In this document: piece after piece, positions 1-34,468 of the stretch
How positions within the stretch are numbered: the stretch's first letter is position 1
Layout of the letters: each line of letters begins with the position of its first letter
Virus record (IMG/VR): IMGVR_UViG_3300045988_066560
Coordinates: 1 to 34,468 of that record
Length of the DNA stretch: 34,468 nt
Direction: 5' to 3' (one strand)
Source of the DNA: a virus
Program-made: the position numbers and the translations under genes
Notes under the pieces: model-generated
Database searches by the model: none
Told to the model about the DNA's origin: nothing
Seen by the model: the letters and a program-made list of their open reading frames with translations, nothing else

Positions 1-99
1 CTTTTTTTTTAGCATATTTTTCATAATTTTCCTGAAATCCTTTCAAAAGTACCTTTAGTTCTTCTGGATCAGGAGGCATGAGTGCTAATGCTTCATCAA
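1..99. repeat. Terminal overlap. Bases 1-99 are identical to 34370-34468 (assembly circularisation overlap)
   Basis: Direct comparison of both ends base by base. The repeat lies inside a CDS whose frame continues seamlessly across the junction. Confidence 0.95.
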
Positions 100-313
100 A
101 TGTGACGCTTCTCCCATTTGAACGCAGAATTGCATAAATGACATCTGCGCAAGCATCCATATTCTCGCTATCTGTCATTTTTTCCGGAGCTTTCTCGATT
201 TTCTTTGCCAGTTTATTAAAACCTCTTGTTTTTTGCAAATAATACAAAGTGCCAAAATTCACTTTAATATCAAGTCTTGTCCCATCTGTTAAATCAATAA
301 AATGTTCTGTCAT
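1..313 (-). CDS. Tail assembly chaperone, gpG-like. First 104 codons. The ORF continues across the circular junction to a stop at 34338 (114 aa total)
   Basis: ATG at 313 directly after the major tail gene. Hand translation MTEHFIDLTDGTRLDIKVNFGTLYYLQKTRGFNKLAKK...YEKYAKKK. Sits between the major tail protein and the tape measure. Not in the ORF track because it is split by the window ends. Confidence 0.75.
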   Translation of the reverse strand, partial: MTEHFIDLTDGTRLDIKVNFGTLYYLQKTRGFNKLAKKIEKAPEKMTDSENMDACADVIYAILRSNGRSVTFDEALALMPPDPEELKVLLKGFQENYEKYAKKK

Positions 314-314
314 T

Positions 315-938
315 TCAACCTCCTACTCCTGCTGCCGCTTTTAAATCCTCCTTGGTTAAAATCGGCTTCGTAAAGAATTTTTCCTCTGTAAGCCCTACTG
401 GGAAAGATGCCATTGTAGAGTCTACCATTGCCTTAATATCTCCGTTATCATTAAACGGATATGCTTTAATGGTTACAGTATCTGTCTGCTCAGAGAATTT
501 TTCTTCGCTTGTATTTGCATTATCGGAGTTTTCTGCAAGCTTGCATTTCGGATACCATTCATAGCGAGCTTTTCCTCCACGCATAATCACTACTTTTCCG
601 TATGCAAAATAAGGGCGGATACCTTTTCCTCCGGACAGTACTAGACCGCCCTCATCCACAACATCTCCTCTCATTTTCGCAAGAGTTTCTGCAACAAAGG
701 CAATATTTTCAACTTCAATATCCACCCCACTTACTGTTTCATCCGTGTCGTAGACTTTTCCACTTGCGTAGACAGATGCAGACTCTCCGTTTTCCGTCAC
801 TTTTACACTTTTTACAGTTTCTGTCTTTTCTACCTCTGCATCAAAGGTTCCGTCCCATTCTTCTTTTGCTGTTGCAAAACAAATATACTGTGCGCCTACC
901 GTCTCTTTAATCGGCGGCTTTTTTGGTGTAATGCTCAT
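315..938 (-). CDS. Major tail protein (phi13-type siphovirus tail tube)
   Basis: 207 aa, immediately upstream of the chaperone/tape-measure pair. Sequence style (YEWYPKCKL, TVTIKAYPF) resembles phi13-family major tail proteins from memory. Confidence 0.75.
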   Translation of the reverse strand: MSITPKKPPIKETVGAQYICFATAKEEWDGTFDAEVEKTETVKSVKVTENGESASVYASGKVYDTDETVSGVDIEVENIAFVAETLAKMRGDVVDEGGLVLSGGKGIRPYFAYGKVVIMRGGKARYEWYPKCKLAENSDNANTSEEKFSEQTDTVTIKAYPFNDNGDIKAMVDSTMASFPVGLTEEKFFTKPILTKEDLKAAAGVGG

Positions 939-940
939 AA

Positions 941-1303
941 TTACCTCCTAAAAATATTCTGTGTCATGATTTTATAATACTTTTCTTTGTTTCTTTCAAA
1001 TTCCGGCTTGATATGAGGGCTGCCATTCATTTTCGTTGTTCCATTTTCTACCATGGGGCCATAATATTTTCCCCAACCTACTTCTACATCTTTGTTAATC
1101 CTCTTGTGTGTTACAGTATCCAAAAGATGTGTATACCCGGCTTTTGCTATTTGAGAGCGTGGTTTTGGAAGCTTTCGGATATCCGCTGCAAATTGTTCAG
1201 CGCCTTTTTCTAATCCTGCTAAAACAGCATCTTCCTTTATGTCGTACCCATCTAAAATTTTCTGAAGCGCATCAAATCCATCATCTTCATGAAATCCCAT
1301 CAA
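941..1303 (-). CDS. HK97 gp10-family tail/neck component
   Basis: 120 aa. The motif region GYTHLLDTV...VGWGKYYGPMVENGT...SPHIKPEF resembles the HK97 gp10 family. Position lies between the head-tail adaptors and the tail tube gene. Confidence 0.6.
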   Translation of the reverse strand: MMGFHEDDGFDALQKILDGYDIKEDAVLAGLEKGAEQFAADIRKLPKPRSQIAKAGYTHLLDTVTHKRINKDVEVGWGKYYGPMVENGTTKMNGSPHIKPEFERNKEKYYKIMTQNIFRR

Positions 1304-1640
1304 TGTCCTCCACTACATCTAAAGCAAAGTATGTATGCCATGTTTTTGCAAATACTGCATCTTTTTCCACGTACTCATGCTGAAATGCCGGATGTAATCC
1401 CAAATCACGAAGTTTTTTTCTAAGCTCTTTGTATTTTTCATGTTGCGGTGTTCTTGCATAGAAAGAAATCTGATAAGTTACAACATTGTGATAACCTTCC
1501 CCCGATGCTGTTTCATCCTGCTCGTAATATGGCCAATACACAATGCGGGGATATTTATTTACATTTTCAGCACTGGAAATCCCTTCATTCACCGGAACAC
1601 CTAAACCATGTAATAATTCACTTAATTCCTGTTTTGTCAT
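1287..1640 (-). CDS. Head-tail joining / tail completion protein (assigned by position only)
   Basis: 117-aa ORF tightly packed in the connector cluster. No motif recognised. Confidence 0.4.
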   Translation of the reverse strand: MTKQELSELLHGLGVPVNEGISSAENVNKYPRIVYWPYYEQDETASGEGYHNVVTYQISFYARTPQHEKYKELRKKLRDLGLHPAFQHEYVEKDAVFAKTWHTYFALDVVEDIDGIS

Positions 1641-1984
1641 AAGATTTCAAGCTCCTTTTCTGGTCTTACAAGGGTAAGTTCTGTTTCCGGAAAACCTTCC
1701 TTGCTTGTAATATGTGCCGCATTATAAACAAGGTGCTGTTTTCCATCTATTAGGCATACACATCTACTGTCGATTTTCTTATATTGCGGTATTCTGATTT
1801 TTGCAGTAATCTCTTTTCCACCCTGGTCAAATTCATAGCGCAACTTGTCAAACACTGAAATTTCCCTGTAACAGATACGCATTCCTGTTTTTTCAAGGAT
1901 TTCTACCGGAAAATCAGTAGTAGTATCATTTTGAATTCGATACAACTCAAAGTATCCATCTGTATATTCTGGTAACTGTGTCAT
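1637..1984 (-). CDS. Head closure / head-tail adaptor protein (SPP1 gp16-like)
   Basis: 115 aa. Position after the gp6-like connector. The C-terminal pattern KIRIP...DSRCVCLIDGKQHLVYNAAHI is typical of the Phage_H_T_join family. Confidence 0.6.
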   Translation of the reverse strand: MTQLPEYTDGYFELYRIQNDTTTDFPVEILEKTGMRICYREISVFDKLRYEFDQGGKEITAKIRIPQYKKIDSRCVCLIDGKQHLVYNAAHITSKEGFPETELTLVRPEKELEIL

Positions 1985-1985
1985 G

Positions 1986-2252
1986 TCACACCTCGCTTCC
2001 CAACTGCCAGCTTACAATCAAATTTTGATAATTCTCTTCCCATTCATGGACTTTATGATGATATGCGTAATAGATATAATTTTTCAGCAAGCTTCTGTAT
2101 GTATAATCCTTTTTCAAGTCTGCTTTCGGATTAAGATGTAAAAGCCTTGCTTCTCCTTCTTTTGCATAATTCATAAGTCCTTCATCCGGGAAGAAAGGCG
2201 GAATTTGAAATTCCTGCCTCACTTCGTAAACAAGCTTTTCCAGTTCCGCCAT
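1986..2252 (-). CDS. Head-tail connector (gp6-like)
   Basis: 88 aa directly downstream of the major capsid gene. Size and position are typical. Confidence 0.55.
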   Translation of the reverse strand: MAELEKLVYEVRQEFQIPPFFPDEGLMNYAKEGEARLLHLNPKADLKKDYTYRSLLKNYIYYAYHHKVHEWEENYQNLIVSWQLGSEV

Positions 2253-2258
2253 ATTCTA

Positions 2259-3407
2259 TCAACCTCCCACGCCCGGTGTTGTCACCTGTGTAACAGGAAG
2301 AACGTATTCCTCTAATTTTGTCACATCAAATACTACCGCACAGTTATCATCGTCTGCCCTGCCGTTTGCATAACATTTTCCAATCACAAGGTTTGCATCT
2401 TCCATGGCTTTTGTCTGATCGTATTCATCAAATCTCACACCGGAAACTCCCATTGTGTAAACGCCTTTTAATGTAAAGATACCGGTTCCCTTCGGGCAAT
2501 TTGCGTCTACGTGCTTTACAATCGGCATAAAGGATGTATTTCTATATCCTCCTGTAAGGGCTTCCCCGTACATGCAAGGGTCTACAAACTCTGCCTCGTC
2601 TAAAGGATTACAGATAAGATGTAATTCTGTAACTTTTCTCTTTCCGTTATTTGACAGAGTTTTTCTTACTTCCATTAAGCCTTTCGGAGAGAATTTTTTA
2701 ATTGTTGTCAGCTTTGCTTTCGCCTGTGCAGTTCCGGTAGATGTAAAAGTTTCCAATTTCTTTGTAATTCCTACCGGTCCTGTCTTTCCGTCTCCGTTTA
2801 AATATCCATCTACTAATCCGTCCTGCATTGCCTCGGCAAGAATAGCTCTGAAATATTTATCCACAAACGGAAGCGCTAAGTCGCGGATTGCCTTTGGAAT
2901 TACCATAAATACAGTTAATTTATGCTGTTCTAAGTCAATTCCTTTGATGGTAGCAGATAATTCCCCTGTAATTGCAGCGGTTAAATCTGTTCCCCATACA
3001 GCTTTTCCCGTATGCTCTCCTGTAATCCAATGTTTTACATCTGCCGGCGCAAAGTTTACAAGAGTTAAAATGTCACTTGCTGTTTTTACATCTTCCAGCG
3101 TTCTTTCAATAATGGAAGTTGGCAGGATATCAATCTGTTTTGCTGTAATCGCCTGGTATACGCCCTCTTTTACTTTTCCGTAAAATTCATTTTCTTCTTT
3201 GCTCAAGGTATGCAAGCCAAGGGATTTTCTGTAATTTTCATCTGCTGCCGCTTTGGCATTCTGTTCTACCAGCTCTTTAATCAACCCGTCATGTTTTGCA
3301 CTAATAATCATTTCTGCCGCTTCGTAGATAGCAGCACTTTTGTCTTCTGCGCCGTCAAGTAATTCTTTTACTTTCTGCTGTAATTCTTTATTTCCATCAA
3401 TAATCAT
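2259..3407 (-). CDS. Major capsid protein, HK97 fold, with N-terminal coiled-coil delta/scaffold-like region
   Basis: 382 aa. ATGA overlap with the upstream protease gene. Portal-protease-capsid order. Confidence 0.85.
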   Translation of the reverse strand: MIIDGNKELQQKVKELLDGAEDKSAAIYEAAEMIISAKHDGLIKELVEQNAKAAADENYRKSLGLHTLSKEENEFYGKVKEGVYQAITAKQIDILPTSIIERTLEDVKTASDILTLVNFAPADVKHWITGEHTGKAVWGTDLTAAITGELSATIKGIDLEQHKLTVFMVIPKAIRDLALPFVDKYFRAILAEAMQDGLVDGYLNGDGKTGPVGITKKLETFTSTGTAQAKAKLTTIKKFSPKGLMEVRKTLSNNGKRKVTELHLICNPLDEAEFVDPCMYGEALTGGYRNTSFMPIVKHVDANCPKGTGIFTLKGVYTMGVSGVRFDEYDQTKAMEDANLVIGKCYANGRADDDNCAVVFDVTKLEEYVLPVTQVTTPGVGG

Positions 3408-4126
3408 TTTTTACCTCCACTAAAAAAAGCACCCCAGTCGGTGCCTGCTTTTGGTTTTTCTCTTTTTAATAATTCTACAACTTTTTTTGCAACTTCTTCC
3501 GCATCTAATGTTTCCTGCTGCACAGCTACCGGAGTATTTAAAATTTTGTTTCGAATACTCATCTGTGCGGACTGATTTGCCCCATCCTCTTTTTCTTCAT
3601 AAATGCTTGTGGCAAATCCATATTCTACAGCTTTGTCTGCGTCAATCCATGTTTCTTCATCTAGCATCTTTTTTACTTCGTCTTCCGTAATGCTTACACG
3701 GTTCATATAAGCTTTTACAGACGCCTGTGTGATAGTGTCTAAATCATCTGCCTGCTTTCTAAGCTCTGCCGCATTTCCTTGTCCGTAAGTCCATGCGTTA
3801 TGTATCATCAAAAGGGATGCACCATTCATGACTCTTTCATCACCGGCCATAAAAATGACAGATGCTGCGGAACAGGCGAAACCATCACAGTAAGTAGTTA
3901 CTTTTGCTTTGCTGTTCTTTAAAACGTTGTAGATTGCCAAACCTTCTGAAACCGCACCACCACTTGAATTGATGTGTACTTCAATTTCATCTGTATCCAA
4001 TTCAGACAGCTCTTTTACAATTCCGTAAGCATCTTTGTCTTTTTCTCTCCACGGATAACTGGTAATTGTTCCAAAAATGTACAGCTCTGCTTTGTTATCT
4101 TTCTTTTCCAAAGCGTAATACTTCAC
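3404..4126 (-). CDS. Prohead maturation protease, ClpP-like (S14 family)
   Basis: Motifs INSSGGAVSEGLAIYN, CDGFACSAASVIFMAG and LLMIHNAW. The track ORF extends to 4186, but that GTG sits inside the SD AAGGAGGTG. The GTG at 4126 has AAAGGAG 8 nt upstream. Confidence 0.85.
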   Translation of the reverse strand: MKYYALEKKDNKAELYIFGTITSYPWREKDKDAYGIVKELSELDTDEIEVHINSSGGAVSEGLAIYNVLKNSKAKVTTYCDGFACSAASVIFMAGDERVMNGASLLMIHNAWTYGQGNAAELRKQADDLDTITQASVKAYMNRVSITEDEVKKMLDEETWIDADKAVEYGFATSIYEEKEDGANQSAQMSIRNKILNTPVAVQQETLDAEEVAKKVVELLKREKPKAGTDWGAFFSGGKK

Positions 4127-4190
4127 TCTTTTTTCTCCTTTCTTGGATTTACTATTTAACCCATAGCTGGGAGATATGTGGATCACCTCC

Positions 4191-5348
4191 TTATGTGCTG
4201 TTTTTTTCTGCTGTTAAGTCATTTGTATAGTTCTTAGTCACAACTCTCTGTGTAGAAAACTCTGTTCCCAATTCCTCCCAGCCTACCATTCTAAAGATTT
4301 CATCCAGATTGAAACCGATTGCTCTAAGCTTATCCAGATTAGCAGCGCTTTCGATAATATCCACGTGCTTGTATCCGGACATATCAATCCAAATCTTTTC
4401 GCCTTTTAGGTAGTCAGCCTGTCCTACCAGCTTTGCATTTAAAGAGTCATTCAAAACTTCTACTACCCAGCTTACTGCGTATGTAATGAATTCATTTGTA
4501 CTGTCCGCCTTTTCTGTAATCTCTCCCAAAAATACAGCTTTCGGTATATCAAACGCAAGAGCGCACTCCACAAAGATTTCATGTGCAATCTTTGTCAGGT
4601 CTTCTGTACTTACGTTATTTGTAATCTTTAGCTCTCCTACGGAAAGTGTATCTTGATTTTTAATAATCTCTACTTTATCAGATGTTAAAAGTTTCTTAAT
4701 ATTATTCTTATATTCATCTTCTGTAAGCACTTTTTCTGTTCCATCAGGGTTCTTTGTTCGCATTATTTGTTGTACGCCCTGTGTTCTTAATTCAAATTTA
4801 GGGGTGCTGGAAATCCTCTTTGCTTCGCTTAACGCATCTAAAATTTTGTCGTATTGACCAAGCACTTTTTTCAGATATGTTTTAATTTTTTCGTTTCTGC
4901 TTCTAAGGTGTATGACCTCATCTGCATAAAATGTTCTATCCAGATGCAAGCTGTTACCATTCGATGTAATGACAACATTTGTATACCTCTGCTTTAGGAC
5001 TACGGATGTATCTACATTCCATGAGTCTGCAATATATAGACTTTTCCCTATTCTGCAAATCACACATTCTGTCTCTATCAATAACTTTTTTACGGCTTCT
5101 ATCCAAAAATCCGTTGCCGTTTCATTCTCATTCGCCTTTACATTCAGCATATAATAAATATCGTCTTTTACTCTTCCGTTTTTTCTCTGTACAACAAATT
5201 CACTTTTTGCCACAGCTTTCGCAATCATGCTGATTGCTTTTTCGATTGCCAGTTTTGATATATGCAGTTCTGTAATATTTGCGGATATGCTTTCCATAAC
5301 CGACTCTACTTTTCCTTTTTTGCTCCATGTAAAATCAAACATACACAA
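4191..5348 (-). CDS. Portal protein (HK97 family)
   Basis: 385 aa between the large terminase and the prohead protease. Overlaps the TerL stop. Confidence 0.85.
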   Translation of the reverse strand: MCMFDFTWSKKGKVESVMESISANITELHISKLAIEKAISMIAKAVAKSEFVVQRKNGRVKDDIYYMLNVKANENETATDFWIEAVKKLLIETECVICRIGKSLYIADSWNVDTSVVLKQRYTNVVITSNGNSLHLDRTFYADEVIHLRSRNEKIKTYLKKVLGQYDKILDALSEAKRISSTPKFELRTQGVQQIMRTKNPDGTEKVLTEDEYKNNIKKLLTSDKVEIIKNQDTLSVGELKITNNVSTEDLTKIAHEIFVECALAFDIPKAVFLGEITEKADSTNEFITYAVSWVVEVLNDSLNAKLVGQADYLKGEKIWIDMSGYKHVDIIESAANLDKLRAIGFNLDEIFRMVGWEELGTEFSTQRVVTKNYTNDLTAEKNST

Positions 5349-6990
5349 TCACCTCCTTTATCAAATCTTTTGAATACATGGCAGCTATAAAGGCCATAAA
5401 TCCATCATTTTTTCTTAGCTTCGGTTCAATTTTTCCATATTGTTTATTTCCAAATTTATCTGTAAGTACCTGTGTATTATTTGTATACCACCGCATAATT
5501 GCAGATGGTCCATAGATGATTTTATTTTCCGAAAATAGTTTTTCAATTTCCGGTGCAATAATTCCACATACAGAACCCAATTTCCTTATTAAGCGTACCG
5601 TTCCGTATGGGTCTTGTCTCGTTTCTTCCCGGAGTCCATAAGACTCAAAAAGCAAGCGGAACATAGTGTATCGGTATGTATCCATGGTAATTTTCACAAC
5701 AGTATATTCCTGCATTTTCTCTATACACCATTTCACAATTTCTTCCGGAGGAATAACAGGACCTTGCACTACTTCATAATCCATAAATTCCGGCTGTCCG
5801 TAATTTTTCTCAATCGGAAATTTAATAGAATTTAAAAACGGCGACTCTGCGCATATCCATGTATGCTGCAACCAGATATATTCTCCATCTTTTTCAGTAA
5901 GCACTCCGGCAGAAGCAAAGTCCCTGACATCTGCATAGTCAATTCCAATAATCGCAAGTTTGCCTGTTGTGTCTGGAACTTCCCTCGGTGTTTTTCTCTT
6001 TATATCAGAATAACAGCACCGCAGGATATTATTCCAGCTTGCAACTGTCTGTTCTTCGTTTCTCGCCGGCCAGTTCATACGTTTTGTCATAAACTCCGGT
6101 TTCTTACTCGGTAATTCCTTCATTTCCAGATAATCCGCATGGATTTGGTTTGCCAAAATCGGCATATATTCCATAGATGGGTTTGCTTTATGCCACGCAT
6201 CCGGATTGTCAGCCTCTTCTTCTGTATCAATTTTACAGATAAATGGAAAATATCCTAATGGATTTTCTCCTGTTTCCAGTATCTTGCGTAAAAGGACTAA
6301 AAGTTCATCTAACGGACCCTCTCTTACGTATCCATTTGTGGTAATGATAAATTCTCTGGGATGTTTTACTTTTCCAAGCGCAGACTCAAATACATTTATC
6401 TGCTCGTAATTTTCATAAGCATGGATTTCGTTCAATACCAGGCATCCCGGTCTTTTACCATCCTTGGTACTGGCGTTTGATGTATTATATTTTAATTCAG
6501 AACCGGTAGCAATATTGGTAATCAGTTCCTTTGTAACTATGAATTTTCCTTTCATGGAAGGAATATCCATAGCATCATAAGCAACCTTAAAAGTATCTTT
6601 TACCTGCTGCTCCGAGTTGGCCACAATTTCTACATGATAGTTTTTTACTCCGTATAACGGTGTCTGTAAAAAATTTACTAGCGGAACAATAAAACCGTCT
6701 TTCCCATTTCCTCTTCCCATCATAATAAAAAACTTAGGAAAAATAGGCATATCATTTTTATACATAAACGCAAAAGCGTATATAAATTTCTGATATGAAA
6801 ACAGTTTATAATAGTGTTTTTCGCAATATTTTAAGCAGTTTTTATAGGTTTTTTCATCAAAAAAAACGTCATTTCTCCGCATTGTCGGTAAAACAACGTT
6901 CTCAATTAAAAGCTTTCTTTCCTCGTTTATCCATGCCGGGTGTTCTTCTGCATATCTAAGATATTCTGCTACCTCTTTGCAAATAATCAT
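5335..6990 (-). CDS. terL: Terminase large subunit
   Basis: 551 aa. Walker-A-like MMGRGNGKDG. Position between the small terminase and the portal. Confidence 0.9.
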   Translation of the reverse strand: MIICKEVAEYLRYAEEHPAWINEERKLLIENVVLPTMRRNDVFFDEKTYKNCLKYCEKHYYKLFSYQKFIYAFAFMYKNDMPIFPKFFIMMGRGNGKDGFIVPLVNFLQTPLYGVKNYHVEIVANSEQQVKDTFKVAYDAMDIPSMKGKFIVTKELITNIATGSELKYNTSNASTKDGKRPGCLVLNEIHAYENYEQINVFESALGKVKHPREFIITTNGYVREGPLDELLVLLRKILETGENPLGYFPFICKIDTEEEADNPDAWHKANPSMEYMPILANQIHADYLEMKELPSKKPEFMTKRMNWPARNEEQTVASWNNILRCCYSDIKRKTPREVPDTTGKLAIIGIDYADVRDFASAGVLTEKDGEYIWLQHTWICAESPFLNSIKFPIEKNYGQPEFMDYEVVQGPVIPPEEIVKWCIEKMQEYTVVKITMDTYRYTMFRLLFESYGLREETRQDPYGTVRLIRKLGSVCGIIAPEIEKLFSENKIIYGPSAIMRWYTNNTQVLTDKFGNKQYGKIEPKLRKNDGFMAFIAAMYSKDLIKEVIVYV

Positions 6991-7298
6991 TACAGATAGT
7001 CATCCTCCGCAGAGGACTCGCTTAAAGGTTCTTTCAAATTCAAATCATTTAAAATTTTAAGCATGGCAGTAGTGATTTTTGGCAGATTTATCACGGACTC
7101 ATTGGCTTTTTCCACTTCAATTCCGTTTCCGTTAATTGTTTTATAGCGCAGTCCTTTTTTATTGATATCCGTAGTCAGTTTCTTTTTCAGACTCCAATAC
7201 GTCATGTAGTCATTCACTAAATCTTCGTAAAATTCTGATGTTTTATTTTGTAGTCTTAACTGTTCCAGTAAGGATGCTTTTACTTGTTTCTGCGTCAC
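6990..7298 (-). CDS. terS: Terminase small subunit (P27-family type)
   Basis: 102 aa, 1-nt overlap with terL. The HNH / small terminase / large terminase arrangement is typical of HK97-like cos phages. Confidence 0.7.
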   Translation of the reverse strand: MTQKQVKASLLEQLRLQNKTSEFYEDLVNDYMTYWSLKKKLTTDINKKGLRYKTINGNGIEVEKANESVINLPKITTAMLKILNDLNLKEPLSESSAEDDYL

Positions 7299-7325
7299 TG
7301 TACCACCTCCTTAATCTTAGATATA

Positions 7326-7721
7326 CTACCATTTTTCTTCACTCTCAAAGACATCTACCACTTCAAATTTGAGGTCAGAATAAAAATATTTTTCCATAAT
7401 ATTTTCATTCGCATTTAATACGCTTTCTATGTTTTCTATATCCCTACTTCTATTTCTGCTAAATATATTCTTTCTACATTGTACGAAGCTTGTATTTATC
7501 CAAACGTACTTAACGTTTTCTTTATCAAAAGCTTCTCTTTCCTCACGTGTCGGAAAACATGTTATATGATATACCTTCTCTCCTGCTTCATGTTTTTTCA
7601 AAGTAAATTGCAGTTGAATTCTTTTATCCCCTATATCATCAAAATCACTTACAACTCCGGATTGTTCTTTACACCAAGTCGTTTTACCCGCCCCTATCAT
7701 TCCACATACACATACAATCAT
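7326..7721 (-). CDS. Small P-loop NTPase / kinase-like protein
   Basis: N-terminal Walker A VCGMIGAGKTT. 131 aa. Confidence 0.6.
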   Translation of the reverse strand: MIVCVCGMIGAGKTTWCKEQSGVVSDFDDIGDKRIQLQFTLKKHEAGEKVYHITCFPTREEREAFDKENVKYVWINTSFVQCRKNIFSRNRSRDIENIESVLNANENIMEKYFYSDLKFEVVDVFESEEKW

Positions 7722-7825
7722 GTACTTACCCCCTTTTCACGCGCGCGCGGAAATTTCTCCAGAGTCGTGGCCACATCCCCGTTCTCCATTTTTATATTTT
7801 TCACTGAGAATTAGGCCGGGGAGTG

Positions 7826-8158
7826 TTACCACTTTTCTTCTGTCAATCTTTTCTTTCTTTTCACAAACCTATGTGGATTTCTTCCATGTCTGATGTTATG
7901 ACACTGTGTACATAAGCTAATTAGGTTCCTATCCGCCAGTGCCAGCTCCGGATGTTCTTTTAATTCTTTTATGTGGTGCACTTCATGTGCTGGTCTTATT
8001 ATTCTATCTTCTCCATGTAAGACAATTCCTTTTTTCATTGCTTCTGTAAGTCTTCTTCTACAGTCTTGACATTCATGGAAGTCTCTGCTCAATATCTGCT
8101 CCCTCTTGCGTTTCCATTCTGCTGTATTATAAAAGTGCTTTACTTCTTTATCTGTCAT
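7826..8158 (-). CDS. HNH endonuclease (terminase-associated type)
   Basis: CQDC...HHIKEL...LCTQCHNIRHG HNH/zinc motif. The ATG at 8158 is preceded by GGAGGAA. The track start at 8212 has no RBS. Confidence 0.85.
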   Translation of the reverse strand: MTDKEVKHFYNTAEWKRKREQILSRDFHECQDCRRRLTEAMKKGIVLHGEDRIIRPAHEVHHIKELKEHPELALADRNLISLCTQCHNIRHGRNPHRFVKRKKRLTEEKW

Positions 8159-8265
8159 ATTTCCTCCTGCATAAAAAAGTGTCTTCGACACTTCAACTCC
8201 CCTGCCCCTCAATCTTTGAGGGGTTGGGGCTTTCTTTTTCCTTCCCTATCTGTCATAATACTCTC

Positions 8266-9417
8266 ATGAATATACTTCAAAAAATTTTTACCGACTATTA
8301 TGAAGAAATTAAATATACCCTCCATCCCAGAAAAACGGAAATGGAAAACATTGATAAAATGATCCACTGCGGTGATCCTTCCTTCGGCGGTGCCATGTAT
8401 GCCTGCACCCACTGCGGTAACCTAAAATTCGTTCCTTTCCGCTGTCACAGCCGCTTTTGCCCTACCTGCGGCATCAAATATTCCATGGAGCGCTCTACCA
8501 GCATGGCTTTCAAACTCATACAGTCCAGCCATCGCCACTGTGTTTTTACCATTGACAAAAACCTTCGGGATTTCTTTCTCAAAGACCGCACACTCCTTGA
8601 CTGCCTTTTTCATTCCGTCAACAGTGTCGTCTCCCGTATGTTTTTCAAAATCAATCAATCCAAAAATTTTACCCCCGGCTTTCTCATGGTTTTGCATACC
8701 TTTGGCAGGGATCTCAAATGGAACCCTCACATTCACTGCCTTATTTCCGAAGGCGGTCTTAGTGATGATGGACTCTGGAAACCCGTAAAGCATTTTAACT
8801 ACACCTTTCTTCGGAATGCTTTCCGCACCGCTCTCCTCAATGAGATGGAAACTCTCCTCGGTTCTTCTTTTAAAAAAGTAAAAGCCAAATGTTATGATGA
8901 ACACAAGCAGGGCTTCTATGTTTATGCCAGACCAAACCTCTGTGACCCTAAAGCAGTCATCCGCTATATTGGCCGGTATCTTGGCCGACCTGTCATCGCC
9001 GTCTCCAGAATTGACTCCTATGATGGCGAAATGGTGACTTTTCATTATAACCGCCATGAGGATGATCAATATATACAGGAAACTATTCCTGCCATGGATT
9101 TCATAAAAAGGCTGATCCGCCATATCCCCGAAAAGCACTTTAAAATGATCCGTTATGGCGGCTTATATGCCAGACACAGAAAAACAGATGCAAAACTCTA
9201 CCGGGCTATCCCCAAAAGCAGGCACCGCATTTACCGAAGCTTCAACCTGTGGCGCAATGCCATTCTTTCTTCCTTCGGCTATGATCCTTTGGAATGTCCC
9301 GGCTGCAGGCACAAAATGGAGTTCCTGGAACTTTATTATAATCACCAACGCGTATCCCTCGAAGAACTTTATGAGAAAGCAATGTCCAAATTTCTCGGAA
9401 AGCGTTCTTCTGCATGA
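8266..9417 (+). CDS. tnpA: IS91-family transposase
   Basis: N-terminal zinc-binding region HCGD...CTHCG...RCHSRFCPTCG. HUH block LHTFGRDLKWNPHIHCLISEGG. Y2 block IRYIGRYLGRPVIAVSRI. FIKRLIRHIPEKHFKMIRYGG. The likely start is the MNILQ ATG at 8266. Confidence 0.9.
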   Translation: MNILQKIFTDYYEEIKYTLHPRKTEMENIDKMIHCGDPSFGGAMYACTHCGNLKFVPFRCHSRFCPTCGIKYSMERSTSMAFKLIQSSHRHCVFTIDKNLRDFFLKDRTLLDCLFHSVNSVVSRMFFKINQSKNFTPGFLMVLHTFGRDLKWNPHIHCLISEGGLSDDGLWKPVKHFNYTFLRNAFRTALLNEMETLLGSSFKKVKAKCYDEHKQGFYVYARPNLCDPKAVIRYIGRYLGRPVIAVSRIDSYDGEMVTFHYNRHEDDQYIQETIPAMDFIKRLIRHIPEKHFKMIRYGGLYARHRKTDAKLYRAIPKSRHRIYRSFNLWRNAILSSFGYDPLECPGCRHKMEFLELYYNHQRVSLEELYEKAMSKFLGKRSSA

Positions 9418-9468
9418 TTTCTTTTTTTACATTCTATGCTATAATCCTCTAAAAGGAGGATGGTTGCC

Positions 9469-9645
9469 ATGAAAACAGATATCGAGGAATTACGCAAAAA
9501 ATACATTGACAATCCACCAGAAGGAATGACTCCTAAGGACATTCGCAATATGAGCGAGGAGGAGCTTCTGGATATGGATTACTTTTTAAACGAAGATGAT
9601 TTATTTGCCGATGAGGCTGGTGTAGAAGGTTTTTATATCTTCTAA
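9469..9645 (+). CDS. Small highly acidic protein (58 aa), function unknown
   Basis: AAGGAGG lies 9 nt upstream of the ATG at 9469. A hairpin plus T-tract follows. Sequence is rich in D/E (EEELLDMDYFLNEDDLFADEAGVEGF). Confidence 0.6.
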   Translation: MKTDIEELRKKYIDNPPEGMTPKDIRNMSEEELLDMDYFLNEDDLFADEAGVEGFYIF

Positions 9646-9666
9646 CGAGCGTCATCTTGTTTCTAT

Positions 9667-9692
9667 GCCCACCTTTGTGTGGGCTATTTTCA
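9667..9692 (+). terminator. Rho-independent terminator after the acidic ORF
   Basis: GCCCAC-CTTTGT-GTGGGC followed by TATTTTCATT. Confidence 0.6.
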
Positions 9693-9724
9693 TTCATTGT
9701 TCCAACAAAAGTCGGAATTTCCTA

Positions 9725-9758
9725 TTATATAAGAAAAGCACCTGTTTCCAGATGCTTT
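9725..9758 (-). terminator. Rho-independent terminator downstream of the tRNA
   Basis: Minus strand AAAGCATCTG-GAAA-CAGGTGCTTT (10 bp including one G-U pair, GNRA loop) followed by TCTTATATAAT. Confidence 0.65.
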
Positions 9759-9813
9759 CTCTTTGCTGATATACTGCCACAATCAGCTCGGTTTATAATT
9801 CTTTCTAGCCAAA

Positions 9814-9886
9814 TCGGAGATGCTGGGTTTGAACCAGCGACTTGCTGTGTATAAGACAGGTGCTCTACCAACTGAGCTAATCTCCG
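9814..9886 (-). tRNA. tRNA with anticodon TAT (tRNA-Ile UAU by anticodon), 73 nt, no encoded CCA
   Basis: Hand-folded cloverleaf. The 7-bp acceptor stem is CGGAGAT/ATCTCCG. D arm GCTC-AGTTGGTA-GAGC. Anticodon arm CCTGT-CTTATAC-ACAGC (one C-C mismatch at 27:43). T arm GCTGG-TTCAAAC-CCAGC. U8, A14, G18G19, T54T55C56 and A58 are present. Confidence 0.8.
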
Positions 9887-10131
9887 ATTGGCAGCAAGGA
9901 CTTGCCGTACTGCTGCCATTGTGCTTAAAAATAATAAGGTTAGGGAGAAGACGGTCTTCGCAAGTCTCTCTATAAGAGCCACCTTGCAGGCGTTACCGTC
10001 TGAGCCTGATACAGCAGCAAGGCTGTGACACCCTGCTGCCGTTCTACATTGTTCAAAGGAGCATTATGTCTCTTTCAGATTTACCACGTATACACTATAT
10101 CATACACCGAATGTGAATTACTAGGAACTCT
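9887..10131 (-). other. GC-rich, hairpin-dense noncoding region between the late regulator and the tRNA
   Basis: No credible ORF. Two copies of the hairpin GCAGCAAGG-N10-CTGCTGCC (plus-strand 9890-9917 and 10012-10041) flank a long imperfect hairpin GACGGT...ACCGTC (9941-10000). Confidence 0.5.
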
Positions 10132-10563
10132 TTATATTGTAAAATTGTTTAATGCCCTGCCATGTATCTTTATAATATTCCTGTACGTGTACTCCATTTT
10201 AATTGCTATTTCTTCCCACTTCATCCCTCTCAAATATCGGTATGTAAGCACATCTTTCTCATTTTCGTCTTCCATTTTTTCTATCCGGTTTCTGATTTCC
10301 TGCTGCTTCTGCAATCTATTATATCTTTTTCTGAGTATCTTCTTTTCCAGTTCGTCTACCCTTGCCATGTAAGAGGACAAATCCGAACATCCAGAAGCAT
10401 GAGGCATTCCATCCGATATACAGGAAGGACAATATTTATCCAATCTTATCTCTGCAAGTTCGTTTTCCATCCTTGCGAGCTGCCGACTGATTTTCTGAAA
10501 TCCAAGAAGATACTCTTTTTTTATTTCATTTTCTGTCTTTTCTTTTTTCTTTACTTCCTCCAC
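10132..10563 (-). CDS. Putative late-gene transcriptional regulator (sigma-70 region-4-like HTH, RinA/ArpU/DUF1492-like)
   Basis: C-terminal DVLTYRYLRGMKWEEIAIKMEYTYRNIIKIHGRALNNF resembles a sigma region 4 HTH. Sits immediately upstream of the packaging module. GTG start with AAGGAG 6 nt upstream. Confidence 0.55.
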   Translation of the reverse strand: MEEVKKKEKTENEIKKEYLLGFQKISRQLARMENELAEIRLDKYCPSCISDGMPHASGCSDLSSYMARVDELEKKILRKRYNRLQKQQEIRNRIEKMEDENEKDVLTYRYLRGMKWEEIAIKMEYTYRNIIKIHGRALNNFTI

Positions 10564-10566
10564 CTG

Positions 10567-10761
10567 TTACTCCTTCCAGCCATATTTCTTCCTGCTCTTT
10601 CTATCTCTTACACGAATTTCTACCAGTTCCAAACCTATTGCACCTAATAATCCCTTTAAACTGTTTATTACCTGCTTAATATGCCGATTATCTTCTTTCG
10701 TAATATTTCCAATAGCTTCCTGCTCTGTCGGAACAGGCGCACCTGAAGCGTTTTTCATCAT
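10567..10761 (-). CDS. Hypothetical protein
   Basis: 64-aa ORF, tightly packed (TAA-ATG junction with the upstream small ORF). Confidence 0.5.
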   Translation of the reverse strand: MMKNASGAPVPTEQEAIGNITKEDNRHIKQVINSLKGLLGAIGLELVEIRVRDRKSRKKYGWKE

Positions 10762-10890
10762 TTACTTTTCACCTTCCCATTCTGTTTGCCCTTCACTCCA
10801 CTTATCGCAAGTATCTTCATCTTCCACTAAAATTCCTTTTCTATCACACAAGCCATCATCATTATAGATGCAGTTTTCGCAGTTATCCAT
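10762..10890 (-). CDS. Small Cys-containing protein (42 aa)
   Basis: Hand translation MDNCENCIYNDDGLCDRKGILVEDEDTCDKWSEGQTEWEGEK. Fills the gap exactly and overlaps the upstream stop. Below the ORF-track size cutoff. Confidence 0.45.
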   Translation of the reverse strand: MDNCENCIYNDDGLCDRKGILVEDEDTCDKWSEGQTEWEGEK

Positions 10891-11335
10891 TTTCTTTTCC
10901 TCCTTTATATGGCTCTGGAAGTGGCTGCCATGCTAAAATCTTTCCATCGTATATTCCGTAAGTCCAGTACCATAAACACTCTTTAAATCTCATTCTTTTC
11001 ACTGGATATTCTTCGTCATCGCACGTCACAAGGTAAATTCCATCTTTTTTAGGCTTACTTTGTTCTGTATATGGTATCCAATTGTTATCTGTGCACACCG
11101 TTGGTTGTTCATCAATTAGTCTTTTGCTACCAACATTTGTGTCCTTGCCAGTGCCCATATAGGAACGGATTATTTTTTCAATCTCTTCCAATTCCGCTAC
11201 TTTGCCACAAATTTCATTGATATTCCTCTGACTTACCTGCAATATTAATTCATCTTTATATTTTTGCTTTCTATCTTCAATCTCTTCCAAAATCTTCTCT
11301 AGTACGTTCATGTTATTCATTCCATCCCTTCCCAT
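10883..11335 (-). CDS. DUF551-like domain protein
   Basis: The C-terminal part NWIPYTEQSKPKKDGIYLVTCDD...AWQPLPEPYKG resembles DUF551 phage proteins. Confidence 0.5.
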   Translation of the reverse strand: MGRDGMNNMNVLEKILEEIEDRKQKYKDELILQVSQRNINEICGKVAELEEIEKIIRSYMGTGKDTNVGSKRLIDEQPTVCTDNNWIPYTEQSKPKKDGIYLVTCDDEEYPVKRMRFKECLWYWTYGIYDGKILAWQPLPEPYKGGKENG

Positions 11336-11546
11336 GCAAAATCAATTCCGCTGGAATATACTCCACTTCTGTATCTCCTGTAAAATCTGTCAGCCTTCCT
11401 TTACTGAAATCATAAGCATTGACGCATCCATCTTCATGACAATTAGATACTTTCATAAACAATCTTCCATCCCAGCGGAAAACATCCTCTAATTTGAGAT
11501 TTTTAAATTTTTTTGTTTCATTTCTTGTTCTATCAACTATTTTCAC
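11313..11546 (-). CDS. Hypothetical protein
   Basis: 77-aa ORF in the operon chain. Confidence 0.5.
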   Translation of the reverse strand: MKIVDRTRNETKKFKNLKLEDVFRWDGRLFMKVSNCHEDGCVNAYDFSKGRLTDFTGDTEVEYIPAELILHGKGWNE

Positions 11547-12008
11547 TTACTCCACCTCCAACAACTCTGGATTATCAAAGATATTTCCGATTACTTCCAC
11601 ACATTCCCTTTCGCAAGCATAAAACCCAAGGTTGCAAGCACTAAAGTGTTTTTCTTTTCCCAGTGCGTAGCTGTAATCCAACTGCCAGTCTCCTTTGTTA
11701 TATGTTACAATCTCAGGATGTTTCTCTTTCCTGTCACAAATATCATTTTCCCAAATCTTCTTACCGTTCTTGTCGGTAAGTCCTGTGTACTGGCAGAGGG
11801 TGTCGGGGTCGATTTCAAATTGCAAAAACCTGTTCGGTAATCCCCAATCCGTCATAGTTTCGTACAAAATATAATGATGTGTTGGTACAGGATATCTTTC
11901 ATAATCTTCTGAAATACAATATGTTGTTTCATCTAACTTACAATAATACCCCTCCACCCATTTACCATTATCTTTTCTCTTTGCTTTAAAAAGTATTTTT
12001 CTACTCAT
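11547..12008 (-). CDS. YopX-family protein
   Basis: ILFKAKRKDNGKWVEGYY ... YTGLTDKNGKKIWENDI ... VIGNIFDNPELLE are characteristic YopX blocks. Confidence 0.8.
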   Translation of the reverse strand: MSRKILFKAKRKDNGKWVEGYYCKLDETTYCISEDYERYPVPTHHYILYETMTDWGLPNRFLQFEIDPDTLCQYTGLTDKNGKKIWENDICDRKEKHPEIVTYNKGDWQLDYSYALGKEKHFSACNLGFYACERECVEVIGNIFDNPELLEVE

Positions 12009-12032
12009 GTTTAATCCTTTCTATCTTTCGCC

Positions 12033-12833
12033 TTAATAGTCAAATATACTCATCTGTTTCTCTGGTTCAAAATTCATCCACAGCATTTCTCTCTTTTTGC
12101 TGCATACCTGCGAATAGCAAAATGTTTCTTCCCTGTGCCAGTCTTTCAGCATCTCATTATATAGCTCACTTTCATATCCGCTTATAATCGCAGGTCCTTT
12201 ATGTAACTTCAAAAGAGCCAGAAGAGCTTCATGGTCTTTATCCGTCATTTCTTCTTTGTATTGCTTTCCGTGCCTTGTTTTCAGCATATACGGAGGGTCT
12301 GCATAGATAAGAACATTTGGGAAGTTATAACGAGCTATCACGTCTATTGCTGGCCGTTGCTCTATCTGTACTCCCCTGAGTCGTTCTGCTGCTGTTATAA
12401 TTCTTTCTGGCAAAGTCGTCCAGTCTGCTGCAGCATAAGCTCTTTCTCTTCCTTGTACGTCACTTTTCCAACCTACTTGTTGGCCATTTGTCCGAAAACC
12501 ATGCCCCATGTTTAGTTTTATCAAAAAGTGTACTGCTTTATAAAGGCTGTTTTCCGGTATACGTCTAAAGCTTTCCTGATAAACTTGTCTTGCGTATGGT
12601 GTATAATACACTTCTTTAGCCAGACGTTCCGGATCTCTTTTTATCCACTCGAAAAGATTTGTTACGTTTCCATCCAAGTCATTTACTGTTTCTATATGAC
12701 TTCTGGTTTTATTAAATAATACAGCCCCTGAACCAAAGAATGGCTCTAAATATGTGTGATGTTCTGGAAAGAAATTTATAATCCAATCTGCAATAGACCA
12801 TTTACTTCCTGGATACTTTATTATCGCTTTCAT
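12033..12833 (-). CDS. dam: DNA N6-adenine methyltransferase, Dam-like (D12 class), orphan
   Basis: Motif I EPFFGSGAV and motif IV DPPY. N-terminal KYPGSKW. No adjacent restriction endonuclease. Confidence 0.85.
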   Translation of the reverse strand: MKAIIKYPGSKWSIADWIINFFPEHHTYLEPFFGSGAVLFNKTRSHIETVNDLDGNVTNLFEWIKRDPERLAKEVYYTPYARQVYQESFRRIPENSLYKAVHFLIKLNMGHGFRTNGQQVGWKSDVQGRERAYAAADWTTLPERIITAAERLRGVQIEQRPAIDVIARYNFPNVLIYADPPYMLKTRHGKQYKEEMTDKDHEALLALLKLHKGPAIISGYESELYNEMLKDWHREETFCYSQVCSKKREMLWMNFEPEKQMSIFDY

Positions 12834-13014
12834 TTCTTTCTGTCAGTTCCTCCTCTATCTCCTTATTCGTAAGCTTTTCCAAATTCCCGCCGCAGAAGAA
12901 AATACCTCCTGCCGGTGTAATCTGTATACGCTCCATAATACTTTCTGTTTTCTTTCCCTCTACTATACGTCTACGGATGTATTTCTGTTTGGGGATTAAA
13001 TTAGATTTCTTCAT
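12802..13014 (-). CDS. Hypothetical protein
   Basis: 70-aa ORF in the operon chain. Overlaps the dam start. Confidence 0.45.
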   Translation of the reverse strand: MKKSNLIPKQKYIRRRIVEGKKTESIMERIQITPAGGIFFCGGNLEKLTNKEIEEELTERNESDNKVSRK

Positions 13015-13022
13015 GTGTCCTC

Positions 13023-13496
13023 CTATAAAATTGTTTCATAGCAATCTTTCTTGCCGTTATATTTCACCGGTACAGGTGATTTGCAATTTATGCACTCCAT
13101 ATCAAACATCTCTTCTTTCTTGTTTGTCATGTATTTAAAACTGCTGCCACATTCGCATTTTACATACATTGGTATCAATGGTTCTTTAAATTCCTCATTA
13201 CAACCACATACGTCACAATGAATACTGTGTTGCCCTTTCTTGGAACATAATCCTCTTTCCGCTCCGCACTCCGGACAATGTATATATAAAAATCCTTTGT
13301 ATTCATATTTGCTTTGTTCTTCTAAAATTCCCGAAGCTTTTTCGTTCATTTTCTTCTGCACTTCATGCTTCGCTTCTTGAGTACTTGCTTCCCCCGGTTC
13401 CAAAAGCATTTGGATTATCTCATTAAACTTCTTTTCACTCTGTTCTTCATTTTCTTTTAATACAAATCTTCTTGTTTTTGTTGTAATTGTCAGCAT
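13023..13496 (-). CDS. Double zinc-ribbon protein
   Basis: CPECG...CDVCGC and CECG...CINC cysteine pairs. AGGAGG 9 nt upstream of the ATG. Confidence 0.55.
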   Translation of the reverse strand: MLTITTKTRRFVLKENEEQSEKKFNEIIQMLLEPGEASTQEAKHEVQKKMNEKASGILEEQSKYEYKGFLYIHCPECGAERGLCSKKGQHSIHCDVCGCNEEFKEPLIPMYVKCECGSSFKYMTNKKEEMFDMECINCKSPVPVKYNGKKDCYETIL

Positions 13497-13552
13497 CTTT
13501 ATTTTCCTCCTGTGCTTCCATCATTTTCTTAACCATATATCCGCCAACAGAA

Positions 13553-14158
13553 TTATTTCTGCTGTTTTTTTGAAAAATCATACTTTTCCATTTCCCATAA
13601 AATAAACTGTTCTTTTGTCCCTTCTCTGGGTTTGAATGTTCCGCATCTTAAAGTGCAGGCTTCATTCTGCCAGTAAATTTCTTTCCCTTGGCTTAACGGT
13701 GGGCTTATCATGCCTTCGCCTTTTTCCCTGCTTCTGCTATCTACCATAGATACAATATTTTCCGGAAGCATATTGCACTCCAAAGTATTCATATTTTGTA
13801 AAACTGCTGCTCCTCTTCCATAATCGCAGATACGCACTCCTGTATCTATGTATTGCGTTTTAAAGTATGTAATGTCCGGTTTGTAAATGGTTTTCTGGAG
13901 CAAATCCAACTCTTCCCACTGGTCTTCCTCATTTTTCCAGAAATTCGCCGCATTTCCCGGCAATGGTATTGCACCTATCAGTTCAATAATTGCCGCTTTT
14001 GCTTTCTTCGTCATTAGATATTCTTCTAAGTAAATACTCCAATATCCGTTTGCCATTCCGGTAAGATAAATTCCTTCTCCGTCATTTCCTACTACAAGTC
14101 CTGCTCCCTGCCATTCTTTTTTTATTAAAGCCTTAAATAAATTTAATTTCAAAAACAT
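13553..14158 (-). CDS. Hypothetical protein (201 aa)
   Basis: Long ORF with an AAAGGAG RBS. No motif recognised. Confidence 0.55.
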   Translation of the reverse strand: MFLKLNLFKALIKKEWQGAGLVVGNDGEGIYLTGMANGYWSIYLEEYLMTKKAKAAIIELIGAIPLPGNAANFWKNEEDQWEELDLLQKTIYKPDITYFKTQYIDTGVRICDYGRGAAVLQNMNTLECNMLPENIVSMVDSRSREKGEGMISPPLSQGKEIYWQNEACTLRCGTFKPREGTKEQFILWEMEKYDFSKKQQK

Positions 14159-14162
14159 ATTT

Positions 14163-14273
14163 TTATCTCCTTTTCTTTGCGTTTTTCACTATCTGCTTCC
14201 TTGGCTTCCTGCTGCCTACGCATCTTCCAGACTGTTTTCCATAAATAAATACAGTAAAGTTATTTCTCCCCAT
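14163..14273 (-). CDS. Small basic protein (36 aa)
   Basis: Hand translation MGRNNFTVFIYGKQSGRCVGSRKPRKQIVKNAKKRR. TAGGAGGATACA precedes the ATG. Fills the intergenic gap. Confidence 0.4.
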   Translation of the reverse strand: MGRNNFTVFIYGKQSGRCVGSRKPRKQIVKNAKKRR

Positions 14274-14282
14274 TGTATCCTC

Positions 14283-14798
14283 CTATGAAATTTCTTTTAG
14301 TAGTCTCTCTGCAACGTCTGTATAGCCACATCTTTCTAAAGCTTCCATAACCGCTTCCAAAGAAAGGAATTGACCTCTTGCTTCTTCATTTTCTCTTTCT
14401 ATTTTTTCTAAGGTTTCCAAATCCGGTGCAATTCCGCATACTTCCTGCAACTCTTTCGCCATATCCGATAACTTTACATAGTTTTTTCCGTACCGGTCAT
14501 ATTCCATGCACATAGCACTGTGCTTATCCATGTTTTCTTCAAATCTTTTCAGTCTTATGCTTTTCCAGCCATATTCTGTGTAGAGAGTCCATAGCGCTAC
14601 TGTTTTCATGGTATTCATTACATTTTTAGCCAGAAGGTCGTATGCTTCTCTTGCCGCCTTTTCGGGTATCTGCAAAGATAATCCCAATGCGCCACGTCTT
14701 TTTATGTCTTCCTGCAAATAATCTATTCCTTTTTCTTTCGCAAGTCTGAGGGCATATAAAGCTCCTTCTATTCTCCATTTTTCTTCTTTCTTGTTCAT
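14283..14798 (-). CDS. Hypothetical protein (171 aa)
   Basis: Long ORF in the operon chain. No motif recognised. Confidence 0.55.
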   Translation of the reverse strand: MNKKEEKWRIEGALYALRLAKEKGIDYLQEDIKRRGALGLSLQIPEKAAREAYDLLAKNVMNTMKTVALWTLYTEYGWKSIRLKRFEENMDKHSAMCMEYDRYGKNYVKLSDMAKELQEVCGIAPDLETLEKIERENEEARGQFLSLEAVMEALERCGYTDVAERLLKEIS

Positions 14799-14989
14799 TT
14801 TCTCCTCCTTGGTTCAAATACTCCTGCTGCTCTGCATTCTCCGGGCTTGCATGGTCTTCTTTTCCCGTGTCTTGCCAAATAGTCACACCCACTGTCTATG
14901 GATGATACCTTTATGGAATTCTTGCAATAATCGCAGTCTTTTGTACGTATATGCTTAATATCTCTTTCCGTCATGTTTTTCCAGCTCAT
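14795..14989 (-). CDS. Small Cys-rich basic protein
   Basis: The ATG at 14989 is preceded by AAGGAGGAATGT. CDYC...C...CKPGEC. Confidence 0.5.
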   Translation of the reverse strand: MSWKNMTERDIKHIRTKDCDYCKNSIKVSSIDSGCDYLARHGKRRPCKPGECRAAGVFEPRRRK

Positions 14990-14999
14990 ACATTCCTCC

Positions 15000-15455
15000 T
15001 TAACTAAATGGCAGTTCTTCATCAATTCCATCCGGGATATTCATGAAGCCATCTGCGTCCACAGTTGTTCCTGTGTTTCCGATCGTCTGTCCTGCTGCCG
15101 TGTTGCTTTGTGCATTGCTATTTCCTGCTGCGTTATTTTTACTTTCGGCAAATTCCTGTTCTTCTACAACTACATCTGTTGTATAGACTTTGTTCCCATC
15201 TCTGTTTGTATAGCTTCCAGTCTGAATTCTGCCACTTACTACAATACGGATACCTTGACGGAAGTATTTTTCGGCAAATTCTGCTGCCTTTCCGAAGGCA
15301 ACGCAACTAATAAAGTCTGCTGTTGCTTCGCCCTCTCTTTTTATTCTTCGGTCTACTGCCAGTGTATATCTGGCAATTCCCATTGGATTATCTCCGGCTG
15401 TATAATGTACATTTGGGTCTCTGGTTAATCTGCCCATTAAAATTACTTTATTCAT
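15000..15455 (-). CDS. ssb: Single-stranded DNA-binding protein
   Basis: OB-fold N-terminus MNKVILMGRLTRDP...ADFISCVAFGKAAEF...GRIQTGSY and an acidic C-terminal tip DGIDEELPFS. Confidence 0.92.
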   Translation of the reverse strand: MNKVILMGRLTRDPNVHYTAGDNPMGIARYTLAVDRRIKREGEATADFISCVAFGKAAEFAEKYFRQGIRIVVSGRIQTGSYTNRDGNKVYTTDVVVEEQEFAESKNNAAGNSNAQSNTAAGQTIGNTGTTVDADGFMNIPDGIDEELPFS

Positions 15456-15461
15456 GGTTTT

Positions 15462-16889
15462 TTACCCCTTCTGTATCTCTTTTATAAATTCTACAAGCTC
15501 TGTTTCGCTGTTCGGATATCTGCTGTACTTCTCGTGCTTCGTCCACTTTGGAATTCCGCTTTTTCTTGGTGGTTCTGTTCCTCCTACGAGATGAAAGTAA
15601 GAACTTATGTATGTTCCTGTGTATTCATTTTCGTTTTCGTATTCCTCTACAATCAGGGTTGCTCCATTTTCGAACTGGTATCTGTAGTATGTAGTTCCTA
15701 TATGTTCATCTTTATACCAGATGCCCCATTCTTTATAATTTCTAATCCATTCTTTTCTTTGGTCGTTATTTTTAAGTTTTGGAAGAGGAGGTTGGACTGG
15801 TTCCGGAAACTCGTTATCAAGTTCTGCAATCATTCCGGCCAATGCACCAACGATTAGTTTCTGTTTCCGTACCCGTATGTCTTTTTCTGTAAACTCCTCC
15901 GAAAGCATTGTTAAGTATCTTTGTGCTTTTTCTAGCTCTTCTTTTAAAAGCTCTATATCGGTCCGCTCAGTTGTCTGTTCATATTTTTCTGTCTGTTGCT
16001 CCATCTTTACAGCTTCGGTCTGTAATTCTTCTTTTACTTCCTGTTGCAGTTCGGCTTCTTCATTCTGTTGCGCCAGCGCAACAGGTTTGTTTTGCAATTC
16101 TTCTTGTGTTTCCTGCTGCACTTCCGGCGATATCTCCTCCGGTTCTGCTGCTTTTTTCCTAAGCCCTTCTAGCGCAATATTATTCCACATAGATTGGATT
16201 GCCGCCGCAAGATAGAACCAGTCGTAGTCTCCTATATAGTTGCTTTTCTCATCCCATAGCTGTACATAATCATCAAACAAGTTTGCGTGAGCTACTCCTC
16301 TTTCTGTGGAGAAGTACCGTGTTCTATGATTTATGCCCAGTTTTCTTTTTATCTCTTCTGGACTCTTATTTACCATCAGCACCCTGTTTGTATAATCCTC
16401 CAAAAACCAGCTATACATACTTTTAATTAAATGTTCGGCCAGTAACTTCAGATATTCTCTCTCCTGCTCGCTTGGTTTCTTTAATATTGTTTTCTTTTTT
16501 TCCTGGACTTCCTCCGGAAGCATTTCCGGATAGTCTTCAATACTCATCTGGCCTTCCAAATTTTCTTCTTGATTTTGAGGTTTTCGAATTTCTCTAATTT
16601 CTTTTGCTGTCATTTCCGGTTTCGCCTGTTCTATTTGCTTATCGTCCAGATACAGCATTTCCTGTAACTGGCTTTTCCCAAAAGAAGCAAACTCTTGTCT
16701 TAATTCCGGAGAGTTCCCACCCTCGGAGAATTTATCATTCATGTGCATCCATCTGCTGCAAGTGCTTTTACTTATTCCGTAGGTGTCCTGTGCAAATTCC
16801 CATATACTTTCAAATCCATCCTGTATATAAAGTTTCTTGTCACGAATGTATTTGAGATAATAGCCTATAGTTATAAATTTCTTAGACAT
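15462..16889 (-). CDS. HTH DNA-binding protein with long E/Q-rich coiled-coil. Possible replication organiser or ParB-like protein
   Basis: N-terminal IGYYLKYIRDKKLYIQDGFESIWEFAQDTYGISKSTCSRWM resembles plasmid/phage HTH domains. Located next to ssb and rep. Confidence 0.4.
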   Translation of the reverse strand: MSKKFITIGYYLKYIRDKKLYIQDGFESIWEFAQDTYGISKSTCSRWMHMNDKFSEGGNSPELRQEFASFGKSQLQEMLYLDDKQIEQAKPEMTAKEIREIRKPQNQEENLEGQMSIEDYPEMLPEEVQEKKKTILKKPSEQEREYLKLLAEHLIKSMYSWFLEDYTNRVLMVNKSPEEIKRKLGINHRTRYFSTERGVAHANLFDDYVQLWDEKSNYIGDYDWFYLAAAIQSMWNNIALEGLRKKAAEPEEISPEVQQETQEELQNKPVALAQQNEEAELQQEVKEELQTEAVKMEQQTEKYEQTTERTDIELLKEELEKAQRYLTMLSEEFTEKDIRVRKQKLIVGALAGMIAELDNEFPEPVQPPLPKLKNNDQRKEWIRNYKEWGIWYKDEHIGTTYYRYQFENGATLIVEEYENENEYTGTYISSYFHLVGGTEPPRKSGIPKWTKHEKYSRYPNSETELVEFIKEIQKG

Positions 16890-16964
16890 ACTTTCTAAAT
16901 CTTTCCGGATTATGTCTTTCGCTCTGGTCTTGCAAGATGCTCTTTTGTTTCTTACCTGTTTTCT

Positions 16965-17237
16965 TCACTTTTGTATCCAGCCTTCTACGATGCACTTATC
17001 GTCTGTTTTTGCTCTTGGTAATCTTGCATAAAATCCACTTTTACGCACATCTTCCCTGCATTCTTCCACTGTTTTTCTCAAAATGCAGAACGGTGTCGGT
17101 TCCCCTGTTTTTGCATTAAATACCCTTGCTACGCATTTCTCCGGAAAATCCAATGGTCTTTTATAGATAACCACCATGGGAATAGGTATTTCTTTCCAGT
17201 CCATTTCTTTTAAGCTGTTAATCACTTTGTTTTTCAT
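16965..17237 (-). CDS. Hypothetical protein (90 aa)
   Basis: ORF in the operon chain. Confidence 0.5.
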   Translation of the reverse strand: MKNKVINSLKEMDWKEIPIPMVVIYKRPLDFPEKCVARVFNAKTGEPTPFCILRKTVEECREDVRKSGFYARLPRAKTDDKCIVEGWIQK

Positions 17238-17640
17238 TTTTCTCCTTCATTTCTCTTAAAATCCAATCAGAATAAGTGTGTTTGCCTACTTCCACGTTTA
17301 CTTCATGCTCTTGTATTACCTCCCACAGAGCTTTCCATTCTTCCTGATTTTTAACCGATTTAAAACCGTCTCTTGCCCATATTTTCATCTTGTCTCTTAC
17401 CGCATAAAGGACAAATTGATTTCCGGAATAAATGCAGATTTTGCATGGTTCATGTACTCTTTTTAAAGCTTCTGTCAGAGTTTTTAAAATTTCCTGATTG
17501 TATGTGCCTTTTCCGGTTCGGAAACCTTCTCTTGTTATAGGAGTCTTGCCTTTTATGTATTCCAGCACATAACCGCAGCTTCTCTCTTTCTTCTGGAAGG
17601 CTGTGTTACTGGTCTCTATGTATATATTTATGCTTTTCAC
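17218..17640 (-). CDS. RNase H-like fold protein (divergent RNase HI)
   Basis: By-eye alignment to E. coli RNase HI: INIYIETS vs VEIFTDGS, YNQEILKTLTEAL vs NNRMELMAAIVAL, ICIYSGNQF vs ILSTDSQY. Confidence 0.5.
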   Translation of the reverse strand: MKSINIYIETSNTAFQKKERSCGYVLEYIKGKTPITREGFRTGKGTYNQEILKTLTEALKRVHEPCKICIYSGNQFVLYAVRDKMKIWARDGFKSVKNQEEWKALWEVIQEHEVNVEVGKHTYSDWILREMKEKNEKQSD

Positions 17641-18363
17641 TTACCCGCCCTCCTTAATGAGTGTGTAATAGATAAATTCATATCCATCCGCCGTTATTCC
17701 TTCTCTTAAACTATCTTTATCCAGATACCAGCCGGCAGGAACTTTAATTTCCTTTGAAAATTGATTTCCTTTCATTTTCTGTTTCTTCGGTACCGGACGA
17801 ATGAGGTTCTTGCTTGGATTATAAGATTTCTTCTGTATCTGCTCGTTGGTTTCCCTTGTTTTCTGGAAGTATTTAATAAAATACTCTGCCAGTCTCCTGT
17901 ACTGCCCACTTCTCTCCATTGGTTTCATGGTAGTCCATCCGTGTGACCAAATGTCCCTTAACTTCCTTGCATCTATCGGACTTAAAACCATGTGTATATG
18001 TGCTCCCCCTCGTTTTCCTACTTCTGCAGTCCAGACATATTTCAGGATCAGGTTCTCCTTTTTGTAAATATCCCTTATCTTTCGTAGTAGCTTCTGCTCG
18101 TGCTGATGCAATTCCTTTATGCTCTGTGGACGCAGCTCTTTTTTATAGTCAAAGGTCACATACCAGCAATCTTTATTAAAATTGGCATTCAACAGGCGAG
18201 TTAATCTTTTTACCAGATGTCTGTCATTTATTTTTTGTTGCTGTTCCGTGGTAGGGTTTACCCTCGCCCTTCTTTTCCTTCCTTTTGGCTGCAACCAGTA
18301 AGTGTAATACTTGGATATCTCCTTTGTCTTTCCTGCCTTACACACCATCTTCATGTATGGCAT
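17641..18363 (-). CDS. HUH-superfamily rolling-circle replication initiator-like protein
   Basis: HUH motif GGAHIHMVL. Upstream block TTEQQQKINDRHLVKRLTRLLNANFNKDCWYVTFDY resembles Rep ORF2/G2P-type proteins. Tyr-containing YFIKYF. The ATG at 18363 has AGGAGGA 6 nt upstream, whereas the track start at 18450 has none. Confidence 0.6.
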   Translation of the reverse strand: MPYMKMVCKAGKTKEISKYYTYWLQPKGRKRRARVNPTTEQQQKINDRHLVKRLTRLLNANFNKDCWYVTFDYKKELRPQSIKELHQHEQKLLRKIRDIYKKENLILKYVWTAEVGKRGGAHIHMVLSPIDARKLRDIWSHGWTTMKPMERSGQYRRLAEYFIKYFQKTRETNEQIQKKSYNPSKNLIRPVPKKQKMKGNQFSKEIKVPAGWYLDKDSLREGITADGYEFIYYTLIKEGG

Positions 18364-18407
18364 TTTCTGTCCTCCTGTCGAAACTGTAATAAACTTAGCA
18401 AGTCTAA

Positions 18408-18440
18408 AACGGGCTTTTCTGCCCGTTATTTTCTTGATTT
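18408..18440 (+). terminator. GC-rich hairpin plus T-tract in the rep leader (plus-strand terminator geometry; possible attenuator on the minus strand)
   Basis: AACGGGC-TTTTCT-GCCCGTT followed by ATTTTCTTGATTT. Confidence 0.45.
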
Positions 18441-18462
18441 CGGAAGCCATATATGCTATACT
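18434..18462 (+). promoter_or_regulatory. Sigma-A-type promoter on the plus strand, antisense to the rep leader
   Basis: -35 TTGATT (18434-18439), 17-nt spacer, TGc-extended -10 TATACT (18457-18462). Confidence 0.55.
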
Positions 18463-18468
18463 TTTTGT

Positions 18469-18527
18469 AGGCTTAAAGTTTCATATATGACTTACCCGGA
18501 GCGTGTCTCTCCGGGCTTTTCTTTTTT
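18469..18527 (+). ncRNA. Predicted short antisense RNA (about 55-60 nt) opposite the rep mRNA leader
   Basis: Defined by the promoter at 18434-18462 and the strong terminator at 18495-18530. No ORF. Confidence 0.4.
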
Positions 18528-18530
18528 ATT
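18495..18530 (+). terminator. Strong rho-independent terminator (plus strand)
   Basis: CCCGGAG-CGTGTCT-CTCCGGG followed by CTTTTCTTTTTTATTT. Confidence 0.7.
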
Positions 18531-18741
18531 TGATTTGTACAAAATTATGTCCCACTGCTCTGGTATGCTTGTACTCTCTTTTTCCCATAAAGTTTCCTTT
18601 TCCTCCGTGACTCCCATAGAATTGGTCTATAAGATTGAAACTTTCTAAAGTAAGGGATGTTATTCCGTGTCTCTCTTTAATCCGTTCTATCTCGGAAAAT
18701 ACAGGTAAGAGTTCTTTTTCTAATTGTGTAAATTCTCCCAT
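18526..18741 (-). CDS. Hypothetical protein (71 aa)
   Basis: ORF in the early operon chain. Confidence 0.5.
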   Translation of the reverse strand: MGEFTQLEKELLPVFSEIERIKERHGITSLTLESFNLIDQFYGSHGGKGNFMGKREYKHTRAVGHNFVQIK

Positions 18742-18769
18742 TGCTTTTTTCTCCGTATTCTTGTATAAT
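18741..18769 (+). promoter_or_regulatory. Candidate plus-strand promoter
   Basis: Perfect -10 TATAAT (18764-18769), 17-nt spacer, -35 TTGCTT (18741-18746). Confidence 0.4.
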
Positions 18770-18789
18770 GGACTTGTTAATTAAATTCC

Positions 18790-18999
18790 CTAGTCCGCAT
18801 GAGTTCTATCTCTGCGGGCTTTTTTCTTTAACAACATTTCCCATTCTCTTACTTTCTCGATAGACCAGAACAGCATATATGTAACCATCCCTACTCCAAA
18901 TATCTGTCCTAAAAGGCTCATATCTTCGGGAATTTTAAAAACTGTGTTAAATAACAGTGCTGTCCCCAGAATTGCTTGTGTTAAGCTTTCACTGTGCAT
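18790..18999 (-). CDS. Small membrane protein (two hydrophobic helices, basic C-terminal tail)
   Basis: AILGTALLFNTVF and LLGQIFGVGMVTYMLFWSI, followed by LLKKKARRDRTHAD. Confidence 0.55.
   Translation of the reverse strand: MHSESLTQAILGTALLFNTVFKIPEDMSLLGQIFGVGMVTYMLFWSIEKVREWEMLLKKKARRDRTHAD
18793..18830 (+). terminator. Strong rho-independent terminator (plus strand) embedded in the 3' end of the minus-strand membrane-protein gene
   Basis: GTCCGCA...TGCGGGC stem (7 bp with one G-U) plus an inner GAG/CTC extension, followed by TTTTTTCTTT. Confidence 0.6.
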
Positions 19000-19018
19000 G
19001 GCTTGTCCTTCCTTTCTT

Positions 19019-19042
19019 ACCGCACTAGGCGGTCTTTCTTTT
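19019..19042 (+). terminator. Short hairpin plus T-tract (plus-strand terminator geometry)
   Basis: ACCGC-ACTAG-GCGGT followed by CTTTCTTTTG. Confidence 0.35.
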
Positions 19043-19171
19043 GTAAAACGCCAAAATTATTCTGGATACATTATCAACAATATTTTTAATCTCTTCTTCC
19101 GAAGTATTTTTTGAAAAATCGTCTCGTACCTCTATTTTGTTTTCTCCTTTATTTTCTTTTAAGAGCACCAT
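19025..19171 (-). CDS. Hypothetical small protein (48 aa)
   Basis: The internal ATG at 19171 is preceded by AAGGAGG. The longer track ORF would overlap the upstream gene by 62 nt. Confidence 0.45.
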   Translation of the reverse strand: MVLLKENKGENKIEVRDDFSKNTSEEEIKNIVDNVSRIILAFYKRKTA

Positions 19172-19217
19172 AGAGCCACCTCCTTGTTTTATGGTATGCT
19201 GTTCTTCTTGTCTATGT

Positions 19218-19439
19218 TTATGTAGGATGTATTTTAATCTTTGACACTTCCTCACGGTATCTTTGCATCGCTTTTCCAATTAGAGCCACTCCTGCATCAT
19301 TGTTGTTCCATCTTTCTTCTCTCATACGTGCGTCTATTGCTTTCTTTAATTCCCCGTATGTTTTACACTGGGATTTCATCTTCCTATATAATCGATCTGC
19401 TTCTGTTTCCAGCATTTCTTCAATTTTTGTTATTTCCAT
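19218..19439 (-). CDS. Hypothetical protein (73 aa), first gene of the leftward early cluster after the divergent region
   Basis: ORF with GAGG upstream. Confidence 0.5.
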   Translation of the reverse strand: MEITKIEEMLETEADRLYRKMKSQCKTYGELKKAIDARMREERWNNNDAGVALIGKAMQRYREEVSKIKIHPT

Positions 19440-19486
19440 ATTCCTTTACCTCACTTTCTTTTCCAGTACCTTTGTATCTTTTGTAC

Positions 19487-19515
19487 TTGCCATTTTCTCT
19501 TGATTTCCCTATACT
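19487..19515 (+). promoter_or_regulatory. Plus-strand sigma-A-type promoter for the 85-aa membrane protein gene
   Basis: -35 TTGCCA (19487-19492), 17-nt spacer, -10 TATACT (19510-19515). Confidence 0.55.
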
Positions 19516-19553
19516 TTAAAATAATCATTTTAAGCAGAAAGGAAGTATGACTT

Positions 19554-19811
19554 ATGCCGCCTTATAAATTTACACCTGAGTACACTGAACTCTCCTCAAT
19601 CAAGAAAGAGTTGCGCCCTTTGGAAGATATTGCATCTTCCGCTGAAACAATTGCCAATTCTGCTAAAACTCAATCTGAACTTGCAGTCGAAAAATCAAAG
19701 AAAGCTGACATAAAAGGTTGGATTGCAGTTGGTATTTCTGCGTTTGCTCTTCTAATAGAAATTATTTGTAATTACGAGCAAATTGCTGATTTTTTTAGCA
19801 AATTATTTTAA
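19554..19811 (+). CDS. Small C-terminally membrane-anchored protein (85 aa), moron-like
   Basis: Has its own promoter, an AAGGAAG RBS and its own terminator. TM segment GWIAVGISAFALLIEIICNY. Confidence 0.6.
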   Translation: MPPYKFTPEYTELSSIKKELRPLEDIASSAETIANSAKTQSELAVEKSKKADIKGWIAVGISAFALLIEIICNYEQIADFFSKLF

Positions 19812-19872
19812 TACAAAATTAGAAATTAAAACAATTATCAGGGTAATAATAGAAAATACCAATCCTACATCT

Positions 19873-19908
19873 GAAACCGTTATTTTTGACGGTTTCTTTT
19901 CTTTCTTG
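19873..19908 (+). terminator. Rho-independent terminator (plus strand)
   Basis: GAAACCGT-TATTTTTG-ACGGTTTC followed by TTTTCTTTCTT. Confidence 0.7.
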
Positions 19909-19933
19909 TCGTTCATCTTCTTCACTTCACTTT

Positions 19934-20080
19934 CTATTTCTTCTTATTTCTCCAATTCCGATATGCTTTTTTTAAATCTTCTGGAATTGACTCATAAATC
20001 AATAGTGCCATAAGGATTATAAGCGCGACTAGCAGTACAATAAGTACAATCGCGAATATCCCACCTAAGATTTTAACCAT
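19934..20080 (-). CDS. Small hydrophobic peptide with Lys-rich tail (48 aa), toxin/holin-like
   Basis: MVKILGGIFAIVLIVLLVALIILMALLIYESIPEDLKKAYRNWRNKKK. The track start at 20122 is TTG without an RBS. The ATG is at 20080. Confidence 0.5.
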   Translation of the reverse strand: MVKILGGIFAIVLIVLLVALIILMALLIYESIPEDLKKAYRNWRNKKK

Positions 20081-20129
20081 TTCCTTCACCCTACCTTCTT
20101 TTTCATGGTTCAAACTAAACAACTATTAT

Positions 20130-20345
20130 CTACTCTGGAATAATAGATGTTTTAATTGCATTACATTCCTTATATATCTGTGGAATTAACATTTCGGTAT
20201 CCATTTCAGCAAGGAAGTTTCCTTCAAAATCCCAGTATTGTATTACCTCACGTACTGGGTCTTTTTCTGTTCCCAGTCCTCTTTTTGCTTTTGTCTCTAT
20301 AACCTGTATAACTTTTGCACTCTTTGTTCCATTAGCTCTATTCAT
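20130..20345 (-). CDS. Hypothetical protein (71 aa)
   Basis: The ATG at 20345 is preceded by GGGGTGAG. ORF in the leftward chain. Confidence 0.5.
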   Translation of the reverse strand: MNRANGTKSAKVIQVIETKAKRGLGTEKDPVREVIQYWDFEGNFLAEMDTEMLIPQIYKECNAIKTSIIPE

Positions 20346-20349
20346 TTTT

Positions 20350-20386
20350 CTCACCCCACTTTCTTTTCCATGAAGTCCCTAATTTT
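20350..20386. repeat. 37-nt direct repeat, copy A (33/37 identical to 21073-21109)
   Basis: ctcaccccactttcttttccatgaagtccctaatttt versus ctcaccctgctttcttttccatggagtccctgatttt. Confidence 0.85.
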
Positions 20387-20388
20387 CC

Positions 20389-20417
20389 TTGTAATTCGCT
20401 ATATTTTTTCCTATACT
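20389..20417 (+). promoter_or_regulatory. Plus-strand promoter for the zinc-ribbon gene
   Basis: -35 TTGTAA (20389-20394), 17-nt spacer, -10 TATACT (20412-20417). Confidence 0.5.
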
Positions 20418-20468
20418 TTACTTACAGGCTCCCGCCAGAGCCGAGTAATTTACGAAAGGATTATTTTT

Positions 20469-20939
20469 ATGTCTTATGGTTATGTCACAATTTGCCTTAA
20501 TGGGCATATCGTAAGTAAGTATAATGCCAATCATCAGAAATATTGTTCTCAATGCGGAGCAGAAACTTACTCTTTCTGTCCTAAATGCCAAACACATATA
20601 CGTGGAATTTTTAGTGCTCCTGGGGTAATACTGATAGGAGAGCAGCCTTATGAACTTCCTCACTATTGTCATGAATGTGGTTCTCCTTATCCTTGGACAC
20701 AGAAAATACTTGATAATTCCATTGAACTTCTAGCCTTAGATGATGATTTAGACGACGAGTCTAAAGAACTAATCAAAAATGCTATTCCGGAATTAATCGT
20801 CGATGTTCCAACTACTCCTATTGCTATTGCAAAATATAGAAAAGGAATATCTGCTTGCGGGCAAATTTTAAAAGACTCCTTACGCCAGCTTCTTATTGAT
20901 ATTGTAAGTGAAACGACTAAAAAGGCTTTATTCCCGTAG
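20469..20939 (+). CDS. Multi-zinc-ribbon protein with acidic helical C-terminal domain (DUF2321-like from memory), moron-like
   Basis: The ATG at 20469 has a GAAAGGA RBS. CLNGH, CSQCG, CPKC and CHECG pairs. Opposite orientation to the flanking genes. Confidence 0.6.
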   Translation: MSYGYVTICLNGHIVSKYNANHQKYCSQCGAETYSFCPKCQTHIRGIFSAPGVILIGEQPYELPHYCHECGSPYPWTQKILDNSIELLALDDDLDDESKELIKNAIPELIVDVPTTPIAIAKYRKGISACGQILKDSLRQLLIDIVSETTKKALFP

Positions 20940-21069
20940 ATTTTCCGCAATACTGACAATATTTATCAGTTTTTAATATTAGCCTTTTGCACCAAGCACA
21001 ACGAACTAAGCCATTCTTTAAAAGTTTTTTCTCGTTGTGCTTCTTTATTAACGCATTAAGTACTTTCAT
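20917..21069 (-). CDS. Small zinc-ribbon protein (50 aa)
   Basis: Hand translation MKVLNALIKKHNEKKLLKNGLVRCAWCKRLILKTDKYCQYCGKSTGIKPF. The start is coupled to the upstream stop (TGAGGGAATG). Its 3' end overlaps the convergent zinc-ribbon gene by 23 nt. Confidence 0.4.
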   Translation of the reverse strand: MKVLNALIKKHNEKKLLKNGLVRCAWCKRLILKTDKYCQYCGKSTGIKPF

Positions 21070-21072
21070 TCC

Positions 21073-21109
21073 CTCACCCTGCTTTCTTTTCCATGGAGTC
21101 CCTGATTTT
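21073..21109. repeat. 37-nt direct repeat, copy B
   Basis: See copy A. Here it encodes the C-terminus (IRDSMEKKAG-stop) of the 45-aa ORF plus the RBS of the next gene. Confidence 0.85.
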
Positions 21110-21211
21110 TAACACTTCCGCTGCACTTTTCATAACAAGAAGGCTTTCTCTTGTCATCTGCTGCATGTTCTGAACAATTTCTTTAATTTGTTTTTTCTGT
21201 TCTTCTTTCAT
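21074..21211 (-). CDS. Small helical protein (45 aa), first ORF after the consensus promoter
   Basis: AGGAGGAACAGAC precedes the ATG at 21211. Hand translation MKEEQKKQIKEIVQNMQQMTRESLLVMKSAAEVLKIRDSMEKKAG. Confidence 0.5.
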   Translation of the reverse strand: MKEEQKKQIKEIVQNMQQMTRESLLVMKSAAEVLKIRDSMEKKAG

Positions 21212-21244
21212 GTCTGTTCCTCCTGTCTTTGTTTTTATACCACC

Positions 21245-21273
21245 ATTATATGTTTAATACAAACATTTGTCAA
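21245..21273 (-). promoter_or_regulatory. Perfect consensus sigma-A promoter firing leftward
   Basis: The minus strand reads TTGACA (21273-21268), an exactly 17-nt spacer, then TATAAT (21250-21245). Confidence 0.75.
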
Positions 21274-21399
21274 GTGCAAAATTGTTGCTATTCAACATTT
21301 TATCATTGACGTTTGCCACCCAGTGTGATATTCTATGAATCTGTAATTATTATATTCCAATCTTATATATAGTCAAGCGTTTTTTATAAAAAAGTGCAT

Positions 21400-21427
21400 A
21401 AAAAATAAGCCGGGATTTCTCCCGGCT
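21400..21427 (-). terminator. Rho-independent terminator of the lysis operon
   Basis: Minus strand AGCCGGGA-GAAA-TCCCGGCT followed by TATTTTTTAT. The stem overlaps the endolysin stop codon. Confidence 0.8.
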
Positions 21428-22262
21428 ATACTAATGCCCCTCTGTCATTTGTTCTTGCCATGCGTCCGTCACTCAAAAATGCGTACAGCTCATTTCCAAT
21501 CCACAGCATTTCATCTCTTGCCATGTATCCGCCGTCTTTTAACCAGTACCAGGCATCTCCCTCTTTGTACCAGTTGTTTTCCAGCATTGCGCCGTCTGGC
21601 TGTAAATAAAACCAATTTCCGTTTACATACGCCCATCCGGTACGCATCGCTCCCCATTTATCCATATAATACCAGTGGTTTTCGATTTTATGCCAGCCCT
21701 CTGTATACATATAGCCACTGCCGTCAAAATAATACCAAATTCCGTTAATCTTTTCCCAGTTATTTGTTGTATAGCTGCCGTCTGCGTGCCTATACCACCA
21801 GCCTGTGCTATCTTGTACCCAACGGTCTGTTTCTCCGTTTACAATAGCCTCAAAGGGAAAATTATCTCCGGGACAATTTGTAGGGTTTACATCTTTATGC
21901 TTCTGTACCTTTGTAATGCCATATTTGCTTTTTAAAGAGGCAATAAGCTCTTTTCCTGCGTTAATCTGTGCCTGTCCCATGCGTTCTGTCATAAATGCCC
22001 CTTCGAAACAGATGCCAATACTGTCGGAATTGCATCCGGTAGCGTGTGCTCCTACTGTATCCTCCGGTCTTCCCCTCTCGATTGTGCCGTCTTTTCTAAC
22101 TAAAAAGTGGTAGCCCATGCCAGCCCATCCACGTTCCTTATGCCAGCGGTGGATATCCTGCGCAGAGCATTTAGACGCATCGGCATTATGTAAGATAATA
22201 CGTGTTGTTTTGCTTCTTTTGCTTAAAGAGCCAAATTTTAAGTTTGTTTCTACAATATTCAT
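21426..22262 (-). CDS. Endolysin: N-acetylmuramoyl-L-alanine amidase (Amidase_2/PGRP) plus C-terminal cell-wall-binding repeats
   Basis: ILHNADASKCSAQDIHRWHKERGWAGMGYHFLV...GAHATGCNSDSIGICFEG, then aromatic repeats GWWYRHADGSY, NGIWYYFDGSGYM, NHWYYMDKWGAM, NGNWFYLQPDGAM, GDAWYWLKDGGYM. Strong RBS. Confidence 0.9.
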   Translation of the reverse strand: MNIVETNLKFGSLSKRSKTTRIILHNADASKCSAQDIHRWHKERGWAGMGYHFLVRKDGTIERGRPEDTVGAHATGCNSDSIGICFEGAFMTERMGQAQINAGKELIASLKSKYGITKVQKHKDVNPTNCPGDNFPFEAIVNGETDRWVQDSTGWWYRHADGSYTTNNWEKINGIWYYFDGSGYMYTEGWHKIENHWYYMDKWGAMRTGWAYVNGNWFYLQPDGAMLENNWYKEGDAWYWLKDGGYMARDEMLWIGNELYAFLSDGRMARTNDRGALV

Positions 22263-22275
22263 AGTTCTTTCCTCC

Positions 22276-22728
22276 TTAATCTACAACTTCCCACTCTTCA
22301 GAAAACAGCTCAATCATAGTTTCTTTCCACGGAACACGTCCAAATCTACTTTCTACATACAGATACGGAGCTGTCATTTTGCTATTTTCGTCTGGAAATT
22401 GTGCACGGATAACCACATCTGGTTTCCAATTTGGTAATCGCATTCCCATCCCACGCTTTACCAGTTTTAAGGCATCCCCAAAACTCATTCTTGCTTTTCC
22501 TCCCAAAATTGGTGTGTTTTCAGCGTTGGCAATCATAAATTCGTTGGATGCTATGTTGTCAAAGGTGTATTCCGGTCTTTGGGTATCTAAAAGGCGCATT
22601 ACATCCCCTTCTTTTGTATGCATAATAATTTCGCCGTTTTCCCACGCCCAAAAACCTGCCCAATTTGGCAGTTTCACTTTATTCCCTGCTTTCATTTCTT
22701 TCAGTGCTTCTCTAAAATTCATTCCCAT
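22276..22728 (-). CDS. Tandem DUF2829 / Tad2-like domain protein (150 aa)
   Basis: Two internal repeats begin MNFREALKEMKAGNKVKLPNW and MSFGDALKLVKRGMGMRLPNW. The second ends PYLYVESRFGRVPWKETMIELFSEEWEVV. The ATG at 22728 has an AAAGGAAAA RBS. Confidence 0.6.
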   Translation of the reverse strand: MGMNFREALKEMKAGNKVKLPNWAGFWAWENGEIIMHTKEGDVMRLLDTQRPEYTFDNIASNEFMIANAENTPILGGKARMSFGDALKLVKRGMGMRLPNWKPDVVIRAQFPDENSKMTAPYLYVESRFGRVPWKETMIELFSEEWEVVD

Positions 22729-22762
22729 ATCGTTTTCCTTTCTGCTGTTGCGCCAGCGCAAT

Positions 22763-22990
22763 TTATTTTTCTTCCACTTCTGGAATTCCGGCTACAGAGT
22801 TCGCTACAGATAAGATACCTGACAGGATAGATGCAGATACTACCACTTTCCAATCCACTGCGCTTAACACTGCTGCTGTTCCTACTGTTGCCACAAAGGT
22901 CTGTGCCATTGTTTTTACAGCCCTAACACCTGCTGCCTTTGCCCATTCTCTTGTGTCTACATTTGTTTTTAATACACAATTTTTAAACAT
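22763..22990 (-). CDS. Holin (LL-H/XhlB-like small holin)
   Basis: 75 aa with two hydrophobic segments and a C-terminal VAGIPEVEEK. Strong RBS. Lies between the XhlA-like gene and the endolysin. Confidence 0.7.
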   Translation of the reverse strand: MFKNCVLKTNVDTREWAKAAGVRAVKTMAQTFVATVGTAAVLSAVDWKVVVSASILSGILSVANSVAGIPEVEEK

Positions 22991-23002
22991 ACTCTAATCC
23001 TC

Positions 23003-23287
23003 CTACTTAAAAATCATTGCTCCGATTGCTCCTGCGGCTGCTCCTAATAATGCAGACACCAGAGTATCCCAGCGTTTCGCTGGTTTTTCTTCCAAACTGG
23101 CTACTTTTGCAGTAAGCTGTACAAGGGTTTTGTTCATAAAGCCGACTTCTTTTGTAAGCCCTACCATCTCCTGTGCCAATTGATGTACTACATTAACTAC
23201 TTCCTCTGCACTATCCATGCGGTGTTTTAAGGAGCCAATTTCTTTTTTTATCTCTGCAATAGCTACTGCTGTTTCCTGTTCTTCCAC
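23003..23287 (-). CDS. XhlA-like lysis accessory protein (coiled coil plus C-terminal TM)
   Basis: 94 aa. GTG start with AAAGGAG. C-terminal RWDTLVSALLGAAAGAIGAMIF. PBSX-like xhlA-holin-lysin order. Confidence 0.55.
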   Translation of the reverse strand: MEEQETAVAIAEIKKEIGSLKHRMDSAEEVVNVVHQLAQEMVGLTKEVGFMNKTLVQLTAKVASLEEKPAKRWDTLVSALLGAAAGAIGAMIFK

Positions 23288-23312
23288 GTGTTCTCCTTTC
23301 TTTTGATTTTTA

Positions 23313-23339
23313 GCATAAAAATAAGACCATTAAGGTCTT
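23313..23339 (-). terminator. Weak rho-independent terminator between the tail and lysis modules
   Basis: Minus strand AAGACC-TTAAT-GGTCTT followed by ATTTTTAT. Confidence 0.4.
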
Positions 23340-23492
23340 GCTCTAATCTCCATATATTCTCCTGTCTTAAAATGTCGAACGTTTTATCTTGTTTTTCTCT
23401 GTCTATAAGGTATACTTATCTTAGCTGGATTGCTTATACTCTTGTGTATATTTTTTCCTTTTGTCGTTTGAGTAGCAGTCCAGCTCATTTCT

Positions 23493-23573
23493 TTATTTTC
23501 TGTTTACCTGTATTAAACAAGTAATTACTACTCCTGCAATACTTCCCACTGTAAATGTTAATACATATCCCAT
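23493..23573 (-). CDS. Tiny hydrophobic peptide (26 aa)
   Basis: MGYVLTFTVGSIAGVVITCLIQVNRK. The ATG lies directly after the upstream stop (TAACATGG). Confidence 0.3.
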   Translation of the reverse strand: MGYVLTFTVGSIAGVVITCLIQVNRK

Positions 23574-23574
23574 G

Positions 23575-23760
23575 TTAAATCAGTTCCTCCTGCGGTGCAT
23601 AGACTTCCTCTGCCAGCAATGTAAGGGTTGCATATTCCTCCTCGGAAATGCGGTTCATTGCAAAATATACGTCCAGCTTTGCAACGGCTTCATCTTTTGT
23701 GTCATAAAATTTCTTTTCGATTAAGTTTGTCATAAGTTTTACGATTACTGTGTTATTCAT
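23575..23760 (-). CDS. XkdX-like small protein downstream of the tail fibre
   Basis: 61 aa. ISEEEYATLT resembles the XkdX-family motif. Position after the fibre gene. Confidence 0.4.
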   Translation of the reverse strand: MNNTVIVKLMTNLIEKKFYDTKDEAVAKLDVYFAMNRISEEEYATLTLLAEEVYAPQEELI

Positions 23761-26311
23761 ATTCTGTTACCTCCATGTTATCTAAAATATTATTTGTATC
23801 TGTTTCTATCATCGCTGCTTGGGTAGAGAGTGGCATTAAGGATAAAAGATTTGCAAGGCTCTGTGTCTGTGCAGAGACAGCTTCCTTTATTTTATTGTCT
23901 GTGTAGTTTTTTGTATCGGCTACATAAGATAATTCCATACCTGCTCCTGCATTATTAGTAACTACGGTAGTTGGGTAGTTCGTATGCAGGGCATTTAAGG
24001 TTTTCTGTGTTTCTTCCGGTAATGGTTCCCATGTTTCTGTTTCTGTCTCATACACCACTTCTACTGGCGTTCCGGCTTCTTTTTGCTGCAAAAGCCATGT
24101 TTTAAATTCTTCTGGCGTTGGCTTGTCTGATATAAAATATTTATTCCTAACCGAAATGTGGTCAGAGTATATTCCAATTTTTGCTGTTTCATTATCCCAT
24201 GCGTTACTTACATTCTTAAAGTGCGTACACAAAGAAGAATTATACTTAAACATGCTGTTTTCAAAAAATGATAAATAACAATGTATTCCTCCTGGATAAA
24301 CAGTATTTTTATATTCAATCCAATCTTTTTCACTTAAATCTACCGCTTTACTTTTTCTTGCAATGCCCCAGATACCTTCTCGCTTTTCCAGCTTGTCCCA
24401 TTTGGTTAAATTCAAATCTAAGGAAATGTCTTGTAAACCATTCCATGGTACAAAGTAATTTTCTACGTCTAATGGCTTGTCACTAACCATTATATCAAAA
24501 CCGGAAAATTCTTTATAAGAGGATGATTCTTTATTATCACCTCGAAAACAAAAACTCATATAGCTTACCTTTGTTAAGTCTACGTTTTCTCCATTATTCG
24601 CCGACGCTCCATCAAAACTAGTTTGTTCAATTTCATAAGCCCGTCCGATTTTTCTCGAATATCCATTACTCCCCATATATTCCATATCTTCATCGTAATA
24701 GGTCACATTAAATAGAACATAGCTTTCGTCATCATATGTTTTGAATTTTCCTTTTATATAAACATTATTTTTCCCACTCCATCTTATTGCTTCACTTGTT
24801 ACACTTTGTTTTCGCTCTATGATGTTTACAGAGCTGAAATTGCTTGTAGTAATCTGGAAACCAATCTTCCCTTTATCTCCAGCATTTATAATTTCTTGTT
24901 GCCAATCAGGGCTTGGGGATGGTTTTCCACCTGTGTAAGGTTCTGGATATGTGGCATTTTCTCCTTCTTCTAGCTGAATATAGTGTAATCCATCCAAAAC
25001 TGCTTGATATAGATTTATAGAATTAGTATAATCAGCATTCCTTACTAGTATATAGATATTCCCAGTTTCGTCAGTCATTATGGTTTTAGGGCCATTTTTA
25101 AATACGCCGTTAATATCAGTTCTTTCTCCGTTTAGATACAAGCTTGCAACGGTAGTTTTAGGCACATCACAAGATAGCGTATAATTTGTGTTTGGTTTTA
25201 ATTTCATATCATACCTAAAAATACCCGTATCGATAGTATGATTAAAAACCACAGAAAACAAATTCTTACCAGTTGTCTGTACCTGCTCTGACTTTCCGAA
25301 AATCCTGAGATTATCCAGCAAATGCCCGGAACTATCCCCCACCGCTATGTGCTCCCCGGTTGCCGTGTTAATAATGGCATCGGCTTTATTCTGGGTAAGG
25401 GATGCGATATCAGCTTTATTTTTCTGTATCTGTTCTCTGTCTGCGATAATTTCCTGTGCAGCCGTCTGTACTGCCTTTACCTGTTTATTTCCTTCCGCTG
25501 TTACAAGTCCTGTCTGCTCTGTTCCTTTTTCGGCAATCTTTGTAAGCTCTGTTGTTGTAGCTTCTTGCACGTTTGTTATCTGTTTCTGTCCTTCTTTGGA
25601 AACTTCTGCTTTAATCACATTTACATCCAGTCCAAACCGGTTTACTTTATCATCCAACTCTTGCTTTGCAAGATTTTTCTGCTCGGTAATATAAGTCGCT
25701 GTCTGGTCTTTCACTTCCTGCACAGATGCAGTTTCCTGCCGTTCTACCGCCTGTACAGCATTATCTTTCGCAGTCGCAACCGCCTGTGTGGCTTCTGTGG
25801 TTTTTTCTTCCACATGGGCATCAAATCCATTTACCTGCGTCCTTACATTGTTCTCCGCCTGTCTAGCGCTTTCTTCTGCTTTTTTTGCCTCTCTAGCACT
25901 TCCGGCAGCACTATCTTTACTGTTCTCTGCCTGTCTAGCACTTTCTTCTGCTTGTTTTTTTAACTGTCTTGCGTTTGTTTCCATTTGTGCCACAGACTGT
26001 TTGTCTTCCGCTACTTTTGCAGCGTCCTGTGCTACTTCTTTTGCCAGTCGGACTACTTTATCGTGTGCATCTGTGTATTCTGGCGTTCTGTCTCCCGGCA
26101 TAGCAAGGCACTGCCAAAGCTCTGTTGTTTTCCCTGGCTCTGGTGCCGTCCCTGTAATTGTCTGCCCCAGCTCTGCAAGGCACAGATAAGAGCCGCCCTG
26201 CATGGCAACAAGGTCTAAATATTCATATTTGGCTGTACTGTCAAAATTCCCTCTCGGATTAGGTGCAACATTGCCCAAATCGGTTTCTGTATAATGATTT
26301 TCACTCTGCAT
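23753..26311 (-). CDS. Tail fibre / receptor-binding protein (852 aa) with central coiled coil
   Basis: Largest distal tail ORF. Repeated AEESARQAEN heptad-rich segment. Long beta-rich C-terminal region. Confidence 0.7.
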   Translation of the reverse strand: MQSENHYTETDLGNVAPNPRGNFDSTAKYEYLDLVAMQGGSYLCLAELGQTITGTAPEPGKTTELWQCLAMPGDRTPEYTDAHDKVVRLAKEVAQDAAKVAEDKQSVAQMETNARQLKKQAEESARQAENSKDSAAGSAREAKKAEESARQAENNVRTQVNGFDAHVEEKTTEATQAVATAKDNAVQAVERQETASVQEVKDQTATYITEQKNLAKQELDDKVNRFGLDVNVIKAEVSKEGQKQITNVQEATTTELTKIAEKGTEQTGLVTAEGNKQVKAVQTAAQEIIADREQIQKNKADIASLTQNKADAIINTATGEHIAVGDSSGHLLDNLRIFGKSEQVQTTGKNLFSVVFNHTIDTGIFRYDMKLKPNTNYTLSCDVPKTTVASLYLNGERTDINGVFKNGPKTIMTDETGNIYILVRNADYTNSINLYQAVLDGLHYIQLEEGENATYPEPYTGGKPSPSPDWQQEIINAGDKGKIGFQITTSNFSSVNIIERKQSVTSEAIRWSGKNNVYIKGKFKTYDDESYVLFNVTYYDEDMEYMGSNGYSRKIGRAYEIEQTSFDGASANNGENVDLTKVSYMSFCFRGDNKESSSYKEFSGFDIMVSDKPLDVENYFVPWNGLQDISLDLNLTKWDKLEKREGIWGIARKSKAVDLSEKDWIEYKNTVYPGGIHCYLSFFENSMFKYNSSLCTHFKNVSNAWDNETAKIGIYSDHISVRNKYFISDKPTPEEFKTWLLQQKEAGTPVEVVYETETETWEPLPEETQKTLNALHTNYPTTVVTNNAGAGMELSYVADTKNYTDNKIKEAVSAQTQSLANLLSLMPLSTQAAMIETDTNNILDNMEVTEYE

Positions 26312-26322
26312 TTTTCCACCTC

Positions 26323-27051
26323 CTAAAAATTTAACCGGTAAAGAAGCCGGCTTCCTGCCCGGACAAAGCGTACCTTGTCAATTTCCGGGTCAGAGTACAG
26401 TTTTAAGCGTCCATTTACTACCTTAAAAGCAGCAAAATAGACGTTTCCGGTATCTCCTTTTAGTTCTCCTTCCTTGCCTTTAACATAAGCGTCAATTTCG
26501 TCCTTGGCATCCTCTACCTGTCCCGGAATTTCCTTTACCGTTTTTTTTGCTTCTTCTGCATAATACTTTGCATTATCCTCTGCTCTTTCCGGTAAATCGT
26601 CCCTACCGTGTGCGTAGCCCTCCGCCTGTTTCTGGTGCTCTGCTGTTTTTTCCACTGCTCCATTTACAAGCTCTACAACCTCATGGAAAATGTTTGGATT
26701 ATCGTTCCCTCCACAGATTTTTGGTCTTGCTTTTACATGGATTGCAATCTTCTTTTCTGTCTGCCCCGCTTCTTTTCCTGCCAGATAAAGAAAGGCGTAG
26801 ATAATGTAATTTTGTACAGTGCCTTCGTTTTCCAGCATACAGTCCGGAATAATCACGTCTGTTCTGCCTTCCTGTGTGGTTCCGATACGGATTAAAGACT
26901 CTCCACTCTTTTCCTGTAAGGAAAAATGGACCTCTACAACCGGTGGAAGCTGTAAGCCTTCTATCCGGAGCACCTGCCCGTAATCCCACTGCCATACCCC
27001 GTAGACACTTGTAAAGCTGTCTTGGGTAAAAGTGGCTGTTGTAATATTCAT
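26323..27051 (-). CDS. Tail fibre/baseplate-associated structural protein
   Basis: 242 aa between the baseplate genes and the fibre. The N-terminal WQWDYGQVLRIEGLQLPPVVEVHF style is seen in siphovirus baseplate/fibre proteins. Confidence 0.5.
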   Translation of the reverse strand: MNITTATFTQDSFTSVYGVWQWDYGQVLRIEGLQLPPVVEVHFSLQEKSGESLIRIGTTQEGRTDVIIPDCMLENEGTVQNYIIYAFLYLAGKEAGQTEKKIAIHVKARPKICGGNDNPNIFHEVVELVNGAVEKTAEHQKQAEGYAHGRDDLPERAEDNAKYYAEEAKKTVKEIPGQVEDAKDEIDAYVKGKEGELKGDTGNVYFAAFKVVNGRLKLYSDPEIDKVRFVRAGSRLLYRLNF

Positions 27052-27161
27052 GTTTCCTCCTATTCTGCTAATTTAGCTACTTCCTGTCTTAAAGGCTCCT
27101 GAATTTCTTCCAGTCTTAAATGCCCCATTTTAATTCGCATTGCCAGAAATCTTGCCGTGAC

Positions 27162-27524
27162 TTACACCTCCTTTTTTAAGATTACTTCCTGCAAAGCCGC
27201 CTCTGTTACATCTGCACGCTGGGATAATAATTCAATCTGTTTTTCTGTTTCTGTTTTCTCTCTTAGAGAGATAGTTGCCAGCACTTTTCCTTCTGTCTGG
27301 TCTACGCTTGTAAAAAGCGGACCGGCAAGTTTTAAATCGGTATAAGTGCCTATTACCTGTTCCTCCTGTTTAAACTGCACGCTGTCCAGGTTCCCAGCTT
27401 TTGCAAGTGCCTGTGCTGCTGTTCCAAGGGCGGTAAAATCATTTACTGCAAGGGTGGTGCTGGCAATGCTTGCCCCTGCTAAGATTTCCAGTTCTGTCTT
27501 ATCTTTTAATACAATTTTCTGCAT
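27162..27524 (-). CDS. Hypothetical tail-module protein (120 aa)
   Basis: ORF in the tail operon. Confidence 0.5.
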   Translation of the reverse strand: MQKIVLKDKTELEILAGASIASTTLAVNDFTALGTAAQALAKAGNLDSVQFKQEEQVIGTYTDLKLAGPLFTSVDQTEGKVLATISLREKTETEKQIELLSQRADVTEAALQEVILKKEV

Positions 27525-27551
27525 AATTCTTCTCCTTTTAAATAGAAATCG

Positions 27552-28400
27552 TTATATCTTTCTTCCGGTCCAGCTTCCGCCATTTCGGAACCCAACGTAT
27601 AAGTTGCACCCAGCGTCTACCATCAATAAGCATCCGTCACTCCCGCCATTTGTCATAAAAACGCCCTTTGAATATTGTGGTATAGTTATATCTCCTATCG
27701 GAATCATGGATGTTGCATTAACGAAATACGAATAATTTATGCTGGGTGGATTCCCTATATCGGAAGCATATTTATTCATGGCCCTTTTGTCTACTTCAAC
27801 TATTTCATTTTCCAATGTCTTTCCCATAACAGCGTCTAGGGCATAGCCTTCTTCTGTGGTTGTAAGGGTTTTCACCGTTTCTCTGTAAGCGTGTTGTTTC
27901 AAATCCTTCGAATTTGCTTTTTTTTCATCTGTTTCTTTTCTTATTCGTGCTTCTTCCGTAATCGCTTCTTTTCTTTCCTTTATTTCTATCTGTATTTTTC
28001 CTTCAATTTCTCCTGTCTTAGTAAGGACTTGTTGTATTAAAGTTTCTTGCTGTGCTTCCGTTGCATCATCAAATTTCATGCTTTTTCCGACTCTTACTGT
28101 TTCCGTAAAGCTTACAAGGGCTTTATTATTGTCTACAATCCTAATCTGTATAGCATTCAATCCCTCTAAAAAAAATCCCTTTGTAGGTTTAAAAGAAATT
28201 ACATTATCCATCACGTCTGCAAGAATTTTATCCAACTCCCCGTCTGGTTTTAAGACATATACAACCGCCGCCGCCGTTGCCGGCACAGTAAAATCCATTA
28301 CATGGTATTCTATCGGCACCATATCCGTGCCAATATTGTAGTCGATTATATCTTTTAAAGTATCCCTTAATACGTATATCTGTCTTTTAATGCTTTCCAT
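27552..28400 (-). CDS. Baseplate upper protein-like (BppU N-terminal-like) structural protein
   Basis: 282 aa. N-terminal beta domain then a coiled coil (QIEIKERKEAITEEARIRKE). Position after the tail lysin. Confidence 0.45.
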   Translation of the reverse strand: MESIKRQIYVLRDTLKDIIDYNIGTDMVPIEYHVMDFTVPATAAAVVYVLKPDGELDKILADVMDNVISFKPTKGFFLEGLNAIQIRIVDNNKALVSFTETVRVGKSMKFDDATEAQQETLIQQVLTKTGEIEGKIQIEIKERKEAITEEARIRKETDEKKANSKDLKQHAYRETVKTLTTTEEGYALDAVMGKTLENEIVEVDKRAMNKYASDIGNPPSINYSYFVNATSMIPIGDITIPQYSKGVFMTNGGSDGCLLMVDAGCNLYVGFRNGGSWTGRKI

Positions 28401-28415
28401 CGTCTTCTCACCTCC

Positions 28416-29405
28416 TTATGCCGGTATAAACCTTACAATATACAGCCCTTCCGGTTCCGGTGGAATAATTCCGCCACCACCTTTGTATCGAAGCACCAAA
28501 TCCCACGGATAACTATAAAAGTTTGCCTCATACACTTCTGTTCCCGTCTGGTCTCCAGTTTCCGGATGCCCTCTGCTGGAGGAAGCATGTATAATTCTTC
28601 CGTTTCCTAGATACATCGCAGTGTGATGCGTGGTATTTAAGAATACATCGCCACGCTGCGCTCCGTCTCCGTTTACAAGGTTTACATCATCTGCAACAGT
28701 AAAACCTGCCGCCGTAAAATACTGCTTCATATTTCCGGTGTAAACTCCCGTACCGCCTCCAATGTTCACCCCTGCTTTTCGATATGCCTGTGTAACAAAG
28801 GAAGAACAGTCGTAATCAGGTCCCCAACGGTTTTGCTGGCTGTATCCGTGGCTGTCATCCGCTGCGGTATCGCAAGCCCACTTGATAGCCTTTTCAATTA
28901 CGTCTGCACCGGAGAATTGTTCCAGATAGTTGTACCATTTTCTTGCACACTGTCTCCTCTCTGCTTCCACTTCCACGCCGGCACGTTCAAAATTCTTTAA
29001 AAATGCACTTGCTAAATATTCGGGGCTTTCTTTGCTTGTCCGGAACTGTTCAAAGGAAATAGGATAAGCAGATGTTTTAATCCACTGCCCCGAGGAAACG
29101 GTTAAATTCTGTATCCAATAGAGCTGTCCGTCTGGATCCGTAATGCTATACCCGTTCGCTTTTGCCCAGTTGGTGTAATTAGTTGCCGGAGTCCACTGCA
29201 CAAGCCCAAAGCCACCTTTATAATTTCCTTCCTGTAAGCTCTGCCATAGTCCGGGGTTTATATTCGACTCTTTTTCCATGTTTCCTAAAATGCCACTGAT
29301 GGCATTTAAAGACCATCCCATCTTTGCAAAGTATTTATGCACTTCGATGGCATTCCCCTGCATCTGTGCTTCCGTCAGGTACTTATTTCCTATCGTCCAT
29401 GCCAT
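28416..29405 (-). CDS. Virion-associated peptidoglycan hydrolase: tail-lysozyme-like N-domain plus NlpC/P60 (CHAP-like) cysteine peptidase
   Basis: GILGNMEKESNINPGLWQ...GGFGLVQWT, then DCSSFVTQAYRKAG...GDVFLNTTHHTAMYLGNGRIIHASS. The true start is the ATG at 29405 (TAATG coupling with the upstream gene). Confidence 0.8.
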   Translation of the reverse strand: MAWTIGNKYLTEAQMQGNAIEVHKYFAKMGWSLNAISGILGNMEKESNINPGLWQSLQEGNYKGGFGLVQWTPATNYTNWAKANGYSITDPDGQLYWIQNLTVSSGQWIKTSAYPISFEQFRTSKESPEYLASAFLKNFERAGVEVEAERRQCARKWYNYLEQFSGADVIEKAIKWACDTAADDSHGYSQQNRWGPDYDCSSFVTQAYRKAGVNIGGGTGVYTGNMKQYFTAAGFTVADDVNLVNGDGAQRGDVFLNTTHHTAMYLGNGRIIHASSSRGHPETGDQTGTEVYEANFYSYPWDLVLRYKGGGGIIPPEPEGLYIVRFIPA

Positions 29406-31273
29406 TAAAACGCACCTTCTTTCGTATTTCCCCCTACGACTATGCCATTTACTAGCTCTACAAATGTTCCATCGGAAAATTCCAGTCTTCCGGTTTTTGC
29501 AAGCTTGCCATTTACATCCAGTTCTCCGGCGCTTATTCCCACAGCATCTCCGTCTTTTCTTACCCAAAATCCCCCTTGGTAAGAGTCTTTTGGTGTTCCT
29601 CCTGTAAAAGCGGTGTAGCTCGGCCAACCGCTCGGAAGACCTTCCGGTGTGCTCGGTAAGCTTCCACAGCAATGGACGCTTGCAATTACATCTCCATCCA
29701 CTCCCAATATTTCAAGATTTCCACCGTTAAACCGGAACCCTCTTTCCACTCTTCCAATTGCAGATGTCTCAATTAAGAGTTGTGCTGCTTTTATAATTCC
29801 TTTATTTAAGTCCAGTTTAAAACCTTCTAAGCCCTCTATGTAATTTTCCGACATTAGCTCCCCACCACGGATGCGGTCTGCAAACATTGTTCCGGCCACA
29901 ATCAAATCTGCGGCAAAGCCTTGCCCTGTTCCAAATGTTTTCCAATCCCATTCTCTTCCGTCTACTGTTCTTTTGCTTGCAATCTGGAAGCCCATAGTGC
30001 CTAAGCATAAGGCTCCGTATGTCGGTGATTGCTCATCTAAATCCTCAAAAAGCACTGCTCTTACATTGCTTTTTCTTGCAGCACTGCTCTGCGCTCTCAT
30101 TTGTGCTTTAACGCCATCTATTAAGCCTTGTATCTGCTCTCCTACTACAGTTCCGTCTGGCCGTATAGCGTTATCTATTCGGTTCGCTGCACTTGTTATA
30201 TTGTTAAAATAATTGTATTTGTAATCTCCCAGTTCTACTTGCGTAGTTTTCTTTTTTAAGCAGTCGTATTCCAATTCAATTACCCTTGCATCTGTGGTAA
30301 TTCCAAGCTTACTGTGCTTGCAATGCACCGCGTCTCCCAACCCTACTTTTTCTAGCTCTTTGTATTCTCTGTATTCTTCTGTATTTTCCAGTAATACAAT
30401 TTCTACAGACATGGAAAGCTTTGGCTTGTCAATTCCGCTTTCGTACTGCTGTCGGCATTTTTCTTCCAGAGCCTTATCTAATTCTTTCTGTGTTTCGCAA
30501 ATAATTACTCCGTTTGCTCTGTCTTCTTCTGATGCATCCTGTTGCATTTTTACATCATCGAAGGTCATTGTAGCAATCTTTACAGTCGGGTACTTGTTAA
30601 TCAATTCAGAATCTACAGGGTTAGTGCTCTTGTATCCGTTGTAGGCCTTTGGGAAAATTCTTGTTACTACTTCCCTTGTATCAACTTCTTCCTGTATTCC
30701 ATCCTTTTTAATATTCTTCCCGTAAAGTATTTGCACTCCGTAATCATTTCCTTGTTTCTTATTCACAATTATTTCGTAATTATTAAAAAAGATTTCTCCG
30801 CCCCAGCGATTTATAAAAGAGTTGTCCTCGTTGCCATTTAAAGCTTCGATAAAATTTTTGTATTCATAGTAGGCGGTGCTTCGCACTGTAATATCTGATT
30901 CCGCGCTGTATTTTCTGTTTGGCGCAAGCATGAGATTAAGGGCTTCTTGTCCTGTCTTGTTTGTTGGTCGGATGTCTTCCAAAAAGCAATCCTCTCTTGC
31001 ATCCATAAAAATAGGTTCCGCAGTGGCAGTGACTCCTGTCTCCGCTTTTTCTGTATGCTTAATTCGAAACAACTGTTCTCCGTTAAAAGACGGTACTTTT
31101 ACTACAGCTTCTTCTGTAATATATTTCCATCTGCCTTCTCCGTCTATTGGATGTTGCAGTTCTAAGTTCCATGCTCCGTTTAATGTAGCGTGCACAAGTG
31201 CTTTTTCTGGAAGCAAAGGCATATCTCCATTTGCTTCAAAATTCGTGTTCTCTGGCTTATAAATCTGTATCAT
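29405..31273 (-). CDS. Tail-associated lysin / tail tip protein (Tal, prophage tail endopeptidase-like)
   Basis: 622 aa following Dit. TAATG coupled start at 31273. Confidence 0.7.
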   Translation of the reverse strand: MIQIYKPENTNFEANGDMPLLPEKALVHATLNGAWNLELQHPIDGEGRWKYITEEAVVKVPSFNGEQLFRIKHTEKAETGVTATAEPIFMDAREDCFLEDIRPTNKTGQEALNLMLAPNRKYSAESDITVRSTAYYEYKNFIEALNGNEDNSFINRWGGEIFFNNYEIIVNKKQGNDYGVQILYGKNIKKDGIQEEVDTREVVTRIFPKAYNGYKSTNPVDSELINKYPTVKIATMTFDDVKMQQDASEEDRANGVIICETQKELDKALEEKCRQQYESGIDKPKLSMSVEIVLLENTEEYREYKELEKVGLGDAVHCKHSKLGITTDARVIELEYDCLKKKTTQVELGDYKYNYFNNITSAANRIDNAIRPDGTVVGEQIQGLIDGVKAQMRAQSSAARKSNVRAVLFEDLDEQSPTYGALCLGTMGFQIASKRTVDGREWDWKTFGTGQGFAADLIVAGTMFADRIRGGELMSENYIEGLEGFKLDLNKGIIKAAQLLIETSAIGRVERGFRFNGGNLEILGVDGDVIASVHCCGSLPSTPEGLPSGWPSYTAFTGGTPKDSYQGGFWVRKDGDAVGISAGELDVNGKLAKTGRLEFSDGTFVELVNGIVVGGNTKEGAF

Positions 31274-31968
31274 TACAAGCACCTCCAATTTGGTTTTACT
31301 TGCAGAATAAAACCGGGAGAAACAGAAATTCTGTTCCTTCCCGGCTTTAAATATAAATCCTCATATTCTCCTGTTATTTTCGTGTTACTCAGAGTGCCAT
31401 CTTCTCTGTATGCAAGCATACGCTCTGTATCTATAATAAGATTTCCGCTTACGTTTGCTTCCATATCCTTCCCGTTTACGTTTATTATGCACAGCCCTTC
31501 TCCCTGTACATAATACACTGGTTTACATAATAAATATGGATTTTGCTCCGCTTCTTCACTCTTCATTTTCACTTTTCCATTTCTTAGGTAAGTGTATGGC
31601 TCGCACGTAAAGCTTACAGTTATATTTCCTATTCTCCTTGTAGTATGCTCAATTTCCCCTAGTTCTACTTTTTTCACTTTATAAAAAAATGCTGCATCAT
31701 CCTCAAATATCAGTTCTCTGTTCATGCTCTCTAGCAGCCAGTTCTTTATTTGCCTCACCCTGTCATGCCACTTTATATCTTTAATAATAAAATTTAATTC
31801 TAATGGAACAGCTATATCTTCATATCCATTTTCTTCTAGGTATTTCCCATCTTTTCCAGATACTTCTACCTCACTATATCGTTTCTGAGGTACTGGGATA
31901 CTTGGGAATGTCTTCATATACACACGGAAGTCCGATGCTTTTCTGTTATTGTATTCAAAATCACTCAT
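31273..31968 (-). CDS. Distal tail protein (Dit)
   Basis: 231 aa immediately after the tape measure, with overlapping start. Confidence 0.7.
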   Translation of the reverse strand: MSDFEYNNRKASDFRVYMKTFPSIPVPQKRYSEVEVSGKDGKYLEENGYEDIAVPLELNFIIKDIKWHDRVRQIKNWLLESMNRELIFEDDAAFFYKVKKVELGEIEHTTRRIGNITVSFTCEPYTYLRNGKVKMKSEEAEQNPYLLCKPVYYVQGEGLCIINVNGKDMEANVSGNLIIDTERMLAYREDGTLSNTKITGEYEDLYLKPGRNRISVSPGFILQVKPNWRCL

Positions 31969-34196
31969 GTTAATCCCATTGCCCTCATTCTTTCTTTTTG
32001 CCCATTGCCGATTATTTTTGTCACTTCTCCGGCCAGCACTTTTGTCAATTTTCCATCTCCGATATACACATTTACATCTGGTGATATATTTAATGTTTTT
32101 AAAGCTTCTATAAATGCAGTTACCAGACTTTCATTATTTATCTTGTTTTCTTCCCTGATGTATTCTCTTAGCAGCTTAATCGGAAGTACCGCCTCCGGTC
32201 CTGCTTCGCCGCCGCCCATAAGTTCACCGCCATTTTGTCCGAATAAAGTAGGCTTATTTAAAATGCCACCCTTTGCGTACCATTTCACAGACAGCTTTGG
32301 AACCCTTGGGGGAACTAAGCTAAAATCTCCCGAAATTTTTAAATGTGGAAGCTTGATATCCAGCCATTTAAAAGAGAAAAAATCTCCTATTTTCTTACCT
32401 AGGCCTTTAAAGAAATCTACAATATCCTCTCCTGTTTCCTTAAATTTCTTCCCTACATCTTTGAAAAATCCCACAACTTCTCCAAATATTTTATTAACTC
32501 CGTCACGGAACCATTCGCATTTATTATAGGCGGCAATAAATGCACCGATTAAAATTCCAATAACAGTAATTACGGTGCCAATAGGATTTGCTGCCATGAT
32601 ACCCCACAGTGCTTTTGCTCCATCTCCAACAGTCCCGAATATGTCTACTACCTTAGGACCGCCTTTTACAAGCAATCCAATTAGGCTTTCCGAACCACCT
32701 ATAATTTTACTTATTCCACCAAAAACACTTCCAAACACTACCAGTAACGGTCCGATAGCAGCAATTACCAATCCGATTGTAACAATGGTTCTCTGTTGGT
32801 TTTCATCCAAGCTTCGAAACCATTCAGAAAATTCTTTTACCTTTCCGGCCACTTCTTGTAAGATAGGCGCCAATGTTTCTATCAGCACTCCTCCTAACTC
32901 TGCACCGGCAAGCTTCAGTTCATTTACAGTCGTTTTCCACTGGTCCCACGGGTCCTGTTGTTCTTCGAAGGTCTGTGAAACAATACCCGAACTATCTTGA
33001 ATTAACTGCAAAAAGTCCTGATACTCAAATCTTCCGCCTTTTATTGCATCAGCTAAATCAGGTCCTGCTTTTTGACCGAATACTTCTATTGCCATAGAAG
33101 TTGCCGTAGCAATATCCGGTGCACTTTCAATCGCTTTTAAAGTTTTCTTGAATTCTTCTGTGGCATTTTTCCCTTCCTTGCCCCATGTTCCGATTGCTTT
33201 TTTCATTCCTGAGAAAGCAATTTCCGTATTTACACCTGCTTTTTCCCAACCTGCAAAAATTGCAATGCTTTCATCTGTGGTAAGTCCTAACGCCCTCATT
33301 GGTGCGCCATATTTTGCAAGGTTTTCAGTAAGTTTCTCTATTTCAACTCCTGATGCTTGTCCTGCAATGGTTAACTTGTCAAGCAGTTCTCCTGTTTGCT
33401 CTGTTGGTATTCCTGCATCGCCCATAGCTCTGGATACCAGCCTTATGGAATTATTAACATCAGTGCCGTTTATTTCTGCAAATTGCAAAAATTTCTTTGT
33501 GAGGTCTTCAAGTCCATCGCCTGTGCTGCCAAATCTTGTGTTGATTTCTCCTACTGCCGTTCCTACATCCTGCATCTCAACCGGCATACTCCCGAACACT
33601 CTGTCCGCAACGTCATTAAGACCTTGTAATGTGTCTCCCGTTGCTCCGGTTTTTGCGATAATCGTATCATATCCTTCATCCAGTTCCATGGCCGCTTTTA
33701 CTCCTGCTACCCCTATTCCAACAATCGGAGTTGTGACACCTACGGTCATTTTCTTTCCAGCATCTGTCATTTTAGAACCTAATTTTTCAACTTTCCCGGC
33801 AAATTCTTCTATTTGTGCAGCTCCGGATTTTAATTTATCACTTACTTCTTCCAATCCCCTCTTATAATTGTTCAGGGATGTTTCTGCGGTATTTAATTCA
33901 GCACGCTTTTTCTGTATTGCTGCTTCATCTCTTTTTTCCGCATTTTCCAGATTTCCTAATTCGTCTCTCAGGACTCGCACTTTCATACTGTAATCCTGTG
34001 TTTGCTTTTCTAAATAAATCTGGCTTGCCTTTAATTTATCAATCGCTTTTGTACTTTCATCCCAAGTGGATTTTGCAAGTTTAAATTCTGTCCTGTTTTC
34101 TTGAATAGATGCGCTGACAGCTTTTAAACTTTTCCGAAAATCCACAGTTCCGTCCGCTTTAAACACTAGTCCTACTCTCTGTAAACTATCTGCCAC
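31965..34196 (-). CDS. Tape measure protein
   Basis: 743 aa. N-terminal coiled coil and Gly-rich hydrophobic segments (TIGLVIAAIGPLLVVFGSVFGG). Follows the chaperone pair. Confidence 0.9.
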   Translation of the reverse strand: MADSLQRVGLVFKADGTVDFRKSLKAVSASIQENRTEFKLAKSTWDESTKAIDKLKASQIYLEKQTQDYSMKVRVLRDELGNLENAEKRDEAAIQKKRAELNTAETSLNNYKRGLEEVSDKLKSGAAQIEEFAGKVEKLGSKMTDAGKKMTVGVTTPIVGIGVAGVKAAMELDEGYDTIIAKTGATGDTLQGLNDVADRVFGSMPVEMQDVGTAVGEINTRFGSTGDGLEDLTKKFLQFAEINGTDVNNSIRLVSRAMGDAGIPTEQTGELLDKLTIAGQASGVEIEKLTENLAKYGAPMRALGLTTDESIAIFAGWEKAGVNTEIAFSGMKKAIGTWGKEGKNATEEFKKTLKAIESAPDIATATSMAIEVFGQKAGPDLADAIKGGRFEYQDFLQLIQDSSGIVSQTFEEQQDPWDQWKTTVNELKLAGAELGGVLIETLAPILQEVAGKVKEFSEWFRSLDENQQRTIVTIGLVIAAIGPLLVVFGSVFGGISKIIGGSESLIGLLVKGGPKVVDIFGTVGDGAKALWGIMAANPIGTVITVIGILIGAFIAAYNKCEWFRDGVNKIFGEVVGFFKDVGKKFKETGEDIVDFFKGLGKKIGDFFSFKWLDIKLPHLKISGDFSLVPPRVPKLSVKWYAKGGILNKPTLFGQNGGELMGGGEAGPEAVLPIKLLREYIREENKINNESLVTAFIEALKTLNISPDVNVYIGDGKLTKVLAGEVTKIIGNGQKERMRAMGLT

Positions 34197-34468
34197 GCAC
34201 TATCACCTCGCTCATTCTGTGTTCCTGATACTTTTCATAGCAGGCGTTAAATAAAAACGGGTCTGCCTTCCAAAATTCTTCTTCAGACATCCCCATTTCC
34301 ATTGCCGCCACGAGATACTCACTCCAATCGCAATCCATCACTTCGGCATCACTTTCCCAGTCTTCGCCGCTTTTTTTTTAGCATATTTTTCATAATTTTC
34401 CTGAAATCCTTTCAAAAGTACCTTTAGTTCTTCTGGATCAGGAGGCATGAGTGCTAATGCTTCATCAA
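34186..34468 (-). CDS. 3' part of the tail assembly chaperone locus: end of gpG (stop at 34338) and the -1 frame gpT extension (stop at 34186-34188)
   Basis: Hand translation of the -1 frame after the A9 run gives SGEDWESDAEVMDCDWSEYLVAAMEMGMSEEEFWKADPFLFNACYEKYQEHRMSEVIVRGR. This is 61 open codons ending 8 nt inside the tape measure gene. Confidence 0.7.
34370..34468. repeat. Terminal overlap copy 2 (identical to 1-99)
   Basis: Direct comparison. Confidence 0.95.
34371..34379 (-). promoter_or_regulatory. A9 slippery run for programmed -1 ribosomal frameshifting (also present as bases 2-10)
   Basis: The minus strand reads GCT AAA AAA AAA GCG in the zero frame, giving the A_AAA_AAA heptamer. 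The zero frame stops 10 codons later and the -1 frame stays open for 61 codons. Confidence 0.65.

Follow-up and report, generated by a model that had tools for sequence, protein, structure and literature searches.

The window analysed here, a 34,468-nt stretch of viral DNA, carries on its minus strand (17641..18363) the gene for a 240-aa HUH rolling-circle initiator, rep, with the motifs HIHMV and EYFIKY (YxxxY). In profile searches the protein matches PF23343 (REP_ORF2-G2P) with an E-value of 4e-16 and phrog_3584 with an E-value of 1e-52, and 33 homologues without exception keep the residues H122, H124, Y161 and Y165. Rep thus combines the HUH motif with the catalytic tyrosines, as the cognate initiator of a phiX174/pC194-type origin should. 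The start codon is the ATG at 18363 on the minus strand, a choice supported by the PHROG 3584 match, which covers the longer ORF only from its residue 29 onwards, and it is preceded by the Shine-Dalgarno sequence AGGAGGA (18370..18376, minus strand). Genes for an SSB and an RNase H lie downstream of rep, and none of the ORFs scanned around rep matches a primase or replicative helicase family.

The non-coding leader of rep, 18364-18525 (approximately 162 nt), reaches the stop codon of a 71-aa ORF of the early operon (18526..18741, minus strand), with which rep appears to be co-transcribed. A sense-strand promoter comparable to the antisense promoter described below is absent from all 32 leaders examined (260-nt leader). 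The rep mRNA would therefore have to cross the antisense unit, and we infer that it arises by read-through from upstream. A sense promoter at the conserved ACTTGATAAGTTTATTA was weighed and rejected, as its TTGATA and TATTAT boxes are just 4 nt apart and none of the lineages yields a scoring sense promoter.

On the opposite strand of the leader a predicted antisense promoter is found at 18434..18462 (plus strand), which by its sequence is of the housekeeping-sigma type (sigma-70/sigma-A). It consists of a -35 box TTGATT (18434-18439), a 17-nt spacer with a TG at 18454-18455, and a -10 box TATACT (18457-18462); the weak -35 box is compensated by the extended -10 box (TGcTATACT). Downstream, at 18495..18527 on the plus strand, lies a putative intrinsic terminator, hairpin 1, formed by CCCGGAG-N7-CTCCGGG (18495-18515) and trailed by CTTTTCTTTTTT. 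Its T-run (18517-18527) overlaps the stop codon of the 71-aa ORF, and on the sense strand no U-run follows the hairpin. From this geometry we predict an antisense RNA (ctRNA) of about 58 nt, 18469..18526 on the plus strand, in which a single-stranded 5' tail of 26 nt precedes the terminator hairpin and its U-run. The predicted RNA has a folding energy of -14.9 kcal/mol, contains no ORF and could pair without a mismatch to the polycistronic early mRNA bearing rep. Its end lies over 100 nt upstream of the rep Shine-Dalgarno sequence. The preliminary description of this DNA, made from the letters alone, had listed the rep start, its Shine-Dalgarno sequence, the leader, the promoter, the terminator and a second hairpin, and all of these were found in place.

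Within this window alone the antisense unit is barely above chance. The region holds no excess of promoter-like sites (29 versus 22.8 +/- 4.5 expected), and in the whole window there are three units of a promoter followed by a terminator, versus 0.9 +/- 0.95 in shuffled sequences. The convincing significance of the unit comes instead from its conservation in relatives. Rfam searches with ctRNA and antisense families (ctRNA_pT181, ctRNA_pND324, RNAI, CopA and others) gave nothing at the gathering thresholds in the whole window, and nothing at E<=10 in 18300-18900 either. The sole sub-threshold hit was RF02923, the HTH-XRE motif, which was reportedly described by Weinberg et al. in 2017, at 18380-18439 on the minus strand (19.5 bits, E=0.09-0.39). 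Membership was rejected, as the gathering threshold is 49.8 bits; the likeness in architecture is a lead only, and RF02923 was not found at E<=0.1 in ten relatives. As to composition, the plus strand is T-rich, with an AT skew of about -0.28, and of 13 terminator-like hits in the region 11 fall on the plus strand, although the minus strand carries the genes. Gene callers lay spurious small ORFs across the antisense element, e.g. CS5676_0051.

A nucleotide search with 17000-19500 against 50,697 phage records gave no match, and relatives were reached via Rep protein searches. About 45 distinct relatives, with Rep identities from 100% down to 32-36%, keep the promoter unit. The carriers are prophages of human and animal gut Lachnospiraceae, and a cultured relative with the full module is Clostridium phage phiCs5676-1 from C. 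scindens DSM 5676. Every unit-bearing lineage has the pattern TTGACT-17-TAnnnT on the plus strand. The spacer is 17 nt throughout, except for 16 nt in one locus, and its own sequence is variable; the invariant alignment columns coincide exactly with TTGAC in the -35 box and T-A...T in the -10 box. The terminator (GC hairpin plus T-run) was detected in most lineages 29-40 nt past the -10 box, giving predicted RNAs of 53-68 nt. The same Rep and origin also occur without the antisense unit, for instance in Butyrivibrio phage Arawn and in the clades L056-L078 and L037-L051. The unit was never found away from the origin.

RNAalifold on a MAFFT alignment of 33 leaders finds no consensus helix because MAFFT misaligns the variable hairpins. 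All helix statistics therefore come from per-sequence helix searches with shuffled controls, and the shuffle-based counts overstate independence because the lineages share phylogeny. The pairing of hairpin 1 is kept across 32 distinct stems, with 345 Watson-Crick pairs, 21 G·T pairs on the plus strand and only 3 on the minus strand (p=3e-4). The excess of plus-strand wobbles indicates that hairpin 1 works in a plus-strand RNA. A promoter-terminator unit complementary to the rep leader, as the preliminary description proposed, is thus borne out at the level of sequence signals by the fixed promoter spacing, the 32 pairing stems and the wobble bias; likewise, the comparative check on the hairpins and the promoter that it put forward finds the promoter conserved in about 45 relatives, most of them with a detected terminator, and compensatory changes in the stems. 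Judged by these signals, there is hardly any doubt that the unit is genuine and conserved as a transcription unit, with a predicted product of about 55-65 nt that complements the rep leader.

The other half of the leader has the appearance of a replication origin. Hairpin 2, AACGGGC-N6-GCCCGTT, is found at 18408..18427 on the minus strand; read on the plus strand, it is a hairpin with a T-run directly upstream of the antisense -35 box. It is adjoined at 18387..18405 on the minus strand by the pattern ACTTG(N)TAAG...ATTA, present in the window as a single exact copy, AGACTTG/CTAAGTTTATTA (the slash marks the predicted nick, between 18399 and 18398 on the minus strand). The phiX174 counterpart is CAACTTG/ATATTAATAAC, with the rep_origin annotated at 4306, and the pC194 origin is similar, ...ATCTTGATAATAAGG (PMC7072734). 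Based on this likeness and on its conservation we predict that the motif is the nick site of the double-strand origin (dso). The form ACT[TC]G[ACT]TAA...ATTA is found in 80 out of 86 non-redundant loci, 40-90 nt upstream of rep. A GC hairpin precedes it in 78 of these 80 loci, compared with 10 of 80 shuffled controls, at a median of 6 nt ahead of CTTG; the hairpin ends 1-8 nt 5' of the nick-like motif. The distance from the promoter to the nick motif is 26-30 nt in nearly all of the about 45 loci, the two outliers having 18 and 51 nt.

The pairing of hairpin 2 is kept across 33 distinct stems, and here the wobbles favour the rep-sense strand (15 versus 4, p=0.02). The hairpin occurs even in the clades without the antisense unit. 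Because it is universal, bound to the nick-like motif and biased towards rep-sense wobbles, hairpin 2 reads as a part of the origin, probably the hairpin recognised by Rep on the nicked strand. The predicted substrate of Rep is accordingly the minus-strand hairpin 2 with AGACTTGCTAAGTTTATTA, cut after ...CTTG. An alternative offered in the preliminary description, that the two hairpins form the double-strand origin, therefore survives in part: hairpin 2 with the flanking ACTTGCTAAGTTTATTA, unnoticed there, looks like the Rep origin, while hairpin 1 does not look like a part of it. We also considered that the complement of the -35 box (GTCAAG) pairs with the nick core (CTTGAT), giving a duplex promoter in single-stranded DNA, and dropped this because nick-motif variants such as CTCG are uncompensated.

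The nick motif and two further complementarities, between segments named A and A' and between A' and the rep start region, go beyond the preliminary description. On the rep-sense strand the promoter spacer contains segment A', GCAUAUAUGGCUUCCG (18441..18456, minus strand), and arm A, AAGUCAUAUAUG (18482..18493, minus strand), lies on the rep mRNA opposite the transcribed segment beside the terminator. A' may pair either with arm A or with the start region of rep, the predicted target being the Shine-Dalgarno sequence and codons 1-4. The predicted ctRNA covers arm A completely; in terms of the stem-loop A-A' of the mRNA, its 5' tail corresponds to the loop and to arm A on the 5' side. The complementarity of A and A' exceeds that of shuffled sequences at p<=0.01 in 19 out of 33 lineages (median z 4.1), and the sequences involved differ from lineage to lineage.

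Complementarity of A' to the start region of rep (-22..+18) reaches p<=0.05 in 21 out of 30 lineages. In the same test the loop scores in 3, arm A in 6, hairpin 1 in 1 and the opposite strand in none of the 30. With a strict window around the Shine-Dalgarno sequence and start codon (-15..+13), 16 of 30 lineages are significant at p<=0.05, 12 of them at p<=0.01, compared with 1-5 of 30 for other regions of rep. The duplex between A' and the translation-initiation region (TIR) has an energy of -12.0 kcal/mol in the window and covers GGAG and GCCAUACAUG. Cognate pairs of A' and TIR are more stable than non-cognate ones (-11.6 versus -9.6 kcal/mol), and the two alternative helices are near-equal in stability, with medians of -11.7 and -12.35 kcal/mol. 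The target of A' varies by lineage, being the Shine-Dalgarno sequence or codons 1-4, with different sequences, and in about a third of the lineages the complementarity to the TIR is weak or absent.

The sense leader is strongly structured as RNA (z=-5.6). The A-A' helix, however, shows no strand bias in its wobble pairs (16 versus 18) and has more mismatches than both hairpins, and the absence of a bias counts against a purely sense-RNA helix, where a bias would be expected. Direct pairing of the antisense RNA tail with the rep start region was rejected, as it is enriched in only 1 of 30 lineages. Since the predicted RNA also ends far upstream of the start, any control by it must be indirect, and the complementarities of A' to arm A and to the start region suggest how a distant upstream RNA could still control rep. 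At the 3' end of the A-A' loop we observed TAGCAT or TAGCGT. This recalls the CS-6 element of ssoA (TAGCGT-like), but the TGc of the extended -10 box, read as its reverse complement, accounts for it fully.

The leader would then hold two abutting elements, a dso on the minus strand and an antisense RNA gene on the plus strand. According to our model, the phiX174-type HUH Rep would nick the rep-sense strand at hairpin 2 and the AGACTTG motif. Without antisense RNA, A and A' would be paired and the ribosome-binding site of rep free. If the antisense RNA is made, it would bind A and release A', which could fold onto the Shine-Dalgarno sequence and start codon of rep and so block the translation of Rep. 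The expected sign of the regulation is thus negative, the initiator being under dose-dependent control, and the unit might guard against leaky rep expression in the prophage or limit origin firing. By analogy with small plasmids the antisense RNA probably throttles Rep production. For the complete reading, ctRNA-like control of rep through a three-part translational switch (A, A' and the start region) beside an HUH Rep origin, the sequence comparisons tip the balance slightly in favour.

The same position would also suit a lagging-strand (single-strand) origin, where the RNA, or RNA polymerase on folded single-stranded DNA, primes the conversion of single- to double-stranded DNA. The unit sits where rolling-circle plasmids have their sso, on the displaced strand and a short way upstream of the dso. 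With the nick motif on the minus strand, this strand would be displaced, the unit would be exposed last and the RNA would be complementary to the displaced strand. The rep-sense strand also folds strongly as single-stranded DNA (-25.6 kcal/mol, z=-5.9), ssoA-type origins are recognised and primed by RNA polymerase (PMC5703833, PMC5714925), and the lack of strand bias in A-A' is compatible with pairing at the DNA level. The scan of the ORFs around rep, with no primase or replicative helicase match and with SSB and RNase H genes after rep, agrees with this as well. However, the selection on the displaced strand expected of an ssoA is not seen: hairpin 1 is selected on the plus strand, as an RNA terminator should be, A-A' is neutral, and hairpin 2 alone favours the sense strand. 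The promoter is a canonical duplex promoter, and in the folded single-stranded DNA the spacer alone is duplex, leaving the -10 and -35 boxes as single-stranded template. A primer needs no conserved U-tract terminator, and priming leaves the complementarity of A' to the rep start region unexplained. The idea of primer processing, with the RNase H gene linked to the unit, was rejected, as the presence of the gene does not correlate with that of the unit. We regard a role in priming as unlikely.

It could also be that the act of transcription matters and the RNA does not. In this case the negative supercoils left behind RNA polymerase would assist the extrusion of hairpin 2 and the opening of the nick site, which is 28 bp upstream of the -35 box; or else rep would be shielded from read-through by convergent transcription. 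The tight terminator would do no more than keep transcription confined. HUH Reps require single-stranded DNA at the nick site (PMC5714925), and interference between convergent promoters is known in plasmid rep control (CopR/RNAIII, PMC5703833). The nearly fixed distance of 26-30 bp between the nick motif and the -35 box, together with the strict association of the unit with the origin, would fit such a role, but the distance is simply the size of hairpin 2 and its flanks. The unit is missing from clades with the same hairpin and nick motif, and transcription by itself explains neither the complementarity between the spacer and the transcribed segment nor the match of A' to the rep start. The chance that origin activation or insulation by transcription is the function seems small to us.

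A dual module, in which the same RNA of about 58 nt throttles Rep translation and, annealed to the last-displaced part of the minus strand, primes complementary-strand synthesis as a trans-acting sso, appears rather improbable. If true, a single small RNA would serve both initiator control and lagging-strand priming, and we know of no phage or plasmid for which such an RNA has been described.

In the preliminary description hairpin 2 was suggested as a possible attenuator on the minus strand. Worked out after pT181, binding of the antisense RNA would allow transcription of rep to terminate at hairpin 2, roughly 45 nt ahead of the start codon. This logic is used by pT181 and pIP501 (PMC5703833). 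On the sense strand of the window UUUUAGACUU comes after hairpin 2, and a stretch of 3-4 U residues stands there in roughly half of the lineages, but the U-run is missing in many others, e.g. L009, L016, L022, L099 and L100. Moreover, hairpin 2 has no evident alternative pairing to A' and forms in every predicted fold, and its presence in 78 of 80 loci, including those without the unit, at 1-8 nt from the nick motif ties its role to the origin. The attenuator interpretation is very unlikely and was not retained. That the unit has no dedicated function, its sites being by-products of the T-rich plus strand and of hairpins serving the origin, could draw on the AT skew, the plus-strand excess of terminator-like hits and the modest count of units in the window, but it is already disfavoured and hardly credible, as TTGAC, TAnnnT and the 17-nt spacing persist in relatives whose Rep identities range from 100% to 32%, despite variation in the sequence between the boxes, the terminator stems have undergone compensatory substitutions in which the wobbles favour the plus strand, and the sense strand has no equivalent sites.

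Antisense control of the initiator by a ctRNA is the textbook device for copy control in small rolling-circle plasmids, and the literature searched gives no case of such control in a tailed-phage replication module, nor do we know of one. This prophage family carries a compact, plasmid-like cassette of an antisense RNA gene, a hairpin with a phiX174-like nick site and an HUH rep gene. If the switch model is true, it offers a testable mechanism that keeps a dangerous nicking enzyme silent or dosed in prophages. It would also be an antisense relay of a new type, in which one and the same stretch serves as the spacer of the antisense promoter and, in the mRNA from the opposite strand, as the anti-ribosome-binding-site element. 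In addition, hairpin plus ACTTG/NTAAG would provide a tractable origin definition for the uncharacterised Rep family PF23343.

Among known systems, pMV158 is the closest in the build of the RNA. RNAII has a 17-nt tail, one 8-bp hairpin and a U-run, and the tail beside the hairpin drives binding (PMC4485353). The likeness to rolling-circle plasmid ctRNAs noted in the preliminary description is therefore upheld by the architecture: both RNAs, the phage one by prediction, are small, constitutively promoted, untranslated and opposite the rep mRNA, and both have a single-stranded 5' tail, one hairpin of 7-8 bp with a 6-7 nt loop, which doubles as the intrinsic terminator, and a U-run. The tail segment that nucleates binding in RNAII corresponds to the complement of arm A in the predicted RNA. 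RNAII overlaps and directly blocks the translation-initiation region of repB, whereas the predicted RNA has no such overlap and its effect would be relayed via A'. RNAII also works with the CopG repressor, and no CopG-like partner was identified for the phage unit; there is no sequence or Rfam similarity between the two, and the replicon here is a tailed phage of about 35 kb, not a small plasmid.

The ctRNAs of pT181 and pIP501 bind far upstream in the rep leader and refold it downstream (PMC5703833). The three-partner logic of pT181 RNAI/RNAII and pIP501 RNAIII is the same as that of A, A' and the target. There, however, the inhibitory helix is a transcription terminator, while the predicted phage helix covers the Shine-Dalgarno sequence and start codon, pointing to translational control; hairpin 2 does not provide the ctRNA-dependent terminator with a U-run before rep. 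The Rep of pT181 belongs to the Rep_trans family and is not an HUH protein, and pIP501 uses theta replication. In pC194 and pUB110, antisense RNAs have been predicted in the rep leaders (PMC5703833); they are proposed to cover the translation-initiation region, unlike the phage RNA.

The ssoA and ssoU origins resemble the phage unit in their position upstream of the dso on the displaced strand, their orientation dependence, their strong intrastrand structure and the involvement of the host RNA polymerase (PMC5703833). They differ in that the phage unit has a normal duplex promoter and a hairpin that ends the RNA and is selected on the RNA-like strand. Among phages, lambda OOP RNA and P22 sar RNA are short, have their own promoter and intrinsic terminator and are antisense to the early operon near the replication genes of a temperate phage. 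OOP acts on the 3' end of the cII mRNA by way of RNase III, and the target of sar is ant; neither RNA regulates an HUH initiator or lies against a rolling-circle origin, and neither is homologous to the phage unit.

The nick core itself is common to the phage motif, pC194 (CTTGATAA) and phiX174 (ACTTG/ATA followed by an AT-rich stretch). The YxxxY pair of the phage Rep is phiX174-like, and an HUH initiator with its origin just upstream of rep is the arrangement of pC194, pUB110 and phiX174, although the phage protein belongs to PF23343 and to neither Rep_1 (pC194/pUB110) nor Phage_GPA. Unlike in pC194 and phiX174, the phage nick motif has a GC hairpin a few nucleotides before it. Such a hairpin-before-nick arrangement is more like that of relaxase nic sites.

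The window is a tailed-phage genome of 34.5 kb with nearly every gene on the minus strand, and terminase, portal, capsid, tape-measure protein and endolysin are among its structural and lysis genes. Beyond the endolysin gene (21426-22262) and the terminator downstream of it, an early operon of small ORFs starts from two near-consensus promoters on the minus strand, at about 21376 and 21273. It continues into rep (17641-18363, minus strand), RNase H (17218-17640) and SSB (15000-15455) genes, the last two separated by two ORFs of unknown function. Rep shows matches to PF23343 (REP_ORF2-G2P) and phrog_3584; its HIH motif is invariant, and it has a Y161-x3-Y165 pair like that of phiX174. Its homologues are found in IMG/VR contigs and Lachnospiraceae prophages (e.g. 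Dorea, Sporofaciens, Diplocloster, Eisenbergiella, Parablautia, Faecalicatena); among phages in culture, Butyrivibrio phages Arawn and Idris are related at 37% identity and Clostridium phage phiCs5676-1 (C. scindens) at 34%.

Some other genes deserve mention. An IS91-family Y2 (HUH rolling-circle) transposase gene (8179-9417, PF04986 and PF14319) lies on the plus strand, opposite to the phage genes, adjoining a tRNA gene (9814-9886, minus strand, 67 bits). The transposase gene has probably inserted into the phage genome, and its product is a second HUH enzyme of the same element, unrelated to Rep. The minus-strand ORF 22276-22761, directly upstream of the endolysin gene and transcribed before it, has a Tad2-like (Thoeris anti-defence 2) domain (E=1e-15). 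Within the early region, two plus-strand genes (19487-19896 and 20238-20939) look like morons: one, an 85-aa ORF (phrog_32192), has a promoter of its own (TTGCCA-17-TATACT) and a 10-bp terminator, the other encodes a 233-aa DUF2321/zinc-ribbon protein.

All the elements of an antisense unit that the preliminary description listed in the rep leader were found in place. The plus-strand promoter has TTGATT at 18434-18439, a 17-nt spacer and TGcTATACT ending at 18462. Hairpin 1 (CCCGGAG-N7-CTCCGGG, plus strand, 18495-18515) is followed by a T-run overlapping the stop codon of the 71-aa ORF, while hairpin 2 (AACGGGC-N6-GCCCGTT) is at 18408-18427 and the minus-strand rep ATG at 18363, with AGGAGGA ahead. 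The window sequence in isolation is weak evidence for the unit: a promoter scan found no local enrichment of promoter-like matches around it, and the whole window contains three promoter-then-terminator units, compared with 0.9 +/- 0.95 in shuffles.

The 260-nt stretches preceding rep were compared across 106 related loci. One leader architecture is repeated from 100% Rep identity down to 32-36%. On the rep-sense strand it reads: an A-run, GC hairpin 1, an arm A, an A-rich loop ending in AAAAGTATAGCA, an arm A', GAAAAGTCAAGAAAAT, GC hairpin 2, ACTTG(N)TAAG(N3)ATTA, and the SD with ATG. Read on the opposite strand, the A-rich loop, A' and GAAAAGTCAAGAAAAT form a TTGACT-17-(TGn)TAnnnT promoter, and hairpin 1 with its T-run the terminator. 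Across about 45 distinct loci the promoter spacer is 17 nt with a single exception of 16, and the distance from the -35 box to the conserved motif is 26-30 nt in nearly all (outliers 18 and 51 nt). The terminator, detected in most of them, starts 29-40 nt past the -10 box, giving predicted RNAs of 53-68 nt. In this part of a 33-sequence alignment the columns that never vary are limited to T-A...T (-10 box) and TTGAC (-35 box), and none of 32 leaders has a sense-strand promoter of similar quality.

Hairpin 1 occurs as 32 distinct stems, almost wholly different between lineages, with pairing retained (345 Watson-Crick pairs, 24 wobble-type, 2 other mismatches). In a strand-neutral search its G·T pairs favour the plus strand, 21 to 3 (binomial p=3e-4); therefore hairpin 1 is selected in a plus-strand transcript, as expected of a terminator. 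The lineages compared are mutually related, not independent, and the unit is absent from some clades (Arawn, L037-L051, L056-L078). From these comparisons, it is highly probable that the antisense transcription unit is real. In phiCs5676-1 (L109, OR574845), a 36-aa hypothetical protein, CS5676_0051, is annotated at 1311-1421, exactly over the antisense-RNA/origin module; it is probably a spurious gene call.

Hairpin 2 had been proposed as an attenuator, an idea that lacks support as many lineages lack the U-run on the sense strand. It is best read, together with the motif AGACTTGCTAAGTTTATTA located 3' of it (18405 down to 18387, minus strand), as the double-strand origin, since motif and hairpin are conserved, also in the clades without the antisense unit, and the wobble pairs of hairpin 2 fall mostly on the rep-sense strand (15 vs 4, p=0.02). 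Among 86 non-redundant loci, 80 have the motif upstream of rep, and its exact form is single-copy in the window. In 78/80 loci, compared with 10/80 shuffled controls, CTTG is preceded at a distance of 1-8 nt (median 6) by a GC hairpin with 5 or more bp. The motif core is that of the phiX174 viral-strand origin, CAACTTG|ATATTAATAAC (rep_origin annotated at nt 4306), and of the pC194 origin, ...ATCTTGATAATAAGG... (PMC7072734). The predicted nick falls between 18399 and 18398 of the minus strand.

Four further copies of the motif, each with one mismatch, where about one is expected by chance, are located at 15806-15822 (minus strand) and 18772-18788, 20708-20724 and 30592-30608 (plus strand); they could be secondary Rep sites or coincidence. 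Of the two Rep clades L037-L051 and L056-L078, every locus has rep at about 3001. In L056-L078 the hairpin is lengthened by pairing with the 5' flank of the motif (GTAAG...CTTAC), and in L037-L051 a second GC hairpin follows 3' of it; these may be other ways to control the same origin. A sub-threshold match to the Rfam HTH-XRE RNA, RF02923, covers 18380-18439 on the minus strand (19.5 bits, gathering threshold 49.8), with none in 10 relatives at E<=0.1. The RF02923 consensus, a hairpin then AAGGCUUGCAAAGGUGAUU, parallels hairpin 2 and AGACUUGCUAAGUUUAUUA, and this orphan motif might be a related HUH-Rep origin working as DNA.

The promoter spacer itself, A' (18444-18455), is complementary to A (18482-18493), the transcribed segment abutting the terminator. 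The pairing is kept with unrelated sequences between lineages, for instance CTTTCCACCACACCAA with TTGGTGGGGTGGAAAG in locus L082, and 19 of 33 lineages surpass shuffles at p<=0.01 (median z 4.1). A' lies upstream of the antisense start site, therefore the helix is impossible in the small RNA and requires the rep-sense strand, either mRNA or displaced ssDNA. The predicted fold of that strand contains hairpin 1, A-A' and hairpin 2 (z=-5.6 as RNA, -5.9 as DNA), and A-A' wobbles have no strand bias (16 vs 18).

On the rep mRNA, A' is also complementary to the translation-initiation region. Against -22..+18 the match reaches p<=0.05 in 21/30 lineages (0-6/30 for four control segments), and against the strict SD and start window (-15..+13) in 16/30 (p<=0.01 in twelve), compared with 1-5/30 for three coding windows and the interval from nick to SD. 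About one third of the lineages have no significant match. L086 and L007 have the SD as target, L019, L101 and L026 have codons 1-4, and in the window A' spans both (CUUCC with GGAGG, CAUAUAUGGC with GCCAUACAUG; -12.0 kcal/mol). Cognate pairs are stabler than non-cognate ones (-11.6 vs -9.6 kcal/mol), and the alternative helices of A' are nearly equal (medians -11.7 and -12.35 kcal/mol). The small RNA shows no enriched complementarity to the start region (1/30 lineages). In the window lineage, arm A with its flanks (18478-18494, UAAGUCAUAUAUGAAAC) resembles the rep start (18350-18366, AAUGCCAUACAUGAAGA; both minus strand) at 11 of 17 positions, and comparable A arms, of the form (A)AGCCGUACA against AUGCCGUACA, occur in several more lineages; arm A could have originated as a duplicate or mimic of the start region.

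These pairings fit a proposed three-partner switch between A, A' and the rep start region. A would hold A' sequestered; the antisense RNA, perfectly complementary to the A-A' loop and A, would capture A, and A', once free, would cover the rep SD and AUG. The unbiased A-A' wobbles, the third of lineages without a significant start-region match, the relatedness of the lineages and the clades lacking the unit weaken this model. The fixed 26-30 bp spacing also agrees with transcription activating or insulating the origin, but this accounts for neither the A-A' nor the A':start-region complementarity. A single-strand origin or primer would explain why the unit lies upstream of the origin on the displaced strand and why the ssDNA folds strongly; it is contradicted by the plus-strand selection of hairpin 1, the conserved U-tract of the terminator, a promoter of the canonical duplex kind with -10 and -35 boxes that would be unpaired in folded ssDNA, and an RNase H gene not linked to the unit. 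Pure chance is excluded by the conservation pattern. Working through such a switch, the antisense RNA could silence the nicking initiator in the prophage, or limit origin firing in proportion to template number.

Eleven of 13 terminator-like sites in the early region are oriented against the genes. A second plus-strand antisense unit (18741-18830) is found in the next intergenic region, with TTGCTT at 18741-18746, a 17-nt spacer, a perfect TATAAT at 18764-18769 and a hairpin at about 18795-18821 before TTTTTT. Its promoter overlaps the translation start of the 71-aa ORF (SD and start codon), and the motif copy at 18772 (GGACTTGTTAATTAAATTC) lies within it on the strand opposite to the nick motif. 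The unit is kept in L001 and L002, where the stem has changed compensatorily, and also in L003, with a different hairpin. A third intergenic hairpin (19019-19033, plus strand, ACCGCACTAGGCGGT) has a plus-strand T-run, with no recognisable plus-strand promoter upstream. The early operon of these phages may use several small antisense RNAs.

We found no description of a comparable cassette in a tailed-phage replication module in the literature searched, and no Rfam antisense family matches the unit; the cassette is readily testable, as phiCs5676-1 and C. scindens are a cultured phage-host pair. The putative origin belongs to the phiX174/pC194 kind, to which it adds an obligatory 5' hairpin. The resemblance to plasmid ctRNA control noted in the preliminary description holds for the general type, and the unit seems to work like a rolling-circle plasmid ctRNA system. 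It belongs neither to the pMV158 type, because the antisense RNA does not overlap the start region, nor to the pT181 type, because a conserved terminator is lacking. The predicted antisense RNA, a tail plus a single hairpin, is built as pMV158 RNAII, in which the tail beside the hairpin nucleates binding (PMC4485353), and the switch logic would be that common to pT181 and pIP501 attenuation (PMC5703833), here at the level of translation.

Follow-up and report, generated by a model that had tools for sequence, protein, structure and literature searches.

Organization of the locus

The window analysed here, a stretch of 34,468 nucleotides, is the complete circular genome of a gut phage. Next to the first gene of its leftward early operon lie two 37-nt segments in direct orientation, and the 686 bp between them (20387-21072) contain a promoter-like site, a 156-aa ORF on the plus strand and a convergent 50-aa ORF on the minus strand. 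The features of the region, in the sense of the early operon, are the following:

21349-21376, second promoter-like site, 11/12 match to consensus
21245-21273, minus strand, early leftward promoter-like site upstream of p45, TTGACA-17-TATAAT, 12/12 to consensus (a consensus match only)
21074-21211, minus strand, p45, first early gene, 45 aa, ending in KIRDSMEKKAG-stop
21073-21109, minus strand, copy B of the 37-mer, encoding the KIRDSMEKKAG-stop end of p45, then GGGA-ATG of p50zn
21073-21095, core J of copy B, 23 nt: last six p45 codons, TGA stop and extended Shine-Dalgarno (SD) for p50zn
20917-21069, minus strand, p50zn, 50-aa zinc-ribbon microprotein (partner, X), CAWC-x10-YCQYC, weak zinc-ribbon profile matches
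20469-20939, plus strand, DUF2321 protein, 156 aa (antisense cargo, Y), Pfam PF10083, phrog_16447
20389-20460, plus strand, putative promoter-leader P, -35 TTGTAA (20389-20394), 17-nt spacer, -10 TATACT (20412-20417)
20424-20446, plus strand, 5′ hairpin in the leader of P, GGCTC-CCGCCA-GAGCC within ACAGGC...GCCGAGT
20454-20460, plus strand, SD GAAAGGA of P
20350-20386, minus strand, copy A of the 37-mer, which reads RITRKIRDFMEKKVG-stop and is an orphan J with its core at 20350-20372
20130-20345, minus strand, p71 (phrog_14088), 71 aa, the early gene directly after J in relatives with an empty site
20085-20107, minus strand, diverged J-like element with 3 mismatches to the 23-nt core, reading MKKKVG-stop and lying ahead of a 48-aa membrane ORF with its start at 20080
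19445-19925, second antisense cassette of the same design, with a J-like copy (19445-19481) at its edge
19803-19925, minus strand, p40, convergent 40-aa ORF of the second cassette
19873-19896, plus strand, terminator-like hairpin of the second cassette
19554-19811, plus strand, p85plus, 85-aa membrane protein of the second cassette
19487-19515, plus strand, putative promoter of the second cassette, TTGCCA-17-TATACT

The anatomy of the cassette is that of a first early gene ending in J, followed by p50zn, which converges with DUF2321 driven from P, and by an orphan J that leads into the next early gene. The 3′ end of p50zn overlaps DUF2321 by 23 nt, and no plus-strand terminator-like site for DUF2321 was found between 20939 and 21300. 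There is no compositional contrast, the GC content of 20001-21000 being 0.358 against 0.337 and 0.393 in the neighbouring kilobases. The pair p85plus/p40 of the second cassette is also adjacent in another relative (L039), and a mosaic breakpoint at 19446 is common to two others (L100 and L108).

In relatives, a cI-like repressor gene lies divergent from the position of the early leftward promoter, and DUF2321 is co-oriented with cI and the integrase gene in those that are temperate. No repressor or integrase was found among the larger ORFs of the complete circular genome studied here. The initial annotation had taken the promoter of the cassette as a sign of expression independent of the lytic programme; as a consequence of this gene content, that suggestion applies to the temperate relatives and not demonstrably to this phage.

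A 23-nt junction shared by unrelated genes

A repeat search of the window showed that the two 37-mers are identical at 33 of 37 positions (89%) and that their likeness ends sharply at the 37-nt limits. When up to 3 mismatches are allowed, the 34.5-kb window contains no match besides these two, and none was found in 100 dinucleotide-preserving shuffles, so that the repeat pair first noticed in the sequence is real and not a product of chance. Both copies also read as had been described. Copy B forms the end of the 45-aa ORF and the ribosome-binding site of the next gene, whereas copy A has no ORF upstream, because a stop codon lies 15 codons before it. On one side copy A is followed by the AAAA-ATG of p71 (start at 20345), for which it provides the ribosome-binding site, and on the other it adjoins the -35 of P. 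The locus had been interpreted as a duplicated gene junction, and this is borne out: copy A is the orphaned 3′ end of a p45-type gene, and the same orphan is found beside the DUF2321 promoter in three relatives (L096, L098 and L100).

Two simple origins of the repeats were rejected. A recent tandem duplication does not agree with copies that differ at 4 of 37 positions and segregate independently in relatives. As for the target-site duplication of a transposon, the repeats measure 37 nt and are not identical at those four positions, while the cassette encodes only DUF2321 and the 50-aa zinc-ribbon protein and has no terminal inverted repeats.

The consensus of J spans 23 nt, ATG-GAA-AAG-AAA-GYR-GGG-TGA plus the extended SD, and gives the protein end MEKK[A/V]G-stop. 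In related gut phages it forms the end of three unrelated small early proteins (p45, U50 and U57) or stands as an orphan behind P. At least eight kinds of gene are found 3′ of it, among them p50zn, p71, X59tm, X56, X63 and an 84-aa zinc-ribbon gene, so that the core joins at least four kinds of upstream sequence to at least eight kinds of downstream gene. The shared identity covers 23 nt in every context, 37 nt with p45-type genes and about 130 nt where P and J occur together; since the core was located by exact-pattern scans, its invariance is in part a matter of ascertainment. The stop codon of J and the next start codon are separated by 4-8 nt or share the overlap GTGA. In IMG/VR no match was obtained with the 22-nt centre of the 37-mer, the shorter 23-nt core being needed as query there, and GTDB genomes gave no exact match.

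Whether the 37-mer might simply be a widespread ribosome-binding element, a possibility raised in the initial annotation, receives a divided answer. The 3′ half of J is indeed an extended SD, close to the complement of the anti-SD, and four early genes in succession have J-like versions before them in the window (the weaker copy at the edge of the second cassette is 68% identical); selection for translation therefore explains part of the conservation. On the other hand, identical blocks of 23-130 nt in otherwise unrelated contexts speak against a mere ribosome-binding element and show common descent, not convergence.

Empty, filled and reordered sites in relatives

The initial annotation had predicted an empty site in which the 45-aa and 71-aa genes are adjacent across a single repeat. 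Empty sites do exist: in two relatives (L102 and L108) J directly precedes a p71 that is 91-99% identical to ours, and the downstream genes are 95-100% identical to those of the window. However, the upstream gene in both is U50, and p45 joined through J to p71 was never seen. Accordingly, neither p45 nor the 37-mer was found upstream of p71 homologues in any of 79 IMG/VR loci, and the GenBank phage collection held no close relative of the region.

Filled sites vary in both content and order. In two prophages the DUF2321 cassette sits beside a second one, both with J at their borders, and the order of the two is reversed between the prophages: one reads J-p50zn > DUF2321 < P < J-X56 > Y54 < P < J-p71 (L098) and the other J-X56 > Y54 < P < J-p50zn > DUF2321 < P < J-p71 (L100). 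Besides Y54/X56, the pair Y148/X59tm is also found as a cassette at J. The identical p45 protein occurs on many prophage contigs, always with J next, and in ten such prophages different cassettes come after J; one relative (L288) has four copies of J. The orphan P-J block adjoins different downstream genes (p71, a 106-aa gene and X56) as well as different cassettes. The same slot elsewhere holds an Abi_alpha gene (PADLOC PDC-S47, E 1e-80), antisense, in L282, and Tad2-like genes on the sense strand.

The limits of homology between relatives fall at or within the shared blocks. They vary between 21095, 21097, 21099 and 21101 on one side and between 20376 and 20409 on the other, and BLAST comparison places breakpoints between otherwise 95-97% identical genomes inside or at J. 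In one relative (L083) the same cassette (97% identical) lies between different flanking genes, and homology stops within J at one end and at the -10 of P at the opposite end, with no orphan J; in phages of this type the cassette is hence not bounded by J on both sides. Genes for Sak-type recombinases are present in relatives, as are genes for serine or tyrosine recombinases. The combination of junctions, the empty sites and the swapped order of the two prophages support the earlier proposal of a cargo module exchanged through a conserved junction. The exchange itself is deduced from the comparison of assemblies, many of them metagenomic, and no recombination event was directly observed.

A putative portable promoter-leader with a covarying hairpin

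The promoter-like site of P (20389-20417) is of the sigma-A type and matches the consensus at 9 of 12 positions; the hairpin of the leader would be terminal at the 5′ end of the transcript, and the SD behind it is strong. Its -35, -10 and leader recur in 27 distinct instances ahead of at least 14 different, unrelated antisense cargo genes. The P-J block of about 130 nt is 88% identical between cassettes and is found again in the three relatives that carry the orphan J beside DUF2321. The leader hairpin is conserved and covarying: 94% of cells are paired, 24 cells show double changes, and none of 500 shuffles reaches the observed score. A search of Rfam over 18500-22000 gave nothing but a chance miRNA match.

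DUF2321 and its convergent zinc-ribbon partner

The 156-aa protein, which had been called DUF2321-like, is a full-length DUF2321: residues 4-153 align to profile positions 3-156 of 157 in PF10083 (156 bits, E 7.8e-46; gathering score 24 bits), and the match to phrog_16447 has an E value of 3e-56. Its four Cys/His pairs, one CxxxH and three CxxC, also stand, all eight residues (C9, H13, C26, C29, C37, C40, C67 and C70) being invariant in 44 homologues, and these N-terminal pairs are predicted to form two zinc sites. The helical tail appears in the AF2 model (pLDDT 76) as four C-terminal helices (75-90, 96-110, 116-127 and 132-154).

The family comprises about 2,500 clusters at 50% identity. A literature search for DUF2321 returned only an unrelated fungal paper. 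PADLOC-DB v2 gave no match for DUF2321 and chance-level matches only for p50zn, and neither protein resembles a known toxin-antitoxin (TA) family. By sequence, the PDB yielded only cysteine-pattern matches to C2H2 zinc fingers, and the Foldseek searches were not significant, either against the PDB (best TniQ, E 0.23, TM 0.26) or against BFVD (best E 0.06). DUF2321 proteins with an N-terminal extension carry no fused domain that is informative, and the neighbours of distant genomic homologues are heterogeneous, with no consistent partner.

The zinc-ribbon ORF that converges on DUF2321 is its genuine partner gene. This convergent arrangement occurs at 37 of 94 genomic loci and 46 of 70 viral loci, against 3 of 643 control positions. 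The association follows similarity to our protein: among genomic loci it is found in 19/20 at 60% identity or more, 5/8 at 40-60% and 13/66 below 40%, and among IMG/VR contigs in 7/7, 26/27 and 13/36, respectively. Altogether, 33 of 34 phage homologues of at least 40% identity have the partner, and distant genes (below 40%) mostly lack it. The 3′ overlap of the two genes is conserved, at 23, 12 or 8 nt depending on the lineage. The pair is spread over Clostridia and Bacilli and reaches other groups at a few loci; it is present in the Staphylococcus phages phiRS7 and phi879, where the zinc-ribbon ORF is unannotated. This conserved convergent gene pair, whose zinc-ribbon member genome annotation often misses, is a new finding. 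The idea that the partner mimics a domain of DUF2321 was unsupported, p50zn and the DUF2321 N-terminus being similar only at the level of CxxC.

Comparison with known systems

Phage morons, as described by Hendrix and Juhala, are extra genes with their own promoter, inserted between genes that are adjacent in related phages. Like them, the cassette has its own promoter-like site, is oriented against the surrounding operon and carries accessory, non-essential content, and J and p71 are adjacent in the two empty-site relatives (though after U50, not p45). Unlike morons, it is a convergent unit of two genes, one per strand, with no terminator found for DUF2321 and no contrast in composition (GC 0.36 against 0.34-0.39). 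Furthermore, a junction and a promoter-leader that can both be reused form its borders, and therefore, in contrast to morons, arrays form and their order swaps.

Rad52-like phage recombinases act on stretches of homology that are short and diverged (De Paepe et al. 2014, PMC3945230). The relaxed recombination of mosaic temperate phages resembles the present case in the short, partly diverged blocks that edge the exchanged segments, in the Sak-type genes of relatives and in breakpoints inside the shared block. Contrary to the linkers of mosaic phages, the block is here very short (23-37 nt, about 130 nt with P) and repeated within one genome, and, as it occupies the end of a gene, last codons included, unrelated proteins come to share a C-terminal MEKKAG tail.

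Integron arrays are similar in that small cassettes are separated by a repeated site and vary in content and order at one fixed location. They differ in that here there is no IntI-type integrase and no attC-like imperfect palindrome at either 37-mer (J reads as purine-rich on one strand, with no dyad symmetry), and each cassette is read against the sense of the array, from a promoter-like site of its own.

The BstA-aba (PMC8585504), lambda RexAB and P22/lambda SieB-Esc systems also have a gene with its own promoter in or near the early or immunity region of temperate phages, co-oriented with the repressor. By analogy, the tightly linked second element could, as in those systems, neutralize the first during the phage's own lytic growth. 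The zinc-ribbon gene lies within the early lytic operon. However, there is no similarity in sequence or fold to any of these systems, and the putative immunity element here, a separate zinc-ribbon protein encoded on the opposite strand, is neither a DNA site nor a product of internal translation. The type I TA loci of Bacillus prophages, txpA/RatA and bsrG/SR4, share with our pair the convergent arrangement, the conserved 3′ overlap, the prophage location and the potential for RNA-RNA pairing. In contrast to them, both partners here encode conserved proteins, and the larger of the two, with 156 aa, is a soluble zinc protein and not a short membrane peptide.

Proposed explanation and alternatives

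We consider it probable that the locus is an accessory cassette, complete in itself, that lies in a recombination hotspot where the early operon begins in a group of Lachnospiraceae-type siphophages, with J as the crossover point for gain, loss and reordering. In this explanation J would translationally link consecutive early genes and, because it is common to otherwise unrelated contexts, would also serve as the crossover point. The 37-nt repeats would be the J that ends p45 (copy B) and an orphan J travelling with the promoter end of the cassette (copy A). Exchange would take place through homologous recombination at the J and P-J blocks, which are short and diverged, the likely agents being single-strand-annealing phage recombinases of the Sak type, and the 5′ hairpin may stabilize the antisense mRNA.

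One competing account of the repeats sees them as the scar of one illegitimate or unequal crossover, between a phage with p45-p50zn-DUF2321 and a related phage with a p45-like gene followed by p71, after which J had no continuing role in mobility. A copy A that is a truncated p45-type 3′ end, four differences in 37 that fit two joined alleles, and the L083-type phages that hold the cassette without the left-hand J all agree with such an event. Yet a single scar does not predict the combinatorics seen in the relatives, where an orphan P-J block stands beside various downstream genes and cassettes, the order of two cassettes is permuted, arrays have up to four J and the occurrence of cassette types in many J-bounded contexts can in part be recognized already; we regard it as quite unlikely. 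Very unlikely, in our judgement, is that J is only a translation-initiation element, a super-strong SD with a coupling stop recurring by selection, next to which a moron landed between genes. This would account for a 3′ half (AGAAAG..GGTGA) that, as we read it, resembles the complement of the 16S rRNA 3′ end, for the variants before four successive early genes and for the close or overlapping stop and start codons. It would not account for breakpoints inside or at J in nearly identical genomes or for identity that runs past the SD into coding sequence, since six upstream codons would not become fixed in three unrelated proteins through convergent selection on an SD. Finally, J could be the attachment site of a dedicated recombinase, for instance a phage serine or tyrosine integrase acting on circular cassettes. 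The direct-repeat-bounded cassettes, arrays, empty sites and permuted order do recall integrons, and relatives encode such recombinases, but the window genome has the cassette and no integrase, J lacks dyad symmetry and inverted repeats, the cassettes carry their own putative promoters and the breakpoints do not fall at a fixed nucleotide; we hold this to be extremely improbable.

As for the function of the cassette within the hotspot that we favour, we propose that in temperate relatives DUF2321 would be expressed by the prophage. Once the early promoter is active, transcription reading through in antisense would dampen DUF2321, the two transcripts perhaps colliding or pairing as the initial annotation supposed, and the zinc-ribbon protein would be made as its antagonist or partner. 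The most likely role, which we infer only tentatively, is that of a protein of the superinfection-exclusion or abortive-infection type with a cognate self-immunity factor for the lytic phase; the genome studied here lacks both repressor and integrase, and a role that depends on expression from the prophage cannot operate in it as in the relatives. Alternatively, the pair might be a TA-like addiction or regulatory module, controlled by the overlap of its convergent transcripts as type I TA systems are, and not a system of anti-phage exclusion. Prophage location is typical of many Bacillus type I TA loci, and the convergent genes, the overlap kept across lineages and the lack of a terminator between them would suit such a module; a small hydrophobic toxin, however, is not among the two proteins, both are conserved as proteins, DUF2321 often lacks the partner in distant lineages and no known TA family resembles them, which makes this reading unlikely. 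Rather doubtful as a whole is the joint reading in which the locus would be both an integrase-free, integron-like array bounded by J, where antisense effectors expressed from the prophage through a portable promoter and 5′-hairpin leader are each paired with a sense early-lytic gene, and the site of a new, widespread two-gene anti-phage or exclusion system, DUF2321/zinc-ribbon, with self-immunity through the partner protein and antisense read-through.

If the cassette model is true, gut Firmicute phages store and shuffle accessory genes in a compact hotspot that is easily recognized by its 23-nt junction and its covarying promoter-leader hairpin. The stored genes include a candidate defence gene of the Abi_alpha type and Tad2-like anti-defence genes, so that junction and leader could serve as handles to mine new ones. 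The covarying 5′ hairpin, absent from Rfam, is a candidate portable mRNA-stabilizing or regulatory element. For DUF2321, the conserved convergent pair in phages is a first functional lead, and one that is testable in tractable Staphylococcus phages.

Two diverged copies of a gene junction flank the DUF2321 gene

The initial annotation reported two 37-nt direct repeats, one ending a 45-aa ORF just before the next gene and the other lacking an upstream ORF. A repeat search of the window recovered both at the same positions, in direct orientation and with 33/37 identity, and their context is as described. With up to 3 mismatches allowed, the window held no further match, none arose in 100 dinucleotide-preserving shuffles, and flank alignment showed that the similarity ends abruptly at the borders of the 37 nt. 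The protein encoded between them, called DUF2321-like in that annotation, matches that family over its full length (PF10083, E 7.8e-46; phrog_16447, E 3e-56), and the Cys/His residues listed at the time are invariant in 44 homologues.

Elements of the DUF2321 cassette
21074-21211, minus strand: p45, 45-aa ORF whose 3' end is copy B (...KIRDSMEKKAG-stop)
21073-21109, minus strand: copy B, the end of p45; the ATG of p50zn lies 4 bases on
20917-21069, minus strand: p50zn, 50-aa zinc-ribbon ORF
20469-20939, plus strand: DUF2321, 156-aa ORF with a 23-nt overlap with the 3' end of p50zn
20389-20417: promoter-like TTGTAA-17-TATACT, between the copies
20350-20386, minus strand: copy A, reading RITRKIRDFMEKKVG-stop; a stop codon shortly upstream leaves no ORF
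20130-20345, minus strand: p71, 71-aa gene with its ATG 4 bases past copy A

Copy A shares with copy B 14 nt more than the 23-nt core that we call J (a gene end plus an extended Shine-Dalgarno), which shows that it derives from a p45-type gene end. It is the orphan J of a block that joins J to P, the promoter-leader of the antisense genes.

The two ends of the window (1-99 and 34370-34468) share the same 99 nt, so the window is a complete circular assembly of ~34.4 kb. Nearly all genes lie on the minus strand, in the order tail genes, Tad2-like gene, endolysin with its terminator, promoter and early operon; the operon includes genes for a rolling-circle Rep-like protein, RNase H, SSB, Dam methylase and YopX, and is followed by terminase and portal.

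Features upstream of the early operon
22276-22761, minus strand: Tad2-like (Thoeris anti-defence 2) gene adjoining the endolysin gene (PF11195, E 1e-15)
21426-22262, minus strand: endolysin, followed by its own terminator
21273-21245, minus strand: consensus promoter TTGACA-17-TATAAT, ahead of the early operon

Neither a repressor nor an integrase was found in the complete circle. Close relatives, in contrast, exist as integrated prophages; they encode serine or tyrosine recombinases and a cI-like repressor that diverges from the first early gene. The window phage may be a lysogeny-module deletion derivative. The nearest DUF2321 homologues in GTDB genomes belong to Lachnospiraceae (Mediterraneibacter, Drancourtella, Acetatifactor). 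An IS91-family transposase (Y2_Tnp + Zn_Tnp_IS91, 412 aa, plus strand) lies within 8179-9716, ~1.5 kb missing from the otherwise collinear relative L102, where positions 8178 and 9717 adjoin each other; an IS appears to have inserted here recently.

Besides the transposase, the plus strand carries just two genes, DUF2321 and p85plus; the latter belongs to a second antisense cassette of the same design.

Elements of the second cassette
19445-19925: whole cassette, with a J-like copy, promoter, p85plus, terminator-like hairpin and convergent p40
Promoter: TTGCCA-17-TATACT, with the same -10 context, CCTATACTTTA, as the DUF2321 promoter
19554-19811, plus strand: p85plus, 85-aa membrane protein (phrog_32192)
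19873-19896, plus strand: terminator-like hairpin, inside the convergent 40-aa ORF p40

The mosaic breakpoints of two relatives, L100 and L108, both fall at window position 19446, and p85plus and p40 are also neighbours in one distant phage.

J joins unrelated genes

A scan for the exact core, CATGGAAAAGAAAG[YR]GGGTGAG, found J in 16 loci from metagenomes and 2 from IMG/VR; GTDB representative genomes gave no hit. In aligned instances the core is fixed and the flanks are combinatorial. On its upstream side J terminates proteins of three unrelated kinds, namely p45-type proteins, U50 (50 aa, ...AGVRMAYSMEKKAG) and U57 (57 aa, ...SVFLDSMEKKAG), or else is an orphan immediately behind an antisense promoter. 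The genes that follow include p50zn, p71, those for a 59-aa membrane protein, 56-aa and 63-aa proteins and an 84-aa zinc-ribbon protein, and several others. An identical p45 occurs in ten prophages, always with J next and then differing gene sets; L288, one of the ten, carries J four times.

The 3' half of J, AGAAAG..GGTGA, is nearly complementary to the 16S rRNA 3' end, and at J the stop codon either lies 4-8 nt from the start codon or overlaps it as GTGA, so that J doubles as a strong signal for translational coupling; the recurring mini-frame M(E/K)KK(V/A)G-stop may itself be the coupler. Two further early genes in the window have weaker J-like copies in front of them (19445-19481 and 20085-20107). 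The latter, a diverged third J-like element on the minus strand (CATGAAAAAGAAGGTAGGGTGAA), reads MKKKVG-stop directly before an ATG at 20080, so the true start of the membrane ORF, 62 aa as listed, is probably this ATG, which gives 48 aa. In L091 (3400-3520) a U50-family gene passes through J in another frame (...AVCAWLIAWKRKRGEG...), which misassembly, or a frameshift with respect to the rest of the family, could explain; the J nucleotides there are retained even without the MEKKAG reading.

J-bounded cassettes differ in presence and order between relatives

Gene orders in early-operon sense (> sense, < antisense; X56 and Y54, sense and antisense genes of another cassette)
Window: p45> J / p50zn> DUF2321< P< J / p71> ...
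L108, L102: U50> J / p71> ... (empty site)
L098: U57> J / p50zn> DUF2321< P< J / X56> Y54< P< J / p71>
L100: U57> J / X56> Y54< P< J / p50zn> DUF2321< P< J / p71>
L096: X56/Y54 cassette, DUF2321 cassette, then another downstream gene
L083, L095, L107: U50> J / p50zn> DUF2321< P<, directly abutting a gene that the window has 1.2 kb further along

An empty site had been predicted, and J followed by p71 is indeed found in L102 and L108, although the gene upstream is U50 and not p45. Beyond p71 their genes are 95-100% identical to those of the window, and blast homology stops just past J, at window 20376. L100, a prophage in a 289-kb contig, carries the two cassettes of L098 in reverse order. In the L083 group, 97% homology to the window extends from the -10 of P (20409) to within J (21095). 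The P and orphan-J block (~130 nt) is 88% identical between different cassettes.

These maps bear out the proposal that the module was exchanged through a conserved junction. We infer that exchange occurs by homologous recombination on short, diverged repeats, at which phage Rad52-like recombinases are proficient (PMC3945230); Sak genes occur in relatives. A site-specific mechanism is improbable: this genome lacks an integrase, J shows no dyad symmetry, and the breakpoints vary instead of falling at a single fixed base.

In L103 (5475-5650), J is followed by a p50zn remnant (44/50 aa) that runs straight on into p73, with DUF2321 and its promoter absent; this locus looks like a decayed cassette.

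P is a portable leader with a covarying hairpin

The DUF2321 leader consists of the -10 TATACT, 6 nt, ACAGGC-hairpin-GCCGAGTA, GAAAGGA(G) and the ATG. We found this arrangement in 27 distinct versions ahead of antisense cargo genes, whose products (44 to 182 aa) are of at least 14 unrelated kinds and include a DUF2513 protein; the promoter-leaders of DUF2321 in L083 and of a 148-aa membrane protein in L092 are identical. The stem of the hairpin covaries, with 94% of cells paired, six pair types at one of its pairs and 24 cells in which both sides have changed. The covariation score was reached by 0/500 shuffles, and slid controls gave 14-36% pairing. The hairpin has no Rfam match.

In Firmicutes, 5'-terminal stem-loops shield mRNA from 5'-end-dependent decay. 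Since the hairpin starts ~3 nt from the expected transcript start, we read it as a portable mRNA stabiliser; it could instead be a binding site for a regulatory protein.

A second type of leader, without the hairpin, precedes both the DUF2321 gene of L080 and the Abi_alpha gene of L282, and is another portable expression module with unrelated cargo.

Hairpin-less leader, TATAATTTTCCTATCAAAT[T/A]ATGAAAGGAATGATTT..ATG (nearly identical copies)
L080 3940-4002: ahead of DUF2321
L282 3700-3622, minus strand: ahead of Abi_alpha/PDC-S47

An uncultured Clostridiales genome (L166 1721-3796, plus strand) has three tandem P-type leader hairpins on one strand, the middle one preceding a 33%-identical DUF2321 gene; same-strand arrays of P-driven genes therefore also exist.

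DUF2321 has a conserved convergent partner

We searched for convergent ORFs with CxxC...CxxC whose stop lies -60 to +80 nt from the DUF2321 stop.

Loci with a partner, by DUF2321 identity to the window protein
At least 60%: GTDB genomic loci 19/20; IMG/VR contigs 7/7
40-60%: GTDB genomic loci 5/8; IMG/VR contigs 26/27
Below 40%: GTDB genomic loci 13/66; IMG/VR contigs 13/36

Control anchors within the same GTDB loci had a convergent zinc-ribbon ORF at 3/643, and the p50zn ORF is evidently no accident of the opposite strand. Each lineage has its typical overlap, which measures 23 nt in the Lachnospiraceae group, 12 nt in a Clostridium group with a 58-aa double zinc ribbon as partner, and 8 nt in staphylococcal phages. 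In two of the latter the partner, related to p50zn by the motif C..C-x10-YC..C, is missing from the GenBank annotation; elsewhere it is annotated only as 'hypothetical' or 'zinc-ribbon domain-containing'.

Partner ORFs convergent to annotated DUF2321, 8-nt overlap
phiRS7 (L109) 3280-3456, minus strand: 58 aa
phi879 (L110) 3271-3444, minus strand: 57 aa

In phages, DUF2321 usually diverges from its 5' phage neighbours and, where cI and integrase are visible, runs in the same direction as they do. Both 2-kb flanks were antisense to it in just 15/71 IMG/VR loci.

Possible function and significance

DUF2321 comprises ~2,500 clusters at 50% identity, mostly stand-alone proteins of ~160 aa; fused extensions held no informative domain. 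Sequence comparison found no related solved structure. The AF2 model (pLDDT 76) has a beta-rich N-terminal zinc region and four helices, and Foldseek gave no significant match in PDB or BFVD. PADLOC returned no match and a literature search no paper. Some neighbours of distant homologues are of mobile or defence type (SIR2_2, type I RM S subunit, SieB, DUF3800, RhuM), others are housekeeping, and no constant neighbour emerged. Position is the only functional pointer: among p45-J prophages, the antisense slot of L282 holds the Abi_alpha/PADLOC PDC-S47 protein (E 1e-80), and in four others (L284, L285, L287, L288) Tad2-like proteins occupy the sense slot immediately behind J.

In a possible scheme, which as a whole we hold to be somewhat doubtful, the prophage of temperate relatives would make DUF2321, which would act on incoming phages or the host. 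Once the early promoter fires, read-through antisense transcription would reduce DUF2321, because no terminator was found between the convergent genes; the zinc-ribbon protein would then be produced as its antagonist or partner. The scheme parallels BstA-aba, a prophage defence with cognate self-immunity (PMC8585504). The main alternative is that the pair is toxin-antitoxin-like or regulatory.

The repeats are thus as first observed, and their interpretation is supported. The locus combines a moron with a mosaic boundary, both known phenomena. Four features appear not to have been described before: a reusable 23-nt junction giving unrelated proteins one C-terminal tail, J-bounded cassette arrays with permuted order, a covarying portable leader hairpin, and a zinc-ribbon partner of DUF2321, deeply conserved and frequently missing from annotations. 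The locus is valuable chiefly as a handle to mine accessory, defence and anti-defence genes of gut Firmicute phages and as a first lead for experiments on DUF2321.

Follow-up and report, generated by a model that had tools for sequence, protein, structure and literature searches.

The gene at positions 22,276–22,728 (minus strand, stop codon included) of the 34,468-nucleotide phage sequence analysed here, hereafter called the window, encodes a 150-residue protein in which two unlike domains of the Tad2 type are joined in a single chain. Judging from sequence comparisons, the gene is the product of a joining of two old paralogues and not of an in-place duplication, and by homologue counts the fused Tad2–Tad2 form is common in phages. 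With modest confidence, the protein is read here as a pseudo-heteromeric signal sponge, probably a dimer that imitates the Tad2 tetramer. Sponges have been described as short proteins that form symmetric homo-oligomers; fusions of Tad2 with Acb4 and with Sequestin are on record, and a Tad2–Tad2 fusion is absent from that account (PMC12265669).

The Pfam profile PF11195 (Tad2-like, formerly DUF2829) matches the whole 150-residue protein in two stretches (E = 9.5e-16, 58.5 bits, against a curated cut-off of 25 bits), and no Pfam family besides PF11195 matched the fused protein. When the halves are scanned alone, the C-half (residues 81–150) covers the complete profile (positions 1–73 of 73; E = 2.8e-11, 44.2 bits), whereas the N-half (residues 1–80) matches only profile positions 1–28 and stays below the cut-off (E = 7.8e-4, 20.4 bits). 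The two DUF2829 matches anticipated in the initial annotation were therefore obtained with the whole protein and, for the second domain, with the C-half alone, but not with the isolated N-half; its description of the first copy as degenerate is in keeping with this result. Similarity between the two halves is confined to the first 21–23 residues (11 of 21 identical by BLASTP, E = 8e-6), and a profile–profile comparison relates them with a probability of 96% (E = 4e-9).

When PDB chains were searched by sequence, the whole protein gave marginal matches only (E = 0.17), and a comparison of folds was thus needed. AlphaFold2 modelled the whole protein with a pLDDT of 94.4 and a pTM of 0.79, and the N-half alone with a pLDDT of 93.3; in the models, both halves show the order H-E-E-E-(E)-H-E, in agreement with the Tad2 fold, in which an antiparallel sheet comes after an N-terminal helix and a short helix precedes the final strand. 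In a Foldseek search of the PDB, the best 12 matches of the whole model were all Tad2 chains (target-normalised TM 0.63–0.81, the best at about 0.8), belonging to SPO1 Tad2 in its apo and gcADPR-bound forms and to Myroides ModTad2 in its apo and His-ADPR-bound forms. The best four matches of the N-half alone were likewise all Tad2 (probability 1.00, TM 0.55–0.68). Structure prediction settles the assignment of the N-half, which is predicted to have a Tad2 fold despite its sub-threshold Pfam score. The proposal of two Tad2/DUF2829-type domains in one chain, with monomer models that resemble Tad2 structures, has thus been confirmed at the level of both profile and predicted fold. In BFVD, no two-domain structural match was found (best query-normalised TM 0.46).

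On the minus strand, the chain is laid out as a divergent Tad2-fold N-domain (residues 3–67; 22,528–22,722), a linker (residues 68–80; 22,489–22,527) and a Tad2-like C-domain (residues 81–150; 22,279–22,488) of a kind referred to here as type A. The linker carries the conserved motif NTPxLGG, in which N71, L75, G76 and G77 are nearly invariant, and is ordered in the model (pLDDT about 93–95). Free-standing 70-residue proteins encoded by Bacillus phages JL, Shanette and CP-51 and by a Latilactobacillus phage share 75–80% identity with the C-half, and metagenomic viral copies reach about 90%. By comparison, the C-half can be aligned with the N-half over only about 21 residues. An internal duplication had been claimed for this protein; these relationships rule out a recent one and point instead to two paralogues that had long diverged before they were joined.

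The N-domain constitutes a separate subfamily. In 45 of 45 complete loci, the sample on which this statement rests, it lies within an open reading frame of at least 150 codons and is followed by a second Tad2-like domain; among complete loci, it is found only in such fusions. Short N-only database entries appear to be truncated or frame-shifted, and when the 150 best N-domain representatives were sorted by their second domain, many proved to be truncated or frame-shifted assembly products. The second domain is of two kinds, either type A, as in the protein studied here, or canonical, with the signature GWNGK ... GWLASQADMLAEDW, i.e., GWNGK ... GWLASQ[A/T]DMLAEDW, as in gp19 of Ruminococcus phage phiRg507T2_3 and in the protein of Dorea phage DO134P1. 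For example, 70 of 75 N-domain residues are the same in the homologues P0015 and P0073, yet the C-domain downstream of NTPxLGG is type A in the former and canonical in the latter. C-domains have therefore been exchanged between near-identical N-domains, with the conserved linker as the probable joint.

Although the initial annotation considered a covalently fused pair to be an unusual architecture, several searches indicate otherwise. PHROG 1048, whose function is unassigned in that resource, spans both halves of the protein (residues 2–150, E = 5.7e-33), and a search of 5.8 billion proteins recovered dozens of full-length homologues of 148–162 residues. With the N-half alone, a profile-free search of 1.84 billion representatives returned 433 clusters, counted at 50% identity, at E ≤ 1e-3 and 133 at E ≤ 1e-10. 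Fused loci were found 45 times in IMG/VR and in two reference phages; a unique architecture is ruled out by these counts. The closest genomes carrying a homologue belong to Lachnospiraceae (an uncultured MAG at 80% identity and Faecalicatena contorta at 60%), and the related isolate phages come from Ruminococcus gnavus and Dorea; hence, the host, a gut bacterium, is placed in Lachnospiraceae.

The type A domain is conserved to an exceptional degree. In an alignment of 27 sequences, 21 of the 70 columns are invariant, and copies with 65–84% identity are present in genomes attributed to Lachnospiraceae, Oscillospiraceae, Paenibacillus, Leptotrichia and Flavobacterium, as well as in Desulfobacterales, a gammaproteobacterium and a Methanosarcinales MAG. 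Such near-invariance across phyla is unlike known Tad2 proteins and is left unexplained by a role as a sponge, against which it counts. Relatives show type A in fusion with Acb4 (PF13876) and with RyR domains; in three of these proteins (P0043, P0045 and P0066), RyR interrupts the type A domain in the loop after its second strand. In eight loci, a canonical Tad2 gene comes directly after a free-standing type A gene, the stop and start codons of the two overlapping. With a length of only 70 residues, near-invariance across phyla and partnerships with Acb4 or RyR sponge domains, type A offers a cheap and well-defined target for ligand fishing.

SPO1 Tad2 sandwiches its ligand between W25 and W73, which come from two protomers; N26 and D79 make polar contacts, and S76 and T78 contribute (bioRxiv 10.1101/2023.05.01.538930). 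These positions were mapped onto the fused protein through sequence and profile alignments combined with conservation within each subfamily. The equivalent of W25 is an invariant tryptophan in both domains (W101 in the C-domain, W23 in the N-domain), and that of S76 is an invariant threonine in both (T137 and T55). W73 corresponds to the invariant W134 of the C-domain and to P52 of the N-domain, where the tryptophan is lost. The polar positions have changed: N26 is replaced by K102, which is variable in type A, and by A24 in the N-domain; D79 is replaced by the invariant E140 and by the nearly invariant N58; and T78 is replaced by I139 in the C-domain. The canonical gcADPR residue set of W25, N26, W73 and D79, with S76 and T78, is thus not present in every protomer. 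A check of pocket conservation in each half, as suggested earlier, gives a divided answer, in that both tryptophans of the C-domain and W23 of the N-domain stand but the polar residues and the second N-domain tryptophan do not. By these alignments, the tryptophan cage is kept in the C-domain only, the helix positions are under selection in both domains, and the polar set differs from the canonical one. The pattern fits a putative small-molecule pocket with altered specificity, short of the canonical gcADPR signature. Since the pocket residues are altered, a ligand different from that of canonical Tad2 is mildly favoured.

The loss of the W73 equivalent and the sub-threshold Pfam score would also suit a protein with a single functional domain type, in which the N-domain is a degenerate oligomerisation scaffold without ligand contacts, or a protein that is altogether a functionless remnant. 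In RyR Tad, the N-terminal domain alone has no detectable activity (bioRxiv 10.64898/2026.06.04.730250), which is in line with an inert N-domain. We consider such an outcome unlikely. Across 25–50 diverse sequences, the N-domain shows invariance of its own at or near the pocket positions (W23, W27 and T55), G25, Y54 and N58 are nearly invariant, and the linker is conserved; the family is large and made up of intact open reading frames. These features argue for selection on the N-domain rather than decay. A sponge with an inert scaffold domain would, moreover, be a variant of the main sponge reading.

The genomic setting bears on function as well. At about 34.5 kb, the window is a phage genome of the siphovirus type; nearly all genes lie on the minus strand, and terminase, portal, capsid, tape-measure and lysis genes are present. 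In the reading direction, the tape-measure gene (31,965–34,196) is followed by tail genes, a gene for an 852-residue fibre (23,753–26,311), an XkdX-like gene and then the lysis block. Past the lysis block lies a region of small genes, one of which, on the plus strand, encodes a DUF2321 protein. Next come genes for a rolling-circle Rep-like protein, a Dam methylase, YopX and, on the plus strand, an IS91-type transposase; HNH, large terminase, portal and capsid genes complete the order. The lysis block itself comprises four minus-strand genes. It begins with a 94-residue coiled-coil protein with a C-terminal hydrophobic tail (23,003–23,287), a putative holin-like accessory with weak coiled-coil Pfam matches only, and continues with an r1t-family holin (22,763–22,990; PF16945, E = 6.8e-10), the fused Tad2-like gene and an endolysin with an Amidase_2 domain and choline-binding-type repeats (21,426–22,262; PF01510, E = 7.8e-22; PF01473/PF19127). 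Directly 3' of the endolysin, the operon is closed by a strong terminator-like hairpin on the same strand (21,408–21,427) with eight pairs, six of them GC, and a T-run.

The fused gene starts with an ATG at 22,728, preceded at a distance of 7 nt by the ribosome-binding site AAAGGAA (22,735–22,741, minus strand), and ends with a TAA at 22,276–22,278. Its ATG lies 34 nt after the holin stop, its own stop lies 13 nt before the endolysin ATG, and the endolysin ribosome-binding site overlaps its stop codon. The location between holin and endolysin, inside the lysis cassette, is therefore as initially described. A sequence scan of the block found no good candidate for a promoter-like site within the cassette; given the tight spacing, the single terminator after the endolysin and the lack of a convincing internal promoter, co-transcription with holin and endolysin is likely. 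The GC content of the gene (0.406, compared with 0.392 for the window) gives no sign of recent acquisition. A nucleotide search with the lysis region against GenBank phages returned no match and thus no close phage isolate.

Such tight packing under one terminator could be taken to mean that the protein is a lysis accessory factor, tuning lysis timing or endolysin activity through a cell-wall or nucleotide metabolite or by binding the endolysin or holin. A 99%-identical protein (P0001) is found on five contigs with differing flanks, and in all of them the order is r1t holin, fused gene and Amidase_2 endolysin, so the trio travels as a unit; in these contigs (L084–L088), a gene of the same or similar size to the 94-residue coiled-coil gene lies just upstream of the holin. 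Among relatives (fused genes from the IMG/VR loci and two reference phages), a holin gene is directly upstream in 5 of 44 cases, drawn from four different holin families, and an endolysin-type gene is directly downstream in 4 of 41 (two Amidase_2, one GH25 and one PG_binding_1), which resembles repeated placement. However, about 5 of 44 is also the full extent to which fused genes are found in lysis cassettes. The gene directly upstream encodes minor capsid protein 2 in 14 cases, MuF in three and the XkdF protease in three, and the gene directly downstream encodes a scaffold protein in eight. Homologues with 78–83% identity lie between portal/MuF and scaffold/capsid genes, and one with 60% identity lies in an early accessory region, where its neighbours include DNA methylase, DUF551 and Abi_alpha genes and, on a single contig, a gene for an Acb2/Tad1 hairpin.

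This spread over lysis cassette, head module and early region points to a mobile accessory gene and not to a lysis component. In addition, type A occurs in phages and prophages from Gram-negative hosts and in an archaeal MAG, organisms whose envelopes differ, and the fold and fusion partners are those of small-molecule sponges. The protein itself has no signal sequence or lipobox, no cell-wall hydrolase or binding domain and no membrane segment, its hydropathy maximum over 19 residues (KD19) being 0.44 as opposed to 1.85 for the neighbouring, strongly hydrophobic holin. A role in lysis is accordingly improbable. The same neighbour counts reject the notion of an anomalous position. The initial annotation had found a late location unexpected for an anti-defence factor, but with about 20 of 44 fused genes following minor-capsid, MuF or XkdF genes, placement in a late operon is the norm of the family. 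Contrary to the common expectation that anti-defence genes gather in early islands, the fused genes are mostly found in late structural and lysis operons, and searches for sponges that are limited to early regions would miss them.

A Tad2 fold that binds RNA or inhibits CRISPR in the manner of AcrIIA7, a DUF2829/Tad2 family member whose tetramer is reported to bind tracrRNA in vitro through a positively charged groove (basic residues K58, K66, K71, K93 and R101 in pdAcrIIA7; PMC13133391) and whose chain 9kzr is weakly matched by the N-domain profile, is very hard to reconcile with the mildly acidic fused protein (pI 5.6, 20 K+R versus 22 D+E), with a similarity limited to the first helix and strand, and with the failure of another group to reproduce the anti-Cas9 activity of AcrIIA7/HgmTad2 (bioRxiv 10.1101/2023.11.15.567273).

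The preferred reading of the protein as a signal sponge can be set out as follows. The N-domain and its type A partner, connected through the linker, would each take the place of one protomer in the Tad2 homotetramer, so that two fused chains would assemble into a pseudo-tetramer whose inter-domain pockets are asymmetric. This soluble protein would most likely bind and sequester a nucleotide-derived immune signal that a signalling defence system of the Lachnospiraceae host produces, with Thoeris-type ADP-ribose derivatives and cyclic nucleotides as candidates, and it could thereby blunt that defence. Transcribed together with holin and endolysin just downstream of the tail genes, it would become abundant when structural proteins appear. 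Tail-fibre proteins can trigger type II Thoeris (bioRxiv 10.64898/2026.06.04.730250), which would supply a rationale for co-expression with late genes, and late co-expression is plausible for a stoichiometric binder.

Several lines of evidence support a sponge. The profile membership and predicted folds of both halves suggest this function, and by analogy so does the association of type A with proven sponges, as Acb4–Tad2 fusions and RyR Tad have been shown experimentally to act as such (PMC12265669; bioRxiv 10.64898/2026.06.04.730250). Genomic neighbours point in the same direction, namely, the canonical Tad2 genes beside free-standing type A and the Acb2/Tad1-hairpin and Sequestin (PF21825) genes that adjoin some fused homologues. 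Mobility between unrelated positions, typical of an accessory gene, and the absence of a hydrophobic segment are also consistent with it. Counting against it are the replacement of N26, T78 and D79 in the C-domain, the loss of W73 in the N-domain and the N-half score under the Pfam cut-off. The same applies to the window, in which no second recognisable sponge gene was found among 24 small or unannotated open reading frames searched against PHROGs and Pfam.

A more specific and more tentative proposal, which we hold to be rather unlikely, is that the N-domain and type A form an obligate hetero-type pocket for an immune signal or universal nucleotide metabolite that lacks a known viral sponge. 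One example is the N7-cADPR of type IV Thoeris, which escapes Tad1, SPO1 Tad2 and ModTad2 (bioRxiv 10.1101/2024.10.24.620036). If this were true, the near-invariance of type A would reflect an unvarying ligand. Sponges in head and lysis operons would then represent a general strategy of stoichiometric delivery at the time when structural proteins trigger defences. The general view of Tad2 biology stays as it is unless a new ligand comes to light.

Among known systems, SPO1 Tad2 (gp34.65; PDB 8SME/8SMF/8SMG/8WJE) is the natural reference. Each half of the fused protein has the same predicted fold (Foldseek probability 1.00; target-normalised TM against these chains 0.64–0.81 for the whole model and 0.56–0.68 for the N-half), the N-terminal helix motif MSFGEAL..K.G is held in common, and both ligand-stacking tryptophans are kept in the C-domain, although sequence identity is only about 20%. 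SPO1 Tad2 is an 89-residue single-domain protein, and its homotetramer contains a symmetric pair of gcADPR pockets, whereas here two unlike domains are fused. Because its domains are unlike, the fused chain cannot form a homotetramer of identical domains, and a dimer with pseudo-tetrameric arrangement would be its closest counterpart. HgmTad2/AcrIIA7 and SptTad2 (PDB 8KBI-8KBM, 8WJD, 9KZR) share the DUF2829 core, and in sequence-profile comparison type A finds its best match in SptTad2. The fused protein reproduces only part of their polar gcADPR set (W21/N22 and S90/T92/D93). The extra domain of P0043, P0045 and P0066 enters at roughly the insertion site of HgmTad2; the fused protein is without a long insertion, and the cyclic-dinucleotide pocket of HgmTad2 is therefore not expected in it. 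The 158-residue "AcrIIA7" of PDB 9kzr was considered as a tandem and set aside, as it consists of a 48-residue head domain and one DUF2829 core (PMC13133391).

The closest relatives among isolate phages are gp19 of Ruminococcus phage phiRg507T2_3 and WAX12350.1 of Dorea phage DO134P1, annotated as hypothetical. These proteins have the same architecture and the same type of N-domain (45–51% identity), and their hosts belong, as here, to Lachnospiraceae. In phiRg507T2_3, the gene likewise lies between a holin and an amidase endolysin, and the DO134P1 copy sits after portal and MuF genes; unlike the type A domain of the protein studied here, the C-domain of both is canonical. Free-standing type A proteins of Bacillus phages JL, Shanette and CP-51, Latilactobacillus phage TMW 1.1381 P1 and Enterococcus phage 9183 are 56–80% identical to residues 81–150 over their whole length (63% for phage 9183). 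They are single-domain proteins, and in several prophage-like loci a separate canonical Tad2 gene follows without fusion.

Polypeptides with two sponge modules have been described before, in Acb4–Tad2 of Pasteurella phage Pm86, Tad2–Sequestin and RyR Tad (PMC12265669; bioRxiv 10.64898/2026.06.04.730250). For RyR Tad (Pectobacterium phage CB1 gp68), a Tad2-like N-terminal domain was also considered and set aside, as Pfam finds an RyR domain only. Two recognisable sponge domains in one phage polypeptide are present here as well, but both come from one family, which places the protein outside the published cases. In the published fusions, the partners have unrelated folds and are presumed to build separate homo-oligomers, whereas the present one joins paralogous domains of a single fold and should give a hetero-type assembly within one oligomer. 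Covalently joined, unlike Tad2 paralogues would represent an asymmetric, hetero-type design in which the two walls of a pocket can evolve independently, opening a route to new ligands.

The 70-aa type A domain that forms the C-terminal part of the fused Tad2-like protein (residues 81-150; window 22279-22488) also occurs as a free-standing gene, and in eight loci (L028, L030, L032, L035, L038, L039, L040 and L044) a canonical Tad2-like gene encoding 86-91 aa lies directly 3' of it, with overlapping stop and start codons. In each of these loci the pair occupies about 3001-3485, directly 3' of the portal and minor-head genes. This overlapping arrangement suggests that hetero-oligomers are built from the separate type A and canonical Tad2-like gene products. 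Type A is also found fused to other domains. The RyR domain (PF02026) interrupts type A in the loop past its second strand in three homologous proteins (P0043, P0045 and P0066) and lies N-terminal to it in two others (P0084 and P0111), while in P0083 and P0102 type A is preceded by a fused Acb4 domain (PF13876). Recently, the RyR domain was shown to sponge gcADPR/cADPR (bioRxiv 10.64898/2026.06.04.730250).

The divergent N-domain likewise recurs in other protein contexts. Its fusion to a dUTPase in P0178 and to a MazG pyrophosphohydrolase in P0208 ties this type of Tad2-like domain to nucleotide-handling enzymes. In P0148 and P0216, a DUF4406-like sequence is fused C-terminal of the N-domain. 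DUF4406 genes, as well as DUF6275 genes, also repeatedly adjoin Tad2-like genes directly (L003 at 3213-3476; L132 and L133; several IMG/VR loci), and both families may supply additional partners with an accessory or anti-signalling role. Residues 13-56 of the N-half were additionally matched in 11 separate stretches of P0124, a YadA-type trimeric autotransporter adhesin of 2916 aa (E-value 1e-25); this match may reflect either real homology or repeat convergence.

Just past the lysis terminator, on the strand opposite to the lysis cassette, lies a gene for a DUF2321 zinc-ribbon protein (20238-20939, plus strand; start probably near 20478). Such a site is a typical spot for a moron or lysogeny-expressed gene, and in the related contig L084 the same lysis cassette is followed by an AbiH gene in its place. 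Elsewhere, the phage genome contains an IS91/Y2-type transposase gene (8179-9417, plus strand; PF04986 and PF14319), on the opposite strand and flanked by replication/accessory genes and HNH/terminase genes, as well as a rolling-circle Rep-like gene (17641-18450, minus strand; PF23343). No integrase was found anywhere in the window; in contig L087, which shares the lysis trio, an integrase gene is located directly 3' of the endolysin gene.

Across genomes of several bacterial phyla and one Methanosarcinales MAG (loci L100-L121), type A copies are 65-84% identical. In an alignment of 27 type A sequences, 21 of the 70 columns are invariant. Canonical Tad2 proteins are far less conserved than this domain.
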